NCBI GenBank assembly: GCA_033549025.1 | Contig: JAWSUS010000007.1 | Location: 32,001-96,000, forward strand | Direction of reading: 5' to 3' | Length of the DNA: 64,000 nucleotides | From: Desulfuromonadales bacterium | GTDB lineage: Bacteria; Desulfobacterota; Desulfuromonadia; Desulfuromonadales; SZUA-540 | Shown here: piece after piece, positions 1-64,000 of the stretch | How positions within the stretch are numbered: position 1 is the stretch's first letter | How the letters are laid out: every line of letters starts with the position of its first letter | The notes under the pieces: generated by a model | Databases searched by the model: none | Told to the model about the DNA's origin: nothing | Seen by the model: the letters and a program-made list of their open reading frames with translations, nothing else | Made by a program: the position numbers and the translations under genes

Positions 1-18
1 AAAGGGCGTTACAAATCA

Positions 19-1860
19 ATGGGTTATAAAAACCTTCGAGAGTGTGTCCGCGACCTGGAAGCCCGGGGAGAACTTGTTCGCATCGAATGCGAGATCGATC
101 CGAACCTGGAGGCGGCCGCCATCCAGAGAAGGGTCTATCAGGCGGGGGGACCGGCCCTTTACTTTGCCCGCGTCAAGGGCAGCCGCTTTCCCATGGTCGG
201 CAATCTCTTCGGTACCCTGGAGCGGACCCGCACGATCTTTCGTGATACTCTCGATACCCTGGCTCGCCTGGCCGATCTCAAGATCAATCCGGCCTCCTTT
301 CTAAAAAACCCCCTCAAATATGCCGGTGTGCCCCGCGGGGCTCTGCACCTGCTGCCCAAGCGGGTGAAGTCCGGCCCCATACTGGCCGGACGCACCAGTC
401 TGAGCCAGCTCCCCCAGCTCAAGTCCTGGCCCGATGACGGCGGCGCTTTCATCACCCTGCCGCAGGTCTATTCGGAGAGCATCCGCAACCCCGGTTGGCG
501 CCAGAGCAATCTGGGGATGTACCGGGTGCAGATATCCGGCGGCCATTACCGTCCCGAGGCGGAGGTGGGTCTTCATTACCAGATCCACCGGGGCATCGGG
601 GTGCATCATGCCGAAGCCCTGGAACAGGGGGTGCCCTTTCGCGTCAATATCTTTGTGGGCGGGCCGCCGAGCCTGACGGTGGCGGCAGTCATGCCCCTGC
701 CGGAGGGAATGCCCGAGCTCTCTTTTGCCGGAGTCCTGGGCGGGCACCGAATTTCGCTGGTGACACCACCGGGCCAACTGCCCATGCCGGCCGAGGCGGA
801 TTTCGTCATCACCGGCACCGTCGACCCGCAGCGTACCCTGCCGGAAGGGCCCTTTGGCGACCACCTGGGCTATTACAGCCTTGCCCATGATTTTCCCGTG
901 GTGCAGGTGGAACAGGTCTACCATCGTCACGGCGCCATCTGGCCCTTTACCAGCGTCGGGCGACCGCCGCAGGAAGATACGAGTTTTGGCGCTTTTATCC
1001 ACGAACTGACGGGCGACCTCATCCCCACCGTGCTGCCGGGGGTGCATGCGGTGCATGCCGTCGACGCGGCCGGGGTGCACCCCCTGCTGCTGGCTATCGG
1101 CAGCGAGCGTTATGTCCCCTACGCCCGACAGCGGCGCCCCCAGGAACTGCTGACCATCGCCAATGCCATTCTCGGTCAGGGCCAGCTGTCTTTGGCCAAA
1201 TATCTTTTGCTGACCGCGCGGGAGGATCAGCCCGATCTGGATGTGCACGATGTCCCCGGGTTTTTCCGTCACATTCTCGAGCGGGTTGACTGGCGCTGCG
1301 ATCTGCACTTCCAGACCTGCACGACGGTGGATACCCTCGATTACTCCGGCAGCGCCCTCAACGCCGGCTCGAAAGTGGTGATCGCCGCCGCCGGGGAGGC
1401 GCGCCGCCGTCTGACCGCCGACCTGCCGGCCGAGCTGAGCCTGCCTGCCGGTTTCTCAAATCCGCGGGTGGCCATTCCCGGGGTGCTGCTGATACAGGGG
1501 CCGACCTGTTCGCGTGCGCGACACACCACCGACCCGAGGATGGAGGCGTTCTGCCTTTCCTACGCGCCGGAAAGCGCCATCAATCGCTTCCCGCTGATCG
1601 TGGTGGTCGACGACAGTGATTTTGCCGCCGCCAGCCTGAACAATTTTCTGTGGACCGCCTTTACCCGCTCCGATCCGGCCCTGGATCTGTACGGCATCGG
1701 CGCGTCGATCACCGGCAAGCATTGGGGGTGTGCGGGGGCGCTGGTTATGGACGCTCGCAGCAAACCCCATCATGCCCCCCCTCTCATTGATGACCCCGCT
1801 GTGGAAAAGCGGGTGGATGCCCTCGGCGCTCCGGGCGGCCCTCTGCACGGGATCATCTGA
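19..1860 (+). CDS. UbiD-family (prFMN-dependent) decarboxylase, long form
   Basis: 613 aa; NLFGT, DDGGAFITLP, EGPFGDHLGYY and GRPPQED motifs typical of UbiD. Confidence 0.9.
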   Translation: MGYKNLRECVRDLEARGELVRIECEIDPNLEAAAIQRRVYQAGGPALYFARVKGSRFPMVGNLFGTLERTRTIFRDTLDTLARLADLKINPASFLKNPLKYAGVPRGALHLLPKRVKSGPILAGRTSLSQLPQLKSWPDDGGAFITLPQVYSESIRNPGWRQSNLGMYRVQISGGHYRPEAEVGLHYQIHRGIGVHHAEALEQGVPFRVNIFVGGPPSLTVAAVMPLPEGMPELSFAGVLGGHRISLVTPPGQLPMPAEADFVITGTVDPQRTLPEGPFGDHLGYYSLAHDFPVVQVEQVYHRHGAIWPFTSVGRPPQEDTSFGAFIHELTGDLIPTVLPGVHAVHAVDAAGVHPLLLAIGSERYVPYARQRRPQELLTIANAILGQGQLSLAKYLLLTAREDQPDLDVHDVPGFFRHILERVDWRCDLHFQTCTTVDTLDYSGSALNAGSKVVIAAAGEARRRLTADLPAELSLPAGFSNPRVAIPGVLLIQGPTCSRARHTTDPRMEAFCLSYAPESAINRFPLIVVVDDSDFAAASLNNFLWTAFTRSDPALDLYGIGASITGKHWGCAGALVMDARSKPHHAPPLIDDPAVEKRVDALGAPGGPLHGII

Positions 1861-1887
1861 TTTTCGCCCTCTTCGGAAAGGACAACC

Positions 1888-2292
1888 ATGTCCCTCAAAT
1901 TTCTCGGACGTTACAAGGATTTTGGCTTGCTGCTGCTGCGCGTCGGCATCGGCGTCATGTTTCTCTTTCATGGTGCGCCCAAGCTCCTGGGAGGTCCGGA
2001 TAAGTGGACCAGTCTGGGCAGCGCCATGCAGTATCTCGGGGTCCACGCTTTTCCCATGTTCTGGGGTTTTTCAGCCGCCGTCACCGAGTTTTTCGGCGGC
2101 GTTTTCCTCATTCTGGGGCTCTTTTTCCGGCCGGCCTGCTTTTTTCTGGCCGTGACCATGGCCGTGGCGGTCAGCATGCACCTCGGGCGGGGCGAGGGAC
2201 TTATGGCGGCCTCTCATGCCATTGAAAACGGGATCTTCTTTCTTGGGCTGATCTTTATCGGACCGGGACGCTACAGTGTGGACAGGGGCTGA
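1888..2292 (+). CDS. DoxX-family membrane protein
   Basis: 134 aa hydrophobic; LLLRVGIGxMFLFHG..KL, EFFGG, GPGRYSVD motifs. Confidence 0.85.
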   Translation: MSLKFLGRYKDFGLLLLRVGIGVMFLFHGAPKLLGGPDKWTSLGSAMQYLGVHAFPMFWGFSAAVTEFFGGVFLILGLFFRPACFFLAVTMAVAVSMHLGRGEGLMAASHAIENGIFFLGLIFIGPGRYSVDRG

Positions 2293-2313
2293 TAGGCCTC
2301 GGGGAAAGGACAT

Positions 2314-3237
2314 ATGAAGAAGCACGGTTTTGATCTGATCCAGGCCATCGGGGAAACGCCCCTGGTGGAACTGACTCGGCTGCAGCAGAATCCCCGGGTG
2401 CGGATTTTCGCCAAACTGGAAGGCAACAATCCTGGTGGTTCGGTAAAAGACCGCCCCGCCGCCTATATGATCCGCAAGGCCGAGGAAGCCGGGATTCTCG
2501 ACTCCGGAAAGGTGATTCTGGAGCCTACCTCCGGCAATACCGGCATCGCCCTGGCCATGATCGGTTCCTCCAAAGGATATCGGGTGAAGCTGGTCATGCC
2601 CGCCTGTGTGAGCCTGGAACGACGGGCCATCCTGGAGGCTTACGGGGCCGAAGTCGTCCTCTCGCCGGCTGACGAGGCCACGGATGGAGCCATCCGACTG
2701 GCCCACCGGATTCTGGAGGAAGAACCGGACCTCTACTATATGCCCAACCAGTATGGCAATCCGAACAACCCCCTGGCGCATTATGAAACGACGGGACCGG
2801 AGATCTGGCGGCAGACGGGGGGACGCCTCGACGCCTTCGTCGCCGGGATGGGAACCTCGGGGACCCTCATGGGCGTGGGTCGTTATCTGAAGGAGCAGAG
2901 GGGGGAGATTCAGATTGTCGGTGTCGAACCGCGCCTGGGCCACAAGGTGCAGGGCCTCAAAAACATGCAGGAGGCTATCGTCCCGGCTATCTATCACCAG
3001 GAGCGACTGGATGTGAAGCTGACGGTGGAGGACGAGGATGCCTTCGCTACGGCCCGGCACTTGGCCATGGACGAGGGTATCTTCGCCGGCATGTCAAGTG
3101 GGGCCGCCGTGGCGGGGGCCCTGCGTTACGCCGAGACCCTGGAAGAGGGCATTGTCGTCACTCTCTTGCCCGACCGGGGCGACCGCTACCTGAGCACCAC
3201 CCTCTTTCGTTCCGTCTGTGCCAACTGCCCGCCCTGA
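2314..3237 (+). CDS. cysM: Cysteine synthase (PLP-dependent, CysM/CysK family)
   Basis: KLEGNNPGGSVKDR, EPTSGNTG, GMGTSGT, LPDRGDRYLST; C-terminal CANCPP tail. Confidence 0.85.
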   Translation: MKKHGFDLIQAIGETPLVELTRLQQNPRVRIFAKLEGNNPGGSVKDRPAAYMIRKAEEAGILDSGKVILEPTSGNTGIALAMIGSSKGYRVKLVMPACVSLERRAILEAYGAEVVLSPADEATDGAIRLAHRILEEEPDLYYMPNQYGNPNNPLAHYETTGPEIWRQTGGRLDAFVAGMGTSGTLMGVGRYLKEQRGEIQIVGVEPRLGHKVQGLKNMQEAIVPAIYHQERLDVKLTVEDEDAFATARHLAMDEGIFAGMSSGAAVAGALRYAETLEEGIVVTLLPDRGDRYLSTTLFRSVCANCPP

Positions 3238-3285
3238 TTTTTTCCTCGCCTTACATCGTCGGCCAGAGCTTTTCAATCTGGCTGG

Positions 3286-3328
3286 AAAAGCGGCTCACCG
3301 AGACCTTTCGGGAGCCGTTTTTATTTTT
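3286..3328 (+). terminator. Probable intrinsic terminator after the cysteine synthase gene
   Basis: CGGCTC...GAGCCG stem followed by a T-rich tract. Confidence 0.6.
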
Positions 3329-3349
3329 ACGGCGGCGAAAAAGGCCGAG

Positions 3350-3377
3350 TTGACAGGCCCCAAACATCCGTTAGATT
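3350..3377 (+). promoter_or_regulatory. Possible sigma70 promoter of the MauG-like operon
   Basis: TTGACA-16 nt-TAGATT upstream of the GGAGG RBS. Confidence 0.4.
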
Positions 3378-3411
3378 GAAGGAGTATGCCAACTCAACAG
3401 GAGGTGACGTC

Positions 3412-4521
3412 ATGAAGCGAACCATAGCCATGGTAGTGGCCGGGGGAATCTGGCTGCTCATAGCGGGCCTGCCGGTTCTGGCGGCTGAATTGCCCCTGGG
3501 CTTGCCGCCCGTGCCGATTCCTGAGGACAATCCCCAAACACCGGAGAAGATTGCCCTGGGTCAGCAGCTTTACGAGGATAAACGGTTCAGTGCCGACGGC
3601 ACCGTGGCCTGTGCCAACTGCCATCTGCTGGAAAAAGCCTTCGTCGATGGACTGCCGGTCTCCGAAGGGGTTGGCCAGCAGAAAGGCACCCGCAACGCTC
3701 CTACGGTGATCAATGCGGTGTATTACAAGGAACAGTTCTGGGACGGCCGCCGGCCCACCTTGGAAGAGCAGGCCAAAGATCCCTTTGTCAATCCGGTGGA
3801 ACATGGCCTCGAAACTCACGACCCCATTCTAGAGATTGTGCGCGCCAATCCGGACTATGTAAGACAGTTTGAAAAGGTGTTCGGGCTAAAGTCAGCTGAG
3901 ATCACTATCGATCACGTGGTTAAGGCTATTGCGAGCTTTGAGCGTACCATCATCTCGGGAAATTCGCCGTTTGATCGTTACCAGTACGGGGGCGACAAAA
4001 CGGCCATGTCCGAGGCGGCCATTCGAGGGCTGAATATCTATCTCGACAAAGGGCGCTGCCAGAGTTGCCACACCATCGGTGAACAAGATGCCCTGTTCAC
4101 CAACAACGATTACCATAATCTGGGCGTGGGGCTCGCCAAGATTGAACCACGCCTGAGGGAGATCGTCACCGCCTTCCGAAAAGCTCAGGCTGCCGGCGAA
4201 AATGTCGATGAAAAAGTGCTTACGGACGCCGACGTCTCTGAATTGGGGCGTTTTGCCATCACCTTGCGTCCTGCGGATATCGGCAAGTTCAAGACTTCGG
4301 GTTTGCGGAATATTGCCGTGACCGCCCCCTATATGCATGACGGCAGTCTCAACACCCTGGAAGAAGTGATCGACTTGTACGACCGGGGCGGCGAGGCCAA
4401 TCCCATGCTTGATGGCGGTATTCGGGTTCTCAATCTGACCGATCAGGAAAAGGCCGACCTCATTGAATTTCTGAAGCACCTGACCAGCCCGGAATATGCT
4501 CATCTGGCAACCCAAAATTGA
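3412..4521 (+). CDS. Diheme cytochrome c peroxidase/MauG-family protein
   Basis: GGAGG RBS, signal peptide, CANCH and CQSCH, RNAPTV, FWDGR, LRNIAVTAPYMHDG. Confidence 0.9.
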   Translation: MKRTIAMVVAGGIWLLIAGLPVLAAELPLGLPPVPIPEDNPQTPEKIALGQQLYEDKRFSADGTVACANCHLLEKAFVDGLPVSEGVGQQKGTRNAPTVINAVYYKEQFWDGRRPTLEEQAKDPFVNPVEHGLETHDPILEIVRANPDYVRQFEKVFGLKSAEITIDHVVKAIASFERTIISGNSPFDRYQYGGDKTAMSEAAIRGLNIYLDKGRCQSCHTIGEQDALFTNNDYHNLGVGLAKIEPRLREIVTAFRKAQAAGENVDEKVLTDADVSELGRFAITLRPADIGKFKTSGLRNIAVTAPYMHDGSLNTLEEVIDLYDRGGEANPMLDGGIRVLNLTDQEKADLIEFLKHLTSPEYAHLATQN

Positions 4522-4534
4522 TCAAGGAGGCATC

Positions 4535-5611
4535 ATGAGCACGAAGGTCAATCGAAGAATTTTTCTGAAGCAGCTGGGGGTGGCCGCGGCCATGACGGCA
4601 GTACCTTTGAATCTGGTCGAAGTCGCTTGGGGCCAGGAAAAGGGGGAGAATTTCACTTTCGCGTACATCTCCGACCCTCACATTACCCACATCAGCGGCA
4701 GCAAGTTTGTCAACAATTTCGACAAGGGCCTCGAAAAAGCCATTGCCGAAGTCAACTTCATGTGGCCGCAGCCCGATTTCGTCGTCTTTGGCGGCGATCT
4801 GGCCCAACTGGGAAAAAAGGAAGAGCTCGATCATGGTTTGGAAATGATGTCCAAGCTCACAGTTCCGGTCAAATACGTCATCGGCGAACACGACTATTAT
4901 CTCGACCTGGGACAGTACTGGGAAGAGAAGATCAGCAAGCTTTATTACAGCTTCGATCACAAGGGCGTGCACTTTGTGGTGCTTAACAGCATCCTGACCG
5001 ATGATGACTGGACCCACAAACGCTGGCCGACGGCCATGGAACGCATGCTGCAGATGGCCCGACTCGATAATCCCAACGGGTCGCCCTTCATGGTCAAGGA
5101 AGCGCAGCGCCAATGGCTTAAACAGGATCTCGCCAACGTGGAAAAAAATAACCCCGTCGTGGTGATGTCGCATTCCCCGCTCTACAAGGTGTACAAGGGG
5201 TGGAACTTCTGGACGGAGGATGCCGAAGAGGTGCAGACCCTCTTGAAGCCTTTCAAAAAGGTGACCGTTCTACATGGGCATGTCCATCAGATCATGTACA
5301 ACCAGATCGGCAATATTTCTTTCCACGCCATGATGTCCACCGGTTGGCCCTGGCCCTATCCCGTCAGTTACAGTCAGGCTGCCAATGCCGTGCCCAAGAT
5401 GACCGTGTTTATGAACCGGGCCGATCCCTTCCATGAGCGGGATGCCACGGGCTGGTCGGCAATAAACCTCGAGAATGGCCGGGTTATCAACAACCTGGAA
5501 CTCTGGCAGAACACGCCCCGTTCGGTGCGCTTTGACGAAAAGGCCAAGCAGCCGGTCGACAGCCAATACCAGGATCCGGCCGACCAGATACCCCCTCAGA
5601 TTCATTACTGA
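4535..5611 (+). CDS. Tat-exported calcineurin-like metallophosphoesterase
   Basis: AGGAGG RBS; NRRIFLK Tat motif; SDPH, GGDL, GEHD, MSH, HGHVH metal-binding motifs. Confidence 0.85.
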   Translation: MSTKVNRRIFLKQLGVAAAMTAVPLNLVEVAWGQEKGENFTFAYISDPHITHISGSKFVNNFDKGLEKAIAEVNFMWPQPDFVVFGGDLAQLGKKEELDHGLEMMSKLTVPVKYVIGEHDYYLDLGQYWEEKISKLYYSFDHKGVHFVVLNSILTDDDWTHKRWPTAMERMLQMARLDNPNGSPFMVKEAQRQWLKQDLANVEKNNPVVVMSHSPLYKVYKGWNFWTEDAEEVQTLLKPFKKVTVLHGHVHQIMYNQIGNISFHAMMSTGWPWPYPVSYSQAANAVPKMTVFMNRADPFHERDATGWSAINLENGRVINNLELWQNTPRSVRFDEKAKQPVDSQYQDPADQIPPQIHY

Positions 5612-5635
5612 TTTTCAGAAAAAGGAGGATCACCC

Positions 5636-6046
5636 ATGGGAAAATCTCTGCTCCGTGGTGTTCTGGCCTTGGCGATGGTCTTCGTGATGATGCCGGCGGC
5701 CATGGCTGATGAGTTCACCAAAGAAGATCTGGCCAAGTGGGAAAAAGATTTTATGGCCGTCGTCGAGGAAGGGGACAAGCTTTTTCATAGCGCTTTGGGG
5801 AGTAATGCCGTTTCCTGTGATATGTGCCATCCCAACGCGACCAACACCCATCCCGAGACCTATCCAAAAGTTCAGAAGCAGCTGGGCAAGGTCGCCTCGC
5901 TCCGGGACATGATCAACTGGTGCATCAAAAATCCTCTTGAAGGTGAGGGGATGGAGCTGGCAGCTGACGACCCGAAAATGATTGCCCTGGAGGCCTATAT
6001 TCATTACGAGCGTCGCGGTGTTCCGCTGGCGCCGGGCAAACACTGA
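5636..6046 (+). CDS. Small periplasmic monoheme cytochrome c (SoxA-like features)
   Basis: Signal peptide, CDMCH, YPK..LRDMINWC..P segment. Confidence 0.8.
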   Translation: MGKSLLRGVLALAMVFVMMPAAMADEFTKEDLAKWEKDFMAVVEEGDKLFHSALGSNAVSCDMCHPNATNTHPETYPKVQKQLGKVASLRDMINWCIKNPLEGEGMELAADDPKMIALEAYIHYERRGVPLAPGKH

Positions 6047-6246
6047 TCCCTTCTGAAGAGGGGTGGCTCACTGGAGCTGCCCCTCTCTAAGAACCCGGCC
6101 TGACCCCTTTGATGAGCGATCCCTCCATTCTGCCTTTTCCTTTGCTGGTTCACGCGAAACACCATAATTGCTCTGAATTTTCCTCGAAAATTCTGGTATT
6201 CTGAAAAAACCCTGTCGGAAAATTTGCGATGAAGTGCGGAGACACC

Positions 6247-8700
6247 ATGCTAAAAAAGCTTCTGTCTATCCTGATTCTGCTCGTTTGCGTTTTATCGGCC
6301 CATGCCGAAGAGTCCACTCCTGAAGAGGAGTCCGCCGTCGTTTACCCGGGGGTGGCCGAGGTTGTGCCTTCTTTAGCCAGACTTCAGACGCAGACAACCA
6401 ATGCTCTCACCAAAACGCGTGATCTTGAAAATCTGTCGGACACGAAATCTCAGATCGAGCAGCTTCGCGTCAGGCAGGAGAAGCTTGGGCGCTGGATAAA
6501 AGAACAGGGCGATCCTGCCGGGTGGAATTACGACCGCTTGGCTGAAACGGTGTCCAAATTGACGGCACAAGAGGTCGAACTGGACAGGATAATGTCCGCC
6601 CTCGTCGAAAAAGTAGCGGAATTGGAGAAATTAAAAGAAGCATGGAAAGAGCGTCAGATTTATTGGCGGGATTGGCAGGATTCATTGACTTCTTCCGAAG
6701 CGAAGGTGGCGACGGAATCATTCAATAACGCCTCGGATCTCACGGCGGAAGTCCTTCAGGCCATTGAAAAGGCGATGCCAAGCCTGGTCGATCGGCAGAA
6801 AGAAGTGACCGCCCTGCAAGCGGCCAGCCGGGAAATGAGAACCGAAATCGAGTCCTACATGAAGGATTTTCGGCGGCAAACCTTCAGTAAAACAGGGGCC
6901 CCTTTTTATTCCCGCCAGTTTTATGCGGCTTTCAATGCTGACCTGCTCGATGCCGTGCTGGCTGGAGTGCACTCCGTGAAGGGGCAAGCCACGGGGTTTT
7001 GGCAGCGACAAGGCTGGGTTGCCCTTTTTCAGGCCATGCTGGCCCTGGGGTTGGCTGGCTTTATAAAGAGGTACAGGCGCTTGGCCGAGGTTACTCAGGA
7101 GTGGCACTTTATTCTTGACCACCCCTGGGCGACAGGAGTGTTCGTCTCCATCGTTTCTCTCGGTTTTCTTTACACCGATGTCCCGGGACCTTACCGCCTG
7201 GGGCTTTGGGCCTTGGCCGCCTTTTCCGCGGCGGTTCTGACGGCAGGCCTGCTTAAAAATCCCCGAAAAATTGCCATGGTTTACTCCGTGGCGATCCTTT
7301 CTGTTCTCTCAGTGGCCTTGCAGTTGATCTCCTTGCCCTCGCCGCTCTACCGGCTTTACCTGGCCACGATCGCCATGGTTGGCATTCCCTTCCTGCTGTT
7401 TATGGCCAAAGGCAATCAGAAGGTTCACAGCGGTCGGGTCAATGGCTTTACCTTGCTGCTTCGTCTGGGGGCGGGTGTCCTGCTGGTTTCTCTCGTCGCC
7501 CAGATTGGCGGTTTCAGTAATCTGGCTTCCCGTTTGATTGAGTCCAGCGTTGAGACCATTTTTCTCTACATTTTTACGACCATGAGCATTCGGCTGGGTC
7601 ATGGCGGAATCGATTTTCTCTTCAGTCGGCCCGCCTTCAGGACGAAACTTTTTTTCATCCAATTTGGCGTCGAGCTTCAAAACCGCCTGAAAGGGCTGGT
7701 AAAGGTCGCCTTCCTGGTCTTTGCCATCCTCTATTTGAGCCAGATCTGGGGCCTCTATGCGTCTGCCGGGCAGGCCGTGGATCAGATTCTGGGCTACAGT
7801 TTTACCCTCGGCGAAATCACGATTTCCGTCGAAATGATTTTGCTGGTGGCATTCACCGTTTATGTCTCCATTGTAGTCTCCTGGTTTTTAAAAGCTGTAC
7901 TTGAAGCGGAGATTTTCCCCAGAAAACACTACGATCGAGGGGTACGAGATGCTATCAAAAAATTGCTCCACTATTCTCTGGTTCTGCTCGGCTTTCTGTT
8001 GGCCCTTAGCATTGCGGGTATTGAACTGAAGAACCTGGCCGTTGTTCTTGGCGCCTTTGGTATCGGCATCGGTTTCGGTTTGCAGAATATTGTCAATAAT
8101 TTCGTCAGTGGCCTCATCCTGCTTTTTGAGCGACCGGTCAAGGTGGGTGACACTCTCGTTGTCGATGACGAGTGGGGGCTGGTCAAAAAGATCGGGTTAC
8201 GCTCGACCATTGTGGAAACCTATAACCGGGCCGAAATCATCGTCCCCAACTCGGACCTGATCTCCCAGAAGGTAACCAACTGGAGTCTTTCCACGCGGGT
8301 GGCGCGGGTGGTTCTCCCCGTGGGGGTAGCGTACGGAAGCCATGTTGAGAAAGTACTGAGCATTCTTGGGGAGGCAGCCAGGGCGAACCCGGATGTCCTG
8401 AGTGATCCTGAACCATCTCCCATTTTTACAGGATTCGGTGACAGCTCGCTTGACTTCGAACTCAGGGTCTGGGTCGAGGATGTCGGCCAGATGTTGGCGG
8501 TGAAAAGCTGGCTGGGCCAATATGTGGACAAACGTTTTCGTGAGGAGGGGGTGGAGATCCCCTTTCCGCAGAGAGATCTTCATGTACGATCCATCGACTC
8601 GGTGGTGCTGTCCAGCTTGAGAGAGAATACGCCGAGCCGTCAGGACGAAAAAAACCCGCAAGAAACTCCTGCCTCCGGGCAGGAGTCCTTGCGGGAGTGA
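6247..8700 (+). CDS. Large MscS-family mechanosensitive channel
   Basis: N-terminal coiled coil, many TM helices, GIGFGLQNIVNNFVSGLILLFERPVKVGD, EIPFPQRDLH. Confidence 0.9.
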   Translation: MLKKLLSILILLVCVLSAHAEESTPEEESAVVYPGVAEVVPSLARLQTQTTNALTKTRDLENLSDTKSQIEQLRVRQEKLGRWIKEQGDPAGWNYDRLAETVSKLTAQEVELDRIMSALVEKVAELEKLKEAWKERQIYWRDWQDSLTSSEAKVATESFNNASDLTAEVLQAIEKAMPSLVDRQKEVTALQAASREMRTEIESYMKDFRRQTFSKTGAPFYSRQFYAAFNADLLDAVLAGVHSVKGQATGFWQRQGWVALFQAMLALGLAGFIKRYRRLAEVTQEWHFILDHPWATGVFVSIVSLGFLYTDVPGPYRLGLWALAAFSAAVLTAGLLKNPRKIAMVYSVAILSVLSVALQLISLPSPLYRLYLATIAMVGIPFLLFMAKGNQKVHSGRVNGFTLLLRLGAGVLLVSLVAQIGGFSNLASRLIESSVETIFLYIFTTMSIRLGHGGIDFLFSRPAFRTKLFFIQFGVELQNRLKGLVKVAFLVFAILYLSQIWGLYASAGQAVDQILGYSFTLGEITISVEMILLVAFTVYVSIVVSWFLKAVLEAEIFPRKHYDRGVRDAIKKLLHYSLVLLGFLLALSIAGIELKNLAVVLGAFGIGIGFGLQNIVNNFVSGLILLFERPVKVGDTLVVDDEWGLVKKIGLRSTIVETYNRAEIIVPNSDLISQKVTNWSLSTRVARVVLPVGVAYGSHVEKVLSILGEAARANPDVLSDPEPSPIFTGFGDSSLDFELRVWVEDVGQMLAVKSWLGQYVDKRFREEGVEIPFPQRDLHVRSIDSVVLSSLRENTPSRQDEKNPQETPASGQESLRE

Positions 8701-8731
8701 GTTCAAAAACTTTTCTGGTGGATAAAGGCTG

Positions 8732-9079
8732 TCAATCCCAGTTTTTGGAAAGTTTCTTTTTTTGTTTTTCCAGGGATTTCTGGCCGCTCTCGATGGCATC
8801 GACGAATTGACGGCGCCATTCCTCGGCGACCTCTTCTCCCTGGCTCAACATTTCGCTCGTTCGATCGTTGAGGTCTTCGACAAAATCCGCCAATGAGTGG
8901 ACCGTGTCCTGAATCCGGGCTTCCGCCTCGTTCCGAACTTTTTTGGAGTAGCGGACGATCTGTTTTCGCGTTTTTTTGCCCGACTGCGGGGCAAAGAGCA
9001 ACGCCAGGCCTGCTCCAATGACTCCTCCGGCGACCAACATCATGGCCCCCACGGTAGCGTTGTTTTCCCTCTCGCTCAT
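8732..9079 (-). CDS. YtxH-domain protein
   Basis: GGVIGAGLALLFAPQSGKKTRKQI signature; AGGAGG RBS before ATG 9079. Confidence 0.85.
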   Translation of the reverse strand: MSERENNATVGAMMLVAGGVIGAGLALLFAPQSGKKTRKQIVRYSKKVRNEAEARIQDTVHSLADFVEDLNDRTSEMLSQGEEVAEEWRRQFVDAIESGQKSLEKQKKKLSKNWD

Positions 9080-9242
9080 GGCATCCTCCTTATTTTTGAG
9101 TGGCATTTTCATTTAATCATAAAATAGACCTCCCGCAAGAAGCTTTGCTGATAACAAATAATGGGGATCGACCCAACCAGGTGTTGAGAGGGGGAGAGAA
9201 ACGTGCTAATTTGTCGCAGCCAATGGCAGGAAGGGGTTGCGA

Positions 9243-10232
9243 ATGAATAAGCGTCCTTGCATGGAAGTTCTCGGTACGGGACGGGCGGTGCCCGAAAAAA
9301 TTCTGACCAACCAGGATCTGGAGAAGATGGTAGACACTTCAGATGAATGGATTTTGGCGCGAACCGGCATTCGGCAGAGGCATATCGCCGAACCGGGGGT
9401 GCCTCTCTCTTTCTTTGCCGCCCGGGCGGCCCGGGAAGCTCTGGCTGATGCCGGAGTCGCCGCGGAGGAGATAGATCTGATTATTCTCGGTACGGTGACT
9501 GGGGACAGCAAGTTTCCCGCCACCGCCTGTGTCGTTCAAGACCTGATCGGAGCCAAAAAGGCGGCCGCTTTTGATATCTCGGCGGCGTGCGCCGGTTTTC
9601 TCTACGGACTGCAGCTGGCCGAAAGTATGATGGTCATGCAGGGGTATCGGCGGATATTGTTGATCGGGGGCGAGGTCCTTTCTTCCATGGTGAACTGGAA
9701 GGACCGCGATACCTGTGTGCTATTCGGCGATGGGGTGGGTGCCGTCGTGCTGGGTCCCACGCAAGATGCCAAGGGAGTGCTTGCCACCTATCTTCGCAGT
9801 GATGGCGCTTTTCGCGATCTTCTTTACAGCCCGGGCTGCGGCAGCCTGAATCCCCCCAGCCATGAAAACGTCGACAAGATGCTGCATACCATTCGCATGG
9901 AAGGTCGCGAGGTGTTCCGCCACGCGGTGACATCCATGGCCGATGCCCTCAATCAGGCTCTCGATCAGGCCGGCCTTGTCGTGGAAGACCTGGATCTGCT
10001 CATACCCCACCAGGCCAACCTTCGCATAATCGAGGCGGTAGGCAAGCGCTTTCGGCTTTCTGCGGACAAAATTTACGTCAACGTGGATCGCTACGGCAAC
10101 ACCTCGGCCGCCTCCATTCCTATAGCGCTGGACGAGGCGCGCAAAACCGGGCGTATTGCTTCAGGTTCCCTTGTCGGCATGGTGACGTTCGGCGCCGGCT
10201 TTACCTGGGCGGCCGCCGTGATCCGTTTCTGA
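9243..10232 (+). CDS. fabH: 3-oxoacyl-ACP synthase III
   Basis: DTSDEWI..RTGI, AACAGF, PHQANLRI, GNTSAASIP. Confidence 0.93.
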   Translation: MNKRPCMEVLGTGRAVPEKILTNQDLEKMVDTSDEWILARTGIRQRHIAEPGVPLSFFAARAAREALADAGVAAEEIDLIILGTVTGDSKFPATACVVQDLIGAKKAAAFDISAACAGFLYGLQLAESMMVMQGYRRILLIGGEVLSSMVNWKDRDTCVLFGDGVGAVVLGPTQDAKGVLATYLRSDGAFRDLLYSPGCGSLNPPSHENVDKMLHTIRMEGREVFRHAVTSMADALNQALDQAGLVVEDLDLLIPHQANLRIIEAVGKRFRLSADKIYVNVDRYGNTSAASIPIALDEARKTGRIASGSLVGMVTFGAGFTWAAAVIRF

Positions 10233-10418
10233 CCCTCTCTTTTTGTCTCCCCTGCTTGCCTTGATATCTTTTTGCGGTAAACTGAAATCAAAAGGAAAGG
10301 AGGACTAAGGGAATCGAGACATCACAAACGGACATAGAAAAATCGTCCCCGATGGGGGATATTCATCGTTCTGCCCCGCAGGACGAAGATGCCGGCAGTA
10401 AAAACCCGGCGGAAAAGT

Positions 10419-10453
10419 AAAAGGCCTCTCGACGGTACATCGAGAGGCCTTTT
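10419..10453 (-). terminator. Hairpin terminator (possibly bidirectional) after the NapC/NirT cytochrome gene
   Basis: AAAAGGCCTCTCGA / TCGAGAGGCCTTTT inverted repeat. Confidence 0.7.
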
Positions 10454-10467
10454 GACGTCAAAAAGGA

Positions 10468-11910
10468 TTACTCGCCCCGCAGTTTTCGAAGGACCTCCGG
10501 ATTTTCTTCATCTTCAGCCAGAATGACATGACAGGTCATGCAGTCGCCGGAAATCGTCTGACCATCCTCGCTTTCGTGCATGTCGTCATGGCAGCGAAAG
10601 CAGCCAATATCAAAGTTTTCCCCATGCCCAATATGATTGATGTAGGTGTTCCAGGCAATATTCATGCTGGGCCAGACGTTTTGTCGGTAGGCCGCCTGGG
10701 TTCCGCGTATGGCTGTCTGCAGCCATTGGGGTTTAGACGCCAACAGGTCGGGGTATCGTTCTTTGTACCAGGTCGTCAGGCGCTCGGCGATGGCGGTTTC
10801 CGCTTCATCCTGGCTGGTGTAGCTGGCGGTGATGGCGACAAGAGCCTGCTCCTTGATGAAAGGCAATTGTCTGGGAATCGCGCCGGAGAGGAGCTTTTCA
10901 TCCAGGGCCGCCTCTGGGCTGCGATAAATGTGAGTGGGCCGATTGTGGCAATCGATACAATCCATCTCTCTTGTTTCCAGGTGTTCCGTATCTTCTTGGG
11001 TGCCTGAACGGAAAACGGTCTGGGTGCCGTCGGCCCGGGTCAGGGTGACTACCGGTATAGTCAGGCGTTTTTCGTCGGATTGATAAGTAATGGTGTTTTC
11101 AGGCGCAACGTGCCAGTGGATGCCGTGGGCATTTTCTGTCAGGTTTCCCGCCGAGCCGATTTTCATCAGCATTACCGTCTGAACGTGGGTGTTTTTGTCG
11201 TCAGCCAGGAACTTGTCGTTGACGATGAGTTTTTCGCCGTGGAACTTTTCGGGCTGATGGCATTCTTCGCAGGTTTCGCGGGCGGGGCGCAAGCCATGAA
11301 CCGGCGTCGCAATCGGACGCGGATAGGTGTCGAGAGCGACGGCGAACAACTGCCTGGCCCCGGATATTTTAGACTTCACGAACCAGGTGGCACCAGAGCC
11401 GATATGGCACTCTACACAGTTGACCCGCGAGTGGGGGGAATTTTGGTAGGCGGTATATTCCGGTTCCATGACTGTGTGGCAGAACTTGCCGCAAAAGGCA
11501 TTGGATTCGAGGTAGTGATAGCCGCTGTAGCCGAGCAGGGAAAAGATGAAAAGGTTGGCACCGGTCAGAAAGATGCCGAGAAAAATGAGTTTGCGTACGC
11601 GGGCAAACCGCGTTTCGTCCGTAAAATGTTCTTTCAGGTAATCCAGCGTAAAAAGACGGACCTCCTCTTTCCCCTTCAGGAAAAACAGGCCCACAAAGAC
11701 CATTGCCAGTCCCCCCATGAAGGCGGGCCCGAGAATCATGTAAATGATGGCCCCCATGTAGGGATTGTCAATGTGCCACAGGGAATCGATTATCACCAGT
11801 CCGAGCAGAAAAGGGAATACCGCCGTGGTGATAATGGCTCCGACCAGAGAAACTCTGCTGCGAGCTATGCCTTTAAAAAATGCATCCAGGATGTTTTTCA
11901 GGTTTCCCAT
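10468..11910 (-). CDS. imcH: Inner-membrane NapC/NirT-type multiheme cytochrome c, ImcH-like
   Basis: Three N-terminal TM segments (IDNPYMG..IIY); heme motifs CGKFCH (CX3CH), CVECH, CEECH, CIDCH, CFRCH, CMTCH; orthology judged from recalled architecture only. Confidence 0.7.
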   Translation of the reverse strand: MGNLKNILDAFFKGIARSRVSLVGAIITTAVFPFLLGLVIIDSLWHIDNPYMGAIIYMILGPAFMGGLAMVFVGLFFLKGKEEVRLFTLDYLKEHFTDETRFARVRKLIFLGIFLTGANLFIFSLLGYSGYHYLESNAFCGKFCHTVMEPEYTAYQNSPHSRVNCVECHIGSGATWFVKSKISGARQLFAVALDTYPRPIATPVHGLRPARETCEECHQPEKFHGEKLIVNDKFLADDKNTHVQTVMLMKIGSAGNLTENAHGIHWHVAPENTITYQSDEKRLTIPVVTLTRADGTQTVFRSGTQEDTEHLETREMDCIDCHNRPTHIYRSPEAALDEKLLSGAIPRQLPFIKEQALVAITASYTSQDEAETAIAERLTTWYKERYPDLLASKPQWLQTAIRGTQAAYRQNVWPSMNIAWNTYINHIGHGENFDIGCFRCHDDMHESEDGQTISGDCMTCHVILAEDEENPEVLRKLRGE

Positions 11911-12031
11911 GCCGTTGCCTCCTGTTGTGGGGGTGGAAAGGTGTCAGCGCCCAGTGTTTCGATGTCATATCATAAGTATAGCGGGTTTCAGTCAGGATAG
12001 CGTCCCGCCAGATCTCGGCAGGCCTGATTGT

Positions 12032-12069
12032 AAAAAAAGGCTACAACCCCATACTGAGTTGCAGCCTTT
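12032..12069 (-). terminator. Intrinsic terminator after the small ORF 12377-12156
   Basis: Minus strand AAAGGCTGCAAC-loop-GTTGTAGCCTTTTTTT. Confidence 0.65.
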
Positions 12070-12155
12070 AATGTCAACACCCTGAAAATACATAGATAGA
12101 AAGCGTATACAACGAAAGAGAATGTGACCTCAGGGTGCTTTCGAACGCCTACAGG

Positions 12156-12377
12156 TTAAAATCCTGAAATGGCACTGAACCAACCTTGGGCGAGGCCGAT
12201 AGGGCCTCCGGCGGCGATAGCCCCCCCCACGAGACAGGCAATTCCCCAGATGCCGATCAGGGCGGCGAAGGCCAGGGTCAGAATAAAGGAGACCCTGAAG
12301 GTGATTCTCATCAAAACCAGGCCCAGTTGCGAATGAACCTTTTCTTGGACTTGAACAGCAGCCTGAACGTTGCTCAT
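12156..12377 (-). CDS. Small membrane protein (73 aa) with W-x3-C-x2-GG motif
   Basis: AAGGAG RBS; MSNVQAAV...LIGIWGIACLVGGAIAAGGPIGLAQGWFSAISGF; own terminator. Confidence 0.75.
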   Translation of the reverse strand: MSNVQAAVQVQEKVHSQLGLVLMRITFRVSFILTLAFAALIGIWGIACLVGGAIAAGGPIGLAQGWFSAISGF

Positions 12378-12898
12378 AGGGTTCTCCTTTCTGTAAAAAA
12401 GTGCGGTTGATCTGCCCACTATTGTCTATCGGTTGAAAAAAGAATAACAGCCCAACGACAGAGTGTCAACAAAAAAAGATAATAAAAACGAGTATTTAGC
12501 TATCAACCCTGGTTTTCATGAAAAGAGGAAAGAGGGCCTGTCTATTTTTGATGAAACCGTAAATTGCAATATATTGGAAATTCTAGTTGTAAAGAGGTTC
12601 AGGCTCTCTGGCGTAGAAAAAAGTCAGGGCTGAAGTGCTGGATGTGGGCGCTTTGGTCCGGTGCAATCGGTGGCATAACCCTGTCGTTGCAAAGGTGGTG
12701 ACGACCTAAGAATGTTCAAAATGATGGGAAAAGGTGAAATTAAAATTTCCACTTAAGCGGTCAAATCGCTTGCACGCAAAACCTCCCTGTGGTAATTAGT
12801 TTAAAAAAGGTTGGTCGGGCTTGGAAACATTCCTCGAATGGTGAATTTCTGATCGGACTTTTGAGGCCGGTTGGAGCTAAAAGCTTTAGGAGAAGACC

Positions 12899-13060
12899 AT
12901 GAAGACAGCCTATCAGGTCAGGGCAGGAAAAGCGGTAACCAATTACCTTGCTTCCGCTAGCATGATTGGACTTTCCATTGCAGTCGGACTGGCAGTTTCA
13001 AGCGCTTTGGTTGCAGCTCTTTGGGCTCCGATGACCGTAGTGTTAAGCGGTCTCTTCTAG
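12899..13060 (+). CDS. 53-aa single-TM microprotein (not in ORF track)
   Basis: AGGAG RBS; MKTAYQVRAGKAVTNYLASASMIGLSIAVGLAVSSALVAALWAPMTVVLSGLF; followed by a terminator. Confidence 0.7.
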   Translation: MKTAYQVRAGKAVTNYLASASMIGLSIAVGLAVSSALVAALWAPMTVVLSGLF

Positions 13061-13097
13061 TTTTTGTTTTAAGCGCAAAGCGGCGACTACGATATCG

Positions 13098-13130
13098 AAC
13101 CTCCCCAGGGTCTCCTGGGGAGGTTTTTTT
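13098..13130 (+). terminator. Intrinsic terminator
   Basis: AACCTCCCCAGG-GTCT-CCTGGGGAGGTT plus T run. Confidence 0.8.
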
Positions 13131-13230
13131 GTGTGAATATGGCGCTTCGCTGAGCCTTGGGGCCACCCTGTGTCAACTGTGACCCACCGGTGAAACCTGT
13201 ACCTTTAAATCCTCCTGATTTAGGTAGTTT

Positions 13231-13383
13231 ATTATTGCAATAATTCAAACACTGTGATAAAAACCGCTGCATCTGCAACACTCCTCACCACCCTTTAAAT
13301 GCTCTGCAAATTATATATGTTAATAAAAACAGCTTGTTAGATGCGTTGCGCGGCGCTGTGCAACATGTTGGCAGTGCGCAACG
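13231..13383. promoter_or_regulatory. Cluster of TTGC/GCAAC half-sites upstream of the NrfD operon
   Basis: Palindrome ATTATTGCAATAAT; CGCTGCATCTGCAACA; TGCAACATGTTGGCAGTGCGCAACG; same half-site as at 17987-18128. Confidence 0.45.
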
Positions 13384-13505
13384 AATGGCGAGCTAAAAAC
13401 GCGCGGGGACCAAAATTTGGCTTAGGCTAGGAGTGGGGCTGTACGCCGGGTTTCCGTAAAGACTTTTCAGGTTAGTCAACAAATAGGTGGAAAGGGAAGG
13501 AAGTT

Positions 13506-14726
13506 ATGGATCAGATGCCAAAAACCCAGAGAATGACCTTGAATGAGATTGAAAGCATTGTCTCCGGACGACTGCTTTCCGGTGGTGCCGGATATTATTT
13601 TGGCGTCATCATTTCCGCGCTACTGGTCGTGGCAGCGCTCGTAGCCGGTGTTCACTCCTTTATTGTTGGACATGAGCACACTTACGGGGTAACCAGAGAG
13701 GTGCCCTGGGGGATTCTCATTGCGACTTATGTCTTCTTTGTCGTCACTTCCACGGGACTCTGTCTCGTGTCCTCGATCGGGCATGTTTTTGGAGTCGAGT
13801 CCTACATGCCGATAGCCAAGCGGTCGGTCTTTCTCTCCATCGCGACCATTCTGGCTGGATTTTTTGTTATTGCCTTCGAAATTAAAATCCCTTGGCGGAT
13901 GGCGATTTACAATGTCATTTCTCCCAACATCACCTCCAATATCTGGTGGATGGGTACACTCTACGGGGTTTACCTTGTCCTGATGATATTTGAGTTTCTC
14001 TTCCTCAACCTGAACAAACACAAACTGGCGGTGGCCATGGGTTTCGGTGGCGCGGTTGCTGGTATCGCCGCGCACAGTAACCTCGGCGCCGTTTTTGGCC
14101 TCCTTATGGGCCGCGAGTTCTGGCACGGTCCCTACATGTCCATTTACTTCATCGCTTCGGCCATGATGACCGGTACCGCCGTAATTTTTCTTTTCCACTA
14201 TCTTGCCTACAAGGTTAACGGCGAAGACCTGAGCCTTGATGGACCGATGGTGGCCTCCCTGGATGTGGTACGTCGCCTCGGGATCCTCCTCATCTGCGTC
14301 ATCATATTCTTCACAACCTGGAAAATGGTTGCTGGTGTTGCCGGCATGCCCGGTGGCAAGTACGAAGCGGTCATGGCTCTGGTCAAAGGGCCCTACGCCA
14401 TTAACTTCTGGCTGTTTGAGGCAGGGTTCGGCCTGATCTTCCCGCTGCTCCTTTTCATTCTCTCCAAGGGTAAAAACCTGATGATGATGTTCGTTGGGTC
14501 GGCGATGATGATTGTCGGTATTTTTATCATGCGCTACGACCTGGTGATCGTCGGCCAGATTGTTCCGGTTTATCATGAGCTCGGCGTCAATGAGTTCAGC
14601 CACCTCCTGTCCTACACCCCCTCCTTCCACGAGATCATTATCACTTTGGGTGGTTTTGGGGTGGCGTTCTTTCTCTTCCTGGTGGGAGAGAAGCTCTTTG
14701 CCGGACACAAAGTCGAACATCATTGA
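13506..14726 (+). CDS. NrfD/PsrC-family quinol-oxidising membrane subunit
   Basis: VPWGILIATYVFFV, SNIWWMGTLY, REFWHGP, RYDLVIVGQ; about 10 TM. Confidence 0.9.
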   Translation: MDQMPKTQRMTLNEIESIVSGRLLSGGAGYYFGVIISALLVVAALVAGVHSFIVGHEHTYGVTREVPWGILIATYVFFVVTSTGLCLVSSIGHVFGVESYMPIAKRSVFLSIATILAGFFVIAFEIKIPWRMAIYNVISPNITSNIWWMGTLYGVYLVLMIFEFLFLNLNKHKLAVAMGFGGAVAGIAAHSNLGAVFGLLMGREFWHGPYMSIYFIASAMMTGTAVIFLFHYLAYKVNGEDLSLDGPMVASLDVVRRLGILLICVIIFFTTWKMVAGVAGMPGGKYEAVMALVKGPYAINFWLFEAGFGLIFPLLLFILSKGKNLMMMFVGSAMMIVGIFIMRYDLVIVGQIVPVYHELGVNEFSHLLSYTPSFHEIIITLGGFGVAFFLFLVGEKLFAGHKVEHH

Positions 14727-14772
14727 TGAGTTTCAGGTCTACTAGCGATAAGCATTTGAAGGAGAATATAGC

Positions 14773-15528
14773 ATGAAGAAAAATAAGGTCGAATTCGACG
14801 GCTTGCAGAATGAAGGAGTGGAGAATGCTCCCGTAGAGGATCGACGTCGTTTTCTGAAAATGGGCCTTGCCCTCACCGGTGTCTTTGCCGGCGGTACCCT
14901 TTACTCCGCCACCTCGGCGGTAAACAAGGTTTATGCTTCAGCTGGCGAGTATGCCAAGAAATATCCGTACAAGCCTCATTACAGCATGATCATGCACCAG
15001 GATCGTTGTATTGACTGCGAGCGCTGCATGGCGGCTTGTGTCAAGACCAATAATGTGCCCGAGTATGGTTACCGAACGACGATCCTCGAAAGAGAAGTCA
15101 AGGATGCCGTTGGCCAAAAGCGGGAATTTATTCCCGTCCTTTGCAATCACTGCAACCTTCCCCAGTGCACCAGGGTTTGCCCGACCCGGGCTACGTATAA
15201 AGATAAAGCCACCGGCATCGTCATGATGAACGCCGCTAAATGTATCGGGTGTTTGACCTGTCAGCAAGGGTGCCCCTACAATGCGCGCTATTTCAGCGAG
15301 GAAAAACATGCGGTCGACAAATGCAATTTCTGCATCGATACGCGACTGTCCAAAGGCGAGACCCTGACGGCCTGCTCTGAAGCCTGCCCTGCTGATGTCA
15401 GGGTGTTTGGTGACCTTTCGGATCCCAATAGCCGTATTTACCGTGAGGTTCATCAGATCGAGAAAACCGTCTGGGTTCTGCGGCCTGAGGCCGGTACGCG
15501 ACCCAATGTTTTCTATACTCGCGGCTAA
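14773..15528 (+). CDS. NrfC/DmsB-type 4Fe-4S protein with Tat signal
   Basis: DRRRFLK; CIDCERC, CNHC..PQC..VCP, CIGCLTCQQGCPY, KCNFC...CSEACP. Confidence 0.9.
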   Translation: MKKNKVEFDGLQNEGVENAPVEDRRRFLKMGLALTGVFAGGTLYSATSAVNKVYASAGEYAKKYPYKPHYSMIMHQDRCIDCERCMAACVKTNNVPEYGYRTTILEREVKDAVGQKREFIPVLCNHCNLPQCTRVCPTRATYKDKATGIVMMNAAKCIGCLTCQQGCPYNARYFSEEKHAVDKCNFCIDTRLSKGETLTACSEACPADVRVFGDLSDPNSRIYREVHQIEKTVWVLRPEAGTRPNVFYTRG

Positions 15529-15587
15529 AGACTCGAGCCTGATTCCCAAAGGCTCTGACCCCATTTGTGAATAGCGGAGGTTTAATC

Positions 15588-16229
15588 ATGAATAAGTTCA
15601 TGTTGCGCGCATTTGGCGCCATATTGTTGACGTTGTTGGCGACGGCTCCGGCCCTTTGGGCCGAGGAAGAAGATTTTGGCGGTCCGGAGATCGCCTATGA
15701 GCAGCCGGTCAAAGGGGTATCTTTCAGCCACAAAACGCATGTGGGTGACTACGGTTTCTCCTGCGACAGCTGTCATGACGGTATCTTTGACATGATGGTC
15801 GGCGCCGCCTATGAAAATGGCGACTTTACGATGGACAGCCTGTATCAGGGCAAATACTGTGGCGCCTGCCACGACGGGTCCATGGCTTTTGCCGCCAATA
15901 CCCAGTGTGCCTCCTGCCATGTGCAGGATGGTGGCGATGTTATCTATACCGAGCCGGTCAAAGGGGTTCTTTTCAGCCATGATGTTCACGGCCAGGTCGG
16001 GCTGGATTGCGCCAGTTGTCACGATGGGCTCTTTGAAATGCGCTCTCTTGCTGCCCAGGAAAATGCCAACTTTGTCATGGAGGCTCTCTACGAGGGCGAG
16101 TATTGCGGCGCCTGCCATGACGGTTCTATGGCGTTTGCCTCCGATACCCAATGTGCGACCTGTCATATTGGCGTCAAGGGATTGCGTCGCGCTACTGGTT
16201 CCGCAACAAAAGAGCAAGCCGCTCACTAA
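15588..16229 (+). CDS. Periplasmic hexaheme cytochrome (two tandem c7-type domains)
   Basis: GGAGG RBS; six CxxCH; internal duplication PVKGVxFSH...CxSCHDG.F.M...YCGACHDGSMAFA..TQCAxCH. Confidence 0.9.
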   Translation: MNKFMLRAFGAILLTLLATAPALWAEEEDFGGPEIAYEQPVKGVSFSHKTHVGDYGFSCDSCHDGIFDMMVGAAYENGDFTMDSLYQGKYCGACHDGSMAFAANTQCASCHVQDGGDVIYTEPVKGVLFSHDVHGQVGLDCASCHDGLFEMRSLAAQENANFVMEALYEGEYCGACHDGSMAFASDTQCATCHIGVKGLRRATGSATKEQAAH

Positions 16230-16285
16230 GTTAACAAGAAAGATCAGGGAGGGGTGGTCTCTCCACCCCTCCCGCTTTTAAAGCC

Positions 16286-16486
16286 ATGGCAGAGCCGAAA
16301 AGACTGGCGCTAAAACTTATCCGGTTTGTGGTTATCATGATAGTCGCCTCTGTCATGACGGCGGCCGTGCTGATTCTCGCTGTGCCCGACCTGGGCAAAT
16401 GGCCCACGGTTATAAGCGCAGTGGGGATCGCCCTTCTCGTCGCCATGTATGATATGGGTCTCTTTAAGGGCGACTTTGAAATCTGA
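16286..16486 (+). CDS. Small two-TM membrane protein
   Basis: 66 aa, two hydrophobic stretches, co-oriented with flanking genes. Confidence 0.55.
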   Translation: MAEPKRLALKLIRFVVIMIVASVMTAAVLILAVPDLGKWPTVISAVGIALLVAMYDMGLFKGDFEI

Positions 16487-16582
16487 TTCGCAATTTCAGG
16501 CTACCCTGCCAGAATTTTCGCGTTTCGTGCCGAGTTTCCGTGCCCCTATTCCACCCTCTAGCTTGCTTCCTCTGTATTGCTT

Positions 16583-17911
16583 ATGCCCAAAGTAGACCAC
16601 TGTAAACAGTTGACTGTCATATTGAACAGCGTCGCCGACGGTGTCTTCACCGTTGACGATCGTATGCGGATTACCCTTTTCAATAAGGCGGCCGAGGAAA
16701 TTACGGGGTTTACCGAAGAAGAGGCGATGGGCAGGCATTGCCATGATATTTTCCGCACGGATGTCTGCTTTACGTCCTGTCCCGTCAAGGAAGCCCTGGA
16801 ATCCGGCCAGCCCGTTATAAACCGCGAAGTTGATATCATCACGAAGGAGGGGAAGAAGGTCCCCATCTCGATCAGTGCCTCGGTGCTGAAGGATGAAAAT
16901 GGTAAGCCTCTCGGCGGTGTGGAAACCTTTCGGGACCAATCCCTTATCTACGCCCTCAAAAAAGAGATAGAAGAAAAATACACCTTTCATGATCTGGTCA
17001 GTCGCAATCCCGCTATGCGACGTCTTTTCGATGTGCTGCCCGATATTGCCTCCAGTGAAGCGACCGTGTTGCTAAAAGGAGAAAGCGGGACCGGAAAAGA
17101 ACTTTTTGCGCAGGCCATTCATGATTTAAGTCCCAGGCGCAAGGGGCCTTTGGTCATTGTCAATTGTGGGGCTCTGCCCGAGCCTCTTCTTGAGGCTGAA
17201 ATATTCGGGGCCCGGCGAGGAGCCTATACCGGGTCCATCGAAAATCGCCCAGGACGCCTGGAGATGGCGGAGGGAGGCACTCTTTTTCTTGATGAAATTG
17301 GCGATCTGCCTCTCCCTTTGCAGGTTAAGCTGCTGCGGGTCCTCGAGAACCATGAATATCAGCCCCTGGGAGCGAGAAGCCCACAGAAGGCCGATGTCCG
17401 TTTTCTCACGGCGACAAACTGCGACCTCGAAGATATGGTTGAAAAAGGAACTTTCCGCCGGGACCTGTTTTTTCGCATCAATGTAGTGGCTTTGCAGATT
17501 CCGCCTCTACGTGAGCGTCCGGAGGATATTCCTTTATTGATCGATGTTTTCCTTGACCGTTTTAATCGGACCTACGGGAAGAAGATCAGGGGATTTTCTG
17601 GAGAGGCACTCCAGCTTTTACTTAGTCATCAATATCCCGGCAACGTCCGGGAGTTGCTTAATCTTGTGGAGCAGACGGTTATCCTCTGTCGGAGCGGAGA
17701 AATTGGCGTTGAACATCTTCCGGCCGGTTTCCTTGAGGCCAGCGACCGTGATGAAGATGTCAGCTTCGGGAGACGAAGTCGGATCAATAAAGCCATTCTT
17801 CAAGATCTGCTTGCCCGCTACGAGGGGAACCGGACCAAGGTGGCCAAGGAATTGGGAGTGGATCGAACCACCTTGTGGCGATGGATGAAAAAATTTGATT
17901 TAAGTAGCTAG
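16583..17911 (+). CDS. sigma54-dependent activator, PAS-AAA+-Fis HTH, OrpR-like Cys-PAS
   Basis: PAS with C-x8-C-x3-C; GESGTGKE, GAYTG, LFLDEIGD, PGNVREL, LGVDRTTLWR. Confidence 0.92.
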   Translation: MPKVDHCKQLTVILNSVADGVFTVDDRMRITLFNKAAEEITGFTEEEAMGRHCHDIFRTDVCFTSCPVKEALESGQPVINREVDIITKEGKKVPISISASVLKDENGKPLGGVETFRDQSLIYALKKEIEEKYTFHDLVSRNPAMRRLFDVLPDIASSEATVLLKGESGTGKELFAQAIHDLSPRRKGPLVIVNCGALPEPLLEAEIFGARRGAYTGSIENRPGRLEMAEGGTLFLDEIGDLPLPLQVKLLRVLENHEYQPLGARSPQKADVRFLTATNCDLEDMVEKGTFRRDLFFRINVVALQIPPLRERPEDIPLLIDVFLDRFNRTYGKKIRGFSGEALQLLLSHQYPGNVRELLNLVEQTVILCRSGEIGVEHLPAGFLEASDRDEDVSFGRRSRINKAILQDLLARYEGNRTKVAKELGVDRTTLWRWMKKFDLSS

Positions 17912-17936
17912 ACTTTCAAGCCAAACAAAAAAATAG

Positions 17937-17972
17937 AGCGCGTCTTCCTTTCAGGAAGACGCGCTTTTTTTT
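17937..17972 (+). terminator. Intrinsic terminator after the activator gene
   Basis: AGCGCGTCTTCCT-TTC-AGGAAGACGCGCT plus T run. Confidence 0.85.
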
Positions 17973-17986
17973 ATGTCTGGCGGGTG

Positions 17987-18128
17987 TGCAACAATCCTGT
18001 TGCAGTCATTTGGCGTTGCATTAAGCAACATGTTGCAAATATGTTGCAACGATAGACTGTGGCGCTAAAAGGGCCCTTGCCGAGGGTCTGGACAATTGCA
18101 GGATGCATCAGTGTTGCAGGGCGCAACA
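17987..18128. promoter_or_regulatory. Putative upstream activator site cluster 1 (TGTTGCA/TGCAACA repeats)
   Basis: TGCAACAatccTGTTGCA, CGTTGC-N5-GCAACA, TGTTGCAaataTGTTGCAACG, AATTGC-N5-GCATCA, TGTTGC-N5-GCAACA. Confidence 0.65.
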
Positions 18129-18225
18129 TGAGGGTTGAGTTAAATTCTGAGTCAAGCAAGAGATTAGCCAATGTAAGTCCCCGAATACACTATAAAAAAT
18201 CAAATAAATTTATAAAAACTGTTTT

Positions 18226-18241
18226 TGGCACAACTCTTGGA
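18226..18241 (+). promoter_or_regulatory. sigma54-like -24/-12 promoter (variant -12)
   Basis: TGGCAC-AACTC-TTGGA, preceded by an AT-rich tract. Confidence 0.6.
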
Positions 18242-18279
18242 ATACTAGAGATCAAACAACAGCGGCACGGAGATAAGCC

Positions 18280-18639
18280 ATGGGAAGTCAAAATCTTAGA
18301 ACGAAATCGGGTGAAAAAATAGCAGTGCCCTACTACGGAGCCCTGGTAAGACCTAAATCTGGCTTTGAGAGTCTCTATCTTGTTGCAGATGTTGCAGCAG
18401 GAACAACTACAGCGTTGCAATTTGAGGTTTGCGTCTGGGATAAAAACAGGCGACCTAAAATAGCCGAGTGGTTGCAAGAGATAGGGGTAAAAGGCGTAAT
18501 TTGCAGCGACGAAAAAGTGGAAATGGAAGAACTTTTGGCCTGTGAAGGGATCTGGTTGGAAAAAGGCAAAATGGGAGATGCTACAGACCTGGTAGCCATG
18601 TATGTCAACAGTATTAATAGCATCGGAAACATTAACTAA
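18280..18639 (+). CDS. Divergent NifB/NifX-like protein, paralog 1
   Basis: GGAG RBS; KIAVP...IAEWLQEIGVKGVIC...L..EGI pattern; clear paralog of 19712-20092. Confidence 0.65.
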   Translation: MGSQNLRTKSGEKIAVPYYGALVRPKSGFESLYLVADVAAGTTTALQFEVCVWDKNRRPKIAEWLQEIGVKGVICSDEKVEMEELLACEGIWLEKGKMGDATDLVAMYVNSINSIGNIN

Positions 18640-18658
18640 CAGCAAAGGAAGGTGTCTT

Positions 18659-18802
18659 ATGAGAGTCGAAAACAGCAAAAGCAAGCCGGTAAGTGACAAG
18701 TATCTTCGAAACACTCTGATGGCCATGGGCGTGGTCGCACTGTCTGCCAGCCTTTACGTAGCTTGGCCAGCCCTGGTCCATCTGGGCAGTAAAATGATTT
18801 AA
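18659..18802 (+). CDS. 47-aa single-TM microprotein (family member a)
   Basis: AGGAAGG RBS; MRVENSKSKPVSDKYLRNTLMAMGVVALSASLYVAWPALVHLGSKMI; P10, Y15, W36 in register with neighbours. Confidence 0.7.
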   Translation: MRVENSKSKPVSDKYLRNTLMAMGVVALSASLYVAWPALVHLGSKMI

Positions 18803-18853
18803 GACGATCATTCAAAAAGCATTTAAAAAAACCTTTAAAAAACGGAGGACATT

Positions 18854-19015
18854 ATGAGAACCGAGAATCTTATCACTGATCCGATCAAAGCCACCTACAA
18901 ATATGGCGTCTATAGTGCAATGGGCTTCGTTGGACTCAGTCTTGCGGCCTTTATCGCTTGGTCCTTTACCTGCGCCGGCGGTGCCTTGGTCGAAGTGATT
19001 GGCAAAATGGTGTAG
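18854..19015 (+). CDS. 53-aa single-TM microprotein (member b)
   Basis: GGAGG RBS; MRTENLITDPIKATYKYGVYSAMGFVGLSLAAFIAWSFTCAGGALVEVIGKMV. Confidence 0.85.
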   Translation: MRTENLITDPIKATYKYGVYSAMGFVGLSLAAFIAWSFTCAGGALVEVIGKMV

Positions 19016-19049
19016 CAGATCAAATAAACTTACAGGATAGGAGGCAGCT

Positions 19050-19211
19050 ATGAAAACCGAAAACATTATAAGTGAACCCATCAAAACAACGTATAAGGTT
19101 GGCGTTTACAGTTCTGTGGCCTTTGTAGGTATTTTCCTGGCAGCCTTCATATCCTGGTCTTTCTGCTGTGCGGGCGGCGCTATTATCGAAGGATTGAGCA
19201 AGCTGATTTAA
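19050..19211 (+). CDS. 53-aa single-TM microprotein (member c)
   Basis: AGGAGG RBS; MKTENIISEPIKTTYKVGVYSSVAFVGIFLAAFISWSFCCAGGAIIEGLSKLI; gap-free paralog of b with many synonymous differences. Confidence 0.85.
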   Translation: MKTENIISEPIKTTYKVGVYSSVAFVGIFLAAFISWSFCCAGGAIIEGLSKLI

Positions 19212-19255
19212 GAGGGTAGAAAAAAGTTTAAGAGAACGACAGAAAGGGGGCGGTG

Positions 19256-19414
19256 ATGATGTTGTACACAGGTAATAAACCAATAGGTTTGGGAGCTGGT
19301 ATTGGAATGCTTGCCGCGCTTGTGTTCATAGGGTTTATCACCTCCCTCTTTCTGCTGTGGTCGGTGTCCTGTATTGGTGGGGGCGCAATTGTCCTGGCGG
19401 GTGGATTTTGCTGA
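19256..19414 (+). CDS. 52-aa TM microprotein (member d)
   Basis: AAAGGGGG RBS; MMLYTGNKPIGLGAGIGMLAALVFIGFITSLFLLWSVSCIGGGAIVLAGGFC (53 aa if the GTG at 19253 is used). Confidence 0.7.
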   Translation: MMLYTGNKPIGLGAGIGMLAALVFIGFITSLFLLWSVSCIGGGAIVLAGGFC

Positions 19415-19447
19415 GAATGCTTTAGGGCGTGTAGCGCCAGCGGCGGG

Positions 19448-19570
19448 TGTTGCAAAAAACAAGCAATGCATCAATTGTTGCACTTAAGTGAAACGCTTAA
19501 GTGGCCCATCTGCAAATAAAAACAAGATGGCCAGCCGCGTAGACTCATACGACATGTTGCAAATGTAACG
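19448..19570. promoter_or_regulatory. Putative upstream activator site cluster 2
   Basis: Three TGTTGCA copies including TGTTGCAAATGTAACG; shares GGCGGGTGT(T)GCAA and ATGCATCA..TGTTGCA context with cluster 1. Confidence 0.55.
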
Positions 19571-19663
19571 TCTGAAATTGGCCATATTTAAAGCGTCATA
19601 AGAAACAAGAGTCTAAGTAGCCGAAATCAAATCGGAATAAGAATTGGAAGAAATCTTAACTTA

Positions 19664-19679
19664 TGGCATGACTTTTGGA
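19664..19679 (+). promoter_or_regulatory. sigma54-like -24/-12 promoter (variant -12)
   Basis: TGGCAT-GACTT-TTGGA, similar position relative to the gene as 18226-18241. Confidence 0.6.
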
Positions 19680-19711
19680 GTAGGTGAGAGACGGTAGAAA
19701 AGAGGGGGTCT

Positions 19712-20092
19712 ATGAGAGCTGAAAATAGTGTAACCAAGCCCCTTTCAGGTGTTTATAGACACTTGTTGGAAAAAGACGAGTGCAATCGAATCGCCATCCC
19801 CTACTACGGCGCCATCATGAGGCCGGGGGTAGGTGTCGAGAAGCTTTATTTTATTGCGGATGTTGACAAGAAAAACTCATCTTTGAAGCGCGTGTTTCTG
19901 GAGGTATGGAATTCGAAGATTTCACCAGAACTCCCAAGCTGGTTACGTGATAAGGGTGTGAGTGGGCTGGTCTGCCGGGATGGTTGTCAGAGTTATCTTC
20001 AGCCGATGGAAGCAGCTGGAATCAAAGTGCTGTTGGACAAGGCCCTTGATCTTGCCTGGATTGAAGGTATGGCTACAACATCACGAAGATAG
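19712..20092 (+). CDS. Divergent NifB/NifX-like protein, paralog 2
   Basis: IAIPYYGAIMRPGVGVEKLYFIADV vs IAVPYYGALVRPKSGFESLYLVADV; WLRDKGVSGLVC...AAGIKV. Confidence 0.65.
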   Translation: MRAENSVTKPLSGVYRHLLEKDECNRIAIPYYGAIMRPGVGVEKLYFIADVDKKNSSLKRVFLEVWNSKISPELPSWLRDKGVSGLVCRDGCQSYLQPMEAAGIKVLLDKALDLAWIEGMATTSRR

Positions 20093-20141
20093 AGTGCTGG
20101 TTAACCAAAGATGAATGTTATTGAGCAAGAGGTGGAACGAC

Positions 20142-20573
20142 GTGAGGATCGCCATTACAGCCAGAGGGTCCCACCCTTCCAGTGAAGTTGACGAATGTTT
20201 TGGACGGGCCTATTGGGTTTTGATTTTTGAGACCAAAACCGGAAATTATACGGCAATCAATAATTCAGAAATTCGAAATTCCCAGGAAAATGCGGGAGTC
20301 AAAGCGGCAAAACTGCTTGAGAATAAGAAGGTCGATGTATTGTTGACTGGGGAAACTGGCCCGAAAGCTTTCAGATCCTTGGTCGAAAAGGGAATAAAGG
20401 TGTTCCATGGAGCGTCTGGTTCAGTCGAGGAGGCCTTGAACACCTGGCTCAGAGGGGAGATGAAAGAGGCTGAACACGCCAATAGCCCAGGTAGTCCTTA
20501 TTGCCTGGTTGTTCAATCAAAAACAACGCAGGTCGATGCACCTAAGGTTCTGCTTGACCTGCTGAAGACATAG
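20142..20573 (+). CDS. NifB/NifX-family (Orange-protein-like) metal-cluster-binding protein
   Basis: GAGGTG RBS and GTG start; RIAIT...VDECFGRA, AGVKAAKLL, VDVLLTGETGPKAF..L..KGIKV, GSVEEAL. Confidence 0.85.
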   Translation: MRIAITARGSHPSSEVDECFGRAYWVLIFETKTGNYTAINNSEIRNSQENAGVKAAKLLENKKVDVLLTGETGPKAFRSLVEKGIKVFHGASGSVEEALNTWLRGEMKEAEHANSPGSPYCLVVQSKTTQVDAPKVLLDLLKT

Positions 20574-20622
20574 AAAGGTTTTTCCGCCGCATTCCCAAAA
20601 GGCGGAAACCATGGAGGTGAAT

Positions 20623-20784
20623 ATGAAAAAACACCAAAAATTCTTTAAGGTCCTGAATTCATTTTACAGAATCGGTTTATACAATATTGTCGCGGCCATG
20701 GTTGTGTGGTGCTCGATTTTTGTCATCTGGTCGATTGTCAACTTTGTCGTGACCTCAAAAGTGGGCACGGGTGTTTTTATTTAA
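20623..20784 (+). CDS. 53-aa single-TM microprotein (member e)
   Basis: GGAGGTG RBS; MKKHQKFFKVLNSFYRIGLYNIVAAMVVWCSIFVIWSIVNFVVTSKVGTGVFI; Y15, G18, Y20, W36, S37 in register. Confidence 0.75.
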   Translation: MKKHQKFFKVLNSFYRIGLYNIVAAMVVWCSIFVIWSIVNFVVTSKVGTGVFI

Positions 20785-20810
20785 GTTCATTGAATATTGA
20801 GGTTATTTGA

Positions 20811-20972
20811 ATGAAAACACAGTTCGTTCTTCCCATTGAAATCAGGCACGTTTTTAAAATCGGCCTTTTCATCGTTATATCAATGATTGGGCTTGCCGTG
20901 TCTGTCTTCATTCTTTGGGCGGTTTTTTGTATGGGGAGCGCCTGCATTCAGGTGCTGGCCACTGGCCATTAG
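20811..20972 (+). CDS. 53-aa single-TM microprotein (member f)
   Basis: GAGG RBS; MKTQFVLPIEIRHVFKIGLFIVISMIGLAVSVFILWAVFCMGSACIQVLATGH; G18, G27, F33, W36, C40, G42 in register. Confidence 0.75.
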   Translation: MKTQFVLPIEIRHVFKIGLFIVISMIGLAVSVFILWAVFCMGSACIQVLATGH

Positions 20973-21054
20973 CCGACTGTGCTCTTTGGTAAATAAAGAG
21001 GCTGATCAGGAAATTAGGCAATAGTAAAGAGACCTGGCTTCTCGATTCGATAAG

Positions 21055-21855
21055 TTGATCTCTAAATTTTTTGTGCTAAATGATGAAATGAACCACTTAT
21101 CCGGACCTATAGATTTTTGGACCACGGATTTATTCCAGAGTAATAAATCAGCGGACAGTGTTCCTGGAAACGAATGTCCATGTTGCGGATCCATTAAAAT
21201 TTATGCTCTGGGTGATGGCCGGAAAAAATGTGGGATTTGTGGGAAAAAGTTCAGTCAAACTGCCAGAAAAAGGCGAATTTCCAAGGTTCTGTTAAGGCAG
21301 GTGGTTGAGCAGTTCGTTGCCATGGTGCCGGCAAAGCAGGCCGCTGGAGTTGTTGGGGTAAATCATAAAACGGCCCTAAGGGTTTACAGGGATATACGGA
21401 GGGCTCTGGTCCGAAAAAATCAGCAATTGGCCCTCCGGTATATGGAGGAATGTCAGTCGACGACAGATATTTTCGCCTGTAGCCCTGGAGAGGAGACTCT
21501 TCCGTTATTTGCTGTGGCAATTCAGAACCAGAAAATAGTGCTCTTACCTGCTCGATACCAAGGGTCGTGGATCAAGGTTCATTTCCCTGCTTCGGTAATT
21601 TATGCTGATCGCATGACAGCGATGACCCTTGATTTTGAAAACTTTGATCAAAAAACGCTTGGAAGCCACGCGGCATCATGGCCTGTAAAACCCTGGTTTT
21701 TTTGGCCTTATGCCAAGGAGCAATTCAAGATTTATCACGGCGGAATGAAGGTCAACTTTTGGCTTTTTTTGCACGAAATGGCCTTTCGATTCAATTTTTC
21801 CCTTTCTGGCGATCAAGAGGAGGGCATCATCGATGACCTTGTCGCCTGTTTATAG
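21055..21855 (+). CDS. IS1595-transposase-derived protein (Zn ribbon, HTH, degenerate core)
   Basis: CPCCG...KKCGICGKKFS, GVNHKTALRVYRDIR, FWPYAK..F..YHG....F.LFLHEMAFRFN; no recognisable DE(S/T)Y motif; start uncertain (ATG 21088 possible). Confidence 0.7.
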   Translation: MISKFFVLNDEMNHLSGPIDFWTTDLFQSNKSADSVPGNECPCCGSIKIYALGDGRKKCGICGKKFSQTARKRRISKVLLRQVVEQFVAMVPAKQAAGVVGVNHKTALRVYRDIRRALVRKNQQLALRYMEECQSTTDIFACSPGEETLPLFAVAIQNQKIVLLPARYQGSWIKVHFPASVIYADRMTAMTLDFENFDQKTLGSHAASWPVKPWFFWPYAKEQFKIYHGGMKVNFWLFLHEMAFRFNFSLSGDQEEGIIDDLVACL

Positions 21856-21909
21856 AAAGACCGTTTTAAACGGTCATGTGTTTTTCACTTTTAATGGAGG
21901 AGCGATGAA

Positions 21910-23748
21910 ATGAAGTTCTGCCGAATTCTCACTGTAGTTCTTGGTGTTTGGCTACTGGGTGCTGCTGTTCCTGCCCTGGCCAAAATGGCCCCCGATCCGA
22001 ATGCCTGTCTTCAGTGTCATGAAGATGTGGTATCAGCCGCCGAATTTATGGATTCGGTCCACGGGAAAAATGCCTGTACAAGCTGCCATGTAGAAGTTAC
22101 TGATCTGGATGAGCACTTGGCAGGGAATATTGAAATCAGCCCTGTAAATTGCGCGACCTGTCATTCCAATGAGGATAAAGCCCACGTTGACAGCGTGCAT
22201 GCCGAAAGCGGTATCGGCTGTGTTGAGTGCCACTCGGACATTCATGGCCAGCAAAAAATGGATAGTTCCAAAGTGGCCTTGGTGGAAAAATGCAGTGAGT
22301 GCCACGATGTCGAAAGCTATGTCCAGTCAAGCCATGGTATGGCCATTGCGGCCGGTAAAAATGATTCCGCCGCCTGTAACGATTGTCATGGTGTTCACAA
22401 CATAGCCAGGGTTCCGGACCCGGACACTGCAGAAGGTGGCGCCTTCAAATCAGCACCCTGTATTGCATGCCATGCTGATGAAGAAAAGATGGAGCATGCC
22501 GGGGTCAATGCCCATGCGGTAGAAACTTACCTCGAAAGTTACCATGGAAAGAATTACCGCCTTGGTTTTCCTCAGCAATCCGCCGGCTGCGCCGATTGCC
22601 ACAGTAGTCATGGTGTTCTGCCGCCTAGTCATGCTGAATCAACCATTGGCGAGGCGAAGATCGTCGAAACCTGTGCCACCTGCCATCCTAAAGCCACATC
22701 GCAATTTACCAAATTTTATGCACATGGCGATCATGGCGATCGGGAAAATTACCCGATCATGTATTACACCTTTATCAGTATGACGGGTCTTCTGGTCGGA
22801 ACGTTCGCCGTCTTCTGGATTCACACCCTCCTGTGGATGTTCCGCGGTTTTGTTGAAAACAGACAAAAGGCAGCCGCTCTAGCTGCGGGACACGAAGAAC
22901 ATCATATCTCCGAAGCCCACAAACAATATCGACGGTTTGAAAAACGTCATATTTTCCTGCACCTTACCGTAATAATCAGCTTCCTCGGGCTGTCCCTTAC
23001 CGGTTTGCCTCTGAAATTTGCTGATCAGCCTTGGGCCCAAACCATGATGTCGTTCTTTGGTGGGGTCCATTATGCTGGCCTTATTCATCGAGGGTGCGCG
23101 ATCCTGACCTTCTATTATTTCGTCGGCGCCATCCTGATGAGCATCGACTTCCTGTTTGTTCGCAAGGACATTAAAGCTCATCCCTTTGTCAGGCTGTTCG
23201 GCCCGGACTCTTTGATGCCAAACTTCCGGGATGTCCGCGATGTGACCGCGATGGTGCGCTGGTTCTTTTTCAAAGGGCCCAAGCCGACTTTTGAGCGGTG
23301 GACTTACTGGGAAAAATTCGATTTCCTCGCGGTCTTTTGGGGTATGTTTGCCATCGGCGGTTCCGGTCTGTTGCTGTGGTTTCCGGAAATTTTCGGCACC
23401 TTCCTGCCGGGCTGGATGTTCAACGTGGCGACCATCATACATTCCGATGAAGCGCTGTTGGCCACCGGGTTTATTTTTACTGTTCACTTCTTCAACACCC
23501 ATGGCCGTCCCGAAAAGTTCCCCATGGATTTTGTAATCTTCAATGGGCAAATGTCCAAAGAGGAATTTGTTGAAGAGCGTGGCGATCAATGGAAGCGTTA
23601 CGAAGAGGAAGGTACGACGGAGAATTACGTTGTCACCAAACCCAGCGGGGTGTTGTATGACTTCTTCTTCAAAGGATTTGGTTTCCTCGCCTTCTTCACG
23701 GGAATCACCCTGGCCATCCTGATGCTCTACGCATTTATCAGCGGATAG
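21910..23748 (+). CDS. cbcL: CbcL-type bc cytochrome (nonaheme c domain fused to a b-type membrane domain)
   Basis: Nine CxxCH, then an FdnI/HydC-like TM domain (LHLTV..SF.GL.LTGLPLKF, YWEKFDFLAVFWG, IHSDEALLA..FIFTVHFFNTH). Confidence 0.88.
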   Translation: MKFCRILTVVLGVWLLGAAVPALAKMAPDPNACLQCHEDVVSAAEFMDSVHGKNACTSCHVEVTDLDEHLAGNIEISPVNCATCHSNEDKAHVDSVHAESGIGCVECHSDIHGQQKMDSSKVALVEKCSECHDVESYVQSSHGMAIAAGKNDSAACNDCHGVHNIARVPDPDTAEGGAFKSAPCIACHADEEKMEHAGVNAHAVETYLESYHGKNYRLGFPQQSAGCADCHSSHGVLPPSHAESTIGEAKIVETCATCHPKATSQFTKFYAHGDHGDRENYPIMYYTFISMTGLLVGTFAVFWIHTLLWMFRGFVENRQKAAALAAGHEEHHISEAHKQYRRFEKRHIFLHLTVIISFLGLSLTGLPLKFADQPWAQTMMSFFGGVHYAGLIHRGCAILTFYYFVGAILMSIDFLFVRKDIKAHPFVRLFGPDSLMPNFRDVRDVTAMVRWFFFKGPKPTFERWTYWEKFDFLAVFWGMFAIGGSGLLLWFPEIFGTFLPGWMFNVATIIHSDEALLATGFIFTVHFFNTHGRPEKFPMDFVIFNGQMSKEEFVEERGDQWKRYEEEGTTENYVVTKPSGVLYDFFFKGFGFLAFFTGITLAILMLYAFISG

Positions 23749-23816
23749 TCCGTATCGTTTCGGCATATATAAAAAGGCCCCTGGGGTATCCGGGGGCCTT
23801 AAAGGAGTAGCGAATA

Positions 23817-24047
23817 ATGGCAAATAAACAGGGAATCGGTTTGGCTGTAGTCGCTTTTGCCCTTTATATCATCGGTGGAGTCAGTACTTTCGGTGGGCTC
23901 ATTCTTATGGGAATGATGCGGGACCAAAATGTGCTGGGGTGGGGCGATGGTACCGGTATCGGCAGTCTTTTTCTCGCTGCCGGACTGTGCCTTTCCATTC
24001 TTGGTGTTCTGCTTATGCGACTTTTCCGCAACAGGGGCTTTGCTTGA
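23817..24047 (+). CDS. Small two-TM membrane protein downstream of cbcL
   Basis: AAGGAG RBS, 76 aa, two hydrophobic helices. Confidence 0.7.
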   Translation: MANKQGIGLAVVAFALYIIGGVSTFGGLILMGMMRDQNVLGWGDGTGIGSLFLAAGLCLSILGVLLMRLFRNRGFA

Positions 24048-24050
24048 AAA

Positions 24051-24722
24051 TCAGTATCCTTTGTGGAATAGCCTTTTAAGAGCCGGTGTGACGACTTTCC
24101 GGAGCCACAGCATTAACCAGCCAAGCGGTGTCCCTTTAAGACGTATTTCATCGAGCAGTATTTGTTTTTCCGATAGGGCATGCTGGTCATTAGGGTTGAT
24201 GGCCAGCGCTTTATCGAGGTAGGTTAGGGCTTCCTCCTCCCGACGCAGCCGGGAAAGAGAAACCCCCTTGTTCCGGATGGCATGGGTATTTTCCGGCTCG
24301 ATATCTAAAACGCGATCGAAGCACTGAAGGGCCAGATCGTCCATCATCAGTTTGGATAGGCAGACGCCCTTCTGGCCTAAGGCAGTCACGTTTTTATCGT
24401 TCAGTTGCAGGGCCCTGTCCAGCATGGCAATGGATTCCCTGACGCGCGCCAAAATAGAGAGAACGACCCCGTAATTGGCAAACAGAAAATCCGCTGCCGG
24501 GGCTTTTTCAACGGCCTCCGCCAGCAGTTTCTCGCCCTGCTTTAAATCCCCTTCCAGGCAAAAGGCTTCCCCCTCAAAAAACAGGGCAAATCCTACATCG
24601 CCATTGTCTCGGGCTTCTTTGGCTACCTGCCGAGACAGAGCGATGGCGTCATCAGAACTGGTTTCTTCCAGGTCGGCAATCTGTTGGAATGCCTCAAAGT
24701 ATTTCTGAATGTCCTGAGCCAT
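24051..24722 (-). CDS. TPR-repeat protein
   Basis: Repeated A..xKG.xL..L...A..xD.AL.I.P units; GAAAGG RBS before ATG 24722. Confidence 0.8.
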   Translation of the reverse strand: MAQDIQKYFEAFQQIADLEETSSDDAIALSRQVAKEARDNGDVGFALFFEGEAFCLEGDLKQGEKLLAEAVEKAPAADFLFANYGVVLSILARVRESIAMLDRALQLNDKNVTALGQKGVCLSKLMMDDLALQCFDRVLDIEPENTHAIRNKGVSLSRLRREEEALTYLDKALAINPNDQHALSEKQILLDEIRLKGTPLGWLMLWLRKVVTPALKRLFHKGY

Positions 24723-24792
24723 GGTATGCCTTTCCTTTCGGTAGGTTGGTGGACAAGCTCGATGATAGCAAATCAAGTGTTAGGCTCAAACC

Positions 24793-24827
24793 AAAAAAAG
24801 GGTGCATCCCGAGGAATGCACCCTTTT
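24793..24827 (-). terminator. Terminator after atpE
   Basis: AAAAGGGTGCAT..ATGCACCCTTTT hairpin with a T run on the minus strand. Confidence 0.75.
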
Positions 24828-24849
24828 CTGTCGACCAGTGGAACGAACC

Positions 24850-25116
24850 TTACTTCGCGAGAAGCTGCAGAACGTTTTCGGTGAAGGGGTTGGCGAAGAG
24901 GATGATCATCGCTACAACGAAAACGTAGATAGCGAGGGACTCGATCATCGCCAGACCGATCATCATGGTGGTCAGGATTTTGCCGCTAGCGCCGGGATTG
25001 CGAGCAACACCTTCAACAGCGCTCTTAATAGCGAGACCCTGGCCAAGGCCGGTTCCGAAAGAACCGATAGCCATACCGAAACCTGCAGCGATCATGCACC
25101 AAGCAAAAAATTCCAT
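24850..25116 (-). CDS. atpE: ATP synthase F0 subunit c
   Basis: GLGQG, ARNP loop, IESLAIY. Confidence 0.95.
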
Positions 25117-25189
25117 GTTACTTCTCCTTCTTTTCTGGGTTTATTGTTCCTATATGATATAGGACCTGGGTTTGACAAATATTAAGAAT

Positions 25190-25864
25190 TTAGTGGGCTT
25201 CCTCAAGCGCGCCAGCAATGTAGATCATGGCCAGCAGCGTGAAAACAAAGGCCTGGATAAAGGCGACCAGAACGCCCATCAGCATCATTGGTACGGGGAG
25301 GAGGAAAGGCACAAGAGCCAGGAAAATCATAAGGACGATTTCATGCCCGTACATGTTTCCGAACAGACGCAGAGAAAGGGACAGCGGCCGAGCCAGGTGG
25401 CCGATTATTTCAATGATGAAAATAAGAGGAGCCAGCACAAGAATGGGCCCCATGAAATGCTTTAAATAACTGATGCCATGCTCTTTAAGGCCAATGATAT
25501 GCGTCATGGCGAAGACGGTCAGAGCCAGGGCGCCGTTTGTGTTGAGGTTGGCCGTCGGCGGATAGAAGCCGGGGATGAGAGCGATCAGGTTGGAAACCAG
25601 GATGAACAAAGCAAAAGTGGCGATCAAGGGAAAGTAGGCTTTGCCCTTGGGCCCCATGGTTTCCTCGATCAGGTTTTCTACCCCGGAAACGACGGCTTCC
25701 ATGAAGTTCTGCATCCCTTTGGGGACGATTTGTACGCTACGCGAAGCGAGAAAGGCGACCAGGAGAAGCAGGATCATGACGAACCAGGTGTAGGTCACGT
25801 GTTCACCGATGTGAACGTGAAGTTGCTGTTCAAGCCATTGCAAAAAGAGAAACGGGTGAGTCAT
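25190..25864 (-). CDS. atpB: ATP synthase F0 subunit a
   Basis: [29 protein letters not shown]. Confidence 0.95.
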
Positions 25865-25884
25865 GACAGTTTATGCCTCCTCGC

Positions 25885-26244
25885 TCAGAAAGAACGTTTC
25901 AGGGTCGTCCAGATAATGTTGATAACCACAACCGACAATCCCAAGGCCAGGCCGACTGGATGTACCTTTAGTACGACAATCAGGACAACCAGGATGGCAG
26001 CTAAGGCTCCCAGCCGAATAAAATAGCTGAGTTTAAAGCCCCTGGCGGATTGTTGCTGTGGATCTCCTATAAGCTTTTTCAGTGAAAAGTGCAGCCAGTG
26101 GTAACCCGTTATGGCTACAAGTCCCCCGGTTAGCACACCGAGAACAAACGGGAGTGATGTGCTGAAACTGCTCAGGGCAACCAGGATTCCGAGAATGAGC
26201 CAGTTGCGGCGGGACAGGTCACGCAGCAGGGTGTCGTCATTCAT
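25885..26244 (-). CDS. atpI: ATP synthase protein I
   Basis: 4-TM small protein immediately upstream of atpB. Confidence 0.75.
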   Translation of the reverse strand: MNDDTLLRDLSRRNWLILGILVALSSFSTSLPFVLGVLTGGLVAITGYHWLHFSLKKLIGDPQQQSARGFKLSYFIRLGALAAILVVLIVVLKVHPVGLALGLSVVVINIIWTTLKRSF

Positions 26245-26491
26245 TTCCGCTGGAGTCCTGATTTTCCTTCTCCTGCCGTTTGAGCTCGCGGTCAGTCAGA
26301 ATGTAGATATTCCGAAAACCCGAGATGATCCCCAGAAGAAGAAATATAAGGGTAAACCAGGGGGAGGTATCAAGCCACCTGTCCAGGTAGTATCCCATGG
26401 CCAGGCCGATAAAGGTGCTGGCAACCATGGATATTCCTACACTCGACAGGAATCCGACGGTCTTGATCAGTTGACGTCTATCTTCAGCCAT
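26237..26491 (-). CDS. atpZ: AtpZ/AtpI-family protein
   Basis: G.AMGYYLDRWLDTSPWFTLIFLLLG..SGF motif. Confidence 0.8.
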   Translation of the reverse strand: MAEDRRQLIKTVGFLSSVGISMVASTFIGLAMGYYLDRWLDTSPWFTLIFLLLGIISGFRNIYILTDRELKRQEKENQDSSGNE

Positions 26492-26587
26492 GAACCCCTT
26501 TTGGGCCTACCACTTACACCGCCCCATAAAAACCAGCCCTTATTAGCACAGGGACTATTTCATGTCAACCACGTTTATGGTGGTTAA

Positions 26588-27334
26588 TCAGTTGGATCCA
26601 CGTTTTCTGCCTTTCCAGTCGCGGAGGCTCCAGGACAGTTGGCTGCAGATGCCCCTCAGCAAAGCATGGTCCTCTACGCTAAGTCCGGCCCGGTGCGTGA
26701 GTTGACGTATCCGATGCATAACCGCGTCAGGGCGAGATGGATTGAGGAAGGCCGTACGGGTCAGAATTGATTCAATCTGGCCAAACAATTCCTCTAGATC
26801 TCCCTGGCTGGGGTGGGGGGACGTGGTGGTCGAAGAGGTGGGTTTAGGGGTGCGGGCCATCTCGTACAGAAAGAGTATGACGGCTTGCGCGAGGTTGAGC
26901 GAGCCAAGTGTGGCGGAGGTCTCGATGGTGGCGGCATGGGAACAGAGGGAGACTTCTTCGCTGGTCAGACCCGAGTCTTCGCGGCCAAAGACCAGACCGA
27001 ATCGGCCCTGCGGGGGCAGATTTTGCTGCAAAGCCGGAACTTCCGTAATGTCTAGAAGTTCACCCCTAAGCCTGCCCGAGCGCCGTGTGGTGGCCACCGA
27101 AAGAGTTAGATCACTTACGGCGGCGGCCAGATCGGGGAAGAGGCGGGCCTCGCCGAGCAGGTGGTTGGCCGCCACCGCGAATTTTCTGGCTTCGGCATGG
27201 AGGTGTTGGCAAGGGTTGACCAAGCGAAGATCGCCGCAGCCGAAGTTGGCCATGGCTCTGCACACCATGCCGATGTTGCCGGGGCTTTGCGGTTCGACCA
27301 GGATAATGCTGATATGGGCCAAAGAAGGGATCAT
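26588..27334 (-). CDS. trmJ: SPOUT RNA methyltransferase, TrmJ/LasT family
   Basis: LVEPQSPGNIG..CRAMANFG, VFGREDSGLT, SLNLAQAV. Confidence 0.85.
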   Translation of the reverse strand: MIPSLAHISIILVEPQSPGNIGMVCRAMANFGCGDLRLVNPCQHLHAEARKFAVAANHLLGEARLFPDLAAAVSDLTLSVATTRRSGRLRGELLDITEVPALQQNLPPQGRFGLVFGREDSGLTSEEVSLCSHAATIETSATLGSLNLAQAVILFLYEMARTPKPTSSTTTSPHPSQGDLEELFGQIESILTRTAFLNPSRPDAVMHRIRQLTHRAGLSVEDHALLRGICSQLSWSLRDWKGRKRGSN

Positions 27335-27430
27335 AACCGCCGCCGATGAGACAAAATAAAAGGGCCACCTCTGGGGATCCGGCCTCAGAGGTGGCGGCAT
27401 GGAATTTAATGGTCGCGGAGAATCGGCCGG

Positions 27431-28726
27431 TTAAGCCCTGTCATGAAGGGCTTTAAAAGAGGCCCGGGCCGCCTCAATGGTCTGGTCAAGGTCATCGGTG
27501 GAGTGTTCCGCGCTCATGAAACCGGCCTCGAACTGGCTCGGCGCCAGATTGATGCCTCTGTCGAGCATCGACCGGAAGAATCTTCCAAAGGATGCCGTGT
27601 CGCTTTTGGATGCATCGGCGAAAGAGTAAACGGGTCCTTCGGTGAAGTAGGTGCAGAACATGCCGCCGACGCGCTGCAGACAGGTGGCAAAGGGGGCCGA
27701 TTTGGCTGCTTCGACAAGGCCTTTTGCAAGATAGGCACTTTTCTCCTCAATGCGCTGATAGAATCCTTCTTCCTTTAAAAGCTGCAGAGTGGCGATGCCC
27801 GCACTCATGGCCAGAGGATTGCCTGAGAGCGTACCGGCCTGATAGACGCCCCCTTCAGGGGACAGCTGTTCCATGATTTCCCGTTTGCCGCCAAAGGCGC
27901 CCACGGGAAGGCCGCCGCCAATAATTTTGCCCAGGCAGACGAGGTCACCCCGGACACCGAAGCGTTCCTGGGCGCCGCCATAGGCCACGCGGAAGCCGGT
28001 CATGACTTCATCGATAACAAGGAGTATGCCCTCGCGATCGCAGAGAGAACGCAAGCCGGCCAGAAAGCCCTCTCTGGGGGGGACGCACCCCATGTTGCCG
28101 GCGATCGGTTCAAGAATAATGCAGGCTACCTCGCCTTTGTTGGCCTCAGCGAGGCGCGTGACGTCATCGAGGTCGTTATAGGTGGCGGTCAGCGTGTATT
28201 TGGCAAAATCCGCCGGCACGCCGGGGGATGTCGGAACGCCAAAGGTGGCCGCCCCGGAACCGGCTTTCACGAGGAGGGAGTCGGCATGGCCATGGTAGCA
28301 GCCATCAAACTTGATGATCTTGTCCCGGCCGGTGAAGCCACGAGCCAGACGGATAGCGCTCATGGTCGCTTCGGTTCCAGACGAAACCATGCGCACTTTT
28401 TCGATGTTGGGATAGGCTTCACAGACCATTTCAGCCAGGGTGATCTCTTTCTCGGTGGGGGCTCCGAAAGAGGCGCCGCTGTCGGCGGCCGACTTGATGG
28501 CTTCAACCACCTTGGGATGGCAGTGCCCGAGAATCATCGGTCCCCAGGAGCCGACGTAATCAATGTAGCTGTTGCCATCGACGTCGTAAAGCCGGGATCC
28601 CTGGGCGCGACTGATGAAAACAGGGTCACATCCAACCGACTTGAAGGCTCTGACGGGACTGTTGACCCCGCCGGGTATGCTTTTCTTCGCCTGGGTAAAG
28701 AGTGTGGTGGACTTCTCGTGGTTCAT
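27431..28726 (-). CDS. hemL: Glutamate-1-semialdehyde 2,1-aminomutase
   Basis: [53 protein letters not shown]. Confidence 0.97.
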
Positions 28727-28962
28727 GGGGCCCCCTTTTTCGCCCGGAAGGCGTGTTGAGAATGATGGATGTGACTTTTTGTTTGAGTCAAGGTGAGTAG
28801 AGGACTTGCTTAACACAGGGGCCATAACATGTCAAGAAGGTGAAAAATAACAGGAAGTTGTCAGCAGGTGCCGGGAGCCTTGATGGGGTGTGAAAATCGT
28901 GACAGGCGATTCGGCGGCAGAGGACTCCAGTTTTTAATCTGGCTGTCCGGGCGCATAACAAG

Positions 28963-28991
28963 TTGACAATGTTACGGTCTTATCTTATAAA
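28963..28991 (+). promoter_or_regulatory. sigma70 promoter of the rnf operon
   Basis: TTGACA-17 nt-TATAAA. Confidence 0.65.
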
Positions 28992-29050
28992 AACCGCTCA
29001 GACCAATCGGTATTTTTTGGGCTGTGTCCGCAGCCGCGCAGGGAGTATGC

Positions 29051-29632
29051 ATGGCCGAGCTTTTACTGATTCTGGTCGGTGCCATTTTCGTCAATAACTT
29101 CGTTCTTGCACGATTTCTTGGCATCTGTCCTTTCCTCGGAGTTTCCAAAAAAGTCGAAACAGCCCTCGGCATGGGGATGGCGGTCACTTTCGTCATGACC
29201 ATTGCCGCCGTGGTTACCTGGTTCATTCAATATTTCGTTCTCAATCCCTTTGGTCTCGAATACCTGCAGACCATTGCCTTTATTCTGGTCATTGCCTCGC
29301 TCGTCCAGTTGGTTGAGATGGTCATTCAGAAAGCCAGCCCCGTTCTCTATCAGTCGCTGGGCATTTTTCTTCCCCTTATAACGACCAACTGTGCGGTGCT
29401 GGGGTTGGCGGTGCTGAATATTCAGAAAGAGTACACCTTTCTGGAAAGCGTCATTTTCGCCATCGGGGCGGCGCTGGGCTTCACACTGGCCATGGTTCTT
29501 TTTGCCGGCTTGCGTGAGCGGGTCGATATGTGTCCCGTGCCGCGGAGTTTTCAGGGAACGGCCATCGCTCTGGTGACGGCAGGATTATTGTCGCTGGCAT
29601 TTATGGGTTTTGCCGGGCTGGTCAAAGGATAG
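29051..29632 (+). CDS. rnfA: Rnf complex subunit A
   Basis: [28 protein letters not shown]. Confidence 0.95.
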
Positions 29633-29659
29633 GCCTCAGGCTGGAGGAAGACGAGTCGC

Positions 29660-30505
29660 ATGTTGGAAGCTGTAATCAGCCTGGGTGGAATCGGATTTTT
29701 GGCTGCTGTGGCCCTGGGGGCTGCCGCCAAAAAGTTTGCCGTCGAGGTGGATCCCCGTGAAGCGGCCATTCTCGAGGTGTTGTCGGGCGCCAACTGCGGT
29801 GCCTGTGGATACCCCGGTTGCGGTGCCTACGCCAAGGCCGTGGCTGCCGGTGAGGCTGCTCCCACGCTCTGCCCCGCTGGCGGGACAGAGACCGTTCGGG
29901 AGATTTCCCATATCATGGGGGTCGAGGCGGTTGCGGCAGAACCCGAAACAGCTGTGGTCCTGTGCCAGGGAGACAACGAGTCCGCGCAACTGAAATATCG
30001 TTATCTCGGCCTGGAGGATTGCCAGGCCGCTCAAAAGATTGCCAATGGTCCCAAGAGTTGCCCTGGCGGCTGTCTGGGGCTGGGATCCTGCGTCCGTGCC
30101 TGTCCCTTCGATGCCATAGAGATAACGGCTCAGGGCCTTGCCGTCATCGATCGGGAGAGATGCACGGGGTGCCGGAAATGCGTTTCTGTCTGTCCCCGTG
30201 ACGTTATCCGCATGACTCCGAGGGTGGCGACGACCCATGTGTTGTGCAACAGTCAGGACAAAGGTGCCCTCGTGCGGAAATATTGCCAGATCGGCTGCAT
30301 CGGTTGTCAGATCTGTAAAAAAACGGCGCCGGAAGCCTATGCCATTGAAAACAACCTGGCCCGAGTCGAGTATGCGCATCATGAGGCCGCGGCGTTGGCT
30401 GTAGCCAAATGTCCGACCAAGTGCATCCTGGATTTTTCACAGGCATATCCGCCGGGGAGCCACTGTGCCCCATCTTCCCCGCAATCCAAAGCAGGCGCCC
30501 TTTAA
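29660..30505 (+). CDS. rnfB: Rnf complex subunit B
   Basis: GANCGACGYPGC plus multiple ferredoxin motifs. Confidence 0.93.
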   Translation: MLEAVISLGGIGFLAAVALGAAAKKFAVEVDPREAAILEVLSGANCGACGYPGCGAYAKAVAAGEAAPTLCPAGGTETVREISHIMGVEAVAAEPETAVVLCQGDNESAQLKYRYLGLEDCQAAQKIANGPKSCPGGCLGLGSCVRACPFDAIEITAQGLAVIDRERCTGCRKCVSVCPRDVIRMTPRVATTHVLCNSQDKGALVRKYCQIGCIGCQICKKTAPEAYAIENNLARVEYAHHEAAALAVAKCPTKCILDFSQAYPPGSHCAPSSPQSKAGAL

Positions 30506-30542
30506 CGGGTCGGGTTTTCAGGTTCGAGAAAGATATCGGTGC

Positions 30543-31859
30543 ATGAAGTTCACAGCTTTTTCGGGAGGAGTTCATCCCCCCGACAACAAAAAATGGTCTG
30601 CCCATAAGCCTATTGAGGATTGTCCGCTGCCCGAGGAGCTGGTCATTCCTCTGTCTCAGCATATCGGCGCTCCGGCCAAGTGCTGTGTGACGCCGGGGGA
30701 CCGTGTCTTTAAAGGGCAGGTGGTGGGCGAGGCGCATGGATTTGTCTCTGTCCCCGTCCATGCCTCCACCTCCGGTGAAGTCATCGCGGTAGAATCCAGA
30801 CCCCACCCCTCCGGGAGCCTTCTTCCCGCCGTCGTTATTCGTCCTGACGGTGAGGATGTCTGGGCTTCGAGCCTGTCTACCGCCGACCCTGACGCTCTTT
30901 CCTGCCGTGAGATTGTGGACCGTATTCGTTCGGCCGGTATCGTCGGCATGGGCGGAGCGGCTTTTCCCGCGCATGTCAAACTCAGTCCTCCCGATGAAAA
31001 GCCGATCAACACCCTGATCATCAATGGTGTCGAATGTGAGCCCTATCTGACGGCGGATCACCGCCTGATGCTTGAGGAGACGGGTAAGATTGTCGACGGC
31101 ATGCGGATTGTCGAGAAGGCCCTCGGAGCTGATCGGGTCATCGTTGGCATAGAGGCGAACAAGCCGGATGCGATACACGTGATGATGGAAGCCTGTCGTC
31201 CTCATGGCATCGAGGTGGCGAGTCTGCCCGTGATGTACCCGCAGGGGGCTGAAAAGCAACTGATTGTGGCGCTGGTCGGTAAAGAAGTTCCCTCCGGCGG
31301 TCTGCCCATGGATATCGGTGTTGTCGTCCAAAACGTAGGGACCTGTGCCGCGGTATCCGATGCGGTTCGTCTTGGCCGTCCGCTGATCGAAAGGGTGGCC
31401 ACGGTTACCGGTGATGCGGTTGTCGAACCCAAGAACCTCCGCGTCCGCGTCGGAACTTCCCTGGCGCACATGGTGGCGGTTGCTGGTGGGAGCCAGGGGG
31501 AGGTCGGAAAAATTATCATGGGAGGCCCGATGATGGGGGCTGCCCAGCTGTCTCTGGATGTACCGGCAACTCGGGGGACATCCGGCGTTCTACTATTTAG
31601 TGAGGGGTTCGTCGATCCTCAGCCGGAAGGCCCCTGTATTCGTTGCGGACGCTGTGTTCAGGTCTGCCCATCCCGTATTCTGCCCACATCGATTGCCGCT
31701 TACGCCCGGGTTGATCTTATCGATGAGGCCGCCGGTCTCGGTGCCATGGACTGCATTGAATGTGGTTGTTGTGCCTATTCGTGCCCGGCCCGGATTCCTC
31801 TGGTGCAGGCGATCCGCTCTGCCAAAGGCGCCATCCTCGCCAAACGAAGGAAGCTTTAA
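30543..31859 (+). CDS. rnfC: Rnf complex subunit C
   Basis: GGVHP, QHIGAP, GIVGMGGAAFP, NGVECEPYLTAD, CIRCGRC, CIECGCC. Confidence 0.95.
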   Translation: MKFTAFSGGVHPPDNKKWSAHKPIEDCPLPEELVIPLSQHIGAPAKCCVTPGDRVFKGQVVGEAHGFVSVPVHASTSGEVIAVESRPHPSGSLLPAVVIRPDGEDVWASSLSTADPDALSCREIVDRIRSAGIVGMGGAAFPAHVKLSPPDEKPINTLIINGVECEPYLTADHRLMLEETGKIVDGMRIVEKALGADRVIVGIEANKPDAIHVMMEACRPHGIEVASLPVMYPQGAEKQLIVALVGKEVPSGGLPMDIGVVVQNVGTCAAVSDAVRLGRPLIERVATVTGDAVVEPKNLRVRVGTSLAHMVAVAGGSQGEVGKIIMGGPMMGAAQLSLDVPATRGTSGVLLFSEGFVDPQPEGPCIRCGRCVQVCPSRILPTSIAAYARVDLIDEAAGLGAMDCIECGCCAYSCPARIPLVQAIRSAKGAILAKRRKL

Positions 31860-31860
31860 C

Positions 31861-32850
31861 GTGGAAAAACAGCTGTACCTTTCATCGTCTCCCCATATCC
31901 ATGCCGGGGAAACCACCGAAAAGATCATGCGAGCTGTTATCTACAGCCTCCTGCCTGCCTGTGGCGTGGCGATCTATTTTTTCGGTTTCAGGGCCCTGCT
32001 GATTCTGCTCCTTTGCGTTGCTGGCTGCATGGTTGCTGAAGCGGTCTGTCAGAGGTTGATGCATAGGCCGGTCACTATTGCCGATGGCAGCGCTGCCCTT
32101 ACGGGAATTCTGCTGGCGTTGAATCTGCCGCCATCCAGCCCCTGGTGGCTGGCCCTTCTGGGCGCCGTTATCGCCATCGTGATCGGCAAGCAGGTCTATG
32201 GCGGGCTCGGCTACAATCCCTTCAATCCGGCGCTGGTGGCCCGTGTCGTTCTGCTGATTTCCTTTCCCGTGCAGATGACCGCCTGGACAAGCCCCGCGCC
32301 GCTGGGTTCAAAGGTCGATGTTGTTACCGCCGCGACGCCGTTGGGAGAAATGAAAACCGCGGTGATGCTTACCGGTGAACTGCCCCTTGCCGCCAAACAG
32401 GGGTTCTCGGATTATTTCATCGGCCACATGGCCGGATCTTTGGGTGAAATCTCCGCTTTGGCATTGCTTCTTGGCGGCCTGTTTCTGTTGTGGCGACGCA
32501 TTATCACCTGGCATGTGCCTGTATCCTTTATTGGCTCCACCTTGGTTTTTTCCGGTATTTTCTGGCTCGTCGATTCCAGCCGCTATCCCAGCCCCCTTTT
32601 TCATCTGCTCACCGGCGGTCTCATGCTCGGGGCTCTCTATATGGCGACGGATATGGTGACCGGTCCGGTGACTCCTAAAGGCCTCATCGTTTTCGGAGCG
32701 GGTTGCGGGATCATCACGGTGCTGATCCGGCTTTTCGGCGGCTACCCGGAGGGCGTCTCCTTTGCCATTTTGCTCATGAATGCTGCCACCCCTTTGATTG
32801 ATCGCCTGACCCGGCCTAGAAAGTTCGGCCTGGTTGAGGCGAGGCGTTGA
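31861..32850 (+). CDS. rnfD: Rnf complex subunit D
   Basis: SSPH, GGLGYNPFNPAL, TAATPL FMN site, GGYPEGVSFAILLMN; GTG start. Confidence 0.95.
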   Translation: MEKQLYLSSSPHIHAGETTEKIMRAVIYSLLPACGVAIYFFGFRALLILLLCVAGCMVAEAVCQRLMHRPVTIADGSAALTGILLALNLPPSSPWWLALLGAVIAIVIGKQVYGGLGYNPFNPALVARVVLLISFPVQMTAWTSPAPLGSKVDVVTAATPLGEMKTAVMLTGELPLAAKQGFSDYFIGHMAGSLGEISALALLLGGLFLLWRRIITWHVPVSFIGSTLVFSGIFWLVDSSRYPSPLFHLLTGGLMLGALYMATDMVTGPVTPKGLIVFGAGCGIITVLIRLFGGYPEGVSFAILLMNAATPLIDRLTRPRKFGLVEARR

Positions 32851-32865
32851 GGGAAGAGTGTGATT

Positions 32866-33474
32866 ATGAAAGAAATCGGACGTCTGGCCCTTGTGTTGAC
32901 CCTTATTGCCGCTGGTGCCGCCCTCATTCTCTCGCTGGTGGAAGCGGTGACCAGGGCACCCATCGCTGAAACCCGTCGTCAGGAGACCCTTAAGGCTATT
33001 CGGGCCGTCTTGCCGGCTGACATCAATAACTCTCCCGATGAAGATACGGTGGCCCTGATTGCCGGCCAGGATAAAAAAGGGCGCGATGTGGTTAACACCT
33101 TTTATCGTGGGCGAAAAGAGGGGCAGATGGCTGGGGTGGCCTTTAAGGTTGTGGCGCCTGACGGCTACAGTGGCAATATCACCATTATGGTTGGTGTCCT
33201 GCCCGATGGCCGTGTTCATGGCATAGAAATTCTGTCTCATGCCGAGACCCCCGGTCTCGGTGATGCCATAGAGTTGCCCTGGTTTAAAGAGCAGTTCAGC
33301 GGCAAAAGCCTTGAAAGTGCTGACTGGCGGGTGAAAAAGGACGGTGGGCAGTTCGATCAGATCACCGGTGCCACCATTTCGCCCCGAGCCGTTGTAGGTG
33401 CCGTCAAAAAGGGACTGGAGTTTTTTTCTTCCAACCGGGCTGAGATACTGACTTCCGGGGAGGGCGTGAAATGA
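32866..33474 (+). CDS. rnfG: Rnf complex subunit G
   Basis: DGYSG, ETPGLG, DQITGATIS. Confidence 0.95.
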   Translation: MKEIGRLALVLTLIAAGAALILSLVEAVTRAPIAETRRQETLKAIRAVLPADINNSPDEDTVALIAGQDKKGRDVVNTFYRGRKEGQMAGVAFKVVAPDGYSGNITIMVGVLPDGRVHGIEILSHAETPGLGDAIELPWFKEQFSGKSLESADWRVKKDGGQFDQITGATISPRAVVGAVKKGLEFFSSNRAEILTSGEGVK

Positions 33475-34064
33475 AGCTTGTCGCGGAATTTTCCAAGGGG
33501 ATATGGAAAGAAAATCCGGTATTTAAGCTCGTCCTTGGCATGTGCCCGGCCCTTGCCGTGACCACCAGCGCCGAAAATGGTTTGGGCATGGGCTTGGCCA
33601 CCACCTTTGTCCTTGTGTGCTCCAATATCGTCGTTTCGCTTATGCGCCGCCTCATTCCCTCCAAGGTTCGTATTCCCGCCTTCATCGTGGTCGTGGCTTC
33701 CTTTGTCACTGTTGTGCAGCTGTGTATGGAGGCCTATTTATACGACTTGTATAAAGCCCTAGGCCTGTTTATTCCCCTCATCGTGGTTAACTGCCTCATT
33801 CTGGGGCGGGCAGAAGCCTTTGCCTCCAAAAACCCATTGTCTGTATCAGTAATGGATGGGATCGGCATGGGGCTTGGATTCACGTTGTCCTTGTTTCTCC
33901 TTGGGGCCGTGCGTGAAATCCTGGGCGCCGGGGCTTTGTTTGGCTACAGCGTTTTCGGGGCGACCTATAAGCCTTTCCTTCTTATGATCCTGCCTCCGGG
34001 TGCGTTCATTGCTCTGGGATTTCTCCTGGCCATGATGAATCGCCTTGAGTCCAGAAGACCATAG
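33471..34064 (+). CDS. rnfE: Rnf complex subunit E
   Basis: ENPVF..LGMCPALAVT, IPLIVVNC.ILGRAE. Confidence 0.95.
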   Translation: MKLVAEFSKGIWKENPVFKLVLGMCPALAVTTSAENGLGMGLATTFVLVCSNIVVSLMRRLIPSKVRIPAFIVVVASFVTVVQLCMEAYLYDLYKALGLFIPLIVVNCLILGRAEAFASKNPLSVSVMDGIGMGLGFTLSLFLLGAVREILGAGALFGYSVFGATYKPFLLMILPPGAFIALGFLLAMMNRLESRRP

Positions 34065-34189
34065 TCCTGAAGCCCCTCTGCTGCCGACCGAGATTCTGTA
34101 CCCTCCCGGTAGGGGAAGCACCCAAGGGATGCAAGCAAAATAATTGACATAACCTGTTGTTAATACGCCGAAATGATAGAGATAATTGC

Positions 34190-34241
34190 ATACAGTATAC
34201 TGTATTTTTTCCTTGACAAAGGAATCCAATTATCCTAACTT
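34190..34241 (+). promoter_or_regulatory. nuo promoter with upstream palindrome
   Basis: Perfect palindrome ATACAGTATACTGTAT (34190-34205), then TTGACA-17 nt-TAACTT. Confidence 0.6.
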
Positions 34242-34319
34242 GCAGTCGGCCAAGCCCGGCGGTGTGCCGGGGTTTTACTTGGATAAATGCTATAAAACAC
34301 TGTTGGGAGGAGCCGTTTC

Positions 34320-34676
34320 ATGTTAGACAGTTATCTGCCGATACTTGTCCTCATTGCCTTGGCACTGGCGTTCGCGCTGGGCTCGGTTGTGTTTTCCTGG
34401 TTGATTGGACAAAAGAAGCCGAGTGCGGTCAAGTTGGCCCCTTATGAGTGCGGTATGCCGCTTGTTGGTACGGCTCATCAGCGGTTCTCGGTCAAGTTTT
34501 ACATTATTGCGATGCTTTTTATCGTGTTTGACATTGAGGCGGTCTTTCTCTATCCCTGGGCAGTTATGTTTAAGCGTCTTGGGGTTTTTGGATTTGCCGA
34601 AATGGCGGTCTTCATCGGTATCCTCCTTGTCGGTTTTGTCTATGTATGGAAAAAAGGAGCACTGGAATGGGAGTAG
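34320..34676 (+). CDS. nuoA: NADH-quinone oxidoreductase subunit A
   Basis: [24 protein letters not shown]. Confidence 0.96.
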
Positions 34677-35176
34677 ATCAGACTCTTGGAAACAATGTCA
34701 TAACCACAACGCTGGATAAGGTGGTCAACTGGTCCAGGGCCAAGTCCCTGTGGCCGATGACTTTTGGTCTTGCCTGTTGTGCAATTGAGATGATGGCTGC
34801 CGGTGCTGCCCGTTTTGACCTCGACCGCATGGGGATACTCTTTCGCGCCTCACCCCGTCAGGCTGACCTGATCATCATTGCCGGGACGGTAACCAAAAAA
34901 ATGCTGCCCGTCATCAAGGTCGTCTACGAGCAGATGCCCGAGCCCAAGTATGTAATCGCCATGGGCGCTTGCGCCTGCTCCGGCGGTGTTTTTGATACCT
35001 ACAGTGTCGTGCAGGGGATCGATGAGGCTCTTCCGGTCGACGTGTATGTTCCTGGTTGTCCTCCCCGTCCCGAGGGCCTGATGTTTGGCCTGCAGAAGCT
35101 GCAGGAAAAGATCATGAAAGAGAAGAACTCTTTCGGTGCCTCTATAGGTGTGGGTGACAGGGTGCTCGAAGCATAA
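34667..35176 (+). CDS. nuoB: NADH-quinone oxidoreductase subunit B
   Basis: [28 protein letters not shown]. Confidence 0.96.
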
Positions 35177-35217
35177 AGTCGGGCCATGCAACTGGATTAC
35201 TAATTAGGGATAGAGAT

Positions 35218-35700
35218 ATGAGTGAAAATGCCGCCGTTGGCAAATTAAAGGCCAAGTTCGCCAGTTCAGTTCTGGATGTTGTGGAGTTCAGGGGTGAGAC
35301 AACTGTGACGGTAAGGAAAGAAGATGTCGTCGCTATTTGTTCCTTTCTGAAAAAGGAAGTCGGGTACAACTTTCTGACGGACCTCTGCGGTGTCGACTAT
35401 CTTGGAAAGACACCCCGTTTCATGGTGGTTTATCAACTTTACAACATCAGCACCAAGGAGCGTCTGCGTTTAAAGGTGCCGGTCGAGGAGAGTGATGCCA
35501 CGGTTGATACAGTGTCGGGGGTCTGGTCGACCGCCAACTGGCATGAAAGGGAGTGTTGGGATCTCATGGGGATCTCCTTCAATAATCACCCGGATCTGCG
35601 CCGTATTCTCATGGCGGAGGATTGGGAGGGGCACCCGCTGCGCAAGGATTATCCCGTGCAGGGGCCCGGCCGTCGTCCCTATCAGGGACGGGTTTCCTGA
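35218..35700 (+). CDS. nuoC: NADH-quinone oxidoreductase subunit C
   Basis: ANWHERE.WD..G, GHPLRKDYP. Confidence 0.95.
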   Translation: MSENAAVGKLKAKFASSVLDVVEFRGETTVTVRKEDVVAICSFLKKEVGYNFLTDLCGVDYLGKTPRFMVVYQLYNISTKERLRLKVPVEESDATVDTVSGVWSTANWHERECWDLMGISFNNHPDLRRILMAEDWEGHPLRKDYPVQGPGRRPYQGRVS

Positions 35701-35746
35701 TCGATCTGTGAGAATGTTCACTTATTTCCTATAGATGAGGCATGTG

Positions 35747-36925
35747 ATGGCAATGACCGAAACAATGACCGTGAATATGGGCCCCCAGCACCCCTCGACT
35801 CACGGCGTACTGCAGTTGATCCTCGAGTTGGACGGGGAAGTGGTAAGAAAAGCAACTCCTCATATCGGCTTTCTGCATCGTGGGGTGGAGAAGCTGTCCG
35901 AGTATCGCACCTATCACCAGACTATACCCTTGACCGATCGCCTCGACTACTTGGCCCCCATGAGCAACAATCTCGCCTATGTTCTGGCTGTGGAGAAGTT
36001 GCTCGGCATTACCGACCAGATTCCTGAGCGCGCCAAGGTTGTCCGGGTTATGTTGGCTGAATTGACCCGTATCAAGAGCCACTTGGTGTGGTTGGCCACG
36101 CACGCTCTCGATATCGGTGCTATGACGGTTTTCCTCTATTGCTTCCGTGAGCGTGAACGCATCATGGATATTTATGAGAAGATCTCCGGCGCCCGGATGA
36201 CGACCAATTACTTCCGCGTGGGTGGTCTGTCTGCCGATCTTCCCGATGGCATTGTGGAGGAGATCAGGCAACTCATCGATGAGATGCCGGGCCATATCGA
36301 TACCTATGAAGGGCTTATCACCGGAAATAAAATCTGGCAGAAGCGTATCATGGGGATTGGTGTTATTTCCGCCGAGGACGCTATTGACGTCGGTCTAAGT
36401 GGACCCGCCTTGCGCGCCTCCGGGGTTGATTGGGATCTCCGTCGCGATGACGCCTACAGCGGCTACGAAGATTACGACTTTAAGGTCTATACCAGTCAGG
36501 ATTGCGATACCTGGGGGCGTTATCAGGTTCGTCTCCTTGAGATGCGCGAAGCCTGCAAGCTGATCAAGCAGGCCATTGCCAAGCTCAAGCCCGGTCCCGT
36601 TGTCGCCGATCTGCCAAAAGTATGCCTGCCCCCCAAGCAGGATGTCGTCAATACGATTGAAGCTCTTATCCATCAGTTCAAACTCATCTCCGAGGGTTTC
36701 AAGCCCGAGGTTGGCGAAGTTTACCAGGGATGTGAAAACCCGAAGGGAGAGCTTGGCTTCTACTTGGTTTCCGACGGCTCGTCCCACCCCTATCGTATGA
36801 AGATCCGCTCTCCCTCCTTCGTTAACCTGCAGGCGTTGCCGCAGATGGTTGTGGGTCGCATGATAGCCGACGTGGTCGCCATTATTGGTACTCTCGATAT
36901 CGTGCTTGGCGAGATCGACCGTTAA
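35747..36925 (+). CDS. nuoD: NADH-quinone oxidoreductase subunit D
   Basis: NMGPQHPSTHGVL, LHRGVEK, DRLDYL, GEIDR. Confidence 0.96.
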   Translation: MAMTETMTVNMGPQHPSTHGVLQLILELDGEVVRKATPHIGFLHRGVEKLSEYRTYHQTIPLTDRLDYLAPMSNNLAYVLAVEKLLGITDQIPERAKVVRVMLAELTRIKSHLVWLATHALDIGAMTVFLYCFRERERIMDIYEKISGARMTTNYFRVGGLSADLPDGIVEEIRQLIDEMPGHIDTYEGLITGNKIWQKRIMGIGVISAEDAIDVGLSGPALRASGVDWDLRRDDAYSGYEDYDFKVYTSQDCDTWGRYQVRLLEMREACKLIKQAIAKLKPGPVVADLPKVCLPPKQDVVNTIEALIHQFKLISEGFKPEVGEVYQGCENPKGELGFYLVSDGSSHPYRMKIRSPSFVNLQALPQMVVGRMIADVVAIIGTLDIVLGEIDR

Positions 36926-36953
36926 CTGATTGCTGGACAAAGGGGTTTAGGTT

Positions 36954-37451
36954 ATGAGCAATGCCGCGGAAACTGTTCAGGAAGAGGAAATCGATCTGAC
37001 CGCAGCCAATCAGGTCATCGATAAATATATTGATATGCATGGGGCTCTCATGCCCGTTCTGCAGGAGGTGCAGGAGGCCTACGGATACATTCCGGAGCCC
37101 TGTGTGCATCTCATCGCCGAGCGTCTTAACGTCTATACAAGCCAGATCTACGGTGTTTTGACCTTTTATGCACAGTTCCATCTTGAGCCACGAGGTAAAT
37201 ACATCGTCAGGGTGTGCATGGGAACGGCCTGTCACGTAAAAGGGGCTGGCCGCATCGCTGACACCCTCAAGGAGAGACTGGGTATCGGCCATGCTGAAAC
37301 GACGGAAGACCTTAAATTCACTGCTGAATACGTAGCCTGTATCGGGGCTTGTGGCATGGCTCCCGTTATCATGGTCAACGATGGCACCTACGGCAGTATG
37401 ACGGTTCAGAAGATGGACGAGGTTATTGCCAAATACAAGGCAATGGACTGA
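36954..37451 (+). CDS. nuoE: NADH-quinone oxidoreductase subunit E
   Basis: CMGTACH, CIGACGMAP. Confidence 0.93.
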   Translation: MSNAAETVQEEEIDLTAANQVIDKYIDMHGALMPVLQEVQEAYGYIPEPCVHLIAERLNVYTSQIYGVLTFYAQFHLEPRGKYIVRVCMGTACHVKGAGRIADTLKERLGIGHAETTEDLKFTAEYVACIGACGMAPVIMVNDGTYGSMTVQKMDEVIAKYKAMD

Positions 37452-37494
37452 GATTTCTTTTACAAACCCAATCCTAAGGCGGGGATGAATCCAT

Positions 37495-39276
37495 ATGGCC
37501 GCGAATGCTGAAAACATAAAAGTCCTTATCTGTCAAGGCACCGGGGGGTTGGCTTCCGGAGCCAAGGCGGTAGCCGAGGCTTTTGAAGAGGAATTTGCCA
37601 AAAAGGGCGTAGAGGCCAAGGTTGGCAAACGTTGCGAAGTCATCGGAACCGGCTGTCGAGGTCTCTGTGCCAATGACGTTCTGGTCGACATTGTTATGCC
37701 AGGGCAGGAAGGGGTCACCTACGATTTTGTAACCCCTGAAATCGTGCCCCAGATTGTCGAAGAACACGTTATGGCCAATCAGCCTGTTGAAAAAAAGAAG
37801 GCTGGCCCCTACTACGAAAAGTTCCTCGAAAAACAGCATCGCGTTGTTTTTTCGCGGTGCGGCACGGTTAACGCCGAGAGTATCGATGACTTCATCGCCC
37901 ACCGGGGCTTTGAGGGCATTAAGAAGGCAGTGACCATGTCGCCGGCCGAAGTCATCGACGAAGTTAAGCGTGCAGGGCTCAGGGGCCGCGGGGGCGGCGG
38001 ATTTCCTACCGGCGTTAAGTGGTCCTTCTGTGCTGCCTCTCCCGGCAAAGAAAAATATTTGATCTGCAACGCCGACGAAGGTGACCCCGGAGCTTTTATG
38101 GATCGCTCCATTCTTGAGGGTGATCCCTATGGGCTGATAGAAGGCATGATGATTGGCGCTTACGGCATTGGTTGCACTTTTGGCTATGTCTACTGCCGGG
38201 CCGAATATCCCCTCGCTATTAAGCGACTGCAGAAAGCGATCGATACCTGCTACGAAAAAGGTATTCTCGGCAAAAACTGCATGGGGCTCGGCTTTGACTT
38301 CGATATGCGCATCAAGGCTGGTGCCGGTGCATTCGTCTGCGGCGAGGAAACCGCTCTGATGGCCTCCATTGAGGGGCAACGAGGCATGTCCCGACCCCGT
38401 CCTCCTTTTCCTGCGGTGCGCGGCCTCTGGGGCAAGCCGACCAATATCAACAACGTCGAGACTTTCGCCAACGTCTCGTACATTTTCTACAATGGAGCCG
38501 ATTGGTATTCCAATATTGGCACCGAGGGCACCAAGGGGACTAAGATTTTCGCCCTCACCGGGAAGGTCAAGCACACCGGTCTTGTGGAGGTTCCTGCCGG
38601 CACCACCATGCGCGAGGTTATCTTTGACGTCTGCGGCGGAATTTTGAAAAACCGCAAGTACAAGGCTGTACAGGCCGGCGGCCCTTCGGGTGGTTGTCTG
38701 CCTGGCGACGCCCTGGATGCGCAGGTCGATTACGACTCCCTTATCAAAGCTGGCGCCATGATGGGTTCCGGTGGTCTGGTCGTCATGGACGAAACGACCT
38801 GCATGGTTGATATCGCCCGCTTCTTTCTGAACTTTACCAGGGTGGAGTCCTGCGGGAAATGTATCCCCTGTCGTATTGGCCTTAAGATCATGCTCGAGAT
38901 CCTTGAGCGCATCACCTCCGGGGAAGGTCGCGAAGGTGACATCGAGATGCTCGAGGATATGGCCTACGACATTAAGAAAAGCTCCCTGTGTGGCTTGGGA
39001 CAGACGGCACCTAATCCGGTTCTGTCTACCATTCGTTATTTCCGCGATGAGTACGAAGCCCACATCAAGGATAAATACTGTCCTTCCCATTCCTGTAAGC
39101 CGCTTCTCAAATTTGAAGTCATCAAAGAGGCCTGCAAAATGTGCGGCATGTGTTATAAGGTCTGCCCTGTCGATGCCATCATTTGGGAAAAGAAGCAAGT
39201 TGCGGTCATCGATAAGGAAAAGTGCACCAAGTGTACATCCTGTTATGATGCCTGCCCCTTTATGGCCATTGAATAG
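37495..39276 (+). CDS. nuoF: NADH-quinone oxidoreductase subunit F, extended HydB-like form
   Basis: GRGGGGFPTG, NADEGDPGAFM, GAFVCGEETAL, ESCGKCIPCR; extra N-terminal Cys domain and C-terminal 2x[4Fe-4S]. Confidence 0.93.
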   Translation: MAANAENIKVLICQGTGGLASGAKAVAEAFEEEFAKKGVEAKVGKRCEVIGTGCRGLCANDVLVDIVMPGQEGVTYDFVTPEIVPQIVEEHVMANQPVEKKKAGPYYEKFLEKQHRVVFSRCGTVNAESIDDFIAHRGFEGIKKAVTMSPAEVIDEVKRAGLRGRGGGGFPTGVKWSFCAASPGKEKYLICNADEGDPGAFMDRSILEGDPYGLIEGMMIGAYGIGCTFGYVYCRAEYPLAIKRLQKAIDTCYEKGILGKNCMGLGFDFDMRIKAGAGAFVCGEETALMASIEGQRGMSRPRPPFPAVRGLWGKPTNINNVETFANVSYIFYNGADWYSNIGTEGTKGTKIFALTGKVKHTGLVEVPAGTTMREVIFDVCGGILKNRKYKAVQAGGPSGGCLPGDALDAQVDYDSLIKAGAMMGSGGLVVMDETTCMVDIARFFLNFTRVESCGKCIPCRIGLKIMLEILERITSGEGREGDIEMLEDMAYDIKKSSLCGLGQTAPNPVLSTIRYFRDEYEAHIKDKYCPSHSCKPLLKFEVIKEACKMCGMCYKVCPVDAIIWEKKQVAVIDKEKCTKCTSCYDACPFMAIE

Positions 39277-39309
39277 CCAGGTCCCTAGCTGATTTGATAC
39301 GAGGTTAAG

Positions 39310-41790
39310 ATGGTAAATCTTACTATTGACGGCAAGCAGATCACTGTAAAGAAGTCGGCTACAATTTATGAAGCCGCCAAAGAGGCCGGGATCAACATCC
39401 CGGTGCTCTGCTATGCTAAAAAACTTCTCCCTTACGGGGCTTGCAGGGTTTGTCTCGTTGAAGTTGAGCAGATGAAGGGGCGCCTGATCCCTTCTTGTAC
39501 GACCCCCGTCACCGAGGGGATGGTCGTAACGACAACTTCACCTGAAATAACCAAGGTCCGAAAGACCGTACTGGAATTCTTGCTTGTCAACCATGTTGTC
39601 GAGTGCCCTGTCTGTGACAAGGCGGGCGAGTGTGATCTGCAAGATCTCACTTTTGAATACGAGGTCGTTAAGAACCGTTTTAGCGGCGAGAAATTTGATC
39701 TGCCGACGGACGAAGTCAATCCCCTTATCGAGCGCAACATGAATCGTTGTGTCCTATGTGGGAAATGCGTCCGTGTTTGTGATGAAATTGTCGGGTACGG
39801 TTCTTACTCATTCATCAACCGCGGTTTTGAGACTAAAATCGCCACGGCCTTCGATCGCGGTCTCAACTGCGAATTCTGCGGACAGTGTGTTTCCATGTGT
39901 CCGGTCGGAGCCATACTGCCTCGTCCTTTCAAATTCAAGGCGAGACCCTGGCAGCTCAATGAAGTAGATACGGTCTGCGGGTATTGTGGCAATGGCTGCA
40001 CCGTTACTCTCGGCGTTCTCAATGACAAAGTCGAAACTATCCGCTTTAATGACAAAACTGGCGTCAACGATGGCAACCTCTGCATTCGTGGGCGTTTTGG
40101 TTACGGCTATATTCATCATGAAGACCGGCTTCGCAAGCCCTTGATTCGCAAGGACGGACAACTCGTCGAAGCCGAATGGGAAGAAGCTATTGAAGCCGTA
40201 GTTCAAGGCTTCGATCGGGCCCGCAATGAAAAGGGTATCGGTGTATTGGCAGGGGCGCGATTGACCAACGAGGAGTTTTTCCTGCTGAAAAACCTCGCCA
40301 AGACCCTTGGCACCTGCAATCTCGATCATTCCGGCGGCGAATGCTATAAGGGGGTCACCGAGGGCTTGTTCGAAACCCTTGGCGTAAAGGCGTCTACCGG
40401 CACCTTCCCGCAGGTTGAGTCCTGCGAGACCATTTTGGCTATCCGCTCTGACTTCTATGAAACGCACCCGGTATTTGGGATGGTTGTCAACCAAGCGGTC
40501 AAGCGGCATGACGCCCAACTCTTTATCGTCTCCGACAAAAAGGGCAAGTTTTCCAAACTGCCCCACGCCCAAACTCTTCTTGGAAAACCTGGTACGGAGA
40601 TTGAGGTTCTCAATGCCATGGCCCGCGTTCTGATCGATGAGGATTTGGCGGTGACCGACGGTATTGAGGGGCTCGAGGAACTCAAGGCCGGTCTCGCCAA
40701 ATTTGCGCCGACCGATGTGGCCGAAAGAACCGGTGTAAGCGCTGAGGCAATTCAAACAGCGGCCCGTGCGCTTTCCAGCGCCAAGAAAAGCGCGATTCTG
40801 CTGGCCTACGGTTTACCTTACACGGCCCAGAGCAAGGAGCTCGCCATTGCCGCCGCGAACCTGGCCATCCTTACCGGAAACGCCGGTCGTGAAGGGTCTG
40901 GCCTTTATCTTTGTGGTGAAAAATCCAACAGTCAGGGCGCTATTGATCTCGGCATCCTGCCCGAGAAAGGGGCTCTGGGCGCTAAGGCTATGCTTGAGGC
41001 TGCCAAAAGTAGCAACCTTTCCGCTCTCTATGTGGTCGGGGAAGATTTGCTTACCTCCTATCCGGACCGCAGCCAGCTGGAAGCAGCGCTCAAAGCTGTT
41101 CCCTTTGTCGTCGTACAGGACATTTTTCTGTCGCCGACCGCCCAGCAGGCTGATGTGGTTCTCCCTGCCACCTCATTCGCTGAAAAAGACGGTACCTTCA
41201 CCAACGCTGAGCGTCGCATTCAGCGTGTACGCCCCGGTGTGAGCAGCCCGGGTGAAGCCAAGACCGATTTTGAAATTTTCGAAACGCTCTCAACGCGTTT
41301 TGGTCGCAACGTCTCTTACACGAGTGCTGCTGACGTCTTTGCAGACATCGCTGCCAACGTTCCGGAATACGCCGGCCTCCAGTTGGAAGCCATAGGGGCT
41401 CAAGGTGTCGTCTGGGGCGGGGACATCCTTGCTCCCAAGAAAAAGCGTGTCGTGGCCGTTGCTGCTGACGAAGTGGCAAACAGCGAATTCCTGCTCGTCA
41501 CCGGCAGCTCTCTCTACCACAGCGGGACGATGTCTACGCGAGCCAAGGGGCCTCTTTCGGTAGTGTCAGAGCCTTACATTGAGTTTGGTCAGGAAGACGC
41601 TAAAAAGCTCAACGTTGTCGATGGGGACATGATTACCGTCAAGGCTGAAGGAGGCCAGATCAAACTGAAAGCCAAAATTGATCGTCGTCTTCCCCAGGGT
41701 GTGGTCTTTGCGCCCTATCATTTTGCCTCGGCTGAAATCAATCGACTCTACAAGGGTGAGGCGGTTGTCCCGGTGCAGCTAAGCAAGTAA
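39310..41790 (+). CDS. nuoG: NADH-quinone oxidoreductase subunit G
   Basis: GACRVC, H..ECPVCDKAGECDLQ, CVLCGKC, CEFCGQC, CGYCGNGC; molybdopterin-enzyme-like C-terminus. Confidence 0.92.
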   Translation: MVNLTIDGKQITVKKSATIYEAAKEAGINIPVLCYAKKLLPYGACRVCLVEVEQMKGRLIPSCTTPVTEGMVVTTTSPEITKVRKTVLEFLLVNHVVECPVCDKAGECDLQDLTFEYEVVKNRFSGEKFDLPTDEVNPLIERNMNRCVLCGKCVRVCDEIVGYGSYSFINRGFETKIATAFDRGLNCEFCGQCVSMCPVGAILPRPFKFKARPWQLNEVDTVCGYCGNGCTVTLGVLNDKVETIRFNDKTGVNDGNLCIRGRFGYGYIHHEDRLRKPLIRKDGQLVEAEWEEAIEAVVQGFDRARNEKGIGVLAGARLTNEEFFLLKNLAKTLGTCNLDHSGGECYKGVTEGLFETLGVKASTGTFPQVESCETILAIRSDFYETHPVFGMVVNQAVKRHDAQLFIVSDKKGKFSKLPHAQTLLGKPGTEIEVLNAMARVLIDEDLAVTDGIEGLEELKAGLAKFAPTDVAERTGVSAEAIQTAARALSSAKKSAILLAYGLPYTAQSKELAIAAANLAILTGNAGREGSGLYLCGEKSNSQGAIDLGILPEKGALGAKAMLEAAKSSNLSALYVVGEDLLTSYPDRSQLEAALKAVPFVVVQDIFLSPTAQQADVVLPATSFAEKDGTFTNAERRIQRVRPGVSSPGEAKTDFEIFETLSTRFGRNVSYTSAADVFADIAANVPEYAGLQLEAIGAQGVVWGGDILAPKKKRVVAVAADEVANSEFLLVTGSSLYHSGTMSTRAKGPLSVVSEPYIEFGQEDAKKLNVVDGDMITVKAEGGQIKLKAKIDRRLPQGVVFAPYHFASAEINRLYKGEAVVPVQLSK

Positions 41791-41815
41791 GGCTCTCATT
41801 CCAGGCGGAGGAGCT

Positions 41816-42778
41816 ATGGAGTGCCCACAGTGTAAAGCCAGCGTTTCCGCCAAGGCGAGGTACTGTGAACAGTGCGGCATTAATCTAGATCAAAATGCCG
41901 AATTTCTGCATGAGAAAGCACTCGAGCTTTACCACCGGGGGCTGATCCACGAAGCTTTGAATCTTTGGGATCGGGCTGTAATTCTCAAGGAAGATTTCGC
42001 CAAGGGTTACTATTATAAGGGTCTGGCGCTTTATGACCGCGGTGACTTGCAGGATGCGGTCGATGCTTTTTACAAGGCCCTGAACGGTAGAGAAAAGAGC
42101 TTTCGCGTTTATTTCAAGCTCGGTATGGCCCAATACGGTCTGGGAGATCTTGACGCTAGCATCCAAAGCTATAGAGAGGCCTTGAAACTCAACCCTGGAA
42201 GCGCGGAAACCCATTATCGGCTCGGGTTGTCCTATCTCAGGAATTCGGACCTCGAAAAAGCCGAAAAAGCTCTGACTGAAGCTATAAAGATCAACCCCAA
42301 GTATACCCGAGCCCTTTATATCCTCGGTATCGTGTTTTCACAAAAAGGGGACAACGAACAGGCCATCGAGCAATTTAAAACGGTCGTAGATATCAGCCCA
42401 TCCTATACAGCCGCTCGCTTTGATCTGGGCATGGCTTTTTATCGGGCTGGACAACTGGATGAGGCTGCCGATCAGTTTCAGAAAACGACTGAAGCCAATG
42501 AACGTTTTGCCCCGGCTCACTATATGCTGGGTGAGGTATACAGAAAGACCGGAGAGTTCGACTCGGCCATAAGCGCCTACAATCAAGCTGTAAGACTCAA
42601 CGCCAAGGATGTCGAGACCTATCTTCGACTCGCTGAGTGCAATCTGCAGCTCGATCTGATGGATGCGGCAAGGGAAGCTATCAGCAAGGCCTTGGCGCAC
42701 AACCCGCAACATCGCGAAGCGTTGTATCTTGAAAAACACCTCAAAGAAATGACCACGCCTCATAAGCCTGGTTTTTAG
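41816..42778 (+). CDS. Zn-ribbon plus TPR-repeat protein inside the nuo operon
   Basis: GGAGG RBS; CPQC...YCEQCG followed by about 8 TPR units. Confidence 0.85.
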   Translation: MECPQCKASVSAKARYCEQCGINLDQNAEFLHEKALELYHRGLIHEALNLWDRAVILKEDFAKGYYYKGLALYDRGDLQDAVDAFYKALNGREKSFRVYFKLGMAQYGLGDLDASIQSYREALKLNPGSAETHYRLGLSYLRNSDLEKAEKALTEAIKINPKYTRALYILGIVFSQKGDNEQAIEQFKTVVDISPSYTAARFDLGMAFYRAGQLDEAADQFQKTTEANERFAPAHYMLGEVYRKTGEFDSAISAYNQAVRLNAKDVETYLRLAECNLQLDLMDAAREAISKALAHNPQHREALYLEKHLKEMTTPHKPGF

Positions 42779-42838
42779 TTAGCCGTTTTATTGTAATAAA
42801 GAGCACGTCTTAATCGATCAAGGAAGAGGATTGTCATT

Positions 42839-43876
42839 ATGCCTGAATTGTTGAGCCTCTCAAACAATGTCCCCCTGTTTCTGGCGACCATGCTGGTTAA
42901 GATCCTGGTAGTATTTGTCGTGGTGATTCTCATCGTCGCCTATGCTACCTGGGTTGAGCGCAAAGTCATCGGCCATATGCAGACCCGGCTTGGTCCTATG
43001 CAGACCGGTTGGCACGGACTTCTGCAACCGATTGCTGATGGACTTAAACTCTTTTTCAAGGAAGATATCATCCCGTCAGAAGCAACAAAGGTGGCCTTTA
43101 TCCTGGCGCCGATGATGATACTCGTTCCTGCTTTCATTACCGTCGCGGTGGTTCCCTTTGGGCCCGATATCGAGCTTTTCGGCTATACGGTGCCGCTCCA
43201 AATCTCCGATTTAAATGTCGGCATCCTATACGTCCTGGCCATGGCTGGCCTGGGTGTTTACGGTATCGTTCTGGCTGGTTGGTCCTCCAACAGCAAGTAC
43301 TCCCTTCTAGGCGGAATTCGCTCCTCAGCCCAGATGGTTTCCTATGAACTGGCCGCGGGCCTTTCCATCATTGCTGTCTTCATGCTTTCCGAAACGCTCA
43401 GCCTGCGAGGCATTGTCGCAGCGCAAGCCGGACCGCATCCTCTCTTTTCTTTCCTGCCTAACTGGTACGTTCTGTCCCAGCCTCTGGCCTTCGCTCTTTT
43501 TGTGGTCGGCTCGCTTGCTGAAATCAACCGAACACCTTTTGACCTGCCCGAGGCCGAAACCGAACTGGTCTCTGGCTTTTGCACAGAGTACTCTTCCATG
43601 AAATATGCACTGTTTTTCATGGCTGAATACGCCAATATGGTTGTCATCTCTGCTATTGCCGCCACGTTATTCCTTGGTGGCTGGGCTGGTCCCTTCTTTG
43701 GGCCCATAAACCTGCTGATCAAAGTGTTTGCCTTCATGTTCTTCTTCATCTGGCTACGTGCCACTATGCCTAGGGTACGTTATGATCAGCTGATGTTCCT
43801 CGGCTGGAAAATATTCTTGCCGCTGTCCCTGGCAAATATCCTGATCACCGGCATCATCGTTCTTATGATGCAGTAA
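42839..43876 (+). CDS. nuoH: NADH-quinone oxidoreductase subunit H
   Basis: ERKV..MQ.R.GP, QPIADGLKL, NRTPFDLPEAETELV. Confidence 0.96.
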   Translation: MPELLSLSNNVPLFLATMLVKILVVFVVVILIVAYATWVERKVIGHMQTRLGPMQTGWHGLLQPIADGLKLFFKEDIIPSEATKVAFILAPMMILVPAFITVAVVPFGPDIELFGYTVPLQISDLNVGILYVLAMAGLGVYGIVLAGWSSNSKYSLLGGIRSSAQMVSYELAAGLSIIAVFMLSETLSLRGIVAAQAGPHPLFSFLPNWYVLSQPLAFALFVVGSLAEINRTPFDLPEAETELVSGFCTEYSSMKYALFFMAEYANMVVISAIAATLFLGGWAGPFFGPINLLIKVFAFMFFFIWLRATMPRVRYDQLMFLGWKIFLPLSLANILITGIIVLMMQ

Positions 43877-43903
43877 TTTACAACCTGACAAGAGGATAGG
43901 CCC

Positions 43904-44299
43904 ATGTTTAAAGAGTTCATCAAAGGTCTGAGCATCACCTTCAAGCATATGCTGCCGGGAAATTCGACCACGGTCCAATATCCGAAGGAGAAATTGCCTA
44001 CTTCGGATCGGTTCCGCGGCCTGCACCGACTGGTGCCGACCCACGAGCGGGAAAAATGCGTCGCCTGCTACCTCTGCCCCACAGTTTGTCCTGCTAAATG
44101 CATTACCGTCGAGGCTGCAGAAAACGACAAAGGGGAAAAATATCCCAGGGTTTATCAGATCGATCTGTTGCGTTGCATCTTCTGCGGATACTGTGTGGAA
44201 GCCTGCCCTGTCGAGGCATTGGAGATGACCGGTGAGTATGAGCTGGCCAACTACAAAAGGGAAAACTTCACTTTCACCAAAGAGCGACTTCTTAAGTAA
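43904..44299 (+). CDS. nuoI: NADH-quinone oxidoreductase subunit I
   Basis: CVACYLCPTVCP, CIFCGYCVEACP. Confidence 0.96.
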   Translation: MFKEFIKGLSITFKHMLPGNSTTVQYPKEKLPTSDRFRGLHRLVPTHEREKCVACYLCPTVCPAKCITVEAAENDKGEKYPRVYQIDLLRCIFCGYCVEACPVEALEMTGEYELANYKRENFTFTKERLLK

Positions 44300-44319
44300 T
44301 AGGTATAGGAGCTGAACCC

Positions 44320-44823
44320 ATGGAACTACTCTTTTTCTATTTGGTCGCCTTGGTTGCGGTCGTCTCCGGTGTTTTGGTTGTCACCTGCAAGAGTCCCGTT
44401 AATAGCGCACTCTCTCTGGTTATGACCTTTGTCTGCCTGGCTACCTTCTACGTTATGCTGCAGGCCCCATTCATGGCGGCCATCCAGATCATGGTCTATG
44501 CAGGAGCCATCATTGTTCTTATCATTTTCGTCATTATGTTGCTGAATCTTGGGACGGCTACCATGAAAAAGACCTCCCACAGCATCATATGGTCAGCCCT
44601 GCTCGGGGTACTCATGGTTTCCCAGGCTATCTTCTTCCTGAAGCGTAGCGCGGTTTCCGGAGTCAAGGGGGACATAACGTCTGAGGTCATTAACACCTAT
44701 GGCCATACGGAACTTATTGGCCGTAGCCTCTTTACTGACTTTCTCCTCCCTTTTGAGATTGCGTCGATCCTGCTCCTGGTTGCCATCATTGGCGCCGTGG
44801 TGCTGGCTAAGAAAGAAGTTTAG
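44320..44823 (+). CDS. nuoJ: NADH-quinone oxidoreductase subunit J
   Basis: [21 protein letters not shown]. Confidence 0.95.
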
Positions 44824-44849
44824 TTACCAAAAAGGACAGGAGATACATC

Positions 44850-45152
44850 ATGATTACCGTTCACCATTATCTTGTATTGAGTGCAATCCTGTTTTCCCTG
44901 GGAACGTTCGGGGTTTTGACCAGGAAAAACGCTATCGTCATCTTTATGTGCATTGAATTGATGCTCAATGGCGTGAATCTTTCCTTTATTGCGCTCTCCC
45001 ATTTTCTTGGAAACATGGATGGACAGATTTTCGTCTTTTTCGTCATGTGCGTTGCTGCCGCTGAAGCTGCAGTCGGTCTGGCGTTGATGATTTCATTCTT
45101 CCGTAACAAAGAGTCCATTGAAGTTGAAGAATTCAATCTGCTTAAATGGTAA
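44850..45152 (+). CDS. nuoK: NADH-quinone oxidoreductase subunit K
   Basis: [16 protein letters not shown]. Confidence 0.96.
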
Positions 45153-45196
45153 CTGCTCCCGGTTTTAAGGGTTTAATCCGCTTAGAGGAGAGATAG

Positions 45197-47179
45197 ATGT
45201 ACGACAAACTGTGGCTGATCCCATTCTTTCCCCTGCTGGGGTCCATCGTTAACGGACTCTTCGGCTCGAAGATCAAGAATGAGAAGGTGATAGGGACCAT
45301 CGGTACCCTGGCGATTGCCTCCTCCTTCGTGGTCTCAACCAATTACTTTTTTCAACTTCTCAAGGATCCTGTAAAGGTTCATGAGAACGTGATCGCGTCG
45401 TGGATGTCCATTGGTAACCTGCAGGTGGACTGGGGATTTCTCCTCGATCCTCTTTCCACCCTGATGATTATGGTTGTTACTGGCGTCGGATCTTTGATTC
45501 ACCTCTACTCCATCGGTTATATGCACGGTGAAGAAGGATTCTTCCGGTATTTCTCCTATCTCAATCTCTTCTGCTTTTCCATGCTTATGCTGGTGCTCGG
45601 CAACAACGCGCTGGTCATGTTTATCGGCTGGGAAGGTGTAGGTCTTTGTTCTTACCTTCTTATCGGTTATTACTATCATAAGAAGAGTGCCGGGGATGCC
45701 GCCAAGAAAGCTTTTGTTGTCAACCGTATCGGGGATTTCGGTTTCCTCATCGGACTTTTTGTGCTCTTCTGGACCCTCGGGAACAATCATGGTGTCTGGA
45801 CGCTAAACTTTGTTGAGATAGCCAAGCACGGACACCTCCTGGGCACAGGAAGTGTGGTGGTCACCTTGGTTACCCTGTGCTTCTTCCTCGGTGCCACCGG
45901 TAAATCCGCCCAGATCCCTCTCTACACCTGGTTGCCGGATGCCATGGAAGGCCCCACGCCTGTCTCGGCGCTGATCCATGCCGCCACCATGGTCACCGCT
46001 GGCGTCTATATGATCGGGCGCATGAATGGCCTGTTTGCCATGGCCCCTGACACCATGATGGTCATTGCCATTGTGGGTGCTGCTACGGCCATTTTCGCCG
46101 CCAGTATTGGTTTGGCACAAAACGATATCAAACGCGTTCTAGCGTATTCGACCGTTTCCCAGCTCGGCTACATGTTCTTGGCTATGGGGGTCGGTGCCTT
46201 TACTGCCGGTATCTTTCACCTGATGACGCACGCCTTTTTCAAGGCCTGCCTCTTTCTCGGGTCTGGTTCCGTTATTCACGCCATGCACCATGCCTACCAT
46301 CATGCACACCTGCATGATGACGCGCAGGATATGCGCAACATGGGTGGCCTCGCCAAAAAGATGCCTATTACCTATCTCACCTTCCTGGTATCCACCATCG
46401 CCATTGCTGGTATCCCTGGATTTTCCGGCTTTTTCTCAAAAGACGAAATTCTCTGGTGGGCCTTTGGCTCGACTCGTGGGCACTGGCTTCTTTGGCTCGT
46501 TGGTGCAATCGCGGCCGGTATGACCGCCTTTTATATGTTCCGCTTGGTGTTCATGACCTTTCACGGCAAGCAGCGCACCCATGTTAAAGCCAAGGATCAT
46601 ATTCATGAATCGCCGCTGGTTATCACCATCCCCTTGATGGTTCTTGGCCTGCTGGCCGTTGTCGGTGGTTTCGTCGGTGTTCCAAAAGTTCTTGGAGAGC
46701 TTTTCGGGCACATTCCGAATAAGATCGAGCATTTTTTAGCTCCGGTATTTGAGCATACCCAAGAGATCCACCATATCGCTGCACATGGTAGCCACGCTCA
46801 GGAATTCGGTCTTATGGGCATTTCCGTCGGCATAGCTGTCGTCGGTATTATCGGGGCCTGGTTTATGTACCTTGCCAAACCTGAACTTCCTGGCAAGTTT
46901 GTGGCCGCCTTCAAAGGCCTTCACCGCGCCGTTTTCAATAAATGGTACGTTGATGAGCTTTACGACGCTCTTTTTGTCAACGCCACCAAAAAAGCCGGAA
47001 CCTTCTTCTGGAAGGGCTTTGATGTGGTCATTGTTGACGGAATTGTCAATGGGGTAGGACGTGTAGTTAAGCTTTGCTCCCGGGGTCTGCGCCTGACCCA
47101 GACCGGTTTTGTACACAATTATGCCCTGACCATGGTTCTCGGTGTCGTCATCATTGTCGGCTATTACGTCTTCAAGTAA
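45197..47179 (+). CDS. nuoL: NADH-quinone oxidoreductase subunit L
   Basis: GWEGVG, GKSAQ.PL.TWLPDAMEGPTPVSALIHAATMV, THAFFKA. Confidence 0.96.
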   Translation: MYDKLWLIPFFPLLGSIVNGLFGSKIKNEKVIGTIGTLAIASSFVVSTNYFFQLLKDPVKVHENVIASWMSIGNLQVDWGFLLDPLSTLMIMVVTGVGSLIHLYSIGYMHGEEGFFRYFSYLNLFCFSMLMLVLGNNALVMFIGWEGVGLCSYLLIGYYYHKKSAGDAAKKAFVVNRIGDFGFLIGLFVLFWTLGNNHGVWTLNFVEIAKHGHLLGTGSVVVTLVTLCFFLGATGKSAQIPLYTWLPDAMEGPTPVSALIHAATMVTAGVYMIGRMNGLFAMAPDTMMVIAIVGAATAIFAASIGLAQNDIKRVLAYSTVSQLGYMFLAMGVGAFTAGIFHLMTHAFFKACLFLGSGSVIHAMHHAYHHAHLHDDAQDMRNMGGLAKKMPITYLTFLVSTIAIAGIPGFSGFFSKDEILWWAFGSTRGHWLLWLVGAIAAGMTAFYMFRLVFMTFHGKQRTHVKAKDHIHESPLVITIPLMVLGLLAVVGGFVGVPKVLGELFGHIPNKIEHFLAPVFEHTQEIHHIAAHGSHAQEFGLMGISVGIAVVGIIGAWFMYLAKPELPGKFVAAFKGLHRAVFNKWYVDELYDALFVNATKKAGTFFWKGFDVVIVDGIVNGVGRVVKLCSRGLRLTQTGFVHNYALTMVLGVVIIVGYYVFK

Positions 47180-47225
47180 TTGGCGCATAGATCTGCGATA
47201 GAAGTGAAATAAGGAGCGAATTCCA

Positions 47226-48782
47226 ATGACCGAACATCTTCTCAGCCTGATGACCTTCTTCCCTCTCGTGGGGATGCTGGTACTGTTGTTCATACCTAAG
47301 GACAACGGTGGCCTGCTTAAAGGTTTTACGCTGGTGGTGACCCTGATTACATTTTTAATCAGTCTACCCCTGGCATTTGACGACGTTTTCAAAACCTCAG
47401 CAGCCATGCATTACACGGAGTTTGCTCGGTGGATTAGCATAGGCGATTTCTTCCAGATGAATTATAACGTCGGCATTGATGGCATCAGCCTTTGGCTGGT
47501 TCTGCTCACCACCTTCATCATGCCGATTGCCGTTCTTTCCACGTGGCAGGCTGTTGAGAAAAACGTTAAGGGTTATATGGCCGTGATGTTGCTTCTCGAG
47601 ACGGCCATGCTTGGTGCCTTTATTTCCCTTGATCTTTTCCTCTTCTATATTTTCTGGGAACTGATGCTCATCCCCATGTATTTCATGATTGGTATCTGGG
47701 GTGGGAAGAACCGCATTTACGCCGCTGTCAAGTTTTTCATCTTCACCGCCGTCGGTTCACTGCTCATGCTGGTGGCCATCATTTTCGTCTACTATCAGGC
47801 TTCGGTTGCTGGGCTGGCCAATAACGGCTTTGCCATCATGGACTTTTATCAGCTGACCCTGGATACGGGAATGCAGAAATGGCTGTTCCTTGCTTTTGCT
47901 TTCAGCTTCGCCATTAAAGTACCCATGTTCCCTGTCCATACCTGGTTGCCTGATGCTCATACAGAAGCTCCCACGGCCGGTTCGGTTATCCTTGCTGCCA
48001 TTCTTTTGAAGATGGGCACCTATGGCTATGTGCGTTTTGCCATGCCTTTGTTCCCCGACGCGACCCACCAATTCATCCCTTTCCTGTCTTTGCTGGCTGT
48101 CATTGGAATCATCTATGGCGCTTTGGTGGCGATGATGCAGGATGACGTCAAAAAACTCGTCGCCTATTCTTCCGTTTCCCACCTTGGGTTTGTCATGCTG
48201 GGCATATTCGCTCTGAATATGCAGGGTGTGGGCGGTGGCATGCTGCAAATGATCAACCACGGTATTTCTACCGGCGCCCTGTTCCTTATCGTCGGTTTCA
48301 TTTATGAGCGTCGCCACACACGGGCCATTGCCGAATTCGGCGGTATTGCTAAAGTAATGCCGGTTTTTGCGACCATTTTTATGATCATAACGTTCTCCTC
48401 CGTCGGACTTCCTGGTACCAACGGGTTTGTCGGCGAATTCCTGATCCTCATGGGCGCTTTCGAGAGCGAGTTGCGTTGGTTTGGAGTCTTTGCTACCACG
48501 GGTGTCATCTTTGCCGCGGTGTATATGCTGTGGATGTTCCAGCGTGTGATGTTTGGAGAGCTTAAAAATCCGGAGAATGAAAAACTTAAAGATCTATCCT
48601 TGAGAGAAGTCGTTCTCATGGTTCCCCTGCTTGTGTTTGTCTTCTGGATCGGCGTTTATCCCAATACATTCCTCGAAAAAATGAACCCGGCGATCGACCA
48701 GTTTATCCAACAGGTCAAAGGCAAACAACAGGTGGCCATCGTAGAGACTGTGGCCCCCCAGCACTATGGTGATCATCACTAA
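47226..48782 (+). CDS. nuoM: NADH-quinone oxidoreductase subunit M
   Basis: FWELML.PM, WLPDAHTEAPT, LKMGTYG, AYSSVSH. Confidence 0.96.
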   Translation: MTEHLLSLMTFFPLVGMLVLLFIPKDNGGLLKGFTLVVTLITFLISLPLAFDDVFKTSAAMHYTEFARWISIGDFFQMNYNVGIDGISLWLVLLTTFIMPIAVLSTWQAVEKNVKGYMAVMLLLETAMLGAFISLDLFLFYIFWELMLIPMYFMIGIWGGKNRIYAAVKFFIFTAVGSLLMLVAIIFVYYQASVAGLANNGFAIMDFYQLTLDTGMQKWLFLAFAFSFAIKVPMFPVHTWLPDAHTEAPTAGSVILAAILLKMGTYGYVRFAMPLFPDATHQFIPFLSLLAVIGIIYGALVAMMQDDVKKLVAYSSVSHLGFVMLGIFALNMQGVGGGMLQMINHGISTGALFLIVGFIYERRHTRAIAEFGGIAKVMPVFATIFMIITFSSVGLPGTNGFVGEFLILMGAFESELRWFGVFATTGVIFAAVYMLWMFQRVMFGELKNPENEKLKDLSLREVVLMVPLLVFVFWIGVYPNTFLEKMNPAIDQFIQQVKGKQQVAIVETVAPQHYGDHH

Positions 48783-48829
48783 GAGTACCGATGGCATTCG
48801 TATAAAAACGCTTCCGAAGGAGCAATTTC

Positions 48830-50290
48830 ATGGAAAATCTGGTGCAACTCGCCATTCAGAACGTAAATTTCGGGGCAATCATGCCGTCACTCATCCTGAC
48901 GTGTTTCGGCATGGGGCTCCTCCTTGTCAGCGTATTCTCCCGGAAGGGTCAGACCGCGCATCTCGCCTGGATCGCCATTCTTGGTTTGATCGTGACAGGT
49001 TTCTACTCGCTTTCCGGTTGGAATAATCCTCAGTGGGGGTTCGCCGAAAGTGTGGTTCTTGACAACTTTGCGACCTTTTTCAATTTCACCTTCCTGATCG
49101 CCGCGGGCCTTACGATTTTGATGTCTGACGACTATCTCAAGCGCGAAGGGTATCCCATCGGTGAGTATTATCCACTGATCCTGCTGACAACGGCCGGCGC
49201 CATGTGGATGGCCTCTGGCAATGACCTGATGACTGTCTTTCTTGGGCTGGAGGTGCTTTCTGTTTCCCTCTATGTTCTGGCTGGTCTTTTCCGCGGACAA
49301 CTGCAGTCCAACGAAGCAGGTCTTAAGTACTTCCTCCTCGGAGCGTTTTCCACAGGCTTCCTCCTTTATGGCATCGCACTCACCTATGGGGTGACCGGTA
49401 CGACCAAGATCAAAGGTATTGCCGACTACTTTGCCGCGAACCCCGACATGCTCGCCAGCCCCATGGCTATAGCCGGCATGTTGTTGATGAGTTCCGGATT
49501 TCTTTTCAAGATTGCGGCAGTTCCCTTCCACATGTGGACTCCTGACGTCTACCAGGGAGCTCCCACTCCTGTCACCGCTTTTATGAGTGCCGGACCAAAA
49601 GCTGCTGCTTTTGCGGCATTTATCAGGGTCATGACTATCGGTATGGAGGGCATGGAAGCCGACTGGACGGCTCTCTTCTGGGTTCTTGCCGTTCTTACCA
49701 TGATCATTGGTAACTTTGTCGCCATCTATCAGACTAATCTTAAGCGCATGTTGGCCTATTCCTCCGTGGCCCATGCTGGCTATGCCATGGTCGGTCTGGT
49801 CGCGGCCAATGAAATAGGTGTTTCGGGCATCCTTTTTTACATGCTCGCTTATACTTTTATGAATATCGGTGCTTTTGCTGTGCTGGTCCTGGCTGGCAAA
49901 ACCGGGGAAGAAAATCTTACACTGGAAGGGTTTGCCGGCTTCGGGTTTAAAAGACCCATGCTCGGGGTGGCTATGACCATTTTCCTGTTCTCACTGATGG
50001 GAATCCCCCCCACAGCCGGATTTGCCGGTAAATTCTTCATTTTTGCCGGGGCTGTAAAGGCAGGATACATTTGGCTCGCCGTCATTGGCGTACTTAATTC
50101 TGCAGTCTCCCTTTACTACTACCTGCGCCTGATGGTTTATATGTACTTCAAAAATCCCGAAGAAGACTTCAGCTGGGTTAAGATTCACGCCGGAGCTGCT
50201 GTCTCAATTGTGATTGCCATTGTCGGTGTCCTCTATCTCGGTATTTTGCCCGAGTCGGTTATGGAGCTTGCGAAACTGGCGACCTTCTAA
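48830..50290 (+). CDS. nuoN: NADH-quinone oxidoreductase subunit N
   Basis: EAGLKYFLLG, FK..AVPFHMWTPDVYQGAP, KRMLAYSS. Confidence 0.96.
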   Translation: MENLVQLAIQNVNFGAIMPSLILTCFGMGLLLVSVFSRKGQTAHLAWIAILGLIVTGFYSLSGWNNPQWGFAESVVLDNFATFFNFTFLIAAGLTILMSDDYLKREGYPIGEYYPLILLTTAGAMWMASGNDLMTVFLGLEVLSVSLYVLAGLFRGQLQSNEAGLKYFLLGAFSTGFLLYGIALTYGVTGTTKIKGIADYFAANPDMLASPMAIAGMLLMSSGFLFKIAAVPFHMWTPDVYQGAPTPVTAFMSAGPKAAAFAAFIRVMTIGMEGMEADWTALFWVLAVLTMIIGNFVAIYQTNLKRMLAYSSVAHAGYAMVGLVAANEIGVSGILFYMLAYTFMNIGAFAVLVLAGKTGEENLTLEGFAGFGFKRPMLGVAMTIFLFSLMGIPPTAGFAGKFFIFAGAVKAGYIWLAVIGVLNSAVSLYYYLRLMVYMYFKNPEEDFSWVKIHAGAAVSIVIAIVGVLYLGILPESVMELAKLATF

Positions 50291-50312
50291 TATACGTCTT
50301 TTGGGAATCCCG

Positions 50313-50342
50313 AACCCCGGCCAATGCCGGGGTTTTTTTTTG
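50313..50342 (+). terminator. Intrinsic terminator of the nuo operon
   Basis: AACCCCGGC-CAAT-GCCGGGGTT plus long T run. Confidence 0.85.
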
Positions 50343-50439
50343 GGGGGTCCTTATAAGCGTAATGAGCTAGCCAGCCCGGTTTTGTTGTTATACTGAGACC
50401 GAACCATTAGTCTGTAGCCATTGAAACCGAAGGACTGCT

Positions 50440-51834
50440 ATGGCCTTAGATGATATTCAGTCGTTTTTGCAGATATTGGACCGTGAAGGTGAGCTGCATC
50501 ATATTAAGGCCGAGGTCGATTGGGACCAGGAGATAGCTGCCATTACTGACCGTATTAGCAAGCGCGTCGATGGCGGTCCTGGCTTGCGCTTTCATAAGGT
50601 TAAGGGTTATAGAACTCCCGTAGGCACCAATCTGTTTGGTTCCCGTCGACGAATGCAGCTGGCTATGGGGGGAATGGCTCCCGATATTCTAGGCAAACGT
50701 CTGGTAACCGTGATTCGACCGGAATCGGGTTCTACCAGTTTGCAGAAGCTAAGAAATTTTCTGAGCCGAGAAAATTTTAAACCTCGCCTGGTGGATAAAC
50801 CTCCCTGCCAGGCGATCATTTTTGACAACAATCCCTCGGTTGAGAAATATCTGCCGGCGCTGAAAACCTGGCCGGCGGACGGGGGCCGTTTCCTGACACT
50901 CCCTTTGGTCATTACGAAAGATCCGGACTCGGGTTCACACAACTACGGTCTGTATCGTGTGCAGTTAAAGGGAGACAATAAGCTCGCCATCCATTGGGCT
51001 GCTTCCTCTGACGGCGCCCGGCATCATGAGCTTTACCGCCAGCGCCTGCAAAAAAACCCTGTCGCTATTGCGCTAGGCGGAGCGCCAGCCCTTATGTATG
51101 CCGCCAGCGCCCCCGTTCCGAAAGGGAGTGATGAAGCCGCCTTTGCGACCTTCCTGAGGGGGGAATCGGTCCCTATGGCGACCAGCCTGACTCACGGGCT
51201 CCGGGTTCCCGCGGGGGCCGATTTCGTGCTGGAGGGCTATATCGACATGGAAGAGACGGTAGTCGAAGGCCCTTTCGGAAACCACACTGGTTTTTACGAT
51301 ATAGCGCAACCCGCCCCTCTCTTTCGAGTCCATACCCTGACCTGTAGGGAGGATCCGGTATATACCTGCACCGTCGTTGGTCCGCCTCCCATGGAAGATT
51401 GTTATATGGCCCAATATACCGAACGCCTCTTCCTGCCATTAATGCAATTGGATTATCCATGGATCGAGGATGTTCATCAGCCAATGGAGGGCATTTTTCA
51501 TCAGTGCACCTTTTTGTCCATTAAAAAAAATGGCCCGGGTGAGGGTATGGAGAGAATCAGGCAATTATGGTCGGGACCCTGGCGGCCGCGAGCCCGATTG
51601 CTGGCCGTTTTCGATGAGGGGACCAACCTTGGAGAAGGAAGTGAATTACTGTGGCGCCTTCTGAACAGAGTGAATCCTGAAACAGATCTTCTGGTGAGGG
51701 GGGATCAGGTCGGCATCGATGCTACCAGCAAATTCTCAAGCGAGCCAGGTTTTGAGGGCGAGCGAAAACCGATTAAAGCAAGCCCCTCTATTCAGCAGTT
51801 GCTGGCCAGAAGGTGGCGTGATTACGGCTTTTAA
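50440..51834 (+). CDS. UbiD-family decarboxylase (menaquinone cluster)
   Basis: TNLFGS, DGGRFLTLP, EGPFGNHTGFY, GPPPMED. Confidence 0.88.
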   Translation: MALDDIQSFLQILDREGELHHIKAEVDWDQEIAAITDRISKRVDGGPGLRFHKVKGYRTPVGTNLFGSRRRMQLAMGGMAPDILGKRLVTVIRPESGSTSLQKLRNFLSRENFKPRLVDKPPCQAIIFDNNPSVEKYLPALKTWPADGGRFLTLPLVITKDPDSGSHNYGLYRVQLKGDNKLAIHWAASSDGARHHELYRQRLQKNPVAIALGGAPALMYAASAPVPKGSDEAAFATFLRGESVPMATSLTHGLRVPAGADFVLEGYIDMEETVVEGPFGNHTGFYDIAQPAPLFRVHTLTCREDPVYTCTVVGPPPMEDCYMAQYTERLFLPLMQLDYPWIEDVHQPMEGIFHQCTFLSIKKNGPGEGMERIRQLWSGPWRPRARLLAVFDEGTNLGEGSELLWRLLNRVNPETDLLVRGDQVGIDATSKFSSEPGFEGERKPIKASPSIQQLLARRWRDYGF

Positions 51835-51962
51835 AAGTTCCATGGCCAGGGAGAATCGAGCAGCCCAAGGGCGAGGCCCGGAAATCCCTTGTCTGCCGGT
51901 CAGGGGCAGGTGTAGAATTCACTTTTGTTCACAAACCTGAAGAACATAAGGTGACCATAATT

Positions 51963-52838
51963 ATGACGGAAGTAAGTTTTTTTGAGAGAGGGAAAACCCT
52001 CCTTGAAATGATCAAGTTTTCCCACACGGTATTCGCCTTCCCCTTTGCCCTGATGGGGGTTATCCTCGCCTCCCTGGCCAGTGCCGCGCTGCCGACCCTG
52101 ATGCAGATTGTCTGGATCTGCCTGGCCATGGTCGGGGCCCGTTCCGGAGCCATGGGGCTTAACCGCATCATCGATGCGCGCATCGATGCCAAGAACCCAC
52201 GCACGGCACAGCGTCATATCCCGGCGGGTAAAGTTTCCCTGCGCGAGGCCTGGATCTTTGTACTGGCCTCTTTTGCGCTACTCCTCTTTTCGGCCTGGAT
52301 GCTCAATCCCCTTTGCCTCAAGTTGTCCCCCCTGGCCCTGTTTTTTCTGGCACTGTATTCCTTCTGTAAACGGTTCACCCCGCTAGCCCATATTGTGCTG
52401 GGTATCTGTCTGGCCGCTGCGCCCATCGGGGCCTGGATCGCCTTGCGGGGGGACGTGAGCTGGCAGGTGCTGGTCCTGGGCCTGGCGGTGCTTTTCTGGG
52501 TGGCGGGGTTCGACATCCTCTATGCCCTGCAGGATCTTGATTTTGACCGCGAACAGAACCTGCACTCCATCCCGGCCCGTTTGGGTGTGGAGCGATCGCT
52601 ACTTCTCGCCCGGGCCTTTCACGCTGTGATGGTCTTTCTGCTGGCTCTCCTTCTGTCGATGCCGGGACTGGGTTGGATATACCTGCTTGGGGTCCTAGTG
52701 GTCACGGGACTATTGGTTTATGAGCATCTCCTGGTCAAGGCGGACGACCTGTCGCGATTGGATGCGGCCTTTTTCAATATGAACGGGTATATCAGTGTGA
52801 CCATCTTTGCCTTCACGCTGGTGGACAGCCTGATTTGA
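51963..52838 (+). CDS. ubiA: UbiA-family polyprenyltransferase (MqnP-like)
   Basis: IKFSHTVFAFPFA, NRIIDARIDAKNPRT..R, GFDILYALQD. Confidence 0.9.
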   Translation: MTEVSFFERGKTLLEMIKFSHTVFAFPFALMGVILASLASAALPTLMQIVWICLAMVGARSGAMGLNRIIDARIDAKNPRTAQRHIPAGKVSLREAWIFVLASFALLLFSAWMLNPLCLKLSPLALFFLALYSFCKRFTPLAHIVLGICLAAAPIGAWIALRGDVSWQVLVLGLAVLFWVAGFDILYALQDLDFDREQNLHSIPARLGVERSLLLARAFHAVMVFLLALLLSMPGLGWIYLLGVLVVTGLLVYEHLLVKADDLSRLDAAFFNMNGYISVTIFAFTLVDSLI

Positions 52839-52860
52839 TTCAGGAAAAGGAATTGGTTTC

Positions 52861-53466
52861 ATGAAGCATATAGCCGTGGCGATGACGGGAGCCTCCGGAG
52901 CCGTATATGGCGTGCGCCTGATTGAAGAACTGCTCAGGGCCAATTGCCGGGTTTCACTGGTATTGACCCGATCGGGTCTGGATGTGCTGCATCACGAAAC
53001 CGGCCTGGACTGGTTGGGCAGCAAGGCACAGCGGCAGGAAAAAATCGTCGCGCACTGTGGCGGCAGCCAGAACCTCTGTGTTTACGAAGAGCAGGATATG
53101 TTTGCCCCCCTGGCCAGCGGTTCCGCCGTACCCGAAGCCATGGTGGTCATCCCCTGCTCCATGGGGACAGCGGCCCGCCTGGCCGCCGGGGTCAGTGGGA
53201 ATCTGGTGGAACGAGCGGCCGACGTGGTGCTGAAGGAGCGCAAGGAGCTGATTCTGGTGCCGCGCGAAACACCTCTGAACCAAATCCATCTGGAAAATCT
53301 GCTCAAACTCAGTCGTGCCGGCGCCCACATCCTGCCGGCCATGCCGGGATTCTACCACCGCCCCCAAACCATGGACGATCTGGTGAACCATGTTATTGGC
53401 AAAGTTTTGGATAGTTTGGATATAGAACACACCCTGTTCCCGCGCTGGGGACAGCTGCAGGAGTAG
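52861..53466 (+). CDS. ubiX: Flavin prenyltransferase
   Basis: TGASG, ASGS, PCSMGT, RAADVVLKE, PRETP, PGFY. Confidence 0.94.
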   Translation: MKHIAVAMTGASGAVYGVRLIEELLRANCRVSLVLTRSGLDVLHHETGLDWLGSKAQRQEKIVAHCGGSQNLCVYEEQDMFAPLASGSAVPEAMVVIPCSMGTAARLAAGVSGNLVERAADVVLKERKELILVPRETPLNQIHLENLLKLSRAGAHILPAMPGFYHRPQTMDDLVNHVIGKVLDSLDIEHTLFPRWGQLQE

Positions 53467-53470
53467 CAAG

Positions 53471-54553
53471 ATGGAAGCACTCTATGAAAAGATCAGAGCG
53501 AGAATAGCCGCGGGGGAACGAATAACCGCGGCCGAAGCCCTGGCTCTGTTTGAAGCCAAAGATCTGCTGGAAATCGGCGACCTGGCCGCGCTGGCCAATG
53601 AGCAAAAAAACGGCAAGCGGGTCTATTTCAACGTCAATCGTCATATCAATTACTCCAACGTCTGCGTCAACCAGTGTACTTTCTGCGCCTTCTGCAAAAC
53701 AACGGAAGAAAAGGGCGGTTATACCCTGGCTCTGCAGGAGATTCTGGATAAGGCGAAAGAGGCCAGCGATGCCGGCGCCACTGAAATTCACGTCGTCGGC
53801 GGACTGCATCCCGAGTTGCCCTATGAATTCTACCTTGAGATGCTTGAAAGCATCAAAAAAACCTGCCCGCAGGTTCATCTCAAGGCCTTTACCGCCGTGG
53901 AAATCGATTACTTCAGCAAGCTCTCCGGTCGTTCGGTGGAGCAGGTTATTGAGGATTTGAAGGACGCCGGCTTGGGCTCGATGCCGGGGGGCGGGGCCGA
54001 AATATTCGCGCCAGCGGTGCGTGAGAAGATCTGCCCCGAAAAGATCACGGGCGCCCGCTGGCTCGAAGTGGTGGAAAAGGTGCACCAGGCGGGACTTAAA
54101 ACCAATGCCACCATGCTGTTCGGCCATCTCGAATCCGACGCAGACCGGGTGGACCACTTGGATAAGCTGCGTGCCCTGCAGGATCGCACGGGCGGTTTTC
54201 AGGCCTTTATTCCCCTGGCTTTTCAGCCTGACAACACGCGGGTTCCCGGCGCCAAAGGCGTCGGCGGCGTCGATGCCCTCAAAACCCTCGCCATCAGCCG
54301 CATCTATCTCGACAATTTTCTGCACATCAAGGCTTACTGGGTCATGCTCGGCCTGAAAATCGCCCAGGTCGCCCTGGCCTTTGGCGTGAACGATCTGGAT
54401 GGCACCGTGGTGGAAGAAAAAATCGGGCATGACGCCGGAGCCGAGTCGCCCCAGATTCTGGCCAAGGAACACCTGGTGGACATGATCCGCAAGGCAGGCA
54501 AGATACCCGTGGAGCGCGATACCCTCTACCGGGAACTGGGAGAGGCGACATGA
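53471..54553 (+). CDS. mqnE: Aminofutalosine synthase (radical SAM)
   Basis: CVNQCTFCAF, HVVGGLHP, MPGGGAEIF, HIKAYWVM, DGTVVEEKI. Confidence 0.9.
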   Translation: MEALYEKIRARIAAGERITAAEALALFEAKDLLEIGDLAALANEQKNGKRVYFNVNRHINYSNVCVNQCTFCAFCKTTEEKGGYTLALQEILDKAKEASDAGATEIHVVGGLHPELPYEFYLEMLESIKKTCPQVHLKAFTAVEIDYFSKLSGRSVEQVIEDLKDAGLGSMPGGGAEIFAPAVREKICPEKITGARWLEVVEKVHQAGLKTNATMLFGHLESDADRVDHLDKLRALQDRTGGFQAFIPLAFQPDNTRVPGAKGVGGVDALKTLAISRIYLDNFLHIKAYWVMLGLKIAQVALAFGVNDLDGTVVEEKIGHDAGAESPQILAKEHLVDMIRKAGKIPVERDTLYRELGEAT

Positions 54554-55623
54554 GCGCAGAACTGTCCCAGGTGGTGGAAAAGGTGCGTCAGGGCAAAGGC
54601 ATCGACCGGGCCGAAGCCCTGATCTTGCTTGAGCAGGCGGATCTGCTGACGCTGGGAAAGCTGGCCGATGTGTTGCGACGCCAGAAACATCCCCACGGCA
54701 GGGTGACTTTCGTGGTCGACCGCAACGTCAATTACACCAACGTCTGCCAGTCCCGCTGCCGCTTCTGCGCCTTCTACCGAAATGCGGAGGCCAAGGATGC
54801 CTATCTGCTTTCCCACGACAAGATTCTCGCCAAGGTGCAGGAGTTGGCGGACCATGGCGGCACCCAGCTTCTCATGCAGGGGGGGCTGCACCCTGATCTC
54901 AAGATTGACTGGTTTGAAACTCTCTTCCTTCGAATCAAGGCAGCTTTTCCCTCCATGCAGGTGCATTCTCTCTCTCCTGCCGAGGTTATCCATGTGGCCC
55001 GTCTTTCCGGCCTCAGTATGAAGGAATGCCTCTTGCGTCTGCAGGCCGCCGGTCTCGATTCGGTACCGGGGGGTGGCGCCGAGGTGCTCGTCGACGAGGT
55101 GCGCCAGCAGATCTCCCCCAACAAGATCGGCTGGCAGCAATGGGCGCAGGTCATGAAGGCCGCTCACGGCCTCGGCATGCGCACGACGGCGACCATGATG
55201 TTCGGCTCCAGGGAAGGGGCGCGGGACATCGTCGAGCATCTCTTCCGCATTCGGGAAATCCAGCAGGAAACGGGTGGTTTTACCGCCTTCATACCCTGGA
55301 CCTTTCAGCCGGATAATACGGAACTGGGGGGCCAGGTGGCGACGGGGGTCGAATACCTGAAGGTGCTGGCGCTATCGCGCCTGGTGCTGGACAACATCGA
55401 CAACATCCAGGCCAGCTGGGTGACCCAGGGGGACAAGATGGCCCAGGTGGCCCTCTTTTTCGGGGCCAACGACCTGGGGGGAACCATGCTCGAAGAGAAT
55501 GTTGTGGCCGCCGCCGGGGTGACCTTCCGCCTGTCGCAGGACGAAATCATTGCGCTGGCGCGCGAGGCCGGCTTCATTCCAGCCAAACGCAACACCCTCT
55601 ATCAGATATTGCAGGAATATTGA
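54550..55623 (+). CDS. mqnC: Cyclic dehypoxanthine futalosine synthase (radical SAM)
   Basis: [45 protein letters not shown]. Confidence 0.9.
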
Positions 55624-55645
55624 ACGGACAGAAAAGGACGACACC

Positions 55646-56698
55646 ATGAGTTGCCTGCGCCCCAATATCGCCCAAATGGCCGGCTATGTGCCGGGGTATC
55701 AGCCTCCGGACAGCGAGGCTTGGATCAAGCTCAACACCAATGAAAACCCCTATCCCCCCTCGCCGCAGGTGGTGGAAGCCATCCGCCGGGAGCTGGGGGA
55801 AAAGGGCGACTCCCTGCGCATGTACCCGGATGCCGGCAGCCTTCGGGTTCGGCAGGAGGCGGCGGCGCTCTACGGTTTCGAGCCCACCTGCGTGATCACC
55901 GCCAACGGTTCCGACGAGCTGCTCAACAACCTCATCCGCGCCTTTGCGGGAGAGGGCGAAGAGGTCGCCTATATCCATCCCTCCTACTCCTACTACGCGA
56001 CTCTGGCCCAAATCCAGGGGGCCAAAATCCGCACCTTCGGCCTGACGGCAGATTACCGCATCGCCGACTTTCCGGCGCGCTACGAAGGCAAGCTCTTTTT
56101 TCTCACCAGCCCCAACGCGCCCCTGGGCTTTGCCTTTCCCCTGGACTATATCGCCGATATCGCCTGCCGCTGCGCCGGCATGCTGGTCATCGACGAGGCC
56201 TACGTCGACTTCGCCGAGACCAATGCGTTGGAGTTGGTCAAGCAGTTCGACAATGTGGTGGTCACCCGGACCTTCTCCAAGAGCTATTCCCTGGCCGGCA
56301 TGCGCCTCGGCCTCGCCGTGGCCCGGCCGGAGGTTATCCAGGCGCTGGACAAGATACGGGATCATTACCACCTGGATCGTCTCGCTCTCGCTGCGGCCGG
56401 TGCGGCCCTGCGCGACCAGGCCTATCTGGCCGAAACCGTGGGCCGGATACATGACACCAGGGAGTGGTTTTCGGCCCAACTGCGAGATCTCGGTTACACG
56501 CTGGTCGCTTCACAAACGAACTTCATTTTTGCTTCTCCTCCCGACCGCAATGGCAAGAGGGTTTACGAGGGGCTCTACGCCCGCAAGATCCTGGTGCGCT
56601 ATTTTACCGACCCGCTGCTGGCCCACGGGCTGCGCATTACCATAGGGAACCGGTCGGAGATGGAGCAGACCCTGGCGGTTCTCAAGGAACTGGGGTGA
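55646..56698 (+). CDS. hisC: Histidinol-phosphate aminotransferase
   Basis: [29 protein letters not shown]. Confidence 0.9.
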
Positions 56699-57843
56699 GA
56701 GGAGAACCTTCGCCAGTCAGGGATGCCAGGGTGGAGCCCGACGTCTTCGCCCGGGCTCTGCTGGCCTGGTACAACGATCAGGGCCGGGAGCTTCCGTGGC
56801 GGCAGACCCGCGATCCCTACCGAATCTGGCTCTCCGAGGTTATGCTGCAACAGACGGGGGTCGCCGCCGTCATCCCCTATTACCAGCGTTTTCTCGAACG
56901 CTATCCTGCCGTCGAGGCGTTGGCCGCGGCGCCGATTGAAGAGGTGGTCGACCTTTGGGCCGGCCTCGGCTACTATTCCAGAGCCAGAAACCTGCATGCC
57001 GCCGCCCGCCAGATCGTGGCGTGTTTCCACGGGCGTTTTCCCGCCACCGTGGCGGAACTTCAGTCCCTGCCCGGTGTGGGACGCTCCACGGCTGGGGCCA
57101 TTGCCGCCCTCGCTTTTGAAAAGCCCGCTCCCATTCTTGACGGCAACGTCCGCCGCATTCTGTGCCGGCTTTTTGCCTGGCAGGAAGTCCCCACCACCGC
57201 CGGGGCTCAGCGGCAGCTGTGGGAGTGGGCCGAGGCACTCACGCCGGCGGTGAGAGTGCATGACTACACCCAGGCCATCATGGACCTGGGCGCTACCGTC
57301 TGCCTGCCCCGCAATCCCCGCTGTCCCGACTGCCCCGTCGCCTGCTTCTGCCTGGGGCACGCCCTGGGGCTGGAAAAGAGCCTTCCCCAGCGGCAACCCC
57401 CCAAAGCCGTGCCTACCGAAGTTCAGGTCGTTCTCGTCCTGGTCTGGGGAGGCCGCCTCCTCGTCCGCCGCCGACCCCTACAGGGTCTACTGGGAGGGCT
57501 GTGGGAGTTTCCCGGTCGTCAACCTGTCAGCGGGCAAACCCCGGAGCAGGCTGCCGCGGAGGAGCTGCGGGAGAGGGGGCTGTCGGGGCGATTGCAGGCT
57601 GTCGGCACGATCCGGCATGCCTACAGTCATTTTCGTGTGCAGGTCGAGGTCTTTAAAGCCCAGATCCAGAAAATCGACGGCGTGGCCGAAGGGGGAGGTG
57701 GCGAACAGTGGCTGCCGGAAAAGGCGCTGTTGGATTTGCCCCTGCACGGCGCCCATAAAAAGGTACTGGGCCTGCTTCATGAGAAGCCGGCTCGTTCATC
57801 AGGCAAGGAGAAGACCATTGAAAGTCACAACCGACAGGATTGA
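56695..57843 (+). CDS. mutY: A/G-specific adenine glycosylase
   Basis: [32 protein letters not shown]...P.C..CP...C; start uncertain (GTG 56695 or 56731). Confidence 0.92.
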
Positions 57844-58957
57844 GATTATAACGACCGCTCCGGCCCTGGCCGCCTTCGCTCAAAAACTCGCCGGACAAAG
57901 CAGCATCGCCGTCGATCTTGAAGCGGATTCCATGCACTCCTACCGGGAAAAGGTCTGCCTGCTGCAATTCACCACGGAAGAGGAGACGGTCCTCGTCGAT
58001 CCCCTGGCCGTAACCGACCTGGCACCCCTGGGCCCGGTGCTGGCGAACCCGGGAATCCGCAAGATCTTTCACGCGGCCGACTATGATATCCGCTGTCTCT
58101 ACCGCGATTTTTCCCTGGAGATCAACGGGCTTTTCGACACCATGATCGCCTGCCAATTTTTGGGGGAAGAGAAGGTCGGCCTGGCCGATGTCCTGCTCAA
58201 ATATTTCGGTATCGAGCTGGACAAGCAGTATCAGAGGGCCGACTGGTCCAAAAGGCCCCTTTCACCGGAGATGATTCGCTATGCCGCCGAGGACACGGCC
58301 CATCTGCACCGGCTGGTGATTATTCTGGAAGAGGCGTTGCAGGAAAAAGGTCGTCTGACTTGGGTGCAGGAAGAATGGAGACTGTTGGAAAAGGTGCGCC
58401 ATAGCGAGCCCGGGGGGCCACTTTTTCTGCGCCTCAAGGGAGCCGGAGCGCTGCCCCGCCGGTCGCTGGCCGTACTGGAGGCCCTTCTGCAGTGGCGGGA
58501 CAGGGAAGCGCAGCGACGGGATTGCCCCCATTTCAAAGTGCTGGGCAATAAATCGCTCTTGCAGCTGGCGCGAACCATGCCCCATTCTCTGCAGGGGCTG
58601 GTGGGCATCGAGGGGATTTCTCCCCGGGTGGTGGATCGCTACGGCAAAAGTCTGCTGGCGGCGGTAGAGGTCGGCAAGGCCGTCCCCGAGGGGGAGCTGC
58701 CTTCTTTTCCCCGCACGGAGCGCCGTGTGCGCGACGAAAAGGTCGATCAGCGGCTGGCCCACCTGAAGGCTTGGCGGGCCGAAAAAGCCGCCGAGTTGCA
58801 GATGGATCCGGGCATTGTCATCAACAATGCTCTCCTGGAGGAGATCGCCTGGCGCGAGCCACACAACGAAGAGGCTCTGCGCCAGATCCCCGGCCTCAAA
58901 AACTGGCAGGGGGAGGTATTGGCAGAGGGCCTCTTGCAGACACTGGCCGGGGCGTAA
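57818..58957 (+). CDS. rnd: Ribonuclease D (3'-5' exonuclease plus HRDC)
   Basis: AVDLEAD, CLLQ, KIFHAADYD, DWSKRPL...YAAED; probable TTG start after AAGGAG. Confidence 0.88.
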   Translation: MKVTTDRIEIITTAPALAAFAQKLAGQSSIAVDLEADSMHSYREKVCLLQFTTEEETVLVDPLAVTDLAPLGPVLANPGIRKIFHAADYDIRCLYRDFSLEINGLFDTMIACQFLGEEKVGLADVLLKYFGIELDKQYQRADWSKRPLSPEMIRYAAEDTAHLHRLVIILEEALQEKGRLTWVQEEWRLLEKVRHSEPGGPLFLRLKGAGALPRRSLAVLEALLQWRDREAQRRDCPHFKVLGNKSLLQLARTMPHSLQGLVGIEGISPRVVDRYGKSLLAAVEVGKAVPEGELPSFPRTERRVRDEKVDQRLAHLKAWRAEKAAELQMDPGIVINNALLEEIAWREPHNEEALRQIPGLKNWQGEVLAEGLLQTLAGA

Positions 58958-58969
58958 GTTTTTCCCCCG

Positions 58970-60373
58970 TCAACCCTTTTTGCCGGGAATACCCGGGGCG
59001 GTCATCGGCTGCGGGTCGAGCAGGCGTTCTAATTCCGCCTCGTCCAGAACCTGCTCCTCCCGGGCTACTTCCCGTACGGTTCGGCCGCTTTCGTGGGCTT
59101 TTTTGGCGATCTGGGCGGCCCGGTCGTAGCCGATGACCGGAGCCAGCGACGTGACCATGGCCAGACTCTTTTCTACGGTGGCTTCGCAATGGGCCCGGTC
59201 GGCCTGCAGGTCTTGCACGCAGCGCCGCGTAAACTGGGTGACGCCGCTGGATAGCAGGGCGATAGATTCCAGCAGGTTGTGGGCGAGGAGGGGCATCATC
59301 ACGTTGAGCTCGAAGTTGCCCGATAATCCCCCCAGGGTGATGGCGGCATCGTTGCCGACCACCTGGGCACAGACCTGCATGAGGCTTTCGGCCATGACGG
59401 GGTTGACCTTGCCCGGCATGATCGAGCTGCCCGGCTGCACCGACGGCAGGATCAGCTCCCCCAACCCGCAGCGCGGCCCGCTGCCGAGGAAGCGGATGTC
59501 ATTGCTGATCTTGAACAGGGCGCTGGCGCAGGTCTTGAGGGCACCGCTGGCGTAGACCACCGCATCCTTGCCGCCCTGGGCCTCGAAATGATTGGACGCT
59601 TCGCGAAAGGGGAGACCAGTCACCTCAGCCAGCCCGGTGATGACCCTGCCGGCGAATTGCGGGTGGGTGTTGATGCCCGTCCCTACGGCTGTACCGCCGA
59701 GGGGGAGTTCCATGAGTCCTTCCAGGGCCGTTTCCAGGCGACGGTTGGCCAGCGCCACCTGCCGGGCGTAGCCGGAAAATACCTGGCCCAGCCGGATCGG
59801 GGTGGCGTCCTGCAGGTGCGTGCGGCCGATCTTGATGATATCGGCAAAGGCTTCGGCTTTTTCTCCCAACGCCTCCTGCAGGGCGAAGAGAGCGGGAATG
59901 AGGCTGTGGCGGATCTCCACGGCGGCGGCTATGTGGATGGCGGAGGGAATGACGTCGTTGCTCGACTGCCCCAGATTGACGTGATCATTGGGGTGGATCG
60001 TTCGGTCCCCCTCCCAGCCTTCCAGTTGGATGGCCCGGTTGGCAATGACCTCGTTGGCGTTCATGTTGGTGCTGGTGCCCGAGCCGGTCTGGAAAATATC
60101 AAGGACGAAATGGCGGTCGAGTTCGCCGCGGACGACCTCTTCGGCTGCCTCCATGACAGCCATGGCCCGTTCGCTGTCTAACAGGCCCAGTTCCATGTTT
60201 ACCCGTGCGGCTCTCTCCTTGATCATGCCCAAAGCGCGCAGGAAGGGGCGCGGGAAGCGGTATCCTGAAATGGGAAAGTTCTCCTGGGCTCTCGCCGTCT
60301 GGGCTCCGTAAAGGGCGTCGGCGGGTACGACCATTTCTCCCATGGAGTCTCTCTCGAGGCGTGTTTCGGACAT
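58970..60373 (-). CDS. fumC: Class II fumarate hydratase
   Basis: QTGSGTSTNMNANEV, KIGRTHLQDATP, GSSIMPGKVNP. Confidence 0.93.
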   Translation of the reverse strand: MSETRLERDSMGEMVVPADALYGAQTARAQENFPISGYRFPRPFLRALGMIKERAARVNMELGLLDSERAMAVMEAAEEVVRGELDRHFVLDIFQTGSGTSTNMNANEVIANRAIQLEGWEGDRTIHPNDHVNLGQSSNDVIPSAIHIAAAVEIRHSLIPALFALQEALGEKAEAFADIIKIGRTHLQDATPIRLGQVFSGYARQVALANRRLETALEGLMELPLGGTAVGTGINTHPQFAGRVITGLAEVTGLPFREASNHFEAQGGKDAVVYASGALKTCASALFKISNDIRFLGSGPRCGLGELILPSVQPGSSIMPGKVNPVMAESLMQVCAQVVGNDAAITLGGLSGNFELNVMMPLLAHNLLESIALLSSGVTQFTRRCVQDLQADRAHCEATVEKSLAMVTSLAPVIGYDRAAQIAKKAHESGRTVREVAREEQVLDEAELERLLDPQPMTAPGIPGKKG

Positions 60374-60558
60374 GGCGTCTCTCCTTGTAAGTCGCGATAG
60401 GCTCTGAAAATTCTGTTCCGTGCCAGGGGTCTGACTTTTGAGAATAGCAATCTCCCCTTTCCTGTCAACGGGTTCTGTTGCCGGAAGCCTAAATTCTCCC
60501 TTTAACGGGACCTCTTATTGGCTTTGCCTGCCGCCGAGGCTTGGCGTATGATGTGCCC

Positions 60559-61431
60559 ATGAGCACCCTGGCCCTGCTTCTCATCCTGTTTTCCGCCTTC
60601 ATGCACGCCTTGTGGAACCTGCTGGTCAAACGCAGCCGGGACAAGACGGTCTTTATCTGGTGGATGTTCGTGGCCTCGGCCGGTTGCCTGCAGGTGGTCC
60701 TGCCTTTTTGGGCCGAGCCCTTTCCTCCCCTGAACCCGGCGGTGCTTTTGCTGGGGGTGGCCGGTGCCGCCTGTTTTGTCCTCTATCACCTCTTCAACGG
60801 CCGTGCGTACCGCGATGGCGACCTGTCCCTGACCTATCCTTTGGCCCAGACCTCCATGCTGTACGTCCCCCTTTGGGGGGTGTGGCTGCTGGGGGAGCGG
60901 ATCTCGCTGCTGGGGCTGGCCGGCATTCTCTTGATCCTCTGTGGTGCTTGGGCAGTGCAGTTGCAGCGCTTTTCCCTGCGCGAAATTACCCGGCCCGTGC
61001 GCAACCTGCGGAACCCGTCAGTGCAGGCCGCTCTCGCCGCCGGGTTTATCTACTCCTTGGGGGCGGTGGTCGACAAGGCGGGGGTGAGTCTCTATCCCCC
61101 CTTTTATTTTACCTATCTGCTGGTCATGTTCATGCTGCTCTTGATGACCCTTAACCTGTTGCGCAGTCCTTATCGCGGTCGCATTCTGAGCGAGTGGCGT
61201 CAAAGCAGGAGCCTGGTGCTGCTGTCCGGGCCGGTTATGATGGGGTCGTTTCTCTCTTTTCGTTACGGGCTGAGCCTGGCCCCCATGAGCTATGCGGTGC
61301 CGGTGCGCCAGGTCAGTCTGCTGATCGGCGTCCTCATCGGGATCCTCTTTCTGGGGGAGACCTGCGGGCGCATCCGGTTTTCGGCCACTTTGCTCATTCT
61401 GGCCGGCGTGGTTCTGATCCGCCTCGGTTGA
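60559..61431 (+). CDS. EamA/DMT-family transporter
   Basis: HALWNLLVK, GDLSLTYPL, LGE motifs, about 10 TM. Confidence 0.85.
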   Translation: MSTLALLLILFSAFMHALWNLLVKRSRDKTVFIWWMFVASAGCLQVVLPFWAEPFPPLNPAVLLLGVAGAACFVLYHLFNGRAYRDGDLSLTYPLAQTSMLYVPLWGVWLLGERISLLGLAGILLILCGAWAVQLQRFSLREITRPVRNLRNPSVQAALAAGFIYSLGAVVDKAGVSLYPPFYFTYLLVMFMLLLMTLNLLRSPYRGRILSEWRQSRSLVLLSGPVMMGSFLSFRYGLSLAPMSYAVPVRQVSLLIGVLIGILFLGETCGRIRFSATLLILAGVVLIRLG

Positions 61432-61461
61432 GTCCGGGCGGTACTTGAAAGGACAAGCACA

Positions 61462-62034
61462 ATGAAAAATCTGGCGAATTTCTTTTTTGAGGTCGGCATG
61501 CTCAAGCGCACCCCCCGTACGGGTTTCCAGTTTCTGGGTTCCGGGGCCGAGTCAGTCGCCGAACATTCCTTCCGCACCGCCATCATCGGCTTTACTCTGG
61601 CCCATCTCGATGACGGGGTCGATACGGGCAAGGTGGTGCAGATGTGCCTCTTTCACGATATCCCTGAGGCCCGCACCGGCGACCTCAATTACGTGAATAA
61701 AAAGTATGTCAAAGCCGACGAGGAAAAAGCCGTGGAAGACCTGGCCCGCACGCTGCCCTTTGGTGACGATTACCGGGCACTGCTGGAGGAGTTCGGTCGC
61801 AAGGAGAGCCGCGAGGCTCAAATCGCCCATGATGCCGATCAGCTCGAGATGATATTGGCGCTTAAAGAGCACAAGGATCTCGGCAACCGCAATGCAGACG
61901 AATGGTATCCGTTTGCGGTGCGCCGACTCAGAACCGACGGGGCCCGCCGTCTCGCCGAAACCATCTGGACCACAGATTCCAGCCGCTGGTGGTTCGATGA
62001 CGACGGCGATTGGTGGGTGAACGGCAAGCGCTAA
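61462..62034 (+). CDS. HD-domain phosphohydrolase (YfbR/HDDC2-like)
   Basis: LKRTPRTG, ESVAEHSFR, LFHDIPEARTGD, DADQLE. Confidence 0.85.
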   Translation: MKNLANFFFEVGMLKRTPRTGFQFLGSGAESVAEHSFRTAIIGFTLAHLDDGVDTGKVVQMCLFHDIPEARTGDLNYVNKKYVKADEEKAVEDLARTLPFGDDYRALLEEFGRKESREAQIAHDADQLEMILALKEHKDLGNRNADEWYPFAVRRLRTDGARRLAETIWTTDSSRWWFDDDGDWWVNGKR

Positions 62035-62055
62035 CACAGGGTGGAGGCAAGCGGC

Positions 62056-62084
62056 TTGACTGCCTGAGGCGAAGGTGCTAGAAA
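62056..62084 (+). promoter_or_regulatory. Possible serS promoter
   Basis: TTGACT-17 nt-TAGAAA with extended TG. Confidence 0.45.
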
Positions 62085-62119
62085 TAAGGGCTTTTTACAG
62101 CCAACATGGGGGTGCGTTC

Positions 62120-63391
62120 ATGCTTGACATCAAATATCTGCGCGACAATCTGGACGAAGCCGAACGGCGTCTGGCCACCCGGGGCGGGGCTCTCGACCTT
62201 TCTGCCTTTCGGGGGCTCGATCAGCGGCGGCGCGAGCTTTTGGGGGAATCCGAATCGCTCAAGGCCGAAAAAAACAAGGTCTCCGCCCTTATCGGGCAGA
62301 CCAAAGATAAAAGTCAGGTTCAGACCGAGATCGCCCGCATGAAGGAGGTCTCCGCCCGCATCAAGACCCTCGATGACGAGCTCAAGGCCGTCGAGGAGCA
62401 GCTGCAGGGCCTGCTGATGACCGTTCCCAATATCCCTCACGAGAAATGCCCGGTCGGCGCCTCGGAGGACGACAACCGCGAAGTGCGCGTCTGGGGCTCC
62501 CGTCCCCAATTCGACTTTGCTCCCAAGCCGCACTGGGAAATCGGTGAGCAGCTCCGTATTCTCGACTTCGAGTGTGCCGGCAAGCTGACTGGGGCCCGTT
62601 TTGCCCTCTACCGGGGAGCCGGTGCCCGCCTGGAAAGAGCCCTGATCAACTTTATGCTCGACCTGCATACAACCCGCCATAAATATATTGAAATTTTGCC
62701 GCCCTTTATGGTAAATAGGGTCTCCATGACGGGGACAGGACAGCTCCCCAAGTTTGAAGACGATCTTTTTCATTTAGAAGACCCGGATTTTTTCCTCATC
62801 CCGACGGCCGAGGTTCCTGTAACCAATATCCATCGGGACGAGATTCTGGCGGCTGGTACGCTACCGGTCCTTTACACGGCTTATACGCCCTGCTTCCGCA
62901 AGGAAGCCGGATCCCATGGCAAGGATACGCGTGGCCTTATCCGCCAGCACCAGTTCAACAAAGTTGAGCTGGTCAAGTTTGTCCGGCCGGAGCAGTCCGA
63001 CGCTGAACTGGAAAGCCTGCTGGATAACGCCGAGGAGGTGCTCCGGCAATTGGGGCTTCCCTACAGAGTCGTGGATCTCTGTACGGGGGACATCGGCTTC
63101 TCCGCCGCCCGCACCTTCGACATCGAAGTCTGGCTGCCCGGACAGGATGCCTACAGGGAAATATCCTCCTGCTCCAACTTCCGCGATTTTCAGGCTCGCC
63201 GGGCCGGTATTCGTTTCCGGCGGGAAGAAGGAGAGCGGCCCGAATTCGTTCATACGCTGAATGGATCCGGACTGGCGGTAGGACGCACCCTGGTGGCGAT
63301 TCTCGAAAACTACCAGCAGGCCGACGGGTCGGTGCTGATCCCGGAAGTCCTCCGGCCCTACATGGGCGGCTTGGAGCGCATCGAAGCCTGA
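62120..63391 (+). CDS. serS: Serine--tRNA ligase
   Basis: [39 protein letters not shown]. Confidence 0.97.
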
Positions 63392-63403
63392 TAAAGTGAC
63401 TGC

Positions 63404-63469
63404 GGAGGAGTGGCCGAGTGGTTTAAGGCGGCGGTCTTGAAAACCGTTGTACGAAAGTACCGTGGGTTC
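63404..63469 (+). pseudogene. 5' fragment of tRNA-Ser(UGA), broken in the T-loop
   Basis: GGAGGAG acceptor 5' strand, D arm, anticodon TGA at 63438-63440, variable arm, GTGGG-TTC; the expected GAATCCCAC-CTCCTCC 3' half is absent. Confidence 0.85.
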
Positions 63470-63533
63470 TTATATCCGCCTCAGAACGCTGCACGTTTTA
63501 AAAACAATTGATAATTATTTTTATATAGAACTA

Positions 63534-63623
63534 GGTGGGCTGGCCGAGTGGTTGAAGGCGCTGGTCTTGAAAACCAGAAGCGATTAACGTCGCTCCGGGG
63601 TTCGAATCCCTGGCCCACCGCCA
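63534..63623 (+). tRNA. tRNA-Ser (anticodon UGA), complete
   Basis: GGTGGGC/GCCCACC acceptor stem, G discriminator plus CCA, TGA at 63568-63570, long variable arm, GGTTCGAATCC. Confidence 0.95.
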
Positions 63624-63633
63624 AAATAATAGT

Positions 63634-63674
63634 AAAAACGGGGACCTAGAGGATTCTGGGTCCCCGTTTTTTTT
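63634..63674 (+). terminator. Intrinsic terminator after tRNA-Ser
   Basis: AAAAACGGGGACCTAGA..TCTGGGTCCCCGTTTTTTTT. Confidence 0.85.
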
Positions 63675-63809
63675 GTCGTAACTCTCACATTCCCCTCTCC
63701 GCAAACCATAGTGCGCAGTAAAATAGCTGCGTCCTGTTGTGTTCCGCTAATCTTCCTATATACTGTCCCTCGAAAGTTACTGCGCTTTATTTCCTCGTCG
63801 GAGGGGTCT

Positions 63810-64000
63810 ATGAAAGCCGGCAGACGTTACAAGCACCTCGCACTGCTAAAAACGGCCAAGAACGGAAAACCAACGTTTGCGTTGCTGGCCGAAGATCAGG
63901 CCTTGTGTGACTTCTTCGATCATTGGGCATACCTGCTCGCCAAAAATAACAGCCCTAACACCGTCCGTGCCTACTCCTACGCAGTTGCAGATTTTCTCAA
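63810..64000 (+). CDS. Probable tyrosine recombinase/integrase, N-terminus only (runs off the window)
   Basis: GGAGG RBS; MKAGRRYKHL...LAKKYSPNTVRAYSYAVADFL resembles an integrase core-binding (SAM-like) domain. Confidence 0.6.
   Translation, partial: MKAGRRYKHLALLKTAKNGKPTFALLAEDQALCDFFDHWAYLLAKNNSPNTVRAYSYAVADFL

Follow-up and report, generated by a model that had tools for sequence, protein, structure and literature searches.

Tiny single-helix membrane proteins of an unnamed family encoded beside cbcL in Desulfuromonadia

Six short open reading frames crowd between a putative redox activator and a quinol oxidase in a 64,000-nucleotide stretch of DNA from a Desulfuromonadales bacterium (the window), and they raise two questions: are they genes, and what might their products do among the respiratory enzymes encoded around them?

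Six genes and two subfamilies

We located all six reading frames again in the window sequence, on the plus strand and each with a purine-rich ribosome-binding site (best anti-SD duplex -6.3 to -10.6 kcal/mol), in agreement with a preliminary description of the locus. Frame a (18659-18802) encodes 47 amino acids, and b (18854-19015), c (19050-19211), d (19253-19414), e (20623-20784) and f (20811-20972) encode 53, except that d, which has 53 from its GTG, may instead start at ATG 19256 and have 52, because its ribosome-binding site lies very near the GTG. Each peptide is shorter than 60 amino acids and contains one computed hydrophobic helix, as had been proposed. Recounted from the first codon, the gap-free register also held, with tryptophan at position 36 in all six, an aromatic residue at position 15 in five and C40-x-G42 in four; G18, previously given as four of six, is present in five. 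Pooled dN/dS was 0.06-0.09 (0.089 and 0.074 against two congeneric genomes; Fisher p < 1e-37), which is far below chance expectation and not near 1, so these are genuine genes that encode conserved proteins. Peptide a shows no amino-acid change at a dS of 0.6-1.4 in the congeneric genomes, and b and c are 62% identical with saturated synonymous sites, in line with the coding selection claimed earlier. A seventh, diverged member, h (12899-13060, plus strand; dN/dS 0.04-0.06), lies outside this span, 5.6 kb upstream of the six and between imcH and nrfD. Another candidate, gene g (12156-12377), reached an hhalign probability of only 21.6% and was left out.

The family consists of two ancient subfamilies: the WP-type, with W36-P37, to which a belongs, and the C-type, with W36-x3-C40, to which b to f belong. 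The W36-x3-C40 register, which had been assigned to all six peptides, therefore describes only one of the two, as a lacks C40. In a, the W36-P37 break follows a helix predicted to have its N terminus inside, and the C-terminal part is predicted to form an amphipathic helix carrying H41; h is also WP-type. The usual partner gene of a is b, and c, seen in this genus, duplicates b. The orthogroup of d is common to two other families and that of e, a C-type member without C40, to at least one other (UFBoot 99 for both), and f is a further C-type member. The array of six arose in this lineage by expansion of a unit of two genes. For kinship among the peptides we relied in part on a cross-match of the WP profile to b (E 1.3e-4); a block-shuffle test of paralogy gave p < 0.005 throughout, but the constant start and W36 positions bias it, and we set it aside. 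Cysteine 40 is confined to the C-type, where 28 of 40 sequences keep it; the other 12 have G, S, N or A instead, and whole C-type lineages carry G, S or A there. Cysteine chemistry consequently finds no support as the shared core of the family, contrary to the metal or redox role first suggested for it. No C-type sequence has a lipobox before C40 (0/40), and we rejected a lipoprotein assignment.

The family also proved as unrecognizable as it had first appeared. For the six peptides, Pfam gave no match at E ≤ 0.01, NCBIfam a best E of 0.13, PHROGs a best E of 0.084 and PADLOC no match, and no curated family was common to more than 5 of 67 WP or more than 1 of 29 C members. Sequence searches of the PDB found no fitting family, the only pilin match being at E 0.14, and neither an Rfam antitoxin at E ≤ 1 nor a relative on viral contigs was found. 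The ESM Atlas held only unnamed clusters under 0.9, with a lead to DUF7186 (PF23815) at 0.77 and 0.85 that we rejected, as PF23815 had no match at E ≤ 10 in the genome to which the window belongs. With the WP model, Foldseek returned nothing and the best VIA-align superposition (Z 4.5, rmsd 4.3-6.2 Å over 47 residues) was to generic helices. No C-type fusion was found among proteins of 96-2000 amino acids, a negative to which the search tool itself gives little weight, and 82 of 83 WP representatives are at most 123 amino acids long, the single 223-residue record looking like a chimera. Our literature search, outside which subscription papers and supplements lay, found no published description of the family or of CbcL accessory peptides. 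These are unnamed, tiny, single-helix membrane proteins.

A conserved unit beside cbcL and a redox-type activator

The six genes do not make up one uniform, contiguous array: they fall into two operons, a to d after one NifX-like gene and e and f after two more and a second sigma-54-type promoter. The first of these NifX-like genes, X1 (18280..18639, plus strand), encodes a diverged NifX/ORP-like protein of a PYYG subfamily; X2 (19712..20092, plus) encodes a second PYYG protein with an N-terminal tag resembling a microprotein, and X3 (20115..20573, plus; likely start GTG 20142) a Nitro_FeMo-Co (NifB/NifX, ORP-like) protein. Downstream lie an IS1595-like ORF (21055..21855, plus; likely start ATG 21088), which retains its Zn ribbon and HTH and lacks the invariant acidic triad, and a cbcL-type menaquinol oxidase gene (21910..23748, plus) with a multihaem c domain and an FdnI-like cytochrome b domain. 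The IS-derived ORF is syntenic ahead of cbcL in the 17 loci aligned, with a dN/dS of 0.2. Upstream, an operon for NrfD, 4Fe-4S and c7-cytochrome proteins (13506..16229, plus), which we take to be Cbc4-like, provides a second quinol-oxidase candidate partner. Beyond it is an imcH-type NapC/NirT multihaem quinol oxidase gene (10468..11910, minus); the names cbcL and imcH are used here from domain architecture as in PMC6295460.

Between the nrfD operon and X1 lies the gene for an OrpR-type activator (16577..17911, plus), a soluble one-component protein with PAS and sigma-54 AAA domains and with residues C53, D55, C62 and C66. The C-x-D/E-x6-C-x3-C motif recurs in the activators of 24 of 25 loci. 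OrpR of Desulfovibrio vulgaris, which has C52, D/E54, C61 and C65, binds a [4Fe-4S] cluster and works as an activator when the potential is low (PMC8359166). Following the activator gene, an enhancer region (17986..18127) contains clustered GTTGCA half-sites, putatively bound by the activator and including palindromes of the form GTTGC-N5-GCAAC at 18015 and 18113, and a sigma-54-type promoter (18226..18239, plus) would drive X1-a-b-c-d. A second enhancer region (19449..19561), with three half-sites, precedes a second such promoter (19664..19677, plus), the probable driver of X2-X3-e-f and possibly also of the IS-derived ORF and cbcL. A sigma-54 site was found in 23 of 24 upstream regions, compared with 1% of the background, and at least three enhancer half-sites in 23 of 24, compared with 0.06%; only three promoters of this combined type were found genome-wide, two of them at this locus. 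The enhancer motif, GTTGC-N3-5-GCAAC, was derived from these loci themselves. The locus resembles the OrpR regulon and ORP complex of D. vulgaris in its PAS-sigma-54 activator, Cys/Asp spacing and adjoining NifX/ORP-like genes (PMC8359166, PMC4641369), and differs in its predicted targets, which here are membrane microproteins and quinol-oxidase genes, and in that no gene for an Mrp-type ATPase turned up in the window. We infer that the two operons lie under redox-sensor-type sigma-54 promoters and that control by the adjacent activator fits. The earlier proposal of induction by the redox sensor is borne out to this extent, with promoters that fit the sensor, conserved sites and the cysteine spacing of OrpR.

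We then counted family members in the class Desulfuromonadia. WP matches occur in 69 of 301 genomes and genuine C-type genes in 28, with cbcL in 247; four weak WP matches were removed before counting, as were seven C-profile genomes (four matches in a 745-747-aa ORF, three of which were inspected, one in a 246-aa ORF and two WP cross-matches) and, without inspection, two phylum-level matches within 528- and 752-aa ORFs. The conserved homologues expected of a real family thus exist, mostly near cbcL: of the 59 genomes for which both positions were listed, 48 have a family member and cbcL on one contig and no more than 11 kb apart. The 59 omit five WP genomes with no cbcL match and one with no listed position. 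A WP gene is directly upstream of cbcL in four genomes; in two that have no cbcL match, WP genes sit within an activator-NifX-nrfD operon, and four genomes have this operon with no family member nearby. The core unit, conserved across Desulfuromonadia in iron-reducing carriers, comprises a NifX-like gene, a WP gene, a C-type gene, the dead IS1595-like ORF and cbcL, beside the OrpR-type Fe-S redox activator. Among families of another order, f28 CbcL matched the CbcL of the window at E ≤ 1e-154 in 15 WP-bearing genomes and at E ≥ 1e-151 in 53 without WP (68 of 69 tallied). In the CbcL tree, CbcLs from f28 modules (five were tested) join those of families f2 and f23 (0.96-0.99), separately from an 11-member native f28/f29 clade (1.0), and the cassette therefore appears to have crossed orders together with cbcL. 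Amplification is also common. More than one locus of these microgenes is found in 26 of 37 genomes, with cbcL mostly single-copy, and tandem and dispersed amplification in several lineages gives up to seven members per genome. The recurring unit is a WP and C gene pair; some copies stand alone, flanked by a promoter and a terminator of their own, some are near-identical, and dispersed C+WP copies retain the enhancer. Dispersed copies at old syntenic sites are homogenized within a genome, with a median DNA identity of 0.95 in 13 within-genome pairs versus 0.80 in 453 same-site pairs between genomes.

Candidate functions of the peptides

Our leading interpretation, which we hold tentatively and at close to even chances, is that the six genes encode low-potential-induced, single-pass inner-membrane accessory peptides of menaquinol oxidases, CbcL first. 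The activator would hold a [4Fe-4S] cluster and switch the operons on at low potential, the working range of CbcL, which shuts off above about -0.1 V (bioRxiv 10.1101/2022.08.31.506072). The peptides would insert with the N terminus inside, the small-residue face of the WP helix (G24, A27, A31, A35, A38) packing on the cytochrome b domain of CbcL and the W36 anchor and amphipathic tail lying close to the haem-c domain, on the periplasmic side of the membrane. There they may stabilize, assemble or tune the enzyme in the manner of CydX or CcoQ, and the diverged paralogues b to f may serve further sites or oxidases (the NrfD complex, ImcH). Small single-helix subunits of oxidases such as CydX, CydH, CcoQ and CcoS provide a precedent (PMC12648545): like CydX/CydH of cytochrome bd, CioY, CcoQ/CcoS of cbb3 and PetN of b6f, which are 30-60 aa long, have one helix and are encoded beside the oxidase served, the genes stay beside cbcL, imcH or nrfD. 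Those families themselves show little sequence similarity to one another (PMC12648545). The family differs from such subunits in matching none of their models, in having two subfamilies with up to seven members per genome, and in its dispersed copies, its own sigma-54 promoters and its absence from most genomes that have the enzyme. Because most cbcL genomes lack the peptides, CbcL does not generally depend on WP, and the peptides would be modulators rather than obligatory subunits. In a model of CbcL residues 278-612 with b and a, a scored 0.38 compared with 0.00 for the best of three controls, with runs agreeing in at least 72% of contacts and a partner pLDDT of at least 65. Of 157 solved pairs, 116 reached the pass mark, as did 2 of 215 mismatched ones; passing scores no higher than 0.60 came from only 18 of the solved pairs and from both mismatches, so that 0.38 is weak support, in a range more often wrong than right unless the pair is likely beforehand. 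A control with a beside b and CbcL replaced scored 0.00 for a and counts neither for nor against a-b binding; a sequence search found no solved CbcL membrane domain. Linkage and co-transfer are evidence of shared regulation, not of contact. Of the suggested role as modulators or subunits of neighbouring respiratory complexes, the part that stands is a link, through synteny, co-transfer with cbcL and, for CbcL only, the weak complex model.

The amplified, dispersed microgenes beside a single-copy cbcL fit a bulk structural protein better than a one-to-one subunit. WP and C peptides might accordingly self-assemble, first as pairs and then as rings or palisades, and bend or organize membrane rich in quinol oxidases, for example intracytoplasmic membranes made under energy scarcity, in the manner of light-harvesting alpha/beta peptides. 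We consider this unlikely but the chief competitor of the leading interpretation. The recurrence of the gene pair, its homogenized copies with their enhancers and the amphipathic tail (25 of 25 WP and 32 of 38 C sequences) on a helix with a small-residue face are consistent with it, but the codon usage of the six genes, at the 0-17th percentile of a genome-wide index with a crude reference set, on which atpB reaches only the 33rd, gives no support for high expression, and WP matches occur in only 2 of 53 genomes of family f29, one of them weak. Light-harvesting alpha/beta apoproteins are single-helix paralogue pairs of about 50 aa with a conserved tryptophan, multicopy (pucBA) and redox-controlled. 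The likeness in size, pairing, tryptophan, copy number and predicted redox-type control is an analogy only; the helix has no histidine at residues 15-36 (0/40 C, 0/25 WP), in contrast to the conserved intramembrane histidine of the antenna peptides, there is no Pfam or PDB match and the hosts are non-phototrophic. Geobacter forms intracytoplasmic membranes at low potential (PMC10082016); in carriers of the family such invaginations are a prediction of this reading. A more specific form, which is speculative and which we rate as rather unlikely, would make the WP/C pair a non-photosynthetic counterpart of antenna alpha/beta: an abundant, redox-induced hetero-oligomer around CbcL and other menaquinol oxidases that builds curved, quinone-retaining membrane for low-potential acceptors, with b to f as swappable ring subunits.

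The remaining explanations seem improbable to different degrees. The peptides might act not on the oxidases but, as regulators in feedback or cross-talk, on a membrane protein such as a sensor kinase, a chemoreceptor or a protease. In family f30, 4 of 12 genomes have a C-type profile match (E 2.6e-7 to 3e-5) to the first membrane helix of the 745-747-aa protein, which we take to be a sensor-like signal anchor, but this likeness is a generic basic-then-hydrophobic pattern. Although size and topology also match MgrB/SafA-like regulators (PMC12648545), no membrane sensor or protease recurred in the loci inspected and the adjacent activator is soluble, and we judge a regulatory role improbable. 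It is quite improbable, too, that H41 or Y41 of WP and C40 of the C-type ligate haem or metal at the periplasmic face, perhaps supplied by NifX-like proteins. H41 is found in 23 of 25 WP peptides from module genomes, C40 predominates in the C-type and a PYYG NifX-like gene accompanies a genuine C-type gene in 28 of 28 genomes; yet C40 is often replaced, a wider WP alignment has Y at position 41 in 69% of cases and F in 7%, as fits an interfacial aromatic anchor, and the NifX-like proteins read as lacking a signal peptide while C40 and H41 are predicted, from the N-in charge bias, to face outward. Type IV and Flp prepilins have a basic N terminus, a glycine and then a hydrophobic helix, with Glu at +5. 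The C-type peptides share the first three features, with K/R-x-G18 before a hydrophobic run (G18 in 35 of 40) and multicopy genes, so that they could be short pilin or coat-like filament subunits cleaved after G18; against this, Glu+5 is absent (0/40), WP lacks a conserved G18, the two types have no cleavage register in common, no pilus or phage assembly genes lie in the loci inspected, and neither the marginal pilin match nor the PHROG and viral-contig searches gave a relative, which makes the idea very improbable. Type I toxins, bacteriocins or RiPP precursors, also small, hydrophobic and multicopy, some in dispersed near-identical units, are hardly credible given the very strong conservation, the fixed synteny with core respiration genes, the open ribosome-binding regions with weak start-site structure and short unstructured spacers, the lack of antitoxin and PADLOC matches noted above, and the fact that no gene for modification, transport or immunity adjoins the array.

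Meaning for metal reduction

The locus bears on how electrons are redirected among ImcH, CbcL and Cbc-type oxidases in metal-reducing bacteria when the acceptor potential changes, and on how these bacteria produce additional inner membrane when it is low. It offers a compact, testable link between one redox-sensing activator, one enhancer motif and one microprotein family, the microproteins being among the most conserved predicted outputs of the activator in a family that travels with cbcL. As most of the family's genes have been missed or left unnamed in annotation, omics data already gathered in work on electrodes and Fe(III) can be mined again for them. Should the antenna-like arrangement prove true, these peptides would be a first candidate membrane-shaping factor in metal-reducing bacteria.

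Six conserved small genes of two subfamilies

Six small ORFs on the forward strand, a (18659-18802, 47 aa), b (18854-19015), c (19050-19211), d (19253-19414), e (20623-20784) and f (20811-20972), were read out of the sequence as the preliminary description had them, each behind a ribosome-binding site and each encoding a single hydrophobic helix. The ungapped alignment bore out its W36 in all six, aromatic residue at position 15 in five and C40-x-G in four, and corrected G18 from four members to five. Pooled dN/dS, which it had proposed as a check, was 0.089 and 0.074 against two congeneric genomes (p < 1e-37), far from 1, and peptide a had no amino-acid change at dS 0.6-1.4. In RNA libraries, contigs span 18511-20327 and 20364-21008 (three runs from a single study) and 19138-19347 (one run from a second study); these fit expression of the array, with the proviso that such libraries can contain DNA.

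The WP type (47-48 aa, W36-P37) includes a and a diverged seventh member, h, and the C type (49-54 aa, W36-S-x-x-C40) includes b-f. Their profiles can be aligned over residues 1-37 (hhalign 96.5%), b is matched by the WP profile (E 1.3e-4), and a tree built from 15 paired loci separates the WP and C cores at UFBoot 100. Of 65 sequences, 61 have W at position 36, with start-codon choice favouring that register, and 28 of 40 C-type sequences retain C40. The diversification is old, because the d and e orthogroups each have UFBoot 99; b and c stem from a duplication observed in this genus. The model of b is one long helix (pLDDT 79) and that of a is helix-break-helix (pLDDT 73), with amphipathic tails in the microproteins and one helix face lined with small residues; charge bias predicts an N-in topology.

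The WP type comprises 713 clusters at 90% identity (83 representatives at 50%) and the C type 27 clusters, the named matches being hypothetical proteins of Desulfuromonas and Desulfuromonadales. Among 301 genomes of the class Desulfuromonadia, the WP profile matched 69, four of them weakly, and the C profile 35, of which 28 are genuine; all 28 also carry a WP gene and a NifX-like gene of the PYYG subfamily. In a sample of the phylum, 6 of 16 class members matched, as did 2 of 385 genomes outside the class, both only within long ORFs. Searches of curated families, the PDB and known folds gave no match for the microproteins, and the literature searched held no description of them, although omics supplements could list the genes as hypotheticals.

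WP and C partners at the 15 paired loci have the same N-terminal tag class (7 EN/EN, 7 KxK/KxK, 1 other) despite their long-separated cores, effectively one lineage switch. An M-R-x-E-N tag also opens the NifX-like gene X2 (19712-19756) and the X1 ORF in two other genomes (L138:6358-6822, L140:7303-7767). Gene conversion at the 5' end or a common targeting signal could account for the shared tag.

Operons, promoters and copies

The six ORFs are split between two operons, X1-a-b-c-d and X2-X3-e-f, in which X1-X3 are NifX/ORP-like genes. Sigma-54-type sites were found by pattern match at 18226 and 19664, at the starts of the respective operons. Two such matches are by themselves within chance for the window, and we accept the promoters because upstream regions were compared across loci: among 24 regions, which include close kin, 23 have a sigma-54 site (1% of random windows) and 23 have at least three GTTGCA half-sites (0.06%). 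A genome scan for the site plus this enhancer returned only three promoters, two at this locus. The third (G000:C13:41147, L179) adjoins a sigma-54 response-regulator gene, and the activator may act on it as well. That PAS/sigma-54 activator, encoded upstream of the operons (16577-17911), has the OrpR cysteine spacing described in PMC8359166. In the putatively transferred cassette (L023, L044-L046, L137, L143, L144), the OrpR-type activator carries a tandem pair of PAS domains, and at all six loci with a scored second domain the Cys motif is present in both.

Two genomes of other families (G010, G018) have the order X1, X3, a, b, d, e, f, IS-like ORF, cbcL, and many genomes carry a minimal unit of X1, a WP gene, a C gene, the IS-like ORF and cbcL near the activator. 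Copies occur repeatedly, some in tandem and others far apart. A core of 510-600 bp, made up of promoter, two WP genes and terminator, is present at three loci in each of G183 and G236; identity is 95-98% in five of the six pairwise comparisons and 87% over 798 bp in the sixth, where the alignment extends into the flanks. The dispersed C+WP copies retain 4-6 of the enhancer half-sites. Copies at two old syntenic sites are more alike within a genome (median identity 0.95, 13 pairs) than same-site copies are between genomes (0.80, 453 pairs), a pattern that suggests concerted evolution. Codon usage of the microproteins in this genome gave no sign of high-expression adaptation.

Association with menaquinol oxidases

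A microprotein gene lies within 11 kb of cbcL, which encodes a menaquinol oxidase (here 21910-23748), in 48 of 59 genomes; of the remaining 11, 10 have them on separate contigs. Four genomes have a WP gene directly 5' of cbcL. Two genomes without a cbcL match have WP genes within an activator-X1-nrfD operon, and another group has WP pairs between imcH and nrfD; a WP-pair copy is within 6 kb of imcH, nrfD or cbcL in 27 of 37 named genomes. The NrfD/4Fe-4S/c7-cytochrome operon is Cbc4-like; CbcL and ImcH are named here from the domain architecture set out in PMC6295460.

In f28, a family of another order, CbcL similarity divides cleanly by WP presence (15 versus 53 genomes). Module-bearing f28 CbcLs cluster with Desulfuromonadales-side sequences, apart from the native clade, in a midpoint-rooted tree of 40 sequences that we chose (22 with a microprotein gene nearby, 18 without), and we infer that the cassette crossed orders. 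An obligatory role in CbcL is disfavoured, because cbcL is present in 247 of 301 class genomes and 18 of 20 cbcL regions taken as contrasts have no microprotein gene nearby. Four genomes (L180-L183) have activator-NifX-nrfD-FeS-c7 without a family member, two of them with unrelated 72-79 aa membrane ORFs 3' of the c7 gene.

An IS1595-like ORF (21055-21855, +), followed by an inverted repeat (21859-21875), retains the Zn ribbon, HTH and C-terminal motif and has no acidic triad that is invariant. It is directly 5' of cbcL in 17 aligned loci (identity mostly 24-31%), has dN/dS 0.2, looks domesticated and is possibly a DNA-binding regulator. The WP-type gene h (12899-13060, +) occupies the imcH-nrfD gap where WP pairs sit in other genomes, and no sigma-54 site was found upstream of it. 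Upstream of imcH, g (12156-12377, -) encodes a conserved 73-aa hydrophobic protein (dN/dS 0.02-0.05) that weakly resembles the C type and matched no Pfam or NCBIfam family. A hydrophobic ORF of 66 aa (16286-16486, +), placed between the genes for the c7 cytochrome and the activator, is conserved in several families and matched no named family. At 29024-50290, an rnf cluster, a nuo cluster immediately after it and then menaquinone-pathway genes make up a long energy-metabolism block.

Proposed role

We tentatively favour, at somewhat less than even confidence, a role as accessory helices of CbcL and related menaquinol oxidases: low potential would induce the operons, and the helices would pack on these enzymes and stabilise or tune them. 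The analysis establishes that the genes are coding, along with their subfamilies, promoters, synteny and amplification; induction, topology, binding and effect belong to the proposal. In manner of working, the microproteins would be closest to CydX/CcoQ-type peptides, as described in PMC12648545, but they are not members of those families. When CbcL (residues 278-612) was modelled together with b and a, the score for a was 0.38 (best of three controls, 0.00), with at least 72% of contacts common to runs and partner pLDDT of at least 65. In a calibration on plain pairs, 116 of 157 solved pairs and 2 of 215 mismatched pairs attained this mark, but only 18 of the 157 did so at scores of 0.60 or under, where both mismatches also fell; the model lends weak support to contact between a and CbcL. 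Related cytochrome b folds are solved, and a PDB sequence search found no relative of the CbcL membrane domain.

The main rival, a bulk, self-assembling role in shaping membranes, is a distinctly weaker possibility. It draws support from the pattern of gene dosage and from the membranes that Geobacter forms at low potential, which PMC10082016 leaves unexplained, and it can hold together with the accessory-helix role. Modulation of a sensor fits less well and is unlikely, cofactor binding slightly more so; a pilin is very improbable, and a toxin or RiPP the least probable. The mechanism is a proposal, for a family of real, conserved, unnamed microproteins with a clear regulatory and respiratory context.

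Follow-up and report, generated by a model that had tools for sequence, protein, structure and literature searches.

Why does a tRNA-Ser(UGA) gene break off inside its T loop and give way, 64 nt further on, to a second and complete gene with the same anticodon? The question arises at the right-hand edge of the window (the whole stretch of DNA analysed, 64,000 nt, G000:C7:32001-96000), whose source assembly, G000, is a draft of 78 contigs with a completeness rating of 100%. A preliminary description of this DNA had proposed that a mobile island destroyed the host gene and supplied a whole different tRNA in its place. We consider it likely (probability about 0.8) that a 15.7-kb island with two recombinases sits in the T loop of the only Ser(UGA) gene of this genome and carries a complete tRNA that would rescue the host by being read from the host transcript. 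The compensation principle is already known, from phages and from Gamma-Mobile-Trio (GMT) islands with protein genes; what is added here is footprint evidence, a family that spans three isotypes and a domestication series in Pseudomonas. Such a system would offer a concrete way in which a foreign gene takes the place of an essential core tRNA gene, the stages in between being still readable in genomes, and it bears on the evolution of tRNA gene sets and on the use of tRNA genes as vertical markers.

The split tRNA gene and the borders of the island

The first tRNA-Ser(UGA) begins 13 nt past the stop codon of an ORF that we take, with the preliminary description, to be serS-like and ends with the letters GGGTTC, as that description had it (Table 1). 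Its sequence is the start of the intact gene in two island-free genomes of the same genus, G001 and G002, where the intact tRNA-Ser(UGA) is followed 52–54 nt on by a tRNA-Ser(GCU). The spacer, complete tRNA-Ser(UGA) and terminator that had been listed downstream were found in that order. The complete gene is the sole tRNA that ARAGORN reports in the 64-kb window and the only intact Ser(UGA) gene found in G000, and its body differs from that of the broken one. Because its anticodon is the same as the broken gene's, it is an isodecoder and not, as had been proposed, a different isoacceptor.

Table 1. Landmarks of the split tRNA gene, the island and its surroundings (window positions unless prefixed)
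Feature	Position	Strand	Remark
serS-like host gene	62120..63391	+	ORF; conserved in relatives
Broken host tRNA-Ser(UGA), 5' 66 nt	63404..63469	+	T loop cut after TTC
Target 6-mer GGGTTC at attL	63464..63469	+	
Left terminal inverted repeat, TTATATCCGCCTCAG	63470..63484	+	12/15 identical to reverse complement of right end
Spacer, 64 nt	63470..63533	+	between broken tRNA and full tRNA
Element-borne complete tRNA-Ser(UGA)	63534..63623	+	ARAGORN
Intrinsic terminator-like hairpin, 17 pairs	63634..63679 (17-pair stem-loop 63634..63671)	+	between carried tRNA and intA
Start of intA (GmtY-like tyrosine recombinase, 485 aa)	63810..64000	+	ATG at 63810; rest past window
Insert (whole island)	C7:95470-111139		15,670 bp
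Right end of island	C7:111125-111139		inverted-repeat partner of left end
attR 6-mer GGGTTC	C7:111140-111145		
Displaced 3' end of host tRNA, GAATCCTACCTCCTCCGCCA	C7:111146-111165		51 nt ahead of tRNA-Ser(GCU)
CBASS-like E1-E2/JAB genes	L001:10882-14277		
Outward sigma-70-like site, TTGACA-18-TAGTAT	L001:17001-17030		inside right end
Type VI secretion-like cluster (presumed)	G000:C7:113547-139826		just past tRNA-Ser(CGA)

The displaced 3' half, which the preliminary description had predicted for the far end of the island, is there, one base off the guessed sequence and directly after a second GGGTTC. Both ends of the insert lie on one contig, and its GC content is 48% against 55–59% in the flanks. 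Among the 30 loci fetched, 2 of which stop at or before the gene, the split gene occurs at no locus besides G000's own.

A draft of 78 contigs might suggest an assembly error or a local tandem duplication; that explanation has next to no probability and is refuted by the recurrence of the layout in many genomes. A 14-locus search gave 13 Pseudomonas relatives of the island's integrase IntA at 43–49% identity (and one weak, unrelated match), and with G170 and G324, added later, 15 Pseudomonas genomes have a close IntA. A split host Ser(UGA), a full foreign Ser(UGA) and a terminator are present in 14 of the 15; the fifteenth, the metagenome-assembled genome G646, has no match to the tRNA pattern at all. 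The single contig, the GC contrast and the differing tRNA bodies likewise speak against an artefact.

The outward sigma-70-like site inside the right end could drive the tRNA-Ser(GCU) cluster that the island's terminator would sever from serS; such a site is no family trait, being present in 4 of 20 elements against 2.4 expected. Further along the contig the ORFs presumably form a type VI secretion-like cluster.

Target site, ends and recombinases of the family

Twenty elements have both ends paired (14 in Ser, 5 in CAU and 1 in Gly tRNA genes; G324 was left out, its right end not being found); three pairs have attL and attR on different contigs (G041, G203 and G645), and several spans of 60–150 kb may be composite. 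All 20 are inserted in the T loop of a Ser(UGA), CAU or Gly(CCC) tRNA gene, all begin with TTAT and close with ATAA (in part a consequence of the search design), and their terminal inverted repeats are imperfect (8–12 of 15 positions identical). In Pseudomonas the cut falls in the host tRNA-Ser(UGA) next to a gene that we take to be yccA-like, at G(A/G)GTTC^TTAT (the caret marks the cut), and the int operon may lie either way round relative to the tRNA cassette. Seven other Pseudomonas genomes have a distant IntA only (31–33%, ~30% identity); in the six examined, five elements split a CAU tRNA and one splits Gly(CCC), all at GGTTC^TTAT and all with a gene of matching anticodon on board. ARAGORN calls the CAU tRNA Met; we presume that it is Ile2. 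In two elements (L147:8809-9130, L148:~8325-8650) the anticodon loop of the carried CAU tRNA is interrupted: the insert is ~243 nt long (measured in L147), has G as its last base and resembles a group I intron, with scores below the Rfam gathering threshold.

The preliminary description held that the element is freed from target homology. Homology that would rebuild the gene is indeed absent; strict site specificity remains, with a GTTC core at the junctions of all 20 elements. The 6 bp at the left junction are the host gene's, while those at the right differ from them in 15 of 20 (9/14 Ser, 5/5 CAU, 1/1 Gly). Target duplication or a strict shared core would each give identity. In the available text of PMC10214605, SE and Tn554 show the same asymmetry, with the circle's 6-bp spacer ending up at attR; by analogy, the attR 6-mers of the island family would stem from the site that the element occupied before, carried over in a circular intermediate. 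The two 6-mers of G000 itself are identical, and the footprint is seen only in its relatives. This identity, found in 5 of 20 elements, would be expected if the island were of the ordinary lambda-like integrase type, its ends sharing a 6-bp core; tRNA-dependent lysogeny would then have a counterpart outside phages, and no footprint mechanism would be involved. Short cores are on record (PMC10865867, available text). We regard such an island as improbable, given the differing 6-mers of the other 15 elements, the inverted-repeat ends and the conservation of two recombinases with accessory genes.

Some attR 6-mers (CGGTTC, AGGTTC and TGGTTC; L241-L244, L248-L250) are absent from the Ser(UGA) genes of our 46-row tRNA tree, and CGGTTC and AGGTTC are present in CAU targets, which may point to earlier stays in different tRNA genes or in different hosts. 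One run over contigs of a related population returned joints only between tRNA look-alikes of other organisms. The spacer of the 14 Ser elements measures 51–53 or 61–64 nt, two groups that differ by roughly a turn of the helix. A TGCA ~22 nt in is conserved (window and 13 Pseudomonas elements), and the spacer may be a phased protein-binding site.

The ORF that had been called integrase-like proved to encode a tyrosine recombinase: IntA matches Pfam Phage_integrase (30 bits, cut-off 27.1), its family profile matches XerC/XerD-type structures, and R250, H381-x-x-R384 and Y424 are invariant in an alignment of 13 homologs. At the catalytic second-His position, residue 415, the G000 protein has Gln where the other 12 of 12 homologs have His, so that this copy may be impaired. 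The gene abuts intB (1125 aa) directly, and beyond it lie ORF3 (214 aa), ORF4 (159 aa, weakly VPA1267-like), a RecD2-like helicase gene (724 aa) and cargo. IntB keeps R614/H773/R776/Y807 in 14 aligned sequences. The G000 protein has no Pfam or NCBIfam match of its own; 3 of 14 homologs match the GmtZ model NF047926 (best E 1.8e-14), and its ESM Atlas neighbours partly carry PF13009, which is a lead only. A protein search gave 64 relatives of IntB, named hypothetical or integrase, from Pseudomonas, Tolumonas, Vibrio and Cocleimonas among others; a further distant IntB-like gene (E 6.6e-32) lies in L252 (G200:C1:1460491-1464678). Domain searches found no integrase match for ORF3 or ORF4 and no phage genes in the island. 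Two gene pairs make up the cargo: one is CBASS-like, consists of E1-E2 and JAB genes and neighbours an IS481, and the other is TcmP/DUF5131 (PADLOC PDC-M30-like). Upstream of the CBASS-like genes there is no cyclase-sized ORF, and the adjoining IS481 ORF looks frameshifted; the CBASS-like system is probably broken.

Which known class comes closest? The preliminary description had suggested a multi-integrase, GInt-like element; multi-recombinase it is, by its gene content it is no GInt, and GMT islands are nearest. Like these (bioRxiv 10.1101/2023.03.28.534373, available text), the island has a recombinase, a large integrase and a small gene in a row together with defence cargo. IntA is weakly GmtY-like (model NF040693: 21.6 bits for the window's IntA and 46.3 for that of L032, neither reaching the cut-off of 340), IntB homologs are GmtZ-like and ORF4 VPA1267-like, all with scores below cut-off. 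IntB is ~1125 aa long, and GmtX is lacking as the third gene (0 of 15 ORF3 homologs match at E<=1). With SE and Tn554 the family shares the imperfect terminal inverted repeats, the attR footprint, whose donor origin is inferred, and the catalytic residues of IntA and IntB, apart from the Gln of the window's IntA; against the SE order intA-tfp-intB-srap, the island has no Tfp-like gene between its recombinases, a likeness and a difference drawn from the description in PMC10214605 (available text). GInt/Tn6571 is also a multi-recombinase island with a variable attachment-site sequence; as described in the available text of PMC5385486, GInts have three integrase-like genes and ginD, whereas the island has two recombinases. 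To judge from genes and ends, the module functions in the manner of GMT and SE elements and fails strict membership of GMT, SE and GInt. The main texts of the GMT, SE (PMC10214605) and GInt (PMC5385486) papers make no mention of tRNA, although the GMT site list (Dataset S2) may include tRNA targets, and the available part of PMC10121019 has nothing on tRNA. A literature search on tRNA replacement by mobile elements and on xenologous tRNA gave nothing relevant among the papers listed; supplements and subscription journals may hold an earlier description.

Beyond Pseudomonas, the samples that we searched rarely contain the element family. Of 301 genomes from the phylum of G000, G000 alone has IntA, and of 390 scored genomes from the Pseudomonas class, G041 alone has it (one further genome unscored); plasmids and viral contigs gave no IntA or IntB match, and phage records no IntA match. 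An order-wide pattern search hit 1 of 201 genomes, G041 itself, a weak result in that the pattern required GGTTC and so missed GAGTTC sites. Two of 29 metagenome pattern matches are real, both beside IntA and with the same layout; the other 27 are chance. The E. coli genomes hold only the ordinary gene (80–90% identity, 5426/5426), and among the matches listed no phage tRNA with full cover exceeds 77% identity.

The carried tRNA as a probable substitute for the broken gene

The broken half joined to the left end of the island scores 29.7 bits, just at the Rfam threshold, and its T and acceptor stems cannot form. Because the ends are inverted repeats and the 6-mer is foreign, the T arm cannot be rebuilt. 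Under standard wobble rules UCA is read only by a UGA anticodon, and the break should therefore be lethal unless compensated; TCA is contained in 726 of 1173 long ORFs of G000 (a crude ORF scan). The carried gene always lies just inside the left end, and its anticodon equals that of the target in 20 of 20 elements of three isotypes (two interrupted by the intron-like insert). The best reading of so regular a match, whichever of the three isotypes is hit, is complementation. Could it be incidental cargo instead, kept for codon supply or anti-defence while the host survives the break by other means? The island does have defence-like cargo, and phage tRNAs have been proposed to protect against tRNA-cutting defences (PMC10865867, available text). 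We think this very improbable: the anticodon match is complete, the place inside the left end is fixed, and no other UGA decoder was found in G000.

As to expression, neither a sigma-70 consensus promoter nor a terminator was found in the spacer (63470-63533), and the serS-like gene is likely the source of the transcript that reads the downstream tRNA. In Pseudomonas the leader, counted from the -35 box, is 53–58 nt for element-type genes against 44–50 nt for host genes, and it shrinks to host length. The spacer, in which no consensus promoter was found, and the shrunken leader both fit read-through from the host promoter.

The route that we envisage starts with the insertion seen here, between TTC and GAAT of the T loop, by an element with TTAT...ATAA ends and no copy of the tRNA 3' end. 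An isotype-matched tRNA would complement the otherwise lethal break, being read from the host promoter and cut from a precursor that begins with the broken host half. The carried tRNA is in turn a target: its own T arm remakes the intact GGGTTC^GAATC, which accounts for nested insertions into an element-type gene such as those of L032 and L084. Finally, the island body could be lost and the left end could not, so that the host half would decay and the foreign tRNA become resident. This is how a recombinase without target homology may exploit an essential gene—it brings a spare and becomes hard to lose. Island finders that search for a duplicated tRNA 3' end would misplace the left border of such elements.

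The nearest precedent is tRNA-dependent lysogeny (Guerrero-Bustamante and Hatfull, 2024; PMC10865867), in whose available text cognate tRNAs of actinobacteriophages complement the broken host tRNA, as is also suggested for a Lactobacillus prophage. In both systems the host tRNA is not rebuilt at the junction and a matching tRNA is carried (here in 20 of 20 elements). The elements of the island family differ from those phages in being non-phage, with two recombinases, inverted-repeat ends and 6-mers that mismatch in 15 of 20; their tRNA lies 51–64 nt in from the end, preceded by the host promoter, and serves as a target in its own right. The available part of that paper reports no permanent takeover from the host gene. 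GMT islands, for their part, often carry a gene homologous to the disrupted one (bioRxiv 10.1101/2023.03.28.534373, available text).

Element-type serTGA genes across Pseudomonas

The carried tRNAs form a lineage of their own. In the 46-row tRNA tree, the element-borne genes, including the window's, fall on one side together with integrase-free Pseudomonas copies (100/100, support that is inflated, as the alignment has 87 columns with paired stems); these 20 rows, among them the window's carried tRNA, have the signature Y7:R66 and the 26 host-type rows R7:Y66. In an even sample of G041's genus, 74 of 301 Pseudomonas genomes match the element tRNA of L032. A close IntA is present in only 6 of the 301, 5 of them among the 74 (at most five candidates scored per genome), and 69 of the 74 thus have no close integrase match.

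We read the loci of 54 of the 74 and of 4 genomes outside the sample, 58 in all (L136, with no full tRNA, was left out). Twelve show a freshly split host gene. Eleven have a long degenerate leader, and in nine of these its resemblance to the host 5' half is significant (<=3 of 200 shuffles); a short leader is present at nine loci, one of them significant; and 26 share a conserved 75-nt leader, with a host remnant in none of the three tested. Of 40 chosen genomes, 38 have no Ser(UGA)-like match besides the element-type gene, the exceptions being a decayed remnant in G133 and a different gene on another contig in G284. None of 20 integrase-free genomes has an element body or host 3' half within ~20 kb downstream, and attR was not found in the complete genomes G164 and G129, so that it is the left end that ties the integrase-free loci to the element. 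The single Ser-TGA gene of P. fluorescens SBW25 (PMC7661048, supplement file 11) is the sequence found in L157, L158 and L172. According to the available text of that paper, tRNA-Ser(UGA) is essential in SBW25 by prediction, and all 39 tRNA types were detected as mature tRNAs; an element-type gene can thus work as a sole copy.

Do the neighbouring genes tell of one replacement or of several? Mapped onto a yccA tree, the element type takes 17 changes, 12 of them forced by strong branches, in a careful run with the labels of L140 and L143 uncorrected, and 16 changes, 7 forced, in a quick run with corrected labels (shuffled mean 39). Host-type rows were picked by similarity rank, for which reason the proportions on this tree are meaningless and the scatter is meaningful. 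One clade of 28 rows (one a duplicate; 100/99) is entirely element-type. L082 (G085) has the 75-nt leader on a yccA that groups outside the 75-nt clade, which suggests possible regional recombination.

Complementation might be real and its direction in Pseudomonas nonetheless partly reversed, the tRNA being native to, or recombined into, the 75-nt-leader clade, SBW25 type included, and captured from there by elements. Several observations fit capture: the 75-nt leader has no host-half remnant, the L082 pairing points to regional recombination, the broken resident gene is already element-type in the metagenome loci L049 and L068, and Vibrio and Ruegeria replicons hold tRNA-Ser genes 87–89% like that of L032, so that native sources exist. 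We nevertheless find it unlikely. The 28-row clade is nested among host-type lineages; the element tRNAs, among them that of the distant window host, show more diversity than do the genes of the clade; and capture leaves the 11 decayed loci, nine with a significant host half, unexplained. A TGC[AT][CT]-like motif also stands at the end of 18 of 26 75-nt leaders and of 13 of 32 in the remaining element-type set, against 0 of 58 in host-type genes, a weak point in that the motif was chosen post hoc.

Domestication is well supported for the decayed loci, and for the 75-nt clade and SBW25 it appears the better of the two readings. In many Pseudomonas genomes the island's copy likely became a permanent host gene after the island decayed. 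Taken as a whole, we lean towards the view that an unnamed, GMT-like superfamily inserts into the universal T loop of tRNA genes present in single copy, maintains a separate line of tRNAs that match by isotype and double as fresh landing pads, and acts as a ratchet. On this view it has displaced the essential serT across Pseudomonas many times and for good, in as many as about a quarter of the sampled species, and the SBW25 serTGA is a domesticated mobile-element gene.

At least 13 genomes with an element-type tRNA also hold duplicates of its 3' part (query 28/29-90), 2–70 kb off or on another contig; the replaced gene seems to serve conventional islands as a place of attachment.
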